From: Dimargaris cristalligena
Taxonomy: Eukaryota
Reading direction: 5' to 3'
Assembly (NCBI GenBank): GCA_003614675.1
Contig: ML002336.1
Location: 1 to 40,660 of the forward strand
Length of the DNA stretch: 40,660 nt
A program made the translations under genes and the position numbers. Below, piece after piece: positions 1-40,660 of this stretch (within the stretch, counting starts at the first letter, position 1; every line of letters starts with the position of its first letter). A model generated the notes under the pieces. That model saw only the letters and a program-made list of their open reading frames with translations, did no database searches and had not been told where the DNA came from.

Positions 1-1891
1 ATTGGATATCCCGCTTACTGTAATTGACCATGTCCAACGAAACGCGGAGGGTGGAGGCGCCGTAGAATTGGTAGGCCCCTTTGTACCGACCCCACAGCGA
101 GGAATTCAACAGGGTCACTTGGGCGGTGAGGGCCTGGTAGGCATGGACGATACCGCCGCCCTGTTGGGCCACGCTATGGTAGAGACCGTTGGCAAGACGG
201 ACGGGGGTACCGGTATTAAAGAGGGCCGAAACGAGGGTCTTGTTGGTGGATCCCTTGCCGGCTTCCAGTAACAGCGCGGTTACACCAGCCACATAGGGTG
301 CCGCCATGGACGTGCCGGACTTTATTCCGTATCCCCCCAGACTAGCGGGCAAGGTGGAGAAGACCCGCGAGCCCGGGGCGGCCAGATTGGGTTTGGCGCC
401 CCCGAATGGTGTCGGGCCCCAGCTCGAGAACCAGGACACGGTGTTCGCCGCCGGGTTATCAAACATGCTGTACTCGCTGCCCACCGTGATTTTGGTGGAG
501 GTGGCTGAAGAGGCAGTAGTGAGGGCGGAGAGTAGCTTCACACCATCCCGCTTTTCCACGGCGAAGACCGGTATGGTGATATCGGTGGTCAGGGCAACCT
601 CGAGCATCTCCTGGTCAATGTTATTGTAAATCAGCATTCCCACCGCACCGGCTTTGAGCAAATTGAGGGCCTTCGTATCAAACGGGCAAACGCCCCGCTG
701 GACCAGACCCACCTTACCGGCCATATTGCTCACCTCCGTGCAACCCAGATCGGTGCCCTGGGTGTCCCGAACCGATGCGAGGGACACGTTGGTTAAATTG
801 GCCGTCGCGTTGAATTGGCTCTGGAATGGCGTCCGGGCCATCTGCCACTTCGCATTAGGTGTCGTTACATTGACATAGTACGAGTAAAACTGCGGCGACT
901 CGGTTGCCCCCACTGAAATGCAGCTTGGAGCCACCGCGGGCGAGTTCATCGTGAACAAACCGCCCTGCCCGTCATTACCGGCCGCCACAATGACCATCCG
1001 TCCCTTAGCCATCAGGGCTTCGGCGGCCTGGGACTCGATCCAGGACTTCCAGCCGCTAGTAGTCCCGATGGACAAGTTGATGACATCCATATTGTCGGCG
1101 TAGGCCAGTTCCATGGCCCTGACCATCACATCGGAAGTGGTTAGTCCGGCGCAGCCCATCGCCTTGTAGATGCCCAAAGTGGCCTCAGGGGCCACCCCGC
1201 GGAACGGACCGTCGTCACCGGCGATAATCCCCGCCACATGAGTGCCGTGTCCCAAACAGTCATCGGTGGGCTTGGACTGGGGGGCCGGGTCGCTACCGGG
1301 TACAAAAGCTGGTCCTACTAAATCGGCACCATACTGCACGCGGCAGCCGGCCGTTTTATAGCACCGACCAAAGGCGGGGTGGTTAAGATCCAGTCCCGAA
1401 TCAATAATACCAATCTTGATGCCTTTACCCAGACGTTTCAGCTCCTGGTGGACCCGGGTGACCCCCGTGGCGGCATGTTCGAGCATCGGTAGGGGACTCA
1501 TGGTATGGTCAGGTAAACCCCCGGACGTGTCCAATGAGGTCAGTTCCAGACGCCAAATATCCGAAACGCTCCCCAGGCCGGCCATGGTTTCGGCGTGGTC
1601 CCGGTCGATTTTAATACTCTTGCCGTTGACCAGCGTGGTGTAGTTGTAGCGGACGGTAAAGGGAATGCCCGCGGTTTTCATTTGTTTATCAAAGTCACGG
1701 GCCGCTTGGCGACCCTCGGATGACTCCGGGTCGCCGGTAAATTGAACGACGAAAATGTTGGGGATAGCATTGAGCTGCCACTTGTCCATGGGGAACTGTG
1801 TGGTACCGGAAACGGGGGATTGGCCGTTGGACAGGGTTCCGGCGGCGAGCAGCGCCGCTGTGGTAAAAAGGGCCAAGCCTCGGTACATCAT
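1..1891 (-). CDS. Secreted subtilisin-like serine protease (S8A) with I9-like propeptide and PA domain; 3' end runs off the window
   Basis: Manually read minus-strand frame, not in the ORF track because no stop lies in the window. It starts at ATG 1891 (MMYRGLALFTTAALLAAGTLS, signal-like). Catalytic motifs: GIKIGIIDSGLDLNHPAFG (~1370-1425), GHGTHVAGIIAG (~1215-1250), VAAGNDG, SGTSMAAPYVAG (~285-320). PA-like GLVQRGVCPF and SWFSSWGP are also present. Confidence 0.93.
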   Translation of the reverse strand, partial: MMYRGLALFTTAALLAAGTLSNGQSPVSGTTQFPMDKWQLNAIPNIFVVQFTGDPESSEGRQAARDFDKQMKTAGIPFTVRYNYTTLVNGKSIKIDRDHAETMAGLGSVSDIWRLELTSLDTSGGLPDHTMSPLPMLEHAATGVTRVHQELKRLGKGIKIGIIDSGLDLNHPAFGRCYKTAGCRVQYGADLVGPAFVPGSDPAPQSKPTDDCLGHGTHVAGIIAGDDGPFRGVAPEATLGIYKAMGCAGLTTSDVMVRAMELAYADNMDVINLSIGTTSGWKSWIESQAAEALMAKGRMVIVAAGNDGQGGLFTMNSPAVAPSCISVGATESPQFYSYYVNVTTPNAKWQMARTPFQSQFNATANLTNVSLASVRDTQGTDLGCTEVSNMAGKVGLVQRGVCPFDTKALNLLKAGAVGMLIYNNIDQEMLEVALTTDITIPVFAVEKRDGVKLLSALTTASSATSTKITVGSEYSMFDNPAANTVSWFSSWGPTPFGGAKPNLAAPGSRVFSTLPASLGGYGIKSGTSMAAPYVAGVTALLLEAGKGSTNKTLVSALFNTGTPVRLANGLYHSVAQQGGGIVHAYQALTAQVTLLNSSLWGRYKGAYQFYGASTLRVSLDMVNYSKRDIQ

Positions 1892-4800
1892 GTTGCCTCA
1901 CGTTCGGATATAATAGGGAAGCTGGGCAGGTCCAGTCCAGGGGGTTTACTATCAGTACGATAGATGAATATAAAGAGTAAAATTAATGGAATAGGTAAAT
2001 AGCATAAAAACAAATTACGAGTAAGATGGGCATTAAATTGTGGTAGTTGAATGGCGTTTAATTACAGGGATAAAAATAATTTGTATAGTCGGCATTAATA
2101 ATAATAAACAGAAGCGGGTTGATGGGCGCCGGGCCTTCGGGGAGCTAGTAGGGCAATATAGCACCACAATATTGGTTATATAGATAAAATAAAACACATA
2201 AAGGTAAATTAGAAATGATGTGGCACTTAAGTATCGATGAGCAGGGCCAGTCGTTTATATGGAAACATGGTGAATCAAGCAGCACCCCCACACCCCCATG
2301 CTATCTCAACACGATCCAAGACAAAGAGTAACGGCCAGTCTTGTGCCAATTTACGTAGAAATTCATAGTTCGCGCGTCCATCATTGGTCGTGTCAATCAG
2401 TCTCTCTAGGTGGGAAAATGAACGCGGCTTTTCACCGGTAGGCCGGTGGGGCGATGGTCAGACTGGTACCTTCAATGTGCCCAAGCAAGGGTTGGCACTC
2501 ATTAGCCAGGGCCTTAGCCGGTACAAAAGGGACTGTACTATAGAAAAAGGGAGAGAGAGTGGGCTAGTATGGGCAAAAGGGTCTTCGCTGACGGCTCTGT
2601 ATCGGTGAGGCTTCCTCAGCCGTAAATCCTTTTGACTAACCTGGTCTTCACTCAGATAGGGTTAATCGCTCTTTTAACCAATCAATATTCACCGTAAATG
2701 GAGGTGTGATCCAATTTTAGAAAGATTAGTGGGTGAAGGTAATTCAAATTCCACTACCAGGGCGATTGGACGGTAGGCGTCCACTGGCTCTTTTGTACAC
2801 AATACTGGTCATCCCCTCTCCCCCTCCCCAAAGTAACGGTGCCTGGAGGAGTTTCAATACAACCGTTTATAGTAATTTTGCATAAAGTGGCGAAGGGGAT
2901 GGCCAATGGACGTTCCATGGTTTCAAGCCAGAACGACATGCTCCTGAAAATACTGTATCCGGTGTACTGTTAGGTTGGACTTAACATACATATGCAACAG
3001 CCTTTACTACGGGGAGCGCCTTATAATAAGAATAGTCCCACCAGCCTTGCAGGTACGACCTGGGTGTTGTAGAGATTTTCACCCGGTCATTACTAAAAAT
3101 AAATAAGTGGGCGAATTGGGCCAAGAGTCAGTAGATATTCTTAATTCACCATTACCAATATGACATTTGAAAGCACTATATTCGCCACTTGCACTTCAAA
3201 ATAATGTTCTATATTGCGAGATCAGACGGGGCTATAGAGTCGTATAAATAAATATGCGAACTTGTCTATTATATTATATATTTCATTTAACCACACTTAC
3301 CTTCAATTGAGGATTGGGTTTATTACAAGAGGAGTCAGGCTTGGAGACATTAGGTAGAATGTATGAACCCCGTGGACTATATTTGGTTTTTATCTTCCTG
3401 CTCAGCCATCCCTGCTTAACCACCAACTTAACCCAGCGCCTGACAGTAAACAAATGTCGTATATATCAAAAGGCTGTAGCTGTAACTGTCCCTGTTTAGT
3501 ATGACCAGTTGTTCGGAGTTCAATTGCATGGTGGAGACAAGTTAGGGGCTGCCCTCTCCACTCCCTCCGAAGTGCCGCTGGCACTAATAGATGCAGGGGG
3601 CAACCCCTCTCCCCAGACTTACACCTTGATTACAGAAAAAGAATGGCTCCAAAAACCCCAAGTTGATTTATGATTTGAAATAAGGAATATTAAAACTCTT
3701 GCTAATACTATACTTCATCTGGTCCCTAAAACTGGCAACATTCTCCCCGATTCTCACCAATGTCCGTCGTGCCTTCTAAAGAGGTAGCGCCGGATAGATT
3801 TTAATGCGTATTGGTGATTGATTGCCTTTGTGCCGATCAATTGAAGTTACCAAAAAGGGTACATGGATCCTGGCGTATATCTAAAGTAGCCCCGTGGTAA
3901 TTTTATAGTTCGTTTTTATTTCAGTTAAGTCTTTTTCTAAGAACGACCCCAGCCATTGACCCATCCTAGAATAGTATTTGGCTAGGCTTGAGTGTTATAC
4001 GTTTTAGATCGAAATTTCCTATTGAAGTAGTTTCCATAAAACTGCACTTTAGAATAAATATAGGTGTGATAGCGGGAAGGGAGGAGGGGCGAGGAATTAG
4101 AAAAGCAGGCTATTCATTTGGCTGAACAGGATGTGTGGGGGTCCCCCTAAATTACCTAATGATGCCATTCGTAGATGTGTTGAAAGAATAGAAGCGATAT
4201 GGGACTGCTTTGGCTTGATAATTCCGGGTACAATTTGACCATTTCAACATTCTATAACATCGTGGGGGAATCCTATTCCCAAATTAAATATTACACATGT
4301 CTCTGTGGTGACGAATTTGCCTCCCCATCCCCCCTGCCTGCATTTTATTGGACGCTGAGGAGTAGTTTCTTACTATGGCGGGAAGCCGAGTGGGGACTAA
4401 GTAAACTAGTAAACACCGAGGAGGGTTATTTATGGAGAAGATATATAAGTTTAAAATAAGTATTTTATTGAAACATGAAAATCTTTTGGGTACGTGAGTT
4501 GTCCCTTCTTTTATATCTATATCTCGGGTATCTGGGTAGAGTGACTGCCGTTCGTTGCTTGTTCTGAGGGGGCCGCTATAGTGAGGGAATTGGATGGAGC
4601 ATTCTCATTGGTTGGGATGAGGGGTCGTTCTGACTCGGGGTTGTCCGCCCCCTCTGAGGGTTGCATTACATCCATTCCCCCTTGCTTACTATGTCAGCAA
4701 CAGCAAGCTATTCCACCAAGCAGTTTCACACAGTACACTTGAGCAGAGGAATGTGGTGAGACATTTCATAAGCCAATTCCCATTCGAGCCCACAGGTGGA

Positions 4801-4959
4801 GCCTAACCCGCATGTAGCTCCTTTTTGTACTTCTCAAACCATACCAATTCCCTTTCCGGAATCCGATATTGGTATTATAGTTGTTTTGTAATTGCTTTCT
4901 GGTCTACTAGAGACCTCGTCGCTATCGTTACAGTCGTTGTCGCCGTTGTTACCGACACC

Positions 4960-6820
4960 ATGGAAACACCCCTGGATGACTTTCATCAGTACAAGCTCGA
5001 AAAGGAGCAGTGGGTTACCGGTCATACCGGCTCATCAACCTTAGAGGTCGTTGAAGTCAATGTCGTCTGCTTGGTAAGTTGAGACCATAACCTAGGCCTG
5101 TCCTACCTAGAGACCTTAGCGGTTGTGCCATTCATTTTGTAGATAGATATGTAGGAATATACTTTGGCGAGCTAGAACCGTGGCTAAATATACCCTTAAT
5201 CTGACCATTTATACATTATCATTATCAACCTGATGTGGAGAATAATTATGGGTGATTATCACATATTCGTTGTATCCCCCTGTTTCCTAAACTAATCTCT
5301 ATAAATTCCTTTACCTATTTATATTTACCGCGCAGGTGAGCTACTGGGCCTGGCTGGCCTGGAAGACCTATCGCGACAATGGCCGACTTCCCCAACCGGA
5401 ACAGCGATCCCTTAGTTCCTTCATGGCCACCTACGGCTTTTTCATCGTTCCCCTTATCCTCTCATGCACCAATATCCCCTACCGACTCCCGCTCATGGGC
5501 GCCATGGTCGCCCTCGGGGCCGTATTCTTCGCCGGGATCCAGCCCCGGAGTGCGGAGGACCTCCACCGGGACAGTGACGACCTCAAAATCGATACCGCGG
5601 CCCTCCCGCCCCGCCGGGCCTATATTTCCGTCTACCGCTCGGTCCTTATGATCATGACCTGCGTGTGTATCCTGGCCGTCGATTTCCCCATCTTCCCCCG
5701 CTCCTATGCCAAAGTCGAAACTTACGGTACCTCCTTGATGGACATTGGTGTGGGTAGTTTCGTGTTTTCCGCCGGTATCGTCGGAGCTCGGGCGTATTTG
5801 CCCGGAAACCATCGGGAAGCGAATAAGTCGTTTGCCACTAAACTAGCCGAAAGTTTAAAAATGTCCCTGGCCTTGTTTGTGCTCGGCATCGGGCGTATGC
5901 TGTCGGTGAAGGGCGCGGAGTATCAGGAACATGTCTCCGAATACGGCGTGCACTGGAACTTCTTCTTCACTCTGGGCTTGTTGCCCGTGTCGATTTGTCT
6001 ATGCCAGGTTTTGTGGCCTTCACCCGCGGTGACAGGGTCAGTTTTGGCGCTAGGCTATCAGCTGGCCCTTACTTATGGGGGTTGGGAGGAGTTTGTTTTA
6101 CATGCCCCTCGCGTGGATTTGCTCAGTATGAACAAGGAAGGCATCCTGGGCTTTATCGGATACTTGTCCATTTCGCTTCTGGCCATTGCCCTAGGTAGAC
6201 TCCTACTGGTCAGCGATCCCAAGGCCGGTAATAATCTCCGCCGGCCTCTAATGCTAATGGCTTTGGGAGGCGGGATTTGGTGCGTATTTCTAGTGGTCGA
6301 GTCGTGGATTGGGATTCCGGTGTCTAGACGCTTGGTAAGTACCTCGAGCTATATATATATATATCGGATATGAAACTCCGGTCTCTTCTATCGAAATGGT
6401 ACATCCGTGCTAATATCCCCTTCTAAATCACATCGCTCCTGTATCATATGATTAACCCTGCTTCTTTTATTTTTTTACGCAACTTTTCTAATCGGGTCCA
6501 CCTAGGTCAATCTCCCCTATATACTCTGGACTGTTTCCTTCAATTTCCCGTTCGTGGTGGGCTTCGCCTTGATCGAATACCTAGTCAATTGGAAAGCCGG
6601 CATCACCCGCATTCCGGACCACGATACGAATATTCCGTGGGGCCTCTCGAATTTCAACCGGTTTGGCTTATCCACCTTTTTAGTTGCTAATATTCTTACC
6701 GGGCTGGTTAACTTCTCAATCAAGACGCTGTACGCCAGCGATGTACAGAGTTTGGCGATTTTACTGGCGTATATGTTAGTGGTGTTTATTTACGTCACTT
6801 TGCGGGCGGTGTGGGCTTAA
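4960..6820 (+). CDS. GWT1: GPI inositol acyltransferase Gwt1/PIG-W; exons 4960-5073, 5336-6334, 6506-6820 (~475 aa)
   Basis: Family motifs: YKLEKEQWVTGHTGSS, ILAVDFPIFPRSYAKVETYGTSLMDIGVGSFVFS, EYQEHVSEYGVHWNFFFTLG, NKEGILGFIGY, and SRRL|VNLPYILW across a splice junction. Both introns are GTAAGT...YAG and phase 0. Confidence 0.95.
6350..6364. repeat. (TA)n microsatellite in GWT1 intron 2
   Basis: tatatatatatatat seen directly. Confidence 0.85.
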
Positions 6821-6905
6821 CCTGTACTCCAAAGATTAATTGAATTAAACGTGTTTACCATTGGCTATATGAAGTAGGAGAACAGCGTGGGCGGGTCGCT
6901 GCATT

Positions 6906-9278
6906 TCAAACAGTGACCAGACAGATGTAATCCCAGAGTAGAACCGCTAGTCGAGTGGCGTCAAGTTGCTGGATTCCAAGGATGTCCAAGGATGGTAAGG
7001 AGTGGTGCTGCCCCAATTTAGCATCCCGAGCGGAATGAGGCGAGTTCGGAAGTAGTGCTTGCAGATCCACGATCTTTTGAGGGGCGTTGGGGGAATCCAG
7101 GGTTTTCGGGTGATAATAAATGTAGATATAACGGGAACGGCTCGCCACCAAACTAAATCGGGGTCCGCTATTATTATTACTAGATTGGTTGTTCATCCGG
7201 TCCACGTATAGGAATTTCTTATTTTGCAGGGCGGCTTGGACGTAACCGAAAGCCGGAAAAGTAGCAACGTGCTCGGCATTCATGGCCGGGGGCGAATCAA
7301 TCCAAGGGGGGTCTACCGGACCGGTCGGGTTGATAAGCGTGATAGCGGATTGGCACCAAGTTAATTGGTAGATCAGGGCGTCCACCCCAAACTTTAAACA
7401 TGTCCGGACCCATGGCCAGGCGGTTTTGGACTCTAAGATCGGTGCTGACGCTGACGCTGGCTCCGCAAAAGGGGTGCATAACCATTCATGATTGGTATTG
7501 ATGGTCTGTGCGATTTGTTGGCCATTGGTAACGGTAAATGCCGTGATAACTAAATCACCCTCACTGTAATCCTCCACTTCGGGCGGTTCGTTCAGCAGCC
7601 GGTCGATGAGGCTGGACTGGTCTTCTTCCCCGGTGGCCAAACTGGCCCGTGACCAACCATGGCGGACTTTTTGGCGAACGATTTGTTGGGCCGAAAGTTG
7701 GGTAGGGGCTTCAGGGCCGGTATATTTGGCCAAATTTTCGAGGATCGTATGGAATTCGCTGGGGTCCAAGGTTTCCGGCACGTCGTCCATGGCTGGACTT
7801 GCCGTTGATTGAGCGGCTATTTGGTCCTGGTGTAAGTGGGTCCACCGAGTTTTAGTATGCCGTTTCTGTAAATAAAGGGTCAGGAGATGGCCCTGTTCGA
7901 TAGTCCAGAAACTCTCGTCGGGTACAATTTCCCCGAAAAAAGCCCGGTGTTTGAATGAAGGTAGCTCATGGGCAATGGGGGAGGGGCTAGTAGAATCGGT
8001 TGCTGTCCCTATGGTGAGTGAGATTGAATCCCGGTGTAATTGGCAATCCACTTGGTCAGCGGGAACGCTCACTGGGAGTTGGTAGCTAACGGTGACCTCG
8101 TCGGCGGACTGCATCCACGCATACGTGGGCCTTGGGGGTGTTAGTAGCGATAGTGATGATGGTGTTTCGGCAGCTGATTCATTGGCGGTGCTTCGTCGAT
8201 CGGTGGCGGTATCAGTGCCTTCAGATGAAGGTTCAGGTGGGGGAAACGGGGAGGGCTGGTTGACGGGGCCTTTTACTGCCAACGCGAAGAAGGTTCCGCA
8301 GGGTGAAAACCCGACCTGGAGGGGAATTTGGTGGGTCAGTACGGAACTCCGGGGGGCTACGATGGTTGATTCGGTCGAGGAAGTGACCAGTGGAATATCG
8401 TGCACAGCCAGGGCATACGGGTAGAAATGGGGCTGCTGTTGCTGATGGTGGTGGTGGTGCGGATACATGGTGGGTGGGTGCTCGGTTAGCATGGAGGGTG
8501 GTCGGGTAGGACCAATTTGGCCGGGGGTAAACTGAATCGGGGAAACGGGTAAAGCTGGGTCGTCGCGTAAAAACCGGTGTAGTATTAGGCAGCGAACCAT
8601 AGTCGGGGAGCTGGTGCCTTCAGCATCGTTGTCGGTTTGAATCGTGGCTTCCAGAAGTTGAAATGGAACGTTGTCCGCCGTTTTATCACCGAGTGGACAC
8701 TGAGCTCGTTGAATAATCTCAAAATCCAGCCCAGTCGACTGGCTACAAGCAGTTTCGGGGGCATCGTTAGAGCCGACATGGTTGGTCCCGTGGCGACGTC
8801 GAAGTAGTTCAATGGTGCCATTTGGTAAGAACCGAATGGATAGTTTATAATCAAGTCCTGTACAAGGATGGTCAAGGGGGAGAAACCGAGGTAAAGCGCC
8901 AGCATAACCCGCCGAATCGGCCTCATGTAATGCGCTATCCGTTGTGGAACTAGTGACGGCTGAGTGGTGGTCTAAATCCAACAGCAAGTTCACTAAAGAA
9001 CCATTATCCGTCAAGTAGGCCAGTTCAGCAGGGCGGTCGGATGTGGTATCGGTTGAAATTGAGTTCGAGCTGGGCTGTGCCGACGCCATGAGAACCAGTC
9101 GGTTCTGGCCGGTTCGGGCGGTTGCTTCCAAATAACTGAGGGGCACTATTGGACCATCGGCTAAGCCCACGCTGAGTGGAATGGCTCTGGAGTCGGCGGT
9201 GGTCGGCCAGGCCTGAAGCTTATAGCCGTCGAACTTTGAACTTAGTAGCTCGCTGCGAGGCTGGAAGAGGGACGTCAT
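6906..9278 (-). CDS. NUDCD1: NudC domain-containing protein 1-like (CS/p23 domain co-chaperone)
   Basis: 790-aa intronless ORF. CS-domain signature YAWMQSADEVTVSYQLP...FWTIE..LTLYLQK...RWTHL. The N-terminal LLSSKFDGYKL and C-terminal HVATFPAFGYVQA and ILGIQ motifs resemble NUDCD1. Confidence 0.8.
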   Translation of the reverse strand: MTSLFQPRSELLSSKFDGYKLQAWPTTADSRAIPLSVGLADGPIVPLSYLEATARTGQNRLVLMASAQPSSNSISTDTTSDRPAELAYLTDNGSLVNLLLDLDHHSAVTSSTTDSALHEADSAGYAGALPRFLPLDHPCTGLDYKLSIRFLPNGTIELLRRRHGTNHVGSNDAPETACSQSTGLDFEIIQRAQCPLGDKTADNVPFQLLEATIQTDNDAEGTSSPTMVRCLILHRFLRDDPALPVSPIQFTPGQIGPTRPPSMLTEHPPTMYPHHHHHQQQQPHFYPYALAVHDIPLVTSSTESTIVAPRSSVLTHQIPLQVGFSPCGTFFALAVKGPVNQPSPFPPPEPSSEGTDTATDRRSTANESAAETPSSLSLLTPPRPTYAWMQSADEVTVSYQLPVSVPADQVDCQLHRDSISLTIGTATDSTSPSPIAHELPSFKHRAFFGEIVPDESFWTIEQGHLLTLYLQKRHTKTRWTHLHQDQIAAQSTASPAMDDVPETLDPSEFHTILENLAKYTGPEAPTQLSAQQIVRQKVRHGWSRASLATGEEDQSSLIDRLLNEPPEVEDYSEGDLVITAFTVTNGQQIAQTINTNHEWLCTPFAEPASASAPILESKTAWPWVRTCLKFGVDALIYQLTWCQSAITLINPTGPVDPPWIDSPPAMNAEHVATFPAFGYVQAALQNKKFLYVDRMNNQSSNNNSGPRFSLVASRSRYIYIYYHPKTLDSPNAPQKIVDLQALLPNSPHSARDAKLGQHHSLPSLDILGIQQLDATRLAVLLWDYICLVTV

Positions 9279-9603
9279 GAGTGGTATACAAGTCTAATAC
9301 ACGAAAAACTTGGAGAAATAGCACAACAGGTAGTACACAATGTACATGCATTGAGAAACAGCTGGTATTGGACTTCCGTTTTGTCGATGAGCAGCCATGA
9401 ACTGTATTTGCTCACTGTACTTTTTCAGCTCGCTGCGGTTTCACCCAGAGTGGGATGTTCAGCTAAAGGCCCCGTCATGCAGTTCTCTTCTTATTTAGTC
9501 CACCGTCGAATTGGGCTCAATAACGTCTATCCAATGCCTCGATCGTGATTGGTCTTACCAGTACTTGAGCGTTTGTTACTCAAGTGAAACTGAAATCGCC
9601 ACT
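9279..9603. promoter_or_regulatory. Short divergent (bidirectional) promoter region between the NUDCD1-like and PPR-like genes
   Basis: Head-to-head start codons at 9278 (-) and 9604 (+), about 325 bp apart. Confidence 0.55.
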
Positions 9604-11358
9604 ATGCGTATACTCGACTGCGTACTAAAGAACGTTTTACACTCGGGGAGTTCCCCGATCGAACACACCCCGACTATTTGTCGTACATTCGTTCAGCGAC
9701 GAGCATTCCAAACTAGCTGTCCGACCCCTGGCCAGCGGCAAATTATGGCTAAGCGCCGTCGCCCACCAGCCCCCAACTACACCGCAAGCGACCCGTTTAT
9801 CGGCCTTTTGGAACCCCAGTCGTCGTTATTGCCCCCTACGACAAGCCAATCGAACCATACTATACCCCAATACCCAGCTAAACCCCGCACCTGGGGGAGC
9901 CATAGCGTCCACCGCAAGCGACCTGATTTCGGTTTCCGAATAGCAGCAACTTCGGCATCGATTTCCAGCCGGAGCGTATCACCGAATTCCACTTTAGTTG
10001 GGTCAAACTCTACTAGAACTCGATTTAACTTATTAGCGGCTGCTTCCACGACCATCCGCACCCAATCCCATAATGATGGATCTACCCCTCCCGATCCAAC
10101 TTTCTGCCACCAACTCTTCCAGGACTTGGTGTCCGAATACAGCGCCACGCAGTCCCAATTTAGGAGAAGCCCCGATCATCGTATATTGCCCCGCCACCGC
10201 CGACACCACCAGGAGACCATCGCCCACCTCCAAACCCGGATCATCAAAGCTGCCCAACTCTGGCTAGATTTGGCCCAACAGGCCCAGGTACGTTACCTAG
10301 CCGCCCTCCCCCCCTGTGATCGAGATGACCGGGCATTTGCCACCGTTATGTTACCCTCGCCGGCCGACTGCGAGCAGCTCATTCTCGGCCTGGCTACCGT
10401 CAACGAACCTGCCGAGGCCATTGTTGTTTTATCCCGCCGTCAGACATGGTACCCGGGGACCCCCAGTCCCCACGGAGTGACCGCCATTTTGGCGGCCTTT
10501 CAACACACCCGGGCCTCTTCTGAAGCCGTGATGCAGTTTGTGGCCCAAATGCGGGATTGGCACTTGGCCCACACGGCGGATACCCTTCGACCTCTATTGC
10601 TGTTGCTCGCTGAGTCAAACCACCTAGTCGAATTCCGGGGCGTGGTGGATGCGGCGTACAAGGATGGGGTGGATGTACCGTCGTCTATTTTATCGGCCGC
10701 TGTGCAAGTATTCGCCCGCCACCGAAACGAAGCGGCAGTGGTTTACCTATACCGCAACATCGTGTACTATTTTGACGTAGTGACTGTCGCTGAGTTGGAG
10801 GTCTGGTTTTGGGCCGTGGGCGTCGTGGGTCGTCCCGATCTGGCCGTAGCTCTCATGGACCGTATGTACCACCAGAAATTACCCCTCAACCAGCCGATTG
10901 TGGACTGCCTTATCGCTCAACTGATGACGCGCCCCGGGACCTACAGTTCCCTGTTGACACTGCATGAGGAATTCGTGGAGCACGGGTTTGTTTACACCCC
11001 CGATAGTTGGTTCGCCCTACTGGATGCGGCCATTGGCACCGGGGACCGTAAGCTCATCGCGGTTTATTTGAAGTTTGATCAGAGGGAGTGGGCGGTCTTG
11101 ACGGACCCCCACCGCATTCACCGGATTGTGGAAGGACTGCTCCGGCTGAACCAGCCGGCGGACGCGTTCCGGGTACTGCGGGACCGGGTTAAACCATCGG
11201 TGGTGCCGTTTCTTAACACGTATAATCTGGTGGCCGAGGCGGCTAAAGAGGTCAAGGTGGATCTAGTCCCCTTTATCCGTAAGGCGTTGGAACAATTGAA
11301 GAGTCAACCCCCAACGAACCCTAATTTATCGGGTGCCGAAAGCGAAATCCAGTGGTAA
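9604..11358 (+). CDS. Probable mitochondrial PPR/helical-repeat RNA-binding protein
   Basis: First ATG of the 9511-11358 ORF is at 9604. The N-terminus is Arg/Ser/Thr-rich and resembles a targeting peptide (RTFVQRRAFQTSCP). The C-terminal half has ~35-aa helical repeats resembling PPR motifs (PDLAVALMDRMYHQKLPLNQPIVDCLI; DAFRVLRDRVKPSVVPFLNTYNLV). Confidence 0.6.
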   Translation: MRILDCVLKNVLHSGSSPIEHTPTICRTFVQRRAFQTSCPTPGQRQIMAKRRRPPAPNYTASDPFIGLLEPQSSLLPPTTSQSNHTIPQYPAKPRTWGSHSVHRKRPDFGFRIAATSASISSRSVSPNSTLVGSNSTRTRFNLLAAASTTIRTQSHNDGSTPPDPTFCHQLFQDLVSEYSATQSQFRRSPDHRILPRHRRHHQETIAHLQTRIIKAAQLWLDLAQQAQVRYLAALPPCDRDDRAFATVMLPSPADCEQLILGLATVNEPAEAIVVLSRRQTWYPGTPSPHGVTAILAAFQHTRASSEAVMQFVAQMRDWHLAHTADTLRPLLLLLAESNHLVEFRGVVDAAYKDGVDVPSSILSAAVQVFARHRNEAAVVYLYRNIVYYFDVVTVAELEVWFWAVGVVGRPDLAVALMDRMYHQKLPLNQPIVDCLIAQLMTRPGTYSSLLTLHEEFVEHGFVYTPDSWFALLDAAIGTGDRKLIAVYLKFDQREWAVLTDPHRIHRIVEGLLRLNQPADAFRVLRDRVKPSVVPFLNTYNLVAEAAKEVKVDLVPFIRKALEQLKSQPPTNPNLSGAESEIQW

Positions 11359-11833
11359 TTAATCGAGGGCAATAATCTCTAGTTGACCACGGATCATGGA
11401 CCTGGCGATGGGTTAAATGACGTTAGTGGGACCTCGCTTATCCTCTTGGGACTTCTTTCTCCAATTTTCCTTCGACTGCAGGCCATATTTAGGGAGGGTT
11501 ATCTCCGGACCTTGATAAACCGGGTCGCCGTCGATAGAGCCATCCTTTCATCAGACTAAGGTTCGATGCGTTACGGTTGTTTGCATCCGGATTAGCTCGG
11601 CTCTATCCATGTTTCTTTGATATATCGCCAGATATGACGACGTCTTGGCCAGAACAATTAGGCTTCAGGTGGGTAGGGCTACCATGTCTAGCTTAGCTTT
11701 AACGAAGCCTGCTTGTTGAAGGGGGTGGCGACGGCGGAGATCACTTAACCGCCATTGTTCTTGTCGCATTCGAGGGGTTTGTGTTAGTGATCCGTAGGCT
11801 CCGCGGTTATAAGGGAGATGCTGACCCGCAGAC

Positions 11834-11841
11834 TATAAATA
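11834..11841 (+). promoter_or_regulatory. Putative TATA box of the GPI-type surface protein gene
   Basis: TATAAATA 140 bp upstream of ATG 11974, followed by a pyrimidine-rich leader. Confidence 0.4.
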
Positions 11842-11973
11842 CTCGGTAGGACGGCTCCTCTACTTCGATAATTAAGTCATTGGTCTTCTCATCCTGCTTC
11901 ATCTCTATATAGGGTCTTCAATACTACACGCACTTCGTCATCCCTTTTTTATCCCACTCCTAAGTTAGTAACC

Positions 11974-13053
11974 ATGCGTCTTCTCCTTGCCTCCGCTGTG
12001 CTCGCCTGTAGCCTGACTTCGTCCTCGGCTGATAATGTGTGCTGGTATCCCACCTGCATGGTGCGGCGCGCGGACCCGATTGCCAAACCGAATGCGCCCA
12101 GTGGCTCCAATGACCCATCTAACGATGCCGGGGCCGAGGATGATACCGAAAACGACCCGAACGCGACCGAAGATTCGCCCCAAGACGACAATGCTGAGGG
12201 TGATTCCGGCAGTAACGGCCCCGACGCCGAAGATGGTGCTGATGGTGGCGACCCGAGTGCGACGGAAGACTTGGCCGGTGACCCCAACGCCGAGGAGGAT
12301 ATGGAGGGCAGTGACCCTAATGCCGAGGAGGGTACGGACGGCAGTGATCCAAACGCAGCGGACGATTCGAACGGGTCCGAGTCCTCCCCCAGCAGTATGC
12401 CTCCCTTCGTGGTGAAGATCCTGGCCGCATTGGAAGGGGTCGGAAACGACATGGAAACCGCCCCCATGACCGACGAAGCCCCGGAAGCCGAAGCTGAGCC
12501 CACGGGCGGGGTCAAGGCCCGGGCTGTCGACGAGACCACATCGGCGGTTCGACCCGTTCCGTCCTTCCCGTTGGCCGGTTTGCCGGATGTTCTCGATTCC
12601 ATCAGTACCAGACCCCCGGCCGAGCGGGTGACGCTCACCTCGGTGGTCTCGGTTACTGCGCCGGCCTCCTCGGTGACCCTCACCGTGACCTCGGAACTCA
12701 GCCATACGATTGAGAAGGAGAAGACCACCACTTCCACGTTTACCGCAACCGCAACCAAAACCTCAACCTCGACCCGTACCCGGACGGTCACCCGAACCAA
12801 GACGACCACTTCCTCGGCATCGGAAACGTCTACTACCAGTACGAGTACGCTCACCTCGACCAGCCAGACCACCACTTCGTTGACCTCGACGTCCTTCCTC
12901 CGGTCGTCTACAACGACGGCCAGTCTCCCCTCCCACGTGACTAGCTCGGACATCGGGGCGGGTGGATCGATTGTGCACGGGTCGGGTGCGATGGGTGGTC
13001 ACCTGGGCCTCCTCGCCGTGCTCGGGTACTGGTTGGCTACTGTTGCTTGGTAA
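11974..13053 (+). CDS. Secreted, probably GPI-anchored cell-surface protein (acidic DPNA repeats, Ser/Thr-rich stalk)
   Basis: Hydrophobic signal peptide MRLLLASAVLACSLTSSSA, D/E-rich repeats, a long Thr/Ser tract, and a C-terminal small-residue omega region plus hydrophobic tail (SSDIGAGG...HLGLLAVLGYWLATVAW). ACC-ATG start context. Confidence 0.8.
   Translation: MRLLLASAVLACSLTSSSADNVCWYPTCMVRRADPIAKPNAPSGSNDPSNDAGAEDDTENDPNATEDSPQDDNAEGDSGSNGPDAEDGADGGDPSATEDLAGDPNAEEDMEGSDPNAEEGTDGSDPNAADDSNGSESSPSSMPPFVVKILAALEGVGNDMETAPMTDEAPEAEAEPTGGVKARAVDETTSAVRPVPSFPLAGLPDVLDSISTRPPAERVTLTSVVSVTAPASSVTLTVTSELSHTIEKEKTTTSTFTATATKTSTSTRTRTVTRTKTTTSSASETSTTSTSTLTSTSQTTTSLTSTSFLRSSTTTASLPSHVTSSDIGAGGSIVHGSGAMGGHLGLLAVLGYWLATVAW
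12112..12366 (+). repeat. Degenerate coding tandem repeat D-P-(N/S)-A-(T/E/A)-E-D
   Basis: DPNATED, DPSATED, DPNAEED, DPNAEEG and DPNAADD units in the translated ORF. Confidence 0.75.
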
Positions 13054-14985
13054 CAGGGGAAATTACATTGCCAATACGGATGAATCGGCCTTCAATTAGG
13101 CGACCGAGTATCCCGTGCAGGATACTCCCCGAATAGAGCCCCCCGTCACCGAGTCTAGGGAACGGTGCGCTTGCCATGCCCCCACCGGTCTATTTATTTA
13201 TTTATTTTTATAACCATTGTTGTTTTTTATCGTTTTTTATTACCGATTTTCTTTCAGTAACTTGATGTGCCCTCCCCTTCCTCCTACTTTACTTCCTTTT
13301 TTATTTCACTTGCTTGAATGGCATGGGCCCTGACTCGGAGCCAACCACCCAGAGAGGATTTTATCAATCACCTACAATAAATCGAGGAGCACATTGGCAC
13401 CATTATCAAGAGCGGACGTTGCACAAGCTGCCCTATTTTGGCCTATCCGCCAATGGTAGTGGCGACTCTTTTACCCCGTTGAATGGCCGCGCCCTTGCGT
13501 TCGATGCCAACGGGTTCAGCCTGATTTTAATGGAGCCTGGAGCGGTCGCCTTCGAATAATACTTGATAAACGACCAGTGACTATTGCAGCGGTATAGGGC
13601 GGCTAGAGAAGTCCAATACTTCGCTTTTATTACATCGGATAGACTGAAGCGTAGGGGAGAGTGGTGGCTAGCCGGGTCATTCTTGAGCGAGAAGAAGTCG
13701 CTCCCCATCGGCACAGTTGGTAAAGTCACACAAACCCCGGAACAGCCAGTGCCACGGGTAATTCGAGAGGGCGTCCATTGGCCGCTTCGGCTGACGACTG
13801 GCTTTAATGACCCACGGTCGCCCCTCTGCCGTTGGGGGGTTAAGGGTGCGAATTATACAACCTGCTCCGCAAATAGCATTGGGAAGCGGAAGCCAACCTT
13901 CAGTTCCACTGGTTTGCATTAACCCTTGTTGACTCAATCGATTCTAGACGGTGCGAATAATACATTGGCTGCCTCTGCCGATTAATTTCGCATTAAGTGG
14001 TGTTTTGACTAAGCTAGATAGACTACTGCTACTAGAATATCCACGGACTATAAAAAAGTGGCCGATTATCTAAGTCCGTCTCACATTTTGATCCCGGTTT
14101 AAACAACGGTAAGTTTAACATGTTAATACATCGCTGCGGGGACGTAAGTCAGTCTACGATTCGACTCTACTACGCTAAACAGCTGTCCGTTGATTCTCGC
14201 ATGCTTCGCTATCCTGCCTTGTCCTCACATATCCTCTTCCCATTTGGGTGGCGCTGCCAGGGCGAGAGCACTGAATATACGGGGTAAGGCAGGAATTGCT
14301 ATAACACTATACGCTTCAAAGGTCCCTCTCTTCTCTGTTCTCTGGCATCCGTGCCTACCACCAGAAGGCCAGGAAAGCCCCTGCTTAAAGTGCCCTGCCG
14401 AAACCACTTGGACATATATCTATAATCTCTTGCTTTACTATCCTTCTCTATCTTTAGTGTGCCTTGGTGCTGTTGAACCCTTTGAGCCTTTTTTTTTTCT
14501 ATGGTGCTGTGCTGCTCGCTGGGCTATGGTATCGCTGTTTCTACTGGCCCGAACGTTGCTCAACGTATTGCCCACCGGCTGCTGTACGACTCTCCGCTGT
14601 GTGGCCGGTGTGTTTCAGTTCCTCCCCGAATGGCAGAGCGGCTCTCTTAGGAGCTTCGCGGCCACCGGATAAGAGATCCCCTATTGTATGTTTTTGGTCC
14701 GGTTGCTCATTGGCTAGGCCCAATAATGTTAATATTTTTTTTTGACCTTGACTTGTATATAACTTTGCCGCCGCATGCCTTCTTAGACCACCCCGTCATT
14801 TGCCAACTTTCGCAGTCCCTTTGGTCGGAATCTCTACTTTTCAAACAGTCCAGCCCGCCCCCTATATCGCTGGGCCACACCGCCCCAAACTATTCGGCCC
14901 ACCAAGTTCTTCTCCCACCGTGGTCTTTCTAAAGCACCAGGGATATATCTTTTTCTATACTAATTAGCTACTCCTCAGATACCAA

Positions 14986-16563
14986 ATGGGCGAAATCTCT
15001 CTACCAGCGGCCCAGGCCATTGTCTACAGTACCCTGGCGGTGTTTCTGGGGATTGGACTGTATGGTGGGCGCCGCACCGGCAACAGTAAAAGCGATTTTC
15101 TAGGGACCGGCCAGACCCAGGGCGCCTTACCCCTGGGTCTCAATTTCCTGGCCACCAGTGTGGGCACGTGGATCCTATTCTCCCTGCCCGAGATCGCCAC
15201 CATCGCCGGTCTCATGGGCGTTTTCGCCTACTCCATCGCCTGCGTGCTCCCTCTCCTGGTGTTTGCTTATCTAGGCCCGATTATCCGGCGCCAAAACCCC
15301 GACGGCTTCAGCCTGGTGGCCTTTATATTGACCCGTTTCGGCCGGGGTCTGCATGTGATGTACTGTTTGGTCATTATTGTGTATATGGCCCTATTCCTCA
15401 CGAGCGAGTTCACCGGTATTGGCAGTATCTTGGCCCTACTGGCCGATATCGAAAGCCCCGTTCCGGTCGTGGTTATTGCCGTGGTCACTACTATTTACAC
15501 CGCCTACGGTGGGCTCCAATCCTCCATTTTTACCGACGCCATCCAGGCCGCTCTATCCGCCGTCATGATCGTGCTCGCCGGTATCACCATCGCTACTTCC
15601 GTACGGTTCGATTCCCAAGCCGTACAGGATTCGGGCCTCCTGAACTCCACCAAACTGGGCTGGGAACTCATGTACATTATGCCCGCCGCCGTTACCTTCG
15701 CCAACATGTACCACCAGGGCTTTTGGCAGCGTACGTTCGCCGCTCGCGACGACCGAACTTTGCTCAACAGTTCCATCATTGGGTCGGTCACCACGCTGCC
15801 CGTCCTCATTCTAATCGGCGTCACGGGTCTCATTGCCGTCTGGGCCGGGACGTGGAAGGAGCCGCAGCCCGGCTATAACGCCTTCTTCACTCTCTTCAAG
15901 GTGCTTCCCACCTGGGTCGTGGGCCTCACCATCATTCTCTCCGTGTCCCTGGTCTGCTGCAGTATCGACACCCTCCAGTGCGCCCTGGTTTCCTCCGTTT
16001 CGGAACTCTTCCAAAACCGGCTATCCATTTGGTGGTGCCGTGTCATTACCGTCACTATCAACGCCCCCACGCTCTATCTTTCCCTGGCCCAAATCGATAT
16101 CCTGCAGCTATTCCTGGTGGCCGATCTCCTGGCCTGCGCGACTATTTTGCCGGTAGTGCTGGGTCTCGTCCCGCAATCCCGCCGGTACTTCCGCGGCTGG
16201 GAGGCCCTCTGCGGCTCTATTGGTGGCTTGTTGAGCGTGATCGCCTTCGGGGCCTTATACTACGGAAACATCGAGGCGGGAATCAAACTCCTGTACTTGT
16301 CCGACGGTCTCTACGTGGACGACGAGTCGGTTTTGGGCGCTTTTTTGGTCGCCCCCAGTGGATCCATTCTTACCACGGTAATCGCCTGTGCTATTCGGAT
16401 GGGTTTTACCCGCTTCGTTCTTAAGAGAGACCCGTACTATGCTGTTCCTGCCATGCCGGTACACCGCGAGCCTCCGCTGGACGACCTGCAATCCACTGAC
16501 ACAGCTTCCATGACCAGCATCGATTCGAAGTCCAAGAAGCGTAGTTCGGTGACTGTCCAGTAA
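14986..16563 (+). CDS. Sodium:solute symporter (SSS/SLC5-6-like) family transporter, Dur3/Dur31-like (urea/polyamine?)
   Basis: 525 aa, roughly 13 hydrophobic segments. SSS motifs YTAYGGLQSSIFTDAIQA, QGFWQRTFAA, and SLVAFILTRFG. Intronless. Substrate is not determinable from sequence. Confidence 0.85.
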   Translation: MGEISLPAAQAIVYSTLAVFLGIGLYGGRRTGNSKSDFLGTGQTQGALPLGLNFLATSVGTWILFSLPEIATIAGLMGVFAYSIACVLPLLVFAYLGPIIRRQNPDGFSLVAFILTRFGRGLHVMYCLVIIVYMALFLTSEFTGIGSILALLADIESPVPVVVIAVVTTIYTAYGGLQSSIFTDAIQAALSAVMIVLAGITIATSVRFDSQAVQDSGLLNSTKLGWELMYIMPAAVTFANMYHQGFWQRTFAARDDRTLLNSSIIGSVTTLPVLILIGVTGLIAVWAGTWKEPQPGYNAFFTLFKVLPTWVVGLTIILSVSLVCCSIDTLQCALVSSVSELFQNRLSIWWCRVITVTINAPTLYLSLAQIDILQLFLVADLLACATILPVVLGLVPQSRRYFRGWEALCGSIGGLLSVIAFGALYYGNIEAGIKLLYLSDGLYVDDESVLGAFLVAPSGSILTTVIACAIRMGFTRFVLKRDPYYAVPAMPVHREPPLDDLQSTDTASMTSIDSKSKKRSSVTVQ

Positions 16564-18690
16564 TCCCCTACCCACTTCCTCTCTAGTCTACTCCGAATTT
16601 ACTGAATTTAATATACATATAGATATAGATATAGATATCGTCACTAATTGTTTAATGACATTGGCGTTGTGTTGGAAAGAGTTATACTTCACATGCTAGT
16701 CGCGATCGTTCCTATTGTCAGAGAAAATCAGCGTGACCCACGGGACTCCACTCCTATTTGTAAATTAGATACTTACTCAATATTATATTTTGTAGTAATA
16801 CTTCACGATGACCGCAGAAACAGTACACAAGTCAACCCCTTGGTTTCAGAAGCCCAGTGTCACGCCAGTGCCTTGTATTAGGTCATTAATGGCTGGTTCA
16901 AGCTAGTGGACCAACCATTACTGGGCCACTAATGATTATAATTACACGTGGCAGAGTCTGAATGCAATGATATTAACGTCAAAGTGACACAGTTGGGTAC
17001 TTTGAAGGACACAATCTCTAACAGTATATATAAAAACACCGCAGTGCTGGGGCCTAAAAAAAGAGAGGGTATACATGAGTATGTGCAAAAATATGCTGGG
17101 ACATTATCCATTGGCTCCTCAAGGGGCTCTGGTGGGATACTTATATTGACCTTGGATAACAGAAATGAGTGGTCTTAACATGGTGCCAATGTAGGTTTTG
17201 ACCAACCTTTAGAGTTACCACCGCTGCCACTCATGCAGGGTCTAAATCCATATACCGAAGATTCAACAGAATATTGGAGAACAAGGCTGTCAAAGCCACC
17301 CTTAGCTATATAATGTGGGAGAAGTTCATCCAAGCTGTATAACGAAAAATTCATTAGATTCGGCCAATATTACTAGTTAAAAATACATTTCCCATATATT
17401 TTCCCATACACGTATAATGTAAACCCTTATATAGCTGGGCCGAATTTTACCCATGTCTTTGGAGTCGTCGCTAAGCAATTAGTCATTGTGGCCTGAAGCT
17501 CTACCACCGATCCTGGAGTCCTAGTCGTACCGATGATTGCCGCATGCAACAGTCAGTATCCCTACAAATTAGGAGTAACTGTATCTTTTTGGCCCTCTTA
17601 TTGACATTTTCGTAAGTCAATCTTTTTCCTATATATTATTTTTGCCGTATTGCTGCATTTGATCGGCTTAAGATCCTAATGTGATTTACGTTCTTCATTT
17701 AGTTGTGAGAGTGACTTAATCTACCCATCTACAAGATCGTACTAACCCGCCAAAGGTTCGTTATCTTCAGTGTCGGCAACGAATAGTCACCCGACTTGAC
17801 TTGCCTATAGTATTCAAAAATATACAATGCGATAGTCGTGCCTATTCTTTCAAAAAACCAGGGCCTATTTCTGCAAGCCGTGGGGCGCTGAAAAGAGATG
17901 TAAGCAAAATAATAGAACTAATTAACGACTTAGACCATTTACTATCGTACGGTGAATGGTTTTAGTCTTTATATTCCAACGGGTGCTCTATGCATTAAAT
18001 GAATCATCCCTATTACAGTAAATCAAAATCTACCATAAATCCACAGTGACTGGCGAAAGATGATACCAATGGTAATCAATAATGACCGGCCCCAGAAACA
18101 CACACCTCTCAGCCAACGATCCGCACTTAAATTCGGCCGAAAATCTCAGCAGGCTGATTACCCGACAGAGGGATGGGGTAGAATGGAATAGGGGATGGGC
18201 CATTAGCCTTCCCATTTTCTGTTAACGTCCATTTCTAGGACTGATTTACGGACGAAATAATGCAGTAATATTATCCTTGCACCTCCCCTTCTCCAAACAA
18301 TCCTAGACACCAAGTTGCCAAGAGTTCCCTCTGAAGTAATATATAGGCCGTCGAGCCCGGCAACCCCCCCCTAAAGCTACCCCTACCTCTCTTAATCCAA
18401 TTAATTTTATGTGAATCCCCATTTATAATTACGTATCTCTAATATTTAATTTGTTGCCTAGTTATTACTTTAGTCTATCGATTTCTTTTTTAAGTAACTA
18501 TACATCGTGATTACTCTTTATAGTGGCCATAGTCTCGCCAGTCCGGCGAGGCCGATATTCCGCTCTTACAAATCGCAAGATTCCGCTTTTAGCTCTTTAT
18601 TAGGCCATTGGAGAGATGCATATATTTTTGTGTCCCAACTGCCCCTATCACTAATCAATCCACGTTGCACACTCCCTTAAATTGCCCCTA

Positions 18691-21456
18691 ATGGCTAGGA
18701 AGGGTCTAATTTGGCCCTCCTTGGGTTGCATTATATACTTCTGCTCGCATGTCCTAACATCCCCCAGTACGTCCACAACGGTACCCAACTATTACATAGT
18801 CAACCTCGAGGGTACCCCGGGTTCGACCGAGGCGCAAACAAGTTACCTTGGCATGGTCAACAAACTCCAGTCGCTCGGAATATCGTACACCAGCACCCAC
18901 AATTTCACCGAGCTCATCAACGCCGCCAGTTTCTACTTGGAAGACCAATATGTCGACGCGATTACTTCTTTGCCCATGGTCAGTGCCATTTGGCCAATGC
19001 GTCTCACCAGTTTAGATAGAACCCCCCTCTCGGCCAATAGTGCCACTAATCAAACCGCCTCCTCCCTAACCCGGCCCCCGCGTGCACTATTGGAGCACTA
19101 CTACACGGGTGTAAACTTCGCCCACCAAGCCCCCTATAATCTCACCGGCCGTGACATCAAAGTCGGTGTTATCGATTCGGGAATAGACTACCACCACCCG
19201 GCTTTTGGTTCATGCTATAAAACGCCCGGTTGCCGCATCCAATATGGCTACGATTTTGTGGGCGACCAATTTAACGGCACCAATGTCCTTCAACCCGACG
19301 ACGATCCGCTGGATACATGCAACGGGCACGGCACTACCGTGACCGGTATATTAGCTGGTTATGACAGCGGTACGGACGGTGAAGAGACGTATAAAGGGGT
19401 GGCCCCGGATGCGATACTGGGTATTTATCGGGCGCTGGGCTGTTCCGGATTGACCAACAGCGTGGCATTGATTCGGGCGATTGAGCAAGCGTACGTCGAC
19501 GGTATGCAAATCATCAATATTTCGGTGGCCACGGCCAGTGGGTGGGATGCATGGTCAGAGGCCAAAGTGGTCCAGGAATTCAGCAACCGGGGCCGTATTG
19601 TCGTTTCAGCCGCCGGTAACAGCGGTCTGGATAACATGTGGAGCGTGTCGTCGCCGTCGATTGCGCTAGGGTGTATATCGGTAGGGTCGGCTGAAATGCC
19701 GCGCCATTATTCCTATTATTTGGATATTCAACCCGAGTCTTCGTCAAACGCCTCCCATTCCGATGGCCAAAACAATACGGTCCAGGTCCAACGGAGTGAT
19801 TGGCAAGCCCAGTTACCACCACTCAATCTCCAGAATGTGGCCCTGGTACGGGGTCTGAATGACGAGGGTGACGACTTCGCCTGCACCAGCCTACCTTCAC
19901 TTACCGATAAAGCTATCTTGGTCCAGAGGGGCACTTGTAGTTACAACGTCAAAGCCAAAAACGCCCAAGCCGCCGGAGGGGTCCTCCTTATCATCTACAA
20001 CAACGAGCCGGGAACAATGGCCGACATGGATTTGAATAATACTATCACTATACCGGCCGTCTCCATCTACCAAGTCGACGGTTTGGTTCTTGTCCAAAAC
20101 CTGACCACCTCCGAATACTCTAGTGACCCGCCGACCTTGTCAGTGTCGACCAATCCCATCGATGTGGCCGTATTTGACAATTATTTACCGAATTCGGTAT
20201 CCTGGTTTTCATCCTGGGGACCGGCTGCCGGAAACCACCTCAAACCCAATCTGGTGGCCCCGGGTAGTAAAATCTATTCGCCCCGCCCGCTCAATTTAGG
20301 CACGTACGATTTGGCTTCGGGCACCTCCATGTCTTCCCCCTACGTTGCAGGAGTCGCCGCCCTCCTATTGCAGCAAATGAGTGCCATCTCTGTCAGTAGT
20401 GGGGATGATTCGAACTACACCGACGTGTTCGCCCGTATTGTCCACACTGCTGATGTGATTCGAATGGCCCAAAACGGGACGGCTCTGTCCGTTGCCCAAC
20501 AGGGCAACGGGGTCATCAATGCTTTGAGGGCTCTTCAGACTGCTGAACTATTTGACCAGCTGAGCTTGAACGCCGGCTTCCGGAACCAGTCTCTCTCCTC
20601 TTCATCCGATTCAGAGTGGTCATACTCCGTGAGCGTGTGCCATACCGACCAGTCCGCGCCTTCCACAACTTACCAAATAGAGTACATTTCCGCTCTTTCA
20701 GTGACAGCGTTCGACGACGACAATGTTTTGCTTCCAATTCCTTTTCCGGGTGCTAGCCAACCGACGATTGGCTTCGACCTAGAAAACACTACCAAGGGGA
20801 TTACGGTGGAGAGTGGACAGTCCTGTACCGGCCTGACTTTCTCTGTGGATATATCCAATCTCCCGTCCGATCATTTCTGGCTCTACAGTGGCTATATCCA
20901 TGTCTATTCCTCCACCAACCTGACCAACGACTCGCCGTTTGGGCTGCCCAATCCCCTAGCGGGCCCTGTTAGCAGCATCACCCTCCCACTCCAGGGCTTC
21001 AGTATCGCTTTAGACGACCTGCCTATGTTTTCCAACCTCCCCGCCGACCAGCCCCAACTCGTCCACCCCGACACAAATGACCCAGTAACTCCGGGAACCG
21101 CCTTTTCTTTCCAAAACTTGGATCGACCGGTCATTCAGCTGCGCGTCCAAATCCCCCTCTACCGCATTCGCATTCGGATTGCTAAGCCCGAAACCCCCAA
21201 TCACCCGTCATTTACGGCCACCGAAAACCAGCTCACTTACCTCAAGAAAATTGTGGACGGGACGGGGGGCGGCACGTACAAGTATACATGGAATGGATCG
21301 GTGTATACGTTTTTGAATCCGGAGAAGGTGTTTGCGTTGTTTGATCGGGAATGGGTACTGCAGTTGCTGTTTACTTCCGATGGGGCGGAGGGGGCCCCGG
21401 AAAAGTATTGGTATTCGCCAACTTTTAAGACGAACAGGGGGATAACAAATTCATAA
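18691..21456 (+). CDS. Secreted subtilisin-like serine protease (S8A) with I9-like propeptide, PA domain and C-terminal beta-rich extension
   Basis: First ATG at 18691 followed by a signal-like segment. Catalytic motifs VGVIDSGIDYHHPAFG, NGHGTTVTGILAG, SAAGNSG, SGTSMSSPYVAG. PA-like ILVQRGTCSYNVKAKNAQAAG. Paralog of the gene at 1-1891. Confidence 0.93.
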   Translation: MARKGLIWPSLGCIIYFCSHVLTSPSTSTTVPNYYIVNLEGTPGSTEAQTSYLGMVNKLQSLGISYTSTHNFTELINAASFYLEDQYVDAITSLPMVSAIWPMRLTSLDRTPLSANSATNQTASSLTRPPRALLEHYYTGVNFAHQAPYNLTGRDIKVGVIDSGIDYHHPAFGSCYKTPGCRIQYGYDFVGDQFNGTNVLQPDDDPLDTCNGHGTTVTGILAGYDSGTDGEETYKGVAPDAILGIYRALGCSGLTNSVALIRAIEQAYVDGMQIINISVATASGWDAWSEAKVVQEFSNRGRIVVSAAGNSGLDNMWSVSSPSIALGCISVGSAEMPRHYSYYLDIQPESSSNASHSDGQNNTVQVQRSDWQAQLPPLNLQNVALVRGLNDEGDDFACTSLPSLTDKAILVQRGTCSYNVKAKNAQAAGGVLLIIYNNEPGTMADMDLNNTITIPAVSIYQVDGLVLVQNLTTSEYSSDPPTLSVSTNPIDVAVFDNYLPNSVSWFSSWGPAAGNHLKPNLVAPGSKIYSPRPLNLGTYDLASGTSMSSPYVAGVAALLLQQMSAISVSSGDDSNYTDVFARIVHTADVIRMAQNGTALSVAQQGNGVINALRALQTAELFDQLSLNAGFRNQSLSSSSDSEWSYSVSVCHTDQSAPSTTYQIEYISALSVTAFDDDNVLLPIPFPGASQPTIGFDLENTTKGITVESGQSCTGLTFSVDISNLPSDHFWLYSGYIHVYSSTNLTNDSPFGLPNPLAGPVSSITLPLQGFSIALDDLPMFSNLPADQPQLVHPDTNDPVTPGTAFSFQNLDRPVIQLRVQIPLYRIRIRIAKPETPNHPSFTATENQLTYLKKIVDGTGGGTYKYTWNGSVYTFLNPEKVFALFDREWVLQLLFTSDGAEGAPEKYWYSPTFKTNRGITNS

Positions 21457-21558
21457 ACTATTTTCCGCAGGAATACATGTTAAGTTGTACGAGGAGTACT
21501 GGAGGGATTGGTTTTTCCCGAAATATCCGTTTTGAAGTAATGCAATACTATAATTAAG

Positions 21559-22419
21559 TTACATTAAGTTCCAATTGCCTTTTGTGAGGGGAGTGAATTT
21601 AAAAGCAGTTGGCACTCTTTATAAGAAGGCGCTGTCCTTGCCTGTGGGATTCCCAAATTCCTCTAGACAACTATTACATGGCAACCTCGGGCTTGACATT
21701 TTAATGACTATCATGTGTGATAGTCCCACTGAAAGAACCAGGCTCCTTGGTTTATTGGCTGAAGCTTGAACTGTGACTATTAATTATTTAGCAACGACTT
21801 GGACAATGCTCTTCAATTGCGTGTGGTTAGCAACCCTGTTTTCTAATATCCCACCAAGGCTCCATGAGGAAATTGCGGTCTATATCACAATTTCATTATG
21901 TACACTTCTATACGTTCTCATTTCTTCGGTGCATGGCGCACGGGTATTTAAATATATGGTGTCAGAGAGCACTTCCGCCAGAGTACCTCGCTCTAACTCT
22001 ATTTCCCCTATGACTATATCCAGACAACTGCTTAACCAATACCATCTCAACAAAATAATCTCGTGTGGAATCCAATATTCTCTTTGTGGTGGTTTCCATT
22101 GCCAGTCTACTGAGTATCCCCCACTCATTTCCCTCCGTATAGCATTGTCGAAAGACCCCACGGTCATTAACTGCAACCTATAAATAGGGAATTTTGTGTG
22201 TTTTAGTAAGCATCCCATGTGGGTTAATGCAGCACTTGAGTAGCTAACCCCAGCAACAAAAATATCGACTATAAGGCCAGTTGTTCTCCAGGAAAGATAA
22301 ATACATAAAGGGAAAGTATAACCATACAACATATATGAATTAGCTGGTGACTTTGGGGAATACCTACTGGAATAGGTAAACCTGGACACAGTATCTTTTC
22401 CAACTGGTAGTGGGTGCAA
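21559..22419 (-). pseudogene. Decayed coding relic of unknown family
   Basis: The 21880-22419 ORF frame continues past stops at 21880-82 (TAG), 21784-86 (TAA) and 21619-21 (TAA) with protein-like sequence (TAISSWSLGGILENRVANHTQLKSIVQVVAK*LIVTVQASANKPRSLVLSVGLSHMIVIKMSSPRLPCNSCLEEFGNP...) to a TAA at 21559. No recognisable family. Confidence 0.4.
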
Positions 22420-24258
22420 TGGGGGGAGGGAGGGGGGGTGGATAACAAGTACCCTAGTTAGTCCTTGTAGTTAACTACTAACACATAAATAGTATGCACC
22501 ACTTCTGCTCAAAGTGTGGATTATAGGAAGCACTGGATTTCTAGCAGAAGGAAAGAGGGAAAAAAATCAAGGGGGAGAGGGTACCCATGAGGTATCCATG
22601 GACTACTTTGGCCACATCTCCTTATTACTGATGGGTTTAATATCCACTGGCATCATAAATTCACCCAAATTTGTGAACACATAGGCGGTACTTAAACATG
22701 GGGTATAGGGGGGGGGGAGTATAGAGCTATTTGTGGATTCAGATGAAGTAGAGTTTTATTTAAAGTGAATATAAGGTAGGCAACCTTTTGGTCATAATTT
22801 ACCATCCACAGGGAACATATTAAAGGGTAAGTGGCTCAAAAACCCTCAAAAGCTACATATAAAGAGGGAAAGGACATGGGGAGGATAATAAACAGACCCT
22901 GGGAAGAAATCAGGCCCTTATAACAACCTACCCAACTTAGCTGGATAGGGGTTATTATTATTATCAGTAAAGTGGGGGGCCACAGGACAAGGTCTTTGCT
23001 AAGGTAGAAAAAATAGTGCTAAACTAAGTAACTAGCCTATTGGACTATCTAATCTACCTTAATCTAGACACAGTGGTGTCCATCTCCATTAGGCCTTATA
23101 GCACCATATTAACCTTCCCATGGTCACCCCCAGTACTATGGGATCATCCCCTATCATATAACTATTTCCCTTTTAGGCTCTGCTGCTTTGTACTAATTAC
23201 TCTGGTGCTGATCTGAAGACTCTTCTGGTTACTATCAGAGTCTTTTAAGTCCTCATGGTTATCTGGTTGGCCTATTTATCTTATCCTAGTCTTAGTAGTA
23301 TCCTTCTCTTGGGACCTCCCTCTGGAGTCATCCCCACATATATATAACTGGGCCCCATTGGGACCAGTTTGGGGCCTTAGCTTATTATTATCCCCTAGTT
23401 TATCCTAATAAACCCTATATACACTCATCACCCTTGTATTGACTAGTAAGTGTGCTCACTACATGTCCTTTACCTGTACCTACATTTTGTAGCCTTTATT
23501 AGTTAGTACTATGCCCCCTACCTAATGCCAAGACCCACTTAGCCCAGCCCAAGCCCCATCTGCCATTAGAAGCCTATCCTTAGGACTCTTGACTGACTAA
23601 GAGTGGTTAACCTAGGCAATAGTACAGTACTACAGTTTATTTTATGGGAGGGTAGTGATAAAAAAGTATAAAATGAGCAGGGTGTCTTATGCTAAGTAGC
23701 TGAGCATCATCTTTTAATAACTTTCTCTGTGCATTGGATTATTCAGCCCCATATCCACACTCTCTCATATCCACTTGGTTCACAAAATTCACACCAGACT
23801 ATTTCTGTAATAACTTAGCTGCCTGTAGTACCCATCCACTTCACCTGTCTGTATTTACTCTGTTAAACTGAGACTTACCTGAACCTCCACCATACAACCT
23901 CAGCATATAAACCTTCTTGCTCTGGTTACCCTTAGTCTCTCCCCCAACAGCTACAACTGGGTTAGTGCAATGGAAGACAAACAGCCTGGTGATGGATTGA
24001 TGAAAAACTTCATGATGAAACTGCACAGCATTTTTGGTGGTAAAGGTGCCCCTAGCCCAAGCTATACAAAGGCTGATCTACCTGAATGGGACTATGAAGG
24101 CATCTTAGACTGGGATTTGGGACCTGAGCCCACTGGAAGAAAGTGGACCTCCAAAGAAATACTGAACTATATATCTGAGCAACCCATTGCACCAGTCCTG
24201 GTAAGTCTTAAATGTATTTTACATACCCCACCATGGCTAAATAGATATAACTCATATT
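22268..24258. other. CpG desert (methylation- or RIP-like mutated domain)
   Basis: By eye, only one CG dinucleotide (22686) in about 1,990 bp, although C and G runs are plentiful. Flanking genes are CpG-rich. Confidence 0.85.
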
Positions 24259-25854
24259 CGCATGCCTGGATAGGGCGCACCAATGAATTAAAGGGACTTG
24301 CCAAGGAATACCCTAATCTGTAGCTGTGTAGCAGCAACTCCGATATTTTCATAACCATTGATGTCTGTTCTATCCACACTATGCATATATGTAGATGACA
24401 AGCATGAATGTCATACAAAAAATCTACCCCTCTTGACATAGTGTGCTATTTCTATATGGATACTAATTTGCGCCTTAACTACACGTATTATTTCATCCAC
24501 TCACAACTAGAAAACTTACCGTCAATTGCAAGTTGCCTTGAAAGCCTACCCCGAACTTTCCGAATCGGGTTATGCATCGGGGAATGTGGTTTCTAATGAG
24601 CTTCCTTGGCCCAAACGTATAACAATGATACCCAAGTTCAAGAAATCGGTCCGGAATTCATTTGTTCCCTGGTAAACACTGCTCCATTACCAATTGGCCG
24701 TCGGATACTGGAGACAAACCTGTCGCATGATAGAAATCGTTTATGGTATGGATGTCGATACATTAGACCTATCAAAATCAATCAGTGCTACCAAGAAACT
24801 TGATGCCTTCGAGATCAAGGCAATTGCCCAAGGTAGTGGCGTCCTCAAAAAGGATGCATATCGATTCATCGATCTGACCGAGCTATGGAAATTGGACCCA
24901 GCAAAGCAGTTACCGTTCTTGGCTCTTGTCGACTTCGCTACCAATCCCGAAGATATTGTCAATCTTTTTTACGACCTGGTTAACCGTTCATTTGATTTTC
25001 TCGTTCATCGGGACTGGGCCAAACAGTTCCCGGCGCTCAAATATGGGGACGGCCCCCTGTCGGATTTGGTCAAACAGTTTCAGCTTAAGAATCTCAGGCT
25101 TGAAGCGGGATTTACTTACTGGGATATGTTTGAGAGCGTGACGGCCATTATAATGGCATGGTTGGCCCTAACGGAGAAATTCGATTACATGGATTTCTTG
25201 GTGAAAAATATTCAAAGAGCTGGAAAGCATTACGCCAATGGCGCTGTTCGTAAACAGACAACCAAGAACCTCGAAGCGGCGGGCATAATGCTGTTGGCTA
25301 TGACTGAACAAGGTAATCGTATTGATAATATGTTATACTTCTTCTCATTTATTGGACCCGATGAATCTAAGGCAATTAATGACCCCAAGCCGAGTGTCGT
25401 GGATTGCAGTATAATCGGTGAAATGCGCCAACTTGGTTTAATCAAGGGTGCGGACTATCTTGAGAAAACCAAGGAATGCAAGAATTCTGAAGATTCCGCT
25501 AAATATTTTGCTGGCAAAATAGCCAATCCGGATTTTGCGCCCCTCCGGCAGCTGCGACTTCTGGAAGAAGTTGACAAGCCTTGTATGAGCGTACCGGTTA
25601 TGATTTCAGAGTTTGATGCGAATACCAAAAGTCAGCTTGCGGACTTGGGGCCTTGGGAACATGATACATATTGGAAGTTGGGGCAATCGTTTGCTGACAA
25701 TCATAGCCATAAATATTGGATGATCGGGAATTCGGTTGATAAGGACACTGAAGATGTGAATTTGGCGACTGGGCAATCACCAGATGACGCCCACAAAAAT
25801 GCACCGACGACGGATGGGATATGGTATACTGAACTTAACCCCGATTTGCAGTAG
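23892..25854 (+). pseudogene. Disrupted gene for a lineage-specific secreted (effector-like) protein; reconstructed exons 23892-24200, 24294-24362, 24511-25854
   Basis: ccACC-ATA at 23892 opens a signal-peptide-like frame (IQPQHINLLALVTLSLSPNSYNWVSA) continuous with ORF 23970. Donor GTAAGT at 24201. Exon 2 has an in-frame TAG at 24321-23. The acceptor CTAG at 24510 starts a frame (KTYRQLQVALKAYPELSESG...) continuous with the 386-aa ORF except for a TAA at 24673-75. Exon 2 boundaries (AAG acceptor, GTCTGT donor) are weak. Confidence 0.6.
24694..25854 (+). CDS. Remaining intact 3' reading frame (386 aa) of the hypothetical secreted protein
   Basis: Long open frame with globular, helical composition and normal CpG content, followed by a T-rich 3' region. 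No recognisable domain. Confidence 0.55.
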   Translation: MAVGYWRQTCRMIEIVYGMDVDTLDLSKSISATKKLDAFEIKAIAQGSGVLKKDAYRFIDLTELWKLDPAKQLPFLALVDFATNPEDIVNLFYDLVNRSFDFLVHRDWAKQFPALKYGDGPLSDLVKQFQLKNLRLEAGFTYWDMFESVTAIIMAWLALTEKFDYMDFLVKNIQRAGKHYANGAVRKQTTKNLEAAGIMLLAMTEQGNRIDNMLYFFSFIGPDESKAINDPKPSVVDCSIIGEMRQLGLIKGADYLEKTKECKNSEDSAKYFAGKIANPDFAPLRQLRLLEEVDKPCMSVPVMISEFDANTKSQLADLGPWEHDTYWKLGQSFADNHSHKYWMIGNSVDKDTEDVNLATGQSPDDAHKNAPTTDGIWYTELNPDLQ

Positions 25855-28800
25855 AACCAAATCCAGTATGCTCGTTTACCAATATTATTTCACGATATTT
25901 TCCTCTATTTTATTTTTCAACTCACTTTCGTTTATTTAGTTAGACGACTTTGCTTTGTATATGTATGCTCCCTCCGTAGAAATAAATATCTATTAAATTA
26001 ATCATATTTGACCATTATTGTGCTATTGGGTACTTTGAGATAACTATTCCGACTATGCGCTCTGGTGTGGAAGTAGGTGGTGGTGTTATTAGAAATAAGT
26101 ATCTCTCTTCAGTTTAATTGCCGATAGGGGGGGTTCCAGTTCAAATTTAAGGAATAGTACCTTCAAATACATGGAAAACACCAAATGTGAGTTTTTGGTA
26201 GGATACACTTGCTTAACTATGTCACCTACCTGTAACAATATACCATAGGGCCCTTCGAAAGCGTATTTTATTAGCAGCATATAAATAAACAAAAAACGGA
26301 GGCACCTTACTCTTTTTTTTTTGCTGCTAGTTGTTAGGGTGAGCGTATGGTAGCAACATTTATAATGCCTTGGACTGATTATAGCTTAAATGGCACGCGT
26401 AAATCGTTAACAAATGTCAGTTTGAAATAAACTTATCTCATTTATCAGATAGGTGAGCCCCCAAACCAACGGACCAAGGGAGCTTCAATGGTTCGGCGCT
26501 CGAACACCACATGTAAATCCATTGAGTGGAATTCTACTAGGCTGGGATGACTGTCAACGGGGATTTGGTTGTAATCGAGGAGTGGTACCAACCATAGGGA
26601 AGATTACGTCTAAACAAAGGGTATTAACCAGTGGTAGACTTATAGTACGTACTATTGAATATACTGGGGAATCAATAGGAGGTGACCTGGAGGAGTATTG
26701 AAGGACCTCGTAGGACGGACAAATTAGAAAAAAGAATGGCAGCATTGGAGGGTACCCTCTGACCACGGGAAGGCGCTCAGAGAAATGGTGGAAACTGGCG
26801 GAGTAGGCCTCTAAGTATCGGTAGGGATAGGTAATGGATTGCATGTATAGTATTGGACGTTGCTATAGGATAAATACCGTGGCAGTCATGGAGCCGGTTA
26901 TGCTTCACTGTAACATATAATACCCATTTGTTTCAAAGGTGTCAATATCAGCATTAGTTTAGGGTGACAGGGGCATCGATGTTTTTAGCATGTTCCCAAC
27001 GGGCTATAAAGGCACGGTGTCGTATTTATCTAGCAGGCTAGGTGTCGTAGGTTGAATTATAGAAAATATTAAAACGCCCTATTCCTAGGACAAGTCCATA
27101 GAGGGACATTGGAATCATGGTTTCAAATCGTACTTTATAAAATAATGAATGGGAGTACTAGGGGTTATTTGATCAGTAAGTTAAACAGCGAGGAGCAATT
27201 GAATAATTGATCCATTAACTGGGGCTAGGTAATATATATATGTATGGCTTTATAGGGCCAAGCACACAGTTGGGCCATACAACAGGGCCAGTTAAGATGG
27301 TGTTAAAGGACACTACCAGAAGATAAGGCACGTAGATAATGGATAGTGAATAAGTGGTGATAGAGTACGGATGTTTAATAGACGCATGAGAAAGACCGGG
27401 GGGGGGTTCAAAGGCGATTAAACTGCTTCGGCCATTGATATACTGCGTCCCATGGATAAGACCTGGGCAGTTCAGAAACTGCGACTTGGATGTCATCAAT
27501 TTTAAGATTATTCGTTAAATACGATGCATTATATACTGCTATATTATTAGACGCCCTTCGCAACATGGGTTTGAGCAACCTTAAGACTATTATTATTTGG
27601 TGTAGGCTATTCTGGTACGTATGGGAGGTTATAACTTGTGGTGGGAATCAAATGTTTATTCGTGGGGTTATACATGACTAAGCGCTTGGGATTCGGGGGA
27701 ATCTATTTATATGATATGCCGACAGATGAGGCGGATGTGTTCATAAGATCTCTATCGATATTTATACCGCCAACTATGAATCGTGAAGCTAGGAGTGGGG
27801 GTAGTCCAACAATACAGCACCATAAACAGGAACGTTCTTTGGAAGACTGGAGATGTAATACTATGCAAGTAGGAGATACACCGGGCCATTGATAAGAGAT
27901 ATATATTGAACAGTATACTAACCGGAAGCCTTCGCCAGGCTTAGGGTGGAGGCTATGTGCCCTGCAACGGAGTGCTTGTCTGGTGAGGAGAAGTTAAGGT
28001 GGACCTGGTATAAGGGGAAGAGATGTTGTTTGGCCGGGTTGGTTTCCAGTGCAGTTTGCATTAGTTCCGCATTGACCATACAGTTAGGCCAGGCAGCCCA
28101 TCCGCTACACAAGGCATACTGTCCCGTCTCCTTCTTATTATTTTCTTTTCTTTTTTTCATTCAATTGTGGTGTAAAAAGACCAGCGGCCGGGCTGGAAAC
28201 AGAAGATGGTGTGTTGTACCAGATTGCCGCTAGTACATTTAATACACGGGGCTTATTAAACCCCGACCCAAAGCATACGCCATGCTGAAGCCCGCGGCCA
28301 GGGGAAGCGGAACCGACCATACTTGGAAAGATTGGTGTGGGCCCAGGAGCATTAAAGTGCTGTACATATGCAAACATTGCTACAGACGTGGGAAGGCGGT
28401 AGATGGGCACACCAGCTAGCCATAGATGCCAACCCAACCTCTTCTTGGCTTTAATACCTCAGTAATCTGCCGCCCCATATACATCATCACCACCCACTCC
28501 ACTCTATTACTACATACTTCTCGTATATACCATCTCTATTTACATACAACGTACCTTTGGAAAACCCCCCAAAGTATGAATCTTCCCCTTATTGGGGGAT
28601 CGCAGTTCTGTTTGACCCCGGTTAACAAGGTGCCTCGGACCACGGCTGCTGACAGAGGACGACGGCGCCATGAGTCTCTGGCGGCATTTTGGAACTGGTG
28701 GCTGCTGCAGTGCCGGTACACCCGGCTAAAAGTTGGGTCACAAAAATAGAACGCACTCACCTTGGGCTATGCAGAGTCGCTCAATAGTGCAATCCCGACC

Positions 28801-29011
28801 GACATGCCCATTGTTTCATGGCTATAGGAAGAAACTGGGCCTCTCTATACGGGGCCGCTTCGTTGGCAGTGAAGGGGGCGGATACTATCTCCAATCTCTC
28901 TTTTTTTTGCCCCTTCCACCCGCCCCCTCCCCCTTGGGTCCATGGGGAAGTAAATCCCTCGCCAGTGGCCAGAAATTCCTAACGGAGGTTACCGGTAGTT
29001 GGGGAATACCT

Positions 29012-29019
29012 TATATAAA
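29012..29019 (+). promoter_or_regulatory. Putative TATA box upstream of the Pro-rich secreted protein gene
   Basis: TATATAAA about 530 bp upstream of ATG 29545, followed by a long pyrimidine-rich leader that may contain a 5'UTR intron ending ...AACCAG at 29504. Confidence 0.3.
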
Positions 29020-29544
29020 CCGGATCCCTCCCCCGGTTGATTTGAATCTTAACTCTCCATAGTACAGGTGTATTCAATCCATTAGCTATTTGACCGGTTA
29101 CATTTGGCCTATTCTCCACTACAATTCTTTCCTTTATAGTTCAGCCTTTCCTTCTAAACTCCATCTCTTCCAGTATTTTTGATCTACTAGCCTGTGGCTC
29201 AGTGTTTCTCCGTGCCATTCTTAACTCCGCACCATCTAACCGGCTTGGATCCGTATTGTTCGTCGCATCCCTTTCGCAGAATTGCTGTATTTGTTAGTTG
29301 AGACCCGCCCTGGTTGCGCCATTCTTCTACATTCAGCTGATCCGTATTCTTAAATATCATTTAATTCTTGGCCTAATTTCTGTAATTTCATTTTCATTCA
29401 ACGTACTTAACTCCTCCACTTCCAATCCATCCATTCCCCCCAAAAGTTCGATAGTCCTTCCGCTTTTCCTTGCTCAATTACCATCCACTGTTTTTATAAA
29501 CCAGCTTACCGGTTTCTCCCCTCTCCCTCCAACAAACCATCCAC

Positions 29545-29994
29545 ATGCACTTCACTACCCTCAAATCCTTCATGGCTCTTACCATCGTCGGCATTGTCTT
29601 CACCTCCCTTGTGACCGCTCAACAGGACGGCCGCCGTGGCCGAGACGGTAAAGATGGGCAGGACGGTCAGGATGGCCAAGACGGCGGCGAATCGGACCAG
29701 GTCATCATGGAAGCCCCGCCCATGGCCGCCGCCGCCGCGGTCGCTGTCCCCGCTGGCGGTTACGTCCAGGCCCCGGCTCCGGCCCCGGTCTACCCCGCCT
29801 CGGCCACCCCGACCCCATCGTGCACCAAGAAGCCATCCGGCTATGTCGCGGCCGATCCCCCGGCTCCCGCCCCCGCCCCTACCTCCACTCAGAAACCCCA
29901 GGGCTATGTCACCGCTGCTCCCCCCGCTCCCGCCCCGACCTCCATTCAGAAACCCCAGGGCTACGTCACCGCTGCTCCACCCCCAGCTTATTAG
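29545..29994 (+). CDS. Small secreted Pro/Ala-rich protein with short collagen-like G-X-Y run and three KPxGYV repeats
   Basis: Signal peptide MHFTTLKSFMALTIVGIVFTSLVTA; GRR-GRD-GKD-GQD-GQD-GQD-GGE; repeats TKKPSGYVAADPPAPAP, TQKPQGYVTAAPPAPAP, IQKPQGYVTAAPPPAY. Strong C/G-ending codon bias. Confidence 0.8.
   Translation: MHFTTLKSFMALTIVGIVFTSLVTAQQDGRRGRDGKDGQDGQDGQDGGESDQVIMEAPPMAAAAAVAVPAGGYVQAPAPAPVYPASATPTPSCTKKPSGYVAADPPAPAPAPTSTQKPQGYVTAAPPAPAPTSIQKPQGYVTAAPPPAY
29818..29988 (+). repeat. Three imperfect ~57-63 bp coding tandem repeats
   Basis: cagaaaccccagggcta(t/c)gtcaccgctgctcc occurs twice nearly identically, plus one diverged copy. Confidence 0.8.
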
Positions 29995-31211
29995 AGCTGC
30001 CGCTACCATCCTCCCGGTTGGGGGGACTTTCTGTACGAGCGAAAGAGGTGGGAGGGGCTGTCTATCCAGTCCTATCTAAACTCTCTACCATGGCTAATGT
30101 CCGCCCCCTTGGACTATGGGGGAATGCTGCACATATAACAAGCACCGGTTCTCGTGCATGGCATGCGCTAGCATAGGTATTGTCCCCGGCGTCCTATTAC
30201 CTTGTTTTTTCTTCTTAGCACCCACCAATATAGTACACTTTTTTAAAGTGAACCCGAACGTCCGCTGTTGCTGCCTTGCTGTTTACTGGGACTGAACACT
30301 CACTAATAAAAACCCTTGTCCTTTGGTCTTACATCAGAACTGCTGAAGCCCGGGTATGGAGAGGATGGGCTAACGTGAACTTTGAAATGTCCTTGTTGGT
30401 CTACAATTGATAAGCTTAAAATTCCATGCATTTTTTAAATTGTGTTCCAGGCTGGAATTCGGAGGATCTAGAGGAAAACCAGTTGAATGTTAAACTAAAA
30501 TCTACGACTGGATTATTTTGGACATTGTACGATTTGTCTCTAGCCAATTGCCAAATAAGGACTGCGGATTCGCTGGATAGTCGCCATGAACGTAGGGCGG
30601 CTATGTGGTATGCACACCAGACGTTATAACGAAGCCGAGCTCCGTGAATTAAAATCATTTTTTTAGCCGCAATAAGATTGGCCAGTTCGATGTTCAAGAT
30701 GAAGTGGCGACAGTTTGAAAGCCCCGTGGGCTATTAGGCTTTGTTCAGGGGAAACTCATGTAAAATCCCATAAAAGGCAGCTGTAGTTGTGATAATATTG
30801 AGGATAATATGGTTCCAAGAATTAATGGCTATAGCTAGCAGTATATAATTGGTTTTCTAAGATCTAAGAGGAATGAGGGATATAGGTCCAAAGGCCCTAA
30901 AACTCCACACACTCATACGTTCGGCCAGACGCTAAATATTGCCCAGCGGCCATCGATTAGTGAGAGAACTTTCCAAATAGGCGTCGTATCGACACGACTC
31001 AGGCAACCACAGTAAAAAAGACCAGTATTGAGCCCACCACTCCAGTCAATTATCACTTTACTTTCTTTCCCACTTGCTAGTTATTGCAATTTACTATTCC
31101 CATTCTTTCCATTTAGACTGTGCATCCAGAGGAAATAGTCCTTTGCTAAGACATATAATCCACTTCATTTCGGAACCGCCTTTTCCCTCACCACTCCTCC
31201 CCCCCTTGACC

Positions 31212-31955
31212 ATGGCTATGAATCTTAAAGCGCGAGCGAATGTAAGCATGTTCTTCTCCGTACCAACGGTCGGCTTCAGCAGTTCCCATTCGAAGCCGAT
31301 GGACCAGCACCATCGTCTCCCTGCTCTACTTATAACCGACTTGCTCACCTCTCCCCTCTTTTTGTTGTATACATTCGCCTCTACCGTACCCAATGCTATG
31401 GTCTTTGACCGTTAGGTTCGCCTACCCCCCGAAGTCAACCGCATCCTCTTTATCCGCAATCTCCCATTCAAGATCACCAATGAGGACTTGTACGACCTGT
31501 TCGGTCGGTACGGCGCCATCCGGCAAATCCGCGTGGGTAATGAAACGACCACAAAGGGCACGGCCTATGTGGTCTACGAGGATATCATCGACGCCAAAAC
31601 GGCTCTCGAGCATCTTCAAGGGTTTAACTTGATGGGCCGGTACTTGATCGTACTATACTTTCAGCCCCATAAAATGTCCCGAAAGGCCGAAATGGATCGG
31701 AAAGAAAGTGAAATTAATAAGCTTAAAACGTAAGTAGAATATAGATGTCTTTAGCAATTTGACTGGACCGGAATTCTGACAAGATATTATACAATATGTG
31801 ACCACTATTATTGGAGTCTTAAAAAATATCCCTCTAGCCACGATAGCAATGAATCTTTTAGTCCATTGCTCTGTGATCTAACCCTTCGTTGATTATATGT
31901 ATATTGTGACACTTGATACGATTCCTTCATTCCTAGCCGCTACCAAATCGAATAA
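31212..31955 (+). CDS. SF3B6: U2 snRNP branch-site protein SF3b14/p14; exons 31212-31241, 31416-31729, 31937-31955
   Basis: [90 protein letters not shown] is the p14 RRM. A second GTAAGT...CTAG intron gives the C-terminus KLKTRYQIE*. Confidence 0.93.
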
Positions 31956-32332
31956 TGATCTAACTTGCTTTAGACGACTCTTTCGAGGCCATACGGCCCT
32001 CAAAGCCGCCACCCGCAAAATACCACGTAGACCTCTGGCTCTCTGCCGATCCCCTATTGACATTTTTACCTGGTGGCTATTCCCAATCACTTCCGGGCCC
32101 AACCAGAATAAGCGAATAAATGTATATTATCCCTCCACCCATTAATTGCTGACCGTTGGAAATAAAAAATAAAGCATACCATTATACGATGCAATCGAAA
32201 TGTGTATTAGTAAATTAGGTCGACCGAGCCATGGATTGAATAAATTAAGTAGTATGCTGGTAGAGAATGCCAATAACCAGATGTCAATCGATGGTCCGAA
32301 AAGCAAAGGCATCCTCCCAGGCCTTTGAAAAT

Positions 32333-33551
32333 TTAGGAAGAGAGCTGAGCTTTGCGCTGCGCCGCTTCAGTCGCGACCAGGTCACGAACCTGCCACCAAG
32401 TGACCGCACGCCACAAGGGTACGGCGAACCAACCCAGGGCGACATACAGGGTATCAAGGGCAAAGTTATTCGCGGGGCCCACGCCTTTACAAACGGCGCG
32501 CACCACATCCCCCAAGGGATCGGACACGATCGCCGGGTACCCCTTGGCCATACCGGCCAACAACTGCTGGGCACAAGCACGGGGTTCGAGGGCCTCGTCT
32601 TCCCCATCGATGATCCGGGTAATGGCGGGTTTGGTTTGGTTTTCGTGGGCGAATCCGGGGGTTTTAATATTGGCCGGAAAGAAACAGTGGACCATAATTC
32701 CGTAGATGCCCAATTCGTAATAGAGGGTTTCGGACAGCATGCGCAGGGCCGCTTTGGTGGGGGCGTATTCGCTGTAACCCGGAATACCGACTAGACCCGC
32801 TTGGGAACTGACGGTGACGACCCGGCCGCGGCAACCCGCTTGGATCATGAGTTTGGCCGCGGCTTGGATGGTATATAAGGCCCCGAAGTAATTGACCCGC
32901 ATGGTGCGTTCGAAATCCGCGGCGGCGTAGTCCAGGAAGAACCGCGGGGTGGTGGTGCCCGCACAGGCGAACACGTACTTCGGGGTGAGCCCGTTTTGCT
33001 GCCGGACGGCCGTGTGCAGGGCTTGCGTACAGGCGACGGGGTCGGCCACGTCCGCGGAGACCGTCCTAATGCGCTGAGTGTCCGGGTGGAGTCGATGGGC
33101 CTCGATGAGGGCCTGTGCGGTGGCGAGTTGCTTTTCATTGCGGGCCACGATGGTGACGTGGGCCCCGGCTTCGGCGAGAAGCACGGCGAGTTGTTCGCCG
33201 AGACCGGCACTGCCGCCGGTGATGTAGCAGTGCTAGAGGAAGGAGATAGGGAGGAGGGATAATGAATTGATATGGAGAAGGTGGGATTAATTGCGTGGAC
33301 TGGAAGTGTGATAGGTGTAAGGGAAGGGGGTAAGAGGGATAGCGGAGTTTATATATATATATATATATATATATTGGGGGTTCAAGTGGATCAGCTATTG
33401 TGGCGAAACGTACCTCACCCTCGAAGTTCAGCGGCGGAGCCCGTTTGCGGGCTTGAATCGAGCAGACTACGAACCAGATGGCATACCCCACCACTGCCGA
33501 CAGAACGGTGGTGACGGTACACGACGAAGTCCAGGCCGAAAGGTCCAGCAT
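32333..33551 (-). CDS. TSC10: 3-ketodihydrosphingosine reductase (SDR family); exons 33551-33414, 33232-32333
   Basis: N-terminal transmembrane segment. The splice LNFEGE|HCYITGGSAGLG restores the Rossmann motif. Catalytic YSEYAPTKAALR, FPANIKTPGFAHENQTKP, and a C-terminal hydrophobic segment are typical of Tsc10/KDSR. Confidence 0.9.
33350..33374. repeat. (TA)n microsatellite in TSC10 intron
   Basis: About 12 TA units seen directly. Confidence 0.9.
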
Positions 33552-34375
33552 GACTTATGGTGAGGGAGATGGGACAAACAGAGAGAGAGAGAGACAGGTG
33601 TGGGGTTTCCTCGGAGGAATGAAACCGGTGAAAATGGAGTGAGAGATTGAAGAAGCAGAGAGGAGCCGGAGGTAGTCTAGGGGGAAAACGACACAGGTTG
33701 ACTGGGCTTCAGAGAAATACTGAACCTTACAAGGTGATGACGGTGGTATGTGAGAGAAGGGGAAATATGCATATCTTGAGAGTTAAAAGCCCCTCCCCCC
33801 CATACACGGGGTTTTGCCAAGTATGATGTTTCACAAATGGGAACGAAATTGCTCGCCCTCAGTGGATAAGCGGTGGATATATATTTGGTTATGCTGAATA
33901 GTTTTATATAGGCAGTTTTTTATCCTAGTCCTGATCCAACGGCTTATACCATTCAAAGCTTTGCGACTTAGGCCCTCGCATTATAGTCAGACTGGCTGGG
34001 CAGCTACTTCTCAAGATCAAATAATTCCACATATTCACATTTTGTCGTAATTGGCACTGTTCTTATTTTTCATCAGGACATCGCTGATCAGTCGCCAGGG
34101 GTGGTTATTCCAATAACATCATTTAAGTTAATCATTTTTTCAAAGACCCGAAAAAGTATCCGGTAGATAACATTATATCGAACAAGGAGGGGAGGTGCGG
34201 TAGAAAAGGAAATCAAACCAAGGGGTGGGTGGACCGCCGAGATGTAGAGAGTAGGAACTTCAAAATATATAAAAATATATAATAGCCTCGGGTAAACCCG
34301 GTGAATGGCCAAAGCAACAGGTAACCGAAGGGGTGGAGGAGATATTGCATTCCCCGGCTCTGCCCAAAGTGGGAT

Positions 34376-34435
34376 GCCACTTGAAAACCGACTACTAGAG
34401 CGGGCCACTTGAAAACCGACTACTAGAGCGGGCCA
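34376..34435. repeat. Perfect 28-bp tandem duplication in the samB 3' region
   Basis: gccacttgaaaaccgactactagagcgg twice, followed by gcca. Confidence 0.95.
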
Positions 34436-34485
34436 GTGTGACTAACGGGGCTCTGTACATTACATGTACGTAAAATCCGCACCAT

Positions 34486-36918
34486 TTATTGGTAACGTCC
34501 ACCCTGTCGGCGGTGTCTTCGTTGCGATTGCGGCGGTTGCTGGGCCTGCGAATGAGGTGGTTGCAATTGCTGTCGCTGCTGTTGTTGACGCTCGTAAGCA
34601 GCCGCGTTAACCCCTGCCGTCGCCGATGCTGCTGCTGCTGCTTGTGTGCCAGCCCGGGTCGTCGAATAAGCGCGAGTCCGAACCGCCCCCACCACGGCAG
34701 TCGACCCAGGCGTCATGGATGCCGGTAGTGCCGGGGATGTCGCAGGAATGGGTAGATTCGTATCGGCACCGTTAGCATTGAGGGCCGTGGCAGCAGCAAC
34801 AGGAGTAGTAGCCATGGCTGTGGTAGTGGTGGTGGTTACCCCAGTAGGAGTAACAACCCCAGCAACCCCAGCAGCAGCAGCAGTAGTCGCCGCCACATTG
34901 GCACTCGCATTTTCCGCTCGATTCCGGGCCTCCTGTTCGTCCAATTCCGCCGCTTCCGACGGCTGCGTTTCGGTACACCAACTACGATGGCCATTGACCC
35001 ACGCACGTGACTGACACGCCTTTCCGCAGTATTTCGCTTTCCGGCACCTGCGGCATTTAGCGAATTCGCGGGGGTACGATTCGAAACGCAAACAGCCCAG
35101 ATTGGCACACTGCCGGAGCCCGTCACGGGATTCGTCTTTACGGCACCCGTTCCGCATGACCACCACGGCCCACTGGCGGATGTGGTGCGGATGGCCGCGG
35201 AAGGTGAATTGTTCGACCGTGGCGAACACATCCCGTTCGTAGTCTTCGTGCATTTTACGCCGAATGTCCGGGTATTTGCTGAGGTAGCCCAGGAGTTGCA
35301 TCGAATGGTAGGCGTCTTCGATGCGGTACATGACGTTCTGGGGGGCCACGTAATGCGAAATGGCGTGGCTGGCCGGGAGGGTCATGGTCACTTCAGTGCC
35401 TTGGTCTTCGTCCACGTCCGGTGGGGGTGGGGTAAGGACGGAACGCTCCGGTCGGCCGGCGGTGTTTTGGTGTTGGTCATTAGTATTGGCGGCGGTGGTC
35501 TCTGACTGCGAGGGCTCTTCAGGTCCGTTGTCGAGGAAGGATAGGTCCGAGGAAAAACCGGTCATGGATTCACCGTGTTCCGGGGCTCGGTCATGGGGGT
35601 TGTAGGCAGCAGTGGCTGAATGACTACCACGAGCACTGGCCATCCCGGCTGACTGACGGCCGTAATGGTGGGCTGCAGACGCCCCATGGGTAGTGGTGGA
35701 GCCGGAAGGGCCAGCGTGGGATCGAGCATGTTGGTGGCGGTAGTGTCCCTCCCGGGTACTTTCCCGCTGGCTCTGGCTACCCGATGCTACAGTTGTCGCT
35801 GCCACTGCAGCGGCGGCGGCGGTAGCAGCAGCAGCCGCCGCAGCGGTGGCCGGAGTAACACTACTAGCACTAGGCAGTTGGTTATTATTACCAGTCGGGT
35901 ACCGAGCCCGGGTAGTCGAATGAACGGGCAGGTTCCGGTAGCGAGTGATATCATAAGCATTGGCTGCTTCGGGTTCGGAATCTTCATCGTCAGCTACGGC
36001 GGCGGAGATGGGATTATTACCGGTCGAGCTACGCATGCCCGGGCCCGCCCCTTGACTCCGGGCGGCCATTTGCGCGGCATATAACTGCCGTGATCGGGCG
36101 TAGGCCTCTTGCTCAGCAGCGGAGGAGGACGCCGCCGCTGCCACTGAACCCGTTGTACTAGCCGTGGCCAAACTGCCCGCGGTGAGTTGGCGCTGTGTGG
36201 TCGGGCGTTGGGCCTGTACTGATCCTTGACCACTGTATGTCTGAGCGGCCTGATGGTGGTGTTGGTGTTGATGTTGGTGCTGTTGCTGCTGCTGTTGCAA
36301 TTGCTGCTGATAGTGTTGGAGCTGCTGTTGATGGTGGCTGAGGTGTTGCTGCTGCTGTTGTTGTGGTTGTTGTTGTTGTTGCGTTTGATTTTGATTTTGT
36401 TGCTGGTGCTGCAATTGGTGGTGGGTGGTGGCCGCTGATGTCCCCGTATTAGCGTACCGCTGATACGGATTCGCTCCATAATGATGATGAGCTCCTTCCG
36501 CGCCGCCGTGTTTAATCTGCATCGACGTGAATTTCAAATTACTCAAATAGGCCTCCATGATATCGAACAGCACCTTAATGATACCCACATTAACTAGCTG
36601 CACCCGAATCTCCTGGGTACCCCGGATACCGGCGGCCACAAGACAGTTAAACGCGAGGCTCCATTTCCACACGTTCATGACATTATGGGTTTTGACTTGG
36701 GTGTTTTTGAGGATCCGGATAAGTCGGTTAAAACCGCCGTCGGTGGAGACGAGCTCGCGGATACGGGTGGAGGTGTTGATGAGATAGTGGAGGTGCGAAA
36801 GGGAATTGACCAAGGCCAGCGGGGCCGTACAGTCCAGGGCCCGGCGGTCATACAGGGCCGAGGTGATGGTCACAGCGGCCTTGTTATTGGTCGGGAAGTA
36901 GAAGTTGCATTTCCGCAT
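34486..36918 (-). CDS. samB: MYND-type zinc finger protein SamB/Mub1
   Basis: N-terminal MRKCNFYFPTNNKAAVTITSALYDRRALDCTAPLALVNSLSHL is typical of Mub1/SamB. WAVVVMRNGCRKDESRDGLRQCANLGC...FAKCRRCRKAKYCGKACQSRAWVNGHRSWC is the MYND finger. Long Q/H/A-rich inserts. Confidence 0.9.
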   Translation of the reverse strand: MRKCNFYFPTNNKAAVTITSALYDRRALDCTAPLALVNSLSHLHYLINTSTRIRELVSTDGGFNRLIRILKNTQVKTHNVMNVWKWSLAFNCLVAAGIRGTQEIRVQLVNVGIIKVLFDIMEAYLSNLKFTSMQIKHGGAEGAHHHYGANPYQRYANTGTSAATTHHQLQHQQQNQNQTQQQQQPQQQQQQHLSHHQQQLQHYQQQLQQQQQQHQHQHQHHHQAAQTYSGQGSVQAQRPTTQRQLTAGSLATASTTGSVAAAASSSAAEQEAYARSRQLYAAQMAARSQGAGPGMRSSTGNNPISAAVADDEDSEPEAANAYDITRYRNLPVHSTTRARYPTGNNNQLPSASSVTPATAAAAAAATAAAAAVAATTVASGSQSQRESTREGHYRHQHARSHAGPSGSTTTHGASAAHHYGRQSAGMASARGSHSATAAYNPHDRAPEHGESMTGFSSDLSFLDNGPEEPSQSETTAANTNDQHQNTAGRPERSVLTPPPPDVDEDQGTEVTMTLPASHAISHYVAPQNVMYRIEDAYHSMQLLGYLSKYPDIRRKMHEDYERDVFATVEQFTFRGHPHHIRQWAVVVMRNGCRKDESRDGLRQCANLGCLRFESYPREFAKCRRCRKAKYCGKACQSRAWVNGHRSWCTETQPSEAAELDEQEARNRAENASANVAATTAAAAGVAGVVTPTGVTTTTTTAMATTPVAAATALNANGADTNLPIPATSPALPASMTPGSTAVVGAVRTRAYSTTRAGTQAAAAASATAGVNAAAYERQQQQRQQLQPPHSQAQQPPQSQRRHRRQGGRYQ
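36252..36425 (-). repeat. Coding polyQ/QH low-complexity tract in SamB
   Basis: Mixed CAA/CAG/CAC codons encoding QQQNQNQTQQQQQPQQQQQQ...QHQHQHHHQ. Confidence 0.85.
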
Positions 36919-38487
36919 GGTAGCGGGCGATGGAGAGGGATTACGAATGCAGGTCAGGGTAGGTTAGGTTAGGTTGGCTATTGTACTCGAGAATGACCAA
37001 CCGAAAGTAGGCTAATCCAATGGGTTGGGCCCTCCACGCACACTCGGTATTGTCTGTCGATGAGAAAAAATGACCCGGTCGCTATTGCTCGGGCTGTGCG
37101 GGGTTGGTCGGTTTAAAAAAATACCCGGCGGAGTGGTGAATGGGGTTTGATTCGGGTAATTGTCGAGGCTAATAAAACGATAGAGAGGGGAAATGTACTT
37201 GTGCTACAGTCTCGGGTGGAACATAGACCTGAGTGGTTGGAAGGCGTAGAACAGACGGGGGGAAGTGGGGTATATCTGTATATATAATAATATATATTAG
37301 TGAAATGGAGAGGAACCGGCTCAAAAGAGAGAACTACTACTGAACCAGGTGGTTAGGACGGGGGTCTACTCTGTGTGGAGGCGGCAGGAGTGCACATATA
37401 GTACACGATCAAGAAGAGGAGAAAAGCGAAGGCTTTGGGAGAAAAATCCGTAAGTGGGAATCAAGCATGGTCAATAAACAGTTTCCATATCTACATTGTT
37501 CACACCCGATAGTTCCACCTGACGACGGAAGAGCATGAGTGTATCTCCCGTCGTCTCAGGAGGATTACTGAACCAACTAGGGAACATTGACAGATACGAC
37601 CAGTCGGGCCAGGGAATGTGCTAAAGGAATGTGATATCCCCTTCCATAAAAATAAATGGTTATATCCGTGTAGAAATATAAACATTCCACCAAACCGGTG
37701 GCCTTTCATGATAAATTGGCGAGGCGGGGCCATTCATATACTGATTATATTGGGATATAAATAAACTAGTCCCCCGACTTTAAATGGGCCGGGTTAGCAG
37801 GTTATAACAGGCTCGGCTGGGGGAGACTTGGGCTGTGGCCATTTACCCAACTTGCCGTAGTTTACTAAAAGGCGGCAAATGCTTAGAGCACCAGTACCAA
37901 CTTCTCGACATTTACTGTGCTTCGGACAAGTGCTGTGTAGGCAATATTATAGCACCAATCCATACCGACGGTTGTGTCAAAAGGACTTAACCATTTAAGC
38001 AAACGCCTAGCTGGCACTCAACTTAAAATAGGGCATTCAAAATAATCAAATAATTCATTAATAACCGGCATTCCTTGGACCATGGCTACTATCCCGCCTA
38101 ATCCACACTGCGCGCTCCTTTAACTCCCCAAAGCCTATACTATTCACCTATGGCTGGCAGTATCTCCGTAAATCTATCCCACCAGTCAACGACCAACCTC
38201 ATTACCACTTTGCACCCCAAGCTTCTGATTCACTCCCGCTTTCTAACCCCCCCACTGTTGAATGAGATCCATGGGCCTCTTGATCTTCGTCCCCTCTTAC
38301 ACTCTTCCTCACGAATCCTCTCTCCCACTTCTTTCTGTGCTTGTACGGGACCAGTCCACCCCCGCCCTACCCAGCCTACTGACCTAGTCGATCCAGTCGA
38401 ATCCTGTCCAGTTCGCATTTCTTCACCATTACTTTCCCCCATTCCAATCCCTCCCTCTCAACTTAGTCTACGTATTAATTTTCTACC

Positions 38488-39727
38488 ATGGTGCTCAGAG
38501 CCCCCGTCCGCGGTAGTACCCGCCTCCAGCCGGTGGAGAAGTATATCCTCGATAAGGACAAGATCAAGAGCTGGAAGATTGTGCGTGGTGACAAGGTCAT
38601 GATCATGACCGGTAAGAACAAGGGTGAATCAGGCACCGTGTCCCGAGTCATTCGCAAAATGAACCAAATCATGATCGGCGGTAAAAACTTGGTAAGTAAC
38701 CCTCAGCACTAGTTTCGTGGCTTCTGAAATACCATATCTCTCGTACACGTCTCCCCCGTCCCATCGCCTTGTCCCCCAATCCCCCCCCCCATTAACCCAT
38801 ATCTTCTCGATGGTTCTTTATATAAACAATTCATTTGTAAATATTTTGATATATTCGCCTATATCTTCATAATTTCAGGTCTACAAACACGTTCCCATGA
38901 CCAGTTCCAGCCCCGACGGTAAAATCCAGATCGAAGCCCCTGTCCACGTTACTAATGTTGCCCTGCTTGATCCCTCTACCGGGTAAGTCCGACTCTTATT
39001 ATAGATATATAAAGGTTCCAGACCAGTAATGTATTTGTATATTAACCTGTGTAGTTCTTATACCTAACAGCACGTGTTGAAGTTACATTGATCTAAATCA
39101 TCCCATCCCGAGAACACCTTGTCAACATTTCCTTTTTAAATCATAATCATATTAATAACACCATATCTTCCCCATGATTAATCTACTTTACTACTTGGAT
39201 CATTCCATCACCCCCCAGACGACCCACCAAGGTGTACACGCGTAAAGTGCTTGACGAAGAGACCAAGAAGCTAGTCGCCACCCGGTTTGCCAAAGAAACG
39301 AATACAGAGATTCCTAAACCCAAGTTTACCGCCTACCAGTTCGCCCGGAAAGGTATGTATATCCCCCTCCTTACTATATAGCCGGGCCATTTGATTTTTC
39401 AAATGCCGAATGGCGCCTCTACCCAAACTCAATATACTTGGCATTCGACTTGAAATTAGATACCGGAATCGTGAAGGCCAAGCTATAGCCATTAACTCGC
39501 ATCACCAACCCATTTTCTATTGTATTTACTTATTTTGGATCAAAGACGGCCCACACGATACCGACGCTGATGTCGTTGCGGAAGTTACTTACAAGCCCAG
39601 CCTCCTCGAACCGGTATTCCCCAATGGGGTGCTTTACGAATTATCCAATGTTCGCAAGAAGGCCTTCATAGCCAAAAAACAACTGACACGGAAAGGTGGA
39701 AAGCAATGGGCCGCTCGCCAAAAGTAG
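38488..39727 (+). CDS. MRPL24: Mitochondrial ribosomal protein uL24m; exons 38488-38691, 38879-38982, 39219-39352, 39546-39727
   Basis: KOW motif WKIVRGDKVMIMTGKNKGESGTV, then GKNL|VYKHV...IEAPVHVTNVALLDP, G|RPTKV, and RK|DGPHDTDADVVAEVTYKPSL. All three GT-AG introns keep the frame. Confidence 0.9.
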
Positions 39728-40446
39728 TCGCTTGTGTTCTGCATGATGACCTGCTTCACATACGATTTTTTTATATATAAAAAATCTGCTTTCACCAGCT
39801 TTAAGTTAACAAGATGAAAATGGTACTTGATTTATAATATAAATACCCTTCCTATGCAAGACAATGTCTATTCTATAACCAACCAACCCTTTTAAAGAGA
39901 GGCGATGGCTTGGAGAATGAAGCTAAGCGAGGGCCAAGATACCCAAAGCATTAATGCTGGAGGGGAGCTGGATCCCTGTGGTATGTGGGATAAGGGTAAA
40001 GATAGCCCAGCAATCTAGGGAAAATATAATAGCCCACATTTTAAGGAAGGGGCGTGGGGATTTATTTTTTTAATCTTTGGGAAAATAATGTGAGGAGCAT
40101 CTTGGCTCTGGTGCTTTTCCCTATTCCCCAGTACGATTAAGAAAGCCACGCAATCCCTTCGAATCGCTTCAGCCTTGAATCACCCAGATTCATTTGCGTT
40201 TAAAGAAAGTCGCTCACTATTCCTCCTTGTCGTTTTATTTTGTTGGAGAACGCTTAGACCCTTCGCTACTTCCCTGTACATCACCCTATCTACACCGGCA
40301 CTCCCTTCGACACACCAGCCCGCCTGGCCCGACATCAACCTCCCCCCCCCCCAAAAAAACCATAGCCACTCTAGGCTATATAATTCCCCTAACAGGGCAT
40401 TTCCAACGACCCACTTTTTGTTTGGGCACTGTGGGCTTCATTGACC

Positions 40447-40618
40447 ATGAGTTCGGCCGACCAACCCCCCTTTTACATCAACAAGCGTGCGGGGGATCGT
40501 TTTTCGACCCGTCCCGATCTGCGCGCCAAGTACTACCGGCGTGTGCACAACCCCGAGAGGCTAAAGCCCACCGTGGGCCACCGGCGTATCCATTTCCTTT
40601 CGCATGTATTTGTGGCCG
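40447..40618 (+). CDS. First exon of a small hypothetical protein; gene continues beyond the window
   Basis: gACC-ATG start, coding-like GC-rich frame (MSSADQPPFYINKRAGDRFSTRPDLRAKYYRRVHNPERLKP...), then donor GTAAGT at 40619 followed by an AT-rich (ATT/ATC)n intron. Confidence 0.6.
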
Positions 40619-40660
40619 GTAAGTCTTTTTAATTATCATTATCATTATTATTATTATTTA

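What the first reader, a model, noticed from the sequence alone, without database searches (positions are those of the whole stretch)
22268..24258. Sharply bounded ~2 kb CpG desert: footprint of a targeted cytosine methylation/mutation system
Seen: a single CpG (22686) in about 1,990 bp that still has abundant CC and GG. TA, TG and CA dinucleotides are common. CpG returns abruptly at 24259 and is frequent in all neighbouring genes. Known: 5mC deamination erases CpG, and RIP in Dikarya produces dense C->T changes in duplicated DNA. Inference: a localized silencing and hypermutation domain acted here, centred on the region between two divergent decayed genes and not on a recognisable transposon. 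A RIP-like process aimed at multicopy secreted-protein genes in an early-diverging fungus would be notable.
Basis: partly seen in the sequence, partly recalled or inferred. Interest (0 to 1): 0.8.

Follow-up and report, generated by a model that had tools for sequence, protein, structure and literature searches.

The report
CpG-eroded repeat relic in Dimargaris
A 2-kb stretch of this early-diverging fungus has lost nearly all its CpG sites because its centre is a high-copy repeat, which is the expected scar of repeat-directed cytosine methylation and is of modest, not exceptional, interest.

Summary
Window 22268-24258 (1,991 bp, 41.7% GC) holds 1 CpG, against 87 expected from base composition or 72 from the window's own AT-rich DNA (P about 4e-30). 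No other 860-bp stretch of the window falls below CpG o/e 0.50.

The reading "not on a recognisable transposon" is wrong. In contigs from 4 public DNA runs, about 22740-23600 is a high-copy dispersed repeat: 613-1464 contigs were laid per run, most of them 90-95% alike. The two flanks lie on long single-copy contigs that bridge both borders. Listed differences to other copies are 35 transitions to 5 transversions, and only 2 of 40 would give another copy a CpG.

The neighbouring GWT1 protein is 100% identical to one that NCBI names as from Dimargaris cristalligena (Zoopagomycota), so "early-diverging fungus" holds. The neighbouring subtilase paralogues are intact, CpG-normal and only 40% identical, so they were not the target.

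Best reading: repeat-directed CpG methylation followed by deamination, reaching about 0.5-0.65 kb into the flanks. 5mC confined to transposons is already reported in early-branching fungi. A weaker CpA-to-TpA, RIP-like signal is confined to the repeat core and is the only potentially new element. No methylation data or DNMT gene could be checked here.

The parts
22268..24258 (.). CpG desert: 1 CpG in 1,991 bp
22737..23594 (.). Core: member(s) of a high-copy, non-coding dispersed repeat. Borders are approximate (copies start near 22739 and end near 23619). CpG 0, TG+CA o/e 0.88, TpA 1.35, CT+AG 1.30. Holds the highest composite RIP index in the window.
   Evidence: summed depth rises 10- to 1000-fold; 613-1464 contigs laid per run; single-copy contigs stop at 22634-22767 and restart at 23563-23583. 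No TIR, LTR or tandem structure, no Rfam or tRNA match, no Pfam hit.
22268..22736 (.). Left flank: single-copy at >=90% likeness, with 1 CpG (22686). Purine- and G-rich (GG o/e 1.83), TpA 1.25.
23595..24258 (.). Right flank: single-copy, 0 CpG. Missing CpG (about 20) is matched by the TG+CA excess (about 17).
22686..22687 (.). The only surviving CpG
21568..22267 (.). Left shoulder: partial CpG depletion (16 against 29.9 expected). TG+CA o/e is 1.16 over 21457-22267.
24259..24458 (.). Right shoulder: 3 CpG against 8.3 expected
23970..24200 (+). CpG-free ORF of 77 codons followed by GTAAGT. Possibly a first exon, but unsupported: weak frame signal, no homologue, and no in-phase acceptor found by eye into the downstream ORF.
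21880..22470 (-). 196-codon ORF across the left border. No coding signal and no Pfam hit; probably not a gene.
24727..25854 (+). Orphan ORF (375 aa) just right of the desert. CpG is normal; its only hit is the window's own gene call.
18655..21456 (+). S8 subtilase with PA domain. Intact and CpG-normal; it ends about 810 bp left of the desert.

Best explanation
The desert is the mutational scar of repeat-directed CpG methylation. A non-coding, high-copy dispersed repeat sits in the AT-rich spacer between a subtilase gene and an orphan ORF. Its CpGs, and those of about 470 bp of DNA to the left and 665 bp to the right, were kept methylated over a long time. Spontaneous deamination of 5-methylcytosine then removed them until a single CpG remained.

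Shown: the CpG void; the repeated nature of the core; the single-copy nature of the flanks at 90% likeness or more; transition-dominated divergence among copies; low CpG in the other copies; the TpG/CpA balance in the right flank; partial depletion in the shoulders.

Inferred: that 5mC was the cause; that the species has a DNMT1-, DNMT5- or Dim-2-type enzyme; and that the flanks lost CpG in place through spreading of the methylated domain, as opposed to being older repeat fragments that are now unique.
For: 1. CpG-specific loss: o/e 0.012, with GpC at 0.74 and GC% equal to the neighbouring DNA.
2. The core is a high-copy repeat in 4 of 4 runs.
3. Of 40 listed differences to other copies, 35 are transitions and only 2 would create a CpG elsewhere, so the family as a whole is CpG-poor.
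4. The right flank lacks about 20 CpG and has about 17 extra TpG+CpA.
5. Both shoulders are partly depleted, and TG+CA is raised there (1.16 and 1.19).
6. Other intergenic DNA in the window is only mildly depleted (o/e 0.50-0.8), so this is targeted and not a genome-wide state.
7. Literature passages: 5mC confined to transposons in early-branching fungi (PMC12695648); CpG-signature C-to-T decay of fungal TEs attributed to 5mC deamination (PMC3318451; PMC4352252); Kickxellomycotina relatives carry CDCA7F, which that preprint says almost always co-occurs with DNMT1.
Against: - No methylation data and no DNMT gene could be examined, because no genome is held.
- Over the whole desert the roughly 61 missing CpG are not balanced by TpG+CpA (+4). 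The excess is in CT+AG (+65) and TpA (+24).
- The borders are sharper than a simple spreading gradient predicts.
- The three blocks differ in composition, and strand skew flips near 23050. This also fits a composite insertion.
- Contigs do not prove that both flanks join through this very copy, because the unitigs in the core are short.
Confidence: 0.6

Rival explanations
1. RIP-like, homology-triggered C-to-T hypermutation of duplicated DNA acted on this repeat family at CpG and CpA, and leaked into the flanks.
For: - Ts:Tv is 35:5 among listed copy differences.
- Where this copy has C/G and others have T/A, 12 of 19 sites are CpA/TpG, against 26% expected (p = 6e-4).
- The core has TpA/ApT 1.375 and (CpA+TpG)/(ApC+GpT) 1.0.
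- The composite RIP index peaks on the core at 0.45-0.53. Outside the desert the maximum is 0.29 and the median -0.18 over 722 windows.
- A mixed CpG plus CpA signature is reported for Tuber TEs (PMC4352252).
Against: - GC is not lowered (41.5% against 41-43% beside it).
- CpA+TpG is only mildly low in the core (0.88) and is raised in the right flank (1.23).
- The reverse class is not enriched (7 of 15 against 40% expected), and major-to-minor polarity is balanced at 18:16.
- The 40 differences are the tool's best-supported subset, not all differences.
- CpG loss covers single-copy DNA.
- RID is listed for Ascomycota only in the 2026 review's table.
- The TpA richness could simply be the element's own composition.
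Confidence: 0.15
2. The whole 1,991 bp is a composite insertion of mobile DNA that was already CpG-poor when it arrived. Either old repeat fragments are now too diverged to be seen as repeats, with a younger high-copy element nested in them, or the element came from a CpG-poor donor. In this reading nothing was eroded at this locus.
For: - Very sharp borders (CpGs at 22266 and 24259; change points).
- Three compositionally distinct blocks, and a purine/pyrimidine flip near 23050.
- Whole-desert TpG+CpA shows no excess.
- The other copies are also CpG-poor.
Against: - The flanks are single-copy at 90% likeness or more in 4 of 4 runs.
- No terminal repeats or target-site duplication were seen.
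- Partial depletion and a TG+CA excess continue beyond both borders.
- The right flank balances as in-place deamination.
- This reading still needs a CpG-eroding process somewhere in the family's history.
Confidence: 0.2
3. Artefact: an assembly chimera, contaminant DNA or amplification chimera.
For: - Contig depth of the two flanks differs several-fold within single runs.
- Unitigs across the core are short, so the join through the core is not independently shown.
Against: - Both desert borders lie inside long contigs with 0-1 differences: the left border in 4 of 4 runs, the right in 3 of 4, from 3 samples and 2 studies.
- Exact-match unitigs at single-copy depth cover most of the core.
Confidence: 0.03

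Closest known systems
Transposon-confined 5mC in early-branching fungi and other unicellular eukaryotes (5mC on TEs, 6mA on expressed genes)
   Same: A repeat-centred, CpG-specific footprint beside CpG-normal genes. The host is an early-diverging fungus.
   Different: Only the mutational scar is seen here; methylation itself was not measured. I found no methylome or DNMT report for Dimargaris. Search 'dimargaris'+'methylation' gave 13 papers, 11 listed, none with the topic in title or abstract; I read passages of one. Search 'dimargaris'+'dnmt' gave 0 papers.
CpG-signature C-to-T decay of TEs in Dikarya (Tuber, Microbotryum, rusts, Agaricomycotina), attributed to deamination of 5mC laid down by Masc2/DNMT1-type enzymes
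   Same: Transition bias, CpG as the main target, and repeats as the substrate (passages in PMC3318451, and PMC4352252).
   Different: A different phylum. CpG removal is near-total (o/e 0.012) and extends into single-copy flanks. A TpCpG preference could not be tested without aligned copies.
Canonical RIP (Neurospora type, RID-dependent, CpA to TpA)
   Same: The repeat core has the window's highest composite RIP index and an excess of CpA/TpG-context differences.
   Different: No drop in GC, CpA barely depleted, CpG as the main loss, balanced polarity, and single-copy flanks affected.
CpG depletion in and around vertebrate TEs with AG/CT enrichment
   Same: CT+AG rises by about as much as CpG falls (+65 against -61). 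The preprint's abstract reports depletion strongest in TEs and weakening with distance (10.64898/2026.09.02.747768; abstract only).
   Different: That work concerns vertebrate genomes with global methylation. Here the background is almost undepleted.

Membership tests
Repeat-directed CpG methylation with 5mC deamination decay | Loss specific to CpG, not to GpC or to G+C | tested here: met
   CpG o/e 0.012, GpC 0.74, GC 41.7% as in neighbouring DNA
Repeat-directed CpG methylation with 5mC deamination decay | The target is repeated DNA | tested here: met
   The core at 22737-23594 is high-copy in 4 of 4 runs. The flanks (1,133 of 1,991 bp) are single-copy at 90% likeness or more.
Repeat-directed CpG methylation with 5mC deamination decay | Lost CpG reappears as TpG/CpA | tested here: inconclusive
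   Right flank: -20 CpG, +17 TG+CA. Core: -26, -15. Whole desert: -61, +4.
Repeat-directed CpG methylation with 5mC deamination decay | Other copies of the family are also CpG-poor | tested here: met
   Only 2 of 40 listed differences would give another copy a CpG. This is a partial view, not full copies.
Repeat-directed CpG methylation with 5mC deamination decay | 5mC is present on the repeats | not testable with these tools
   No bisulfite, EM-seq or nanopore data; all 5 listed runs are DNA kept as contigs
Repeat-directed CpG methylation with 5mC deamination decay | A DNMT1, DNMT5 or Dim-2 gene is in the genome | not testable with these tools
   No genome held. Only indirect evidence: CDCA7F in the Kickxellomycotina relatives Coemansia and Linderina.
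Canonical RIP | C-to-T transitions with CpA preference among copies | tested here: inconclusive
   12 of 19 against 26% expected (p = 6e-4); the reverse class is 7 of 15 (not significant); polarity 18:16; selected subset of sites
Canonical RIP | RIP indices: TpA/ApT high and (CpA+TpG)/(ApC+GpT) low. The usual cut-offs of 0.89 and 1.03 are recalled, not taken from a call. | tested here: inconclusive
   Core: 1.375 and 1.00. Whole desert: 1.26 and 1.09. The window's own background already sits near the cut-offs (0.91 and 1.08).
Canonical RIP | AT enrichment of the mutated DNA | tested here: not met
   GC 41.5% in the core against 41.3-42.9% in the flanks and shoulders
Canonical RIP | RID/Masc1 homologue | not testable with these tools
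   No genome held
Classifiable transposon (LTR, TIR, SINE, coding TE) | Terminal repeats, a tRNA/7SL/5S head, or TE protein domains | tested here: not met
   No LTR or TIR. 0 tRNA genes, and 1 sub-threshold Rfam hit. 0 Pfam families at E<=0.01 in the 7 ORFs of 60 aa or more that lie in the desert.

The most novel reading that the evidence does not exclude
Dimargaris runs a two-layer cytosine defence. A homology-dependent, RIP-like CpA-to-TpA mutator is confined to the duplicated core. A heritable CpG-methylated domain overshoots the repeat by about 0.5-0.65 kb into unique DNA, including the putative promoter and first exon of a neighbouring orphan gene. A RIP-like process outside Dikarya has not been described in the papers I saw.
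Probability: 0.12. Interest if true: 0.65.

Novelty: new member of a known kind. Interest (0 to 1): 0.3.

Why it matters
Cytosine methylation in zygomycete-grade fungi is little studied. One 2026 review calls 5mC there 'near-undetectable', while another paper reports 5mC confined to transposons. A near-total, sharply bounded CpG void on a high-copy repeat is indirect but strong evidence that Dimargaritales have, or long had, an effective repeat-directed CpG methylation system.

It also gives concrete loci to test for 5mC: CpG 22686 and the two shoulders. The core-restricted CpA/TpA signal is a cheap, testable hint of a RIP-like process outside Dikarya. As a single locus it is otherwise an ordinary instance of a known phenomenon.

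Tried and rejected
- Whole-genome background: no genome is held, so only the 40.7-kb window served as background.
- Copies within the window: none found by blastn or tblastx.
- Internal structure: no TIR, LTR or tandem structure and no internal similarity.
- RNA families and tRNA: one sub-threshold Rfam hit (FTX_1, E 0.29), treated as chance; 0 tRNA genes.
- Expression: no RNA holder is listed for the stretch, so nothing can be said about it.
- Earlier findings of this scan: three look-ups returned nothing.
- Gene status of the ORFs in the desert: no Pfam family at E<=0.01. The exon-1 ORF got two library hits, which turned out to be an 11/33 chance match to a segment repeated eight times in a cadherin read-through, and a weak hit to an S-layer/lectin protein. 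The atlas search on the orphan ORF gave only scores below 0.9.
- A joint '23613 to 23048 with 11 letters between' has depth far below single copy (7-63), so I did not read it as a tandem or LTR junction.
- Bewick et al. 2019 is not held. One search call failed on a term that was too long.
- Supplements are closed. The per-species DNMT tables behind the CDCA7 preprint and the fungal DNMT surveys may already answer whether this species has DNMT1 or DNMT5.

Full report
**Observation**

The stretch 22268-24258 (1,991 bp, 41.7% GC) contains one CpG, at 22686. Base composition predicts 86.6. The CpG rate of the window's other low-GC DNA (10.5 kb, o/e 0.81) predicts 71.9, giving Poisson P(<=1) = 4.5e-30. 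GpC is only mildly low (o/e 0.74), and CC and GG are abundant (1.48, 1.80).

The two CpG gaps in the desert are 1,573 and 420 bp; the next longest gap in the window is 193 bp. In 860-bp windows, all 22 inside the desert have CpG o/e <= 0.028. The 722 that do not overlap it have a minimum of 0.50 and a median of 0.93, and the 214 low-GC ones have a median of 0.77. A genome-wide test was impossible because no genome is held.

The borders are sharp, with change points at 22170-22270 and 24250, but each has a shoulder. 21568-22267 has 16 CpG against 29.9 expected, and 24259-24458 has 3 against 8.3.

**What lies there**

I laid the contigs of 4 public DNA runs (3 samples, 2 studies, one coded organism) on 21500-25000.
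- Long contigs with 0-1 differences cover 21500 to 22634-22767, and 23563-23583 to 25000.
- Between about 22740 and 23600 the summed depth rises 10- to 1000-fold, and 613-1464 contigs per run were laid. In run X1, 123 were 99% or more alike, 185 were 95-99% and 305 were 90-95%.
- The centre of the desert is therefore a member of a high-copy, somewhat diverged dispersed repeat family. The 469 bp to its left and 664 bp to its right are single-copy at 90% likeness or more.
- The left desert border is bridged in 4 of 4 runs and the right one in 3 of 4, so the borders are not assembly joins.
- The join through the core itself rests on short unitigs and is not independently proven.

The repeat has no LTR, TIR or tandem structure. 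It has no tRNA or Rfam match above threshold, no Pfam match, and no second copy in the window. I could not assign it to a TE class. Two motif scans of metagenome contigs, meant to fetch other copies, found nothing.

**Surroundings**

The window's GWT1 ORF is 100% identical to a protein that NCBI names as from Dimargaris cristalligena. The next hits are other Dimargaritales at 45-54% identity.

The desert lies in an AT-rich spacer, between an intact S8/PA subtilase gene (18655-21456) and an orphan ORF (24727-25854) whose only hit among 5.8 billion proteins is the window's own gene call. The two subtilase paralogues in the window share 40% protein identity, are open, and have normal CpG. They are not the target.

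Two ORFs reach into the desert, and neither is supported as a gene.
- The minus-strand ORF 21880-22470 has no coding signal.
- The plus-strand ORF 23970-24200 ends at a GTAAGT and has a weak frame signal. Its only library hits are chance matches.

The 'two divergent decayed genes' are therefore unsupported.

**Mutational signature**

One search lists 40 differences between this copy and other copies; 6 more were not shown. Of the 40, 35 are transitions and only 2 would give another copy a CpG. The family as a whole is CpG-poor and diverges by transitions.

The three blocks of the desert differ.

| Block | Missing CpG | TG+CA excess | Other features |
|---|---|---|---|
| Right flank (single-copy) | about 20 | about +17 | the balance expected from in-place 5mC deamination |
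| Core (high-copy) | about 26 | -15 | TpA +21, CT+AG +37 |
| Whole desert | about 61 | +4 | CT+AG +65 |

The CT+AG rise is unexplained. A 2026 preprint abstract reports AG/CT as the strongest correlate of CpG loss in vertebrates, and depletion strongest in TEs (abstract only).

A second, narrower signal sits on the core alone.
- The composite RIP index peaks there at 0.45-0.53. Outside the desert the maximum is 0.29 and the median is -0.18.
- Where this copy has C/G and other copies have T/A, 12 of 19 sites are CpA/TpG, against 26% expected (p = 6e-4).
- The reverse class is not enriched (7 of 15 against 40% expected), and major-to-minor polarity is balanced at 18:16.
- GC is not lowered in the core (41.5%).

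**Interpretation**

The best reading (confidence 0.6) is repeat-directed CpG methylation followed by deamination over a long time. It affects the repeat and a few hundred bp on either side.

This fits passages I read in the literature.
- 5mC is confined to transposons in early-branching fungi (PMC12695648).
- CpG-signature C-to-T decay of fungal TEs is attributed to 5mC deamination rather than RIP (PMC3318451; PMC4352252).
- The Kickxellomycotina relatives Coemansia and Linderina carry CDCA7F, which that preprint says almost always co-occurs with DNMT1.

Against it:
- Neither methylation nor any DNMT gene was examined here.
- The whole-desert mass balance fails.

Rival readings:
- A composite insertion that was already CpG-poor (0.2). 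This is partly a variant of the same process acting elsewhere.
- A RIP-like process (0.15). This is not exclusive of the best reading.
- Artefact (0.03).

**Novelty**

This is a new instance of a known kind of footprint, in a lineage for which I found no methylation or DNMT report. The search 'dimargaris'+'methylation' found 13 papers, 11 listed, none on the topic by title or abstract; I read passages of one. The search 'dimargaris'+'dnmt' found 0 papers.

Bewick et al. 2019 was not held, and supplements are closed. Their per-species tables may already cover this species.

The only element that could be new is the core-restricted CpA/TpA signal. It needs aligned genomic copies to test.

Noticed in passing
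window 2-1897 (-) and 18655-21456 (+): Two S8 subtilase genes with a PA domain, 40% identical over 586 aa. Both are open and CpG-normal, so they are old paralogues. The nearest atlas clusters are fungal Fn3-like/PA subtilases.
   Followed up: partly
window 24727-25854 (+): Orphan 375-aa ORF with a coding-like frame signal but atypical composition: GC3 0.49 against 0.62-0.65 in conserved genes, TpA/ApT 0.6-0.75, and (CA+TG)/(AC+GT) 1.35-1.44. It has no homologue even in the other Dimargaritales present in the database.
   Followed up: partly
window 12001-13000: A 62.5% GC stretch with GpC o/e 0.65 and long open frames on both strands (11872-13053 +, 11949-12998 -).
   Followed up: no
window 22421-22439 and 22709-22719: Long G runs inside the left flank. 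There is a one-base length difference at 22708 in 3 of 4 runs.
   Followed up: no
window 22268-24258: CT+AG is enriched by about as many sites (+65) as CpG is missing (-61), while GA+TC is depleted (o/e 0.69-0.84). Unexplained.
   Followed up: partly
window 21500-25000 in runs X1 and X3: The two single-copy flanks differ several-fold in contig depth within one run (418 against 1380 in X1; 9 against 106 in X3). Coverage in these libraries is very uneven.
   Followed up: no
window 21457-29000: About 7.5 kb of 40-46% GC DNA with no conserved gene, between the subtilase gene and the next GC-rich segment. ORFs of 90 aa or more at 26089-27514 have no Pfam family.
   Followed up: partly

Follow-up and report, generated by a model that had tools for sequence, protein, structure and literature searches.

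Introduction

Several described systems come close to a broken, secreted-looking gene beside a repeat in a fungal genome, namely (i) the young unitary pseudogenes that lie by transposable elements in the birth-and-death gene families of parasitic fungi, (ii) RIP that leaks into single-copy neighbours, in Pezizomycotina such as Neurospora and Leptosphaeria, (iii) the restorative A-to-I editing of premature stop codons, which to our knowledge has been described only in Sordariomycetes, and (iv) the CpG depletion of methylated transposons. Sequences count as RIP-positive where TpA/ApT is above 0.89 and (CpA+TpG)/(ApC+GpT) below 1.03. Passages of a kingdom-wide survey consider Neurospora-type RIP as probably limited to a few ascomycetes (PMC12543289), and a review of the Basidiomycota covers, in the passages concerned, CpG depletion of methylated transposons and silencing of flanking genes, of the DNMT1/DNMT5 type (PMC13297926).

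The window, i.e., the whole stretch of DNA analysed (40,660 nucleotides; contig ML002336.1 of assembly GCA_003614675.1), belongs to Dimargaris cristalligena, which is a fungus-parasitising member of the Zoopagomycota and not an ascomycete. A preliminary description of this DNA had proposed an effector-like secreted gene at 23892-25854, disabled by three transition-type lesions (start codon ATG to ATA, TAG at 24321 and TAA at 24673) of the kind RIP would leave. Judged from its sequence, this locus is probably a young pseudogene that has lost its function; as a pseudogene it is ordinary in kind, and it is the CpG-free halo in which its 5' end lies that is noteworthy.

Gene Model and Paralogues

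The two-exon model predicted for the gene is fixed by paralogue alignments and comprises exon 1, a 310-nt intron and exon 2, with the following features.

23892 to 24200, forward strand: exon 1, 103 codons, no CpG, log-likelihood ratio (LLR) of in-frame codons positive
23892 to 23894, forward strand: ATA at the start-codon position of the family, a column with M in 10/10 paralogues
23892 to 23969, forward strand: hydrophobic leader, 26 codons, signal-peptide-like by inspection, now without AUG
24201 to 24510, forward strand: intron, 310 nt, phase 0, GTAAGT donor, CTAG acceptor, CTAAT 44 nt before the acceptor
24511 to 25854, forward strand: exon 2, a single frame of 447 codons closed by TAG at 25852-25854, with normal CpG content
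24673 to 24675, forward strand: premature TAA in the conserved W-x-x-L-L-x-H-Q block, at the position after W

Exon 1 holds two motifs common to the paralogues, an L-P-x-x-x-x-x-x-I-L-D motif and a TSK...P...L block, and its end (...APVL) aligns with ...GAIL of the paralogue P0003. The paralogues are collinear across the intron, with ...GAIL followed directly by PTYHKLQ and zero residues between; the same 24201-24510 intron is present in a public model of 474 aa, and the other candidate introns of the window measure 137-330 nt. The best paralogue matches of exon 2 were P0003 (E 5.7e-55) and P0004 (E 3.8e-50), in alignments beginning at query residue 3. The frame 24511-25854 is continuous and broken only by the TAA at 24673-24675, downstream of which the 3' ORF (24676-25854) is open over 392 codons, i.e., 1.18 kb, in keeping with the 1.1 kb earlier said to be intact; its codon LLR of 0.29 per codon lies within the 0.21-0.42 of nine known genes of the window, and the Cys and Leu positions conserved in the family are kept. 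As had been stated, no frameshift needs to be invoked. The TAG at 24321-24323, formerly counted as a lesion, closes a frame running from 23883 but lies in the 24201-24510 intron of this homology-supported model and is therefore no defect of the coding sequence. Since only two lesions remain, the gradient of damage that had been drawn from the CpG desert cannot be judged.

An exhaustive protein search returned 27 matches at E<=1e-3, namely the window's own product, 16 paralogues and 10 long repeat proteins; the latter (TPR-rich or of other repeat type, matching over many short stretches) were left out. D. cristalligena was the species of 17/17 non-spurious matches, and the family is, as these matches place it, restricted to D. 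cristalligena. A word-index protein search returned only the window's own product and no paralogue. The parent family consists of proteins of ~450-630 aa in which a short hydrophobic leader at the N-terminus is combined with an L-P-x-E-L-L-x-x-I-L motif and, C-terminally, an all-helical repeat-like domain of roughly 400 aa; similarity over this domain was significant for 16 paralogue clusters, and the tblastn alignments ran in a single frame. The call of an effector-like secreted gene holds in so far as the protein is secreted-looking and lineage-specific.

The Two Disabling Changes

The ACC-ATA at 23889-23894, reported as lying 26 codons upstream of ATG 23970 and in phase with it, is indeed there, as are the ACCATG starts at 11971 and 40444 among the genes to which it had been likened. 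Within the window, the hexamer ACCATA occurs 32 times against 25.5 expected, which is not beyond chance; the ATA is meaningful because of the paralogue alignment and not because of its Kozak-like context. With M1 in 10/10 paralogues, the ATA replaces an ancestral Met, and owing to an in-frame TGA at 23880-23882 there is no ATG farther upstream. Where members of the family have a Met followed by a short hydrophobic leader, the window copy encodes the leader behind an ATA. The leader reaches a maximum Kyte-Doolittle(9) value of 2.61 against 1.7-3.2 in 10 full-length paralogues, a comparison by hydropathy heuristic. Exon 1 matches P0031 by BLASTP from residues 3-58 to residues 3-58 (E 2e-13), and P0031 has the same junction after the leader, i.e., ...SVSA followed by MED(D/K)QP; leader similarity extends to P0003 (E 5e-4) and P0007 (E 2.3e-4), in alignments that begin at residue 1-3.

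The premature TAA is likewise confirmed as a lesion, at a site that is Gln in most paralogues. Alignments of P0004, P0006, P0007, P0008, P0010, P0013 and P0020 pass in one frame through it; opposite the TAA stand Q (5/7) or H (2/7) in the direct alignments, and Q in 6, H in 2, W in 1 and R in 1 among 10 distinct paralogous genes. The W-x-x-L-L-x-H-Q block, which characterises the family in its uninterrupted form, is thus present in the window copy but broken by the stop. Splicing around the TAA from GGTAAAC (24672) was considered by eye and rejected, because a TGA reappears with either of the two nearest acceptors.

Contigs from four read sets (X1, X2, X3 and X5) of two studies were compared with the window. 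Those of X1, X2 and X3 are identical to it over 23583-26500 or 23564-25958, while that of X5 has 1 differing letter at an unlisted position, and all four show the gene (23620 onward) as single-copy at >=90% identity. As several read sets agree, the stops are not an assembly slip of this record, an explanation that the preliminary description had wished to see excluded. Contigs drop minor variants, and D. cristalligena is suggested to be non-haploid in passages of one study (PMC10386755), so that an intact second allele may exist.

The ancestral gene had two exons, 23892-24200 and 24511-25854. The change of its start from ATG to ATA leaves no AUG before the leader and would block the full-length product, which a second transition, turning a Gln codon of the conserved block into TAA, would also block. 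No frameshift or further stop has accumulated, and the inactivation is therefore taken to be recent.

The CpG-Free Region and the Upstream Repeat

The CpG desert noticed earlier is real, since 22266-24259 holds a single CpG (22686), and the next longest CpG-free gap of the window measures 193 nt.

22266 to 24259, no strand: CpG desert, 1994 nt, spanning the repeat with the single-copy DNA on either side of it, the promoter and exon 1 as well as 58 nt at the 5' end of the intron
22739 to 23619, no strand: clustered short repeat modules of very high copy number, devoid of CpG, no ORF

Observed over expected CpG numbers are 1/20.3 in the left flank, 0/37.6 in the repeat, 0/9.7 in the promoter and 0/16.0 in exon 1, with 66 observed and 67.8 expected in exon 2. 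Codon choice follows the same divide: CGN makes up 0/1 of the Arg codons in exon 1 and 12/15 in exon 2, NCG makes up 0/22 and 25/97 of the NCN codons, and C precedes a G-starting codon in 0/28 and 29/142 cases, respectively. The repeat cluster lies 272 nt upstream of the gene; its summed word depth is 4e3-8e4 vs ~40-180 in the single-copy flanks, and single-copy contigs end at 22766/22767 to restart at 23564-23583. Over 22739-23619, no Rfam or tRNA feature and no tandem or inverted structure was found, nor a second copy within the window. From the repeat, CpG loss reaches ~0.5-0.6 kb into the unique flanks, exon 1 included. The observed/expected ratio of TpG is 1.81 in exon 1, 1.22 in exon 2, 1.30 in the promoter and 0.91 in the repeat, and that of CpA is 1.28 in the left flank and 0.86 in the repeat; the TpG/CpA excess expected of CpG decay is plainly seen in the promoter and exon 1 and is missing from the repeat. 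Two ORFs of the left flank, 21770-22183 (forward strand) and 21880-22470 (reverse strand), were treated as non-coding because of codon scores near zero and the lack of a Pfam match.

Of the described systems, the methylated transposons of the Basidiomycota, as far as the relevant passages of the review go (PMC13297926), resemble the present region in the strictly CpG-specific loss centred on a high-copy repeat, in its spread over a few hundred bp into unique DNA and in the TpG excess of exon 1, and differ from it in that the repeat is without TpG/CpA excess and in that the phenomenon is known here from sequence alone. The simplest cause would be the deamination of CpG methylation spreading ~0.5 kb into the flanks, i.e., a CpG-directed C-to-T decay that may be tied to the silencing of the upstream repeat. 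Such decay would have worn down exon 1, and the promoter was probably silenced by it, so that selection on the gene relaxed, perhaps in this order; the two disabling changes themselves are ordinary transitions at non-CpG sites. More speculatively, D. cristalligena, a zoopagomycete and thus outside Dikarya, may possess a repeat-centred, strictly CpG-directed hypermutation, either methylation-driven or due to a RIP-like enzyme, which would erase every CpG in high-copy repeats, leak ~0.5-0.6 kb, recode (e.g., Arg CGN to His/Trp) and silence neighbouring 5' ends, and so drive the turnover of a secreted, possibly F-box-like family used against the fungal host; we regard this wider proposal as possible, though doubtful. 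A literature search for Dimargaris and DNMT gave no paper on both among the matches listed. The sharply bounded CpG-free halo is a concrete hint, open to testing, of genome defence directed at CpG in a phylum whose cytosine methylation has received little attention.

Alternative Explanations

Two public models of the gene disagree, 474 aa vs 375 aa, and both hide the damage. They make use of the following features.

23970 to 23972, forward strand: internal ATG, start of the 474-aa model, matching the Met just after the leader in P0031
24617 to 24766, forward strand: 'intron 2' of the 474-aa model, 150 nt, GTATAA...TTAG, cutting out 50 codons, the TAA and the conserved block among them
24727 to 25854, forward strand: ORF of 375 codons beginning at the first ATG past the TAA, the model of a second public assembly (P0001)

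Taken at face value, these models would mean that the gene still works and makes a shortened protein that is not secreted, either from ATG 23970 by way of 'intron 2' or from ATG 24727, through reinitiation or a separate promoter. The frame of the 474-aa model is open and exactly reproducible from the DNA, ATG 23970 is flanked by G at positions -3 and +4, and 24617-24766 has GT...AG ends and a length that is a multiple of three; a truncated protein still at work would equally show the 392-codon ORF, and with it the coding-like codon usage and the retained family-conserved residues of this intact 3' part. The 50 codons cut by 'intron 2', however, correspond in the alignments to the N-terminal block that the family conserves best, and with its GTATAA donor this stretch has no CTRAY branch motif anywhere inside, whereas a GTAAGT, GTATGT or GTACGT donor goes together with a branch motif in intron 1 and in four further candidate introns of the window, so that 'intron 2' is probably an annotation device. 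Both shortened forms lose the leader found in 10/10 full-length paralogues, the two annotation sets do not agree with each other, and selection would not be expected to let two independent disabling changes build up in the same gene. Altogether a functional short protein seems unlikely, and on the preferred reading of a pseudogene both public models would be proteins that the ancestral gene never encoded, with consequences for family counts and secretome predictions in D. cristalligena. Rescue of the full-length product at the level of RNA or translation, by A-to-I editing (AUA to AUG, UAA to UGG), stop readthrough or near-cognate initiation at AUA, is the least credible alternative. It can point to the AUA in good ACC context, to adenosines preceded by U at both lesions and to the fact that no further lesions have accumulated; yet initiation at AUA would still run into the TAA, and we know of no readthrough context of the type UAA-A. 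Editing itself is unlikely because of the taxon and because UAA to UGG requires two edits: the genes edited in Sordariomycetes are alike in that a stop interrupts an otherwise intact ORF, and unlike in that the present case has UAA and not UAG, an additional start loss and a different phylum.

As for the origin of the lesions, the preliminary description had favoured RIP, or its leakage from the adjoining repeat, acting through CpA-to-TpA changes. Each of the two real lesions is a C:G to T:A transition, transitions predominate among the listed differences between repeat copies (33/40, with 17/33 of them in CpA/TpG-to-TpA contexts), the repeat is nominally RIP-positive (TpA/ApT 1.44; (CpA+TpG)/(ApC+GpT) 0.99), and the mutated zone enters unique flanks as in ascomycete RIP leakage, with transitions centred on repeats that reach a unique secreted-protein gene. 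Against this, D. cristalligena is a zoopagomycete, belonging to no lineage in which RIP is known, and the footprint is another one: CpG is the only dinucleotide erased, neither CpA nor TpG falls below expectation in exon 1 or the flanks (observed/expected 0.86-1.81 over the segments of the locus, i.e., not depleted), and G+C is not lowered (0.39-0.46 vs 0.41-0.46 in other intergenic DNA). The same two indices are 0.86 and 1.55 in exon 1, which is negative, and 1.33 and 1.03 in the promoter. The gene is not duplicated, only the upstream repeat being multi-copy, and the disabling lesions fall outside the CpG pattern, since neither sits at a CpG and the TAA lies 414 nt beyond the desert in DNA of normal CpG content. 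Paralogues do have Met at the ATA site and mostly Gln at the TAA site, the outcome that the preliminary description had named as support, but its step from these residues to CpA mutation is unsupported: any ATG to ATA is a TpG to TpA change and any CAA to TAA a CpA to TpA change, so that contexts dictated by the codons are uninformative on the process. With the wrong lineage, a CpG-specific footprint and codon-forced contexts, RIP is a very unlikely author of the lesions, and caution is called for when RIP is inferred from stop-codon contexts.

Place and Nature of the Family

The locus comes near to the young unitary pseudogenes found by transposable elements in parasitic fungi, where birth-and-death is described, as it belongs to an expanded, species-restricted family with an N-terminal leader, in which one member combines start loss and nonsense with a repeat 272 nt upstream and other members are short or patchy. 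It departs from them in that the host of D. cristalligena is another fungus, the part of the family in parasitism being putative, and in that the proteins are helical and large (~450-630 aa) instead of small and rich in cysteine. A species-restricted family with leader and helical repeats is thereby defined, of which several members look decayed (short or patchy models in P0005, P0010, P0017, P0024 and P0025), and whose proteins are reasonable candidates to take up when host interaction is studied in this haustorial mycoparasite.

Concerning known domains, Pfam gave no match for the window ORFs (DctP at E 0.11, below its cut-off), none at E<=0.01 for 11 family proteins and none at E<=10 for 11 aligned members, with the lone exception of P0031, a fused model that includes part of a P450. 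A PDB search by sequence profile gave one irrelevant match (E 0.44). An alignment-based structure model of exon 2 reached pLDDT 68.6 and pTM 0.76, that from the single sequence being unusable (pLDDT 39); with the former, Foldseek returned 0 matches at E<=0.001, and in a wide structure search the best Z was 10.8, to designed helical repeats and below the level meaningful for helical repeats. F-box membership was not supported, with 0/11 members matching Pfam at E<=10 and nothing relevant in the PDB profile search. As leads only, a source applies the name 'F-box domain-containing' to two members, language-model neighbours reach a score of 0.92 at a low count of shared features, and the L-P-x-E-L-L-x-x-I-L motif was seen by eye.

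Family membership and gene structure

With the frame 24511-25851 as query, its TAA written as X, an exhaustive HMMER search returned 27 matches at E≤1e-3. Seventeen of these, i.e., the window's own product and 16 related clusters, are without exception named from Dimargaris cristalligena (two assemblies, locus tags BJ085DRAFT and H4R33). On this range of matches, the window comes from a zoopagomycete and not an ascomycete, and the gene is one of a family seen only in this mycoparasite. The remaining 10 matches, long TPR-rich or other repeat proteins with many short matched stretches, were set aside. A word-index search gave the window's own product as the sole match, and Pfam returned no match with the gene and no family for 11 members at E≤0.01 or E≤10. 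In the 10 full-length models, a short hydrophobic stretch (maximum Kyte-Doolittle(9) 1.7-3.2) comes after the initial M; where H4R33 models have a shorter N-terminus, their BJ085 counterparts have the leader. For five members (P0005, P0010, P0017, P0024, and P0025), all available models are short or patchy (65-261 aa), and P0010 matches the window in three segments with gaps between them, which suggests further decayed copies and birth-and-death turnover.

The features of the locus are as follows:
22266-24259, CpG-poor desert
22739-23619, repeat
23892-24200 (+), exon 1 (block 1)
24511-25854 (+), exon 2

Paralogous proteins match two blocks of the window (tblastn, MAFFT). In block 1, the window reads IQPQHINLLALVTLSLSPNSYNWVSAMEDKQP and P0031, the closest leader-bearing paralogue, MLPQRINILALVALGLSLNVYGSVSAMEDDQP (BLASTP E 2e-13, residues 3-58 to 3-58); two further members, P0003 and P0007, match at E 5e-4 and 2.3e-4. 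The block ends in ...EQPIAPVL, matched by ...AHPSGAIL of P0003, which continues with PTYHKLQVGLKHY, the window counterpart of which, KTYRQLQVALKAY, begins at 24511. The 310 nt in between start with GTAAGT, carry CTAAT 44 nt before their end, finish in CTAG and hold no family-like sequence in tblastn with paralogues; as the four other candidate introns of the window span 137-330 nt (donors GTAAGT, GTATGT, or GTACGT), this length is normal here. From paralogue blocks and intron signals together, the gene has two exons.

Disabling changes and public annotations

The preliminary description had taken an ACC-ATA start, TAG 24321 and TAA 24673 for three lesions requiring no frameshift. All three codons are present and each exon aligns in a single frame, but TAG 24321-24323, which closes the frame of the ATA, is intronic and hence no lesion; the other two calls stand. 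The ATA (23892-23894), directly preceded by ACC, shares its frame with ATG 23970, 26 codons further on, while an in-frame TGA (23880-23882) leaves no possible ATG farther upstream. The ACCATA hexamer (32 in the window vs 25.5 expected) is uninformative on its own, whereas alignment column 1 holds M in 10/10 paralogues (MAFFT) against I in the window. Between 24511 and the terminal TAG (25852-25854), the frame is interrupted only by TAA 24673-24675, in the codon following the W in a W-x-x-L-L-x-H-Q motif block. Opposite this TAA stand Q (5/7) and H (2/7) in direct tblastn alignments and, counting each gene once over tblastn and MAFFT (n=10), Q 6, H 2, W 1, and R 1. Met at the start and mostly Gln at the stop are the residues proposed beforehand as supporting these lesions.

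The locus is annotated as intact in both public assemblies. P0029 (474 aa), one of its two public models, is exactly rebuilt from exons 23970-24200, 24511-24616, and 24767-25854; it starts at the Met just past the leader, shares the first intron of the paralogue-based model and adds a 150-nt "intron" (GTATAA...TTAG), within which no CTRAY motif was found and which deletes the TAA and 50 codons that match the conserved block of the family. The other model, P0001 (375 aa, other assembly), starts at ATG 24727. The two are mutually inconsistent and each sidesteps a lesion, as gene predictors usually do when they meet a pseudogene. Annotation is also faulty elsewhere in the family, at other loci of the species (P0031/P0004/P0030): for the P0031 paralogue, one assembly has a 718-aa model joined to part of a cytochrome P450, and the other has a partial 563-aa model and a separate one of 140 aa.

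Contigs of four read sets (X1, X2, X3, and X5; three samples, two studies) were compared over 21500-26500. X1 (23583-26500), X2 (23564-26500), and X3 (23564-25958) show no other letter than the window, their sole gap being 1 nt at 26458, and X5 (23627-26500) shows one, at an unlisted position, bearing in mind that one of the sets may be the window's source and that contigs drop minor variants. Outside the gene, the window is one base longer at 22708 (than X1, X2, and X3) and 26458 (than all four), probably single-base assembly errors in its record or a strain difference. An A/G difference at 21602, in X1 only, is the sole listed single-copy substitution within the 5 kb, which makes the sequenced strains almost identical over this stretch. 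Since a review indicates that D. cristalligena may be non-haploid (PMC10386755), a second allele may exist.

Positions conserved across the family are retained, and the in-frame codon log-likelihood ratio of the 3' ORF (0.29 per codon) compares with 0.21-0.42 in nine known window genes, against 0.16 in exon 1 and 0.12 in the 54 codons preceding the TAA. With only two disabling changes in 550 codons, inactivation would be recent, or alternatively the 3' part is still in use. The locus is quite probably a young pseudogene, ordinary in kind, from a secreted-looking family restricted to this species. It is the CpG-free halo of an abundant repeat, in which the locus lies, that is worth following up.

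CpG depletion and its origin

The stretch 22266-24259 contains one CpG. The read sets resolve 22739-23619 into a mosaic of modules present in very high copy number, where summed word depth is 4e3-8e4 (flanks, about 40-180). Single-copy contigs end at 22766/22767 and restart at 23564-23583, and transitions make up 33/40 listed differences among repeat copies. From the CpG profile, the loss is repeat-centred and takes in unique DNA on both sides, 473 nt on the left and 639 nt on the right.

Table. CpG observed/expected along the locus
Left of desert: 19/34.3
Single-copy left flank: 1/20.3
Repeat: 0/37.6
Promoter: 0/9.7
Exon 1: 0/16.0
Intron: 5/10.7
Exon 2: 66/67.8
Other intergenic DNA of the window: ratio 0.68-0.90

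Exon 1 carries the footprint expected of CpG-to-TpG change: relative to exon 2, TpG observed/expected is 1.81 vs 1.22, CGN makes up 0/1 vs 12/15 Arg codons, NCG 0/22 vs 25/97 NCN codons, and C precedes a G-starting codon in 0/28 vs 29/142 cases. Anecdotally, some paralogues have Arg opposite His5 and opposite the RKWTS Trp of the window (MAFFT), compatible with CGN having become CAY or TGG. Over 22500-24000, the base skews change sign within the desert at about 23000: G exceeds C and A exceeds T to the left of this point, and the opposite holds to the right. The dinucleotide excess is mirrored too, with CpA at 1.28 in the left flank against TpG at 1.30-1.81 across the right flank and exon 1; no inverted-repeat structure accounts for the flip.

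The most likely mechanism would be CpG methylation of the repeat spreading into its flanks, followed by deamination. Such a spread into a nearby gene would resemble the Basidiomycota, for which methylation of transposon-rich regions and neighbouring genes is described in a review (PMC13297926); the CDCA7-type factor mentioned for two Kickxellomycotina (preprint 10.1101/2023.01.30.526367) may be an indirect hint in the same direction. RIP, to which the lesions had initially been ascribed, is a very improbable cause. The single point for it is that the repeat is nominally RIP-positive (indices 1.44 and 0.99). CpG is the sole dinucleotide erased; neither CpA nor TpG falls below expectation in the flanks or exon 1, and there is no drop in G+C. 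The CpA context of the ATA and TAA is dictated by the codons themselves, and both lie off CpG, the TAA moreover in DNA of normal CpG content. D. cristalligena also stands outside the groups with established RIP, the Neurospora type being probably limited to few ascomycetes according to a kingdom-wide survey (PMC12543289).

Predicted protein structure and neighbouring features

The exon 2 product is predicted from a 21-row alignment as helices with a small sheet (pLDDT 68.6, pTM 0.76). Foldseek gave no match at E≤0.001 with this model, and the best hit of a wide structure search (Z 10.8), to designed helical repeats, appears generic. An F-box is suggested by the naming of two members in one source, by language-model neighbours (score 0.92, low shared-feature count) and by an L-P-x-E-L-L-x-x-I-L motif in the family alignment; a PDB profile search, and Pfam to E≤10 on 11 members, gave it no profile support.

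The same 40-kb window also encodes two large subtilases that carry a PA domain (Peptidase_S8 + PA), which fits the high subtilase counts indicated for Dimargaritales (PMC9866270):
2-1897 (-), subtilase
18655-21456 (+), subtilase

At 29803-29979, a 57-nt unit occurs in three tandem copies (67-91% identical) where the DNA is rich in G+C; it is probably a coding repeat rich in proline.
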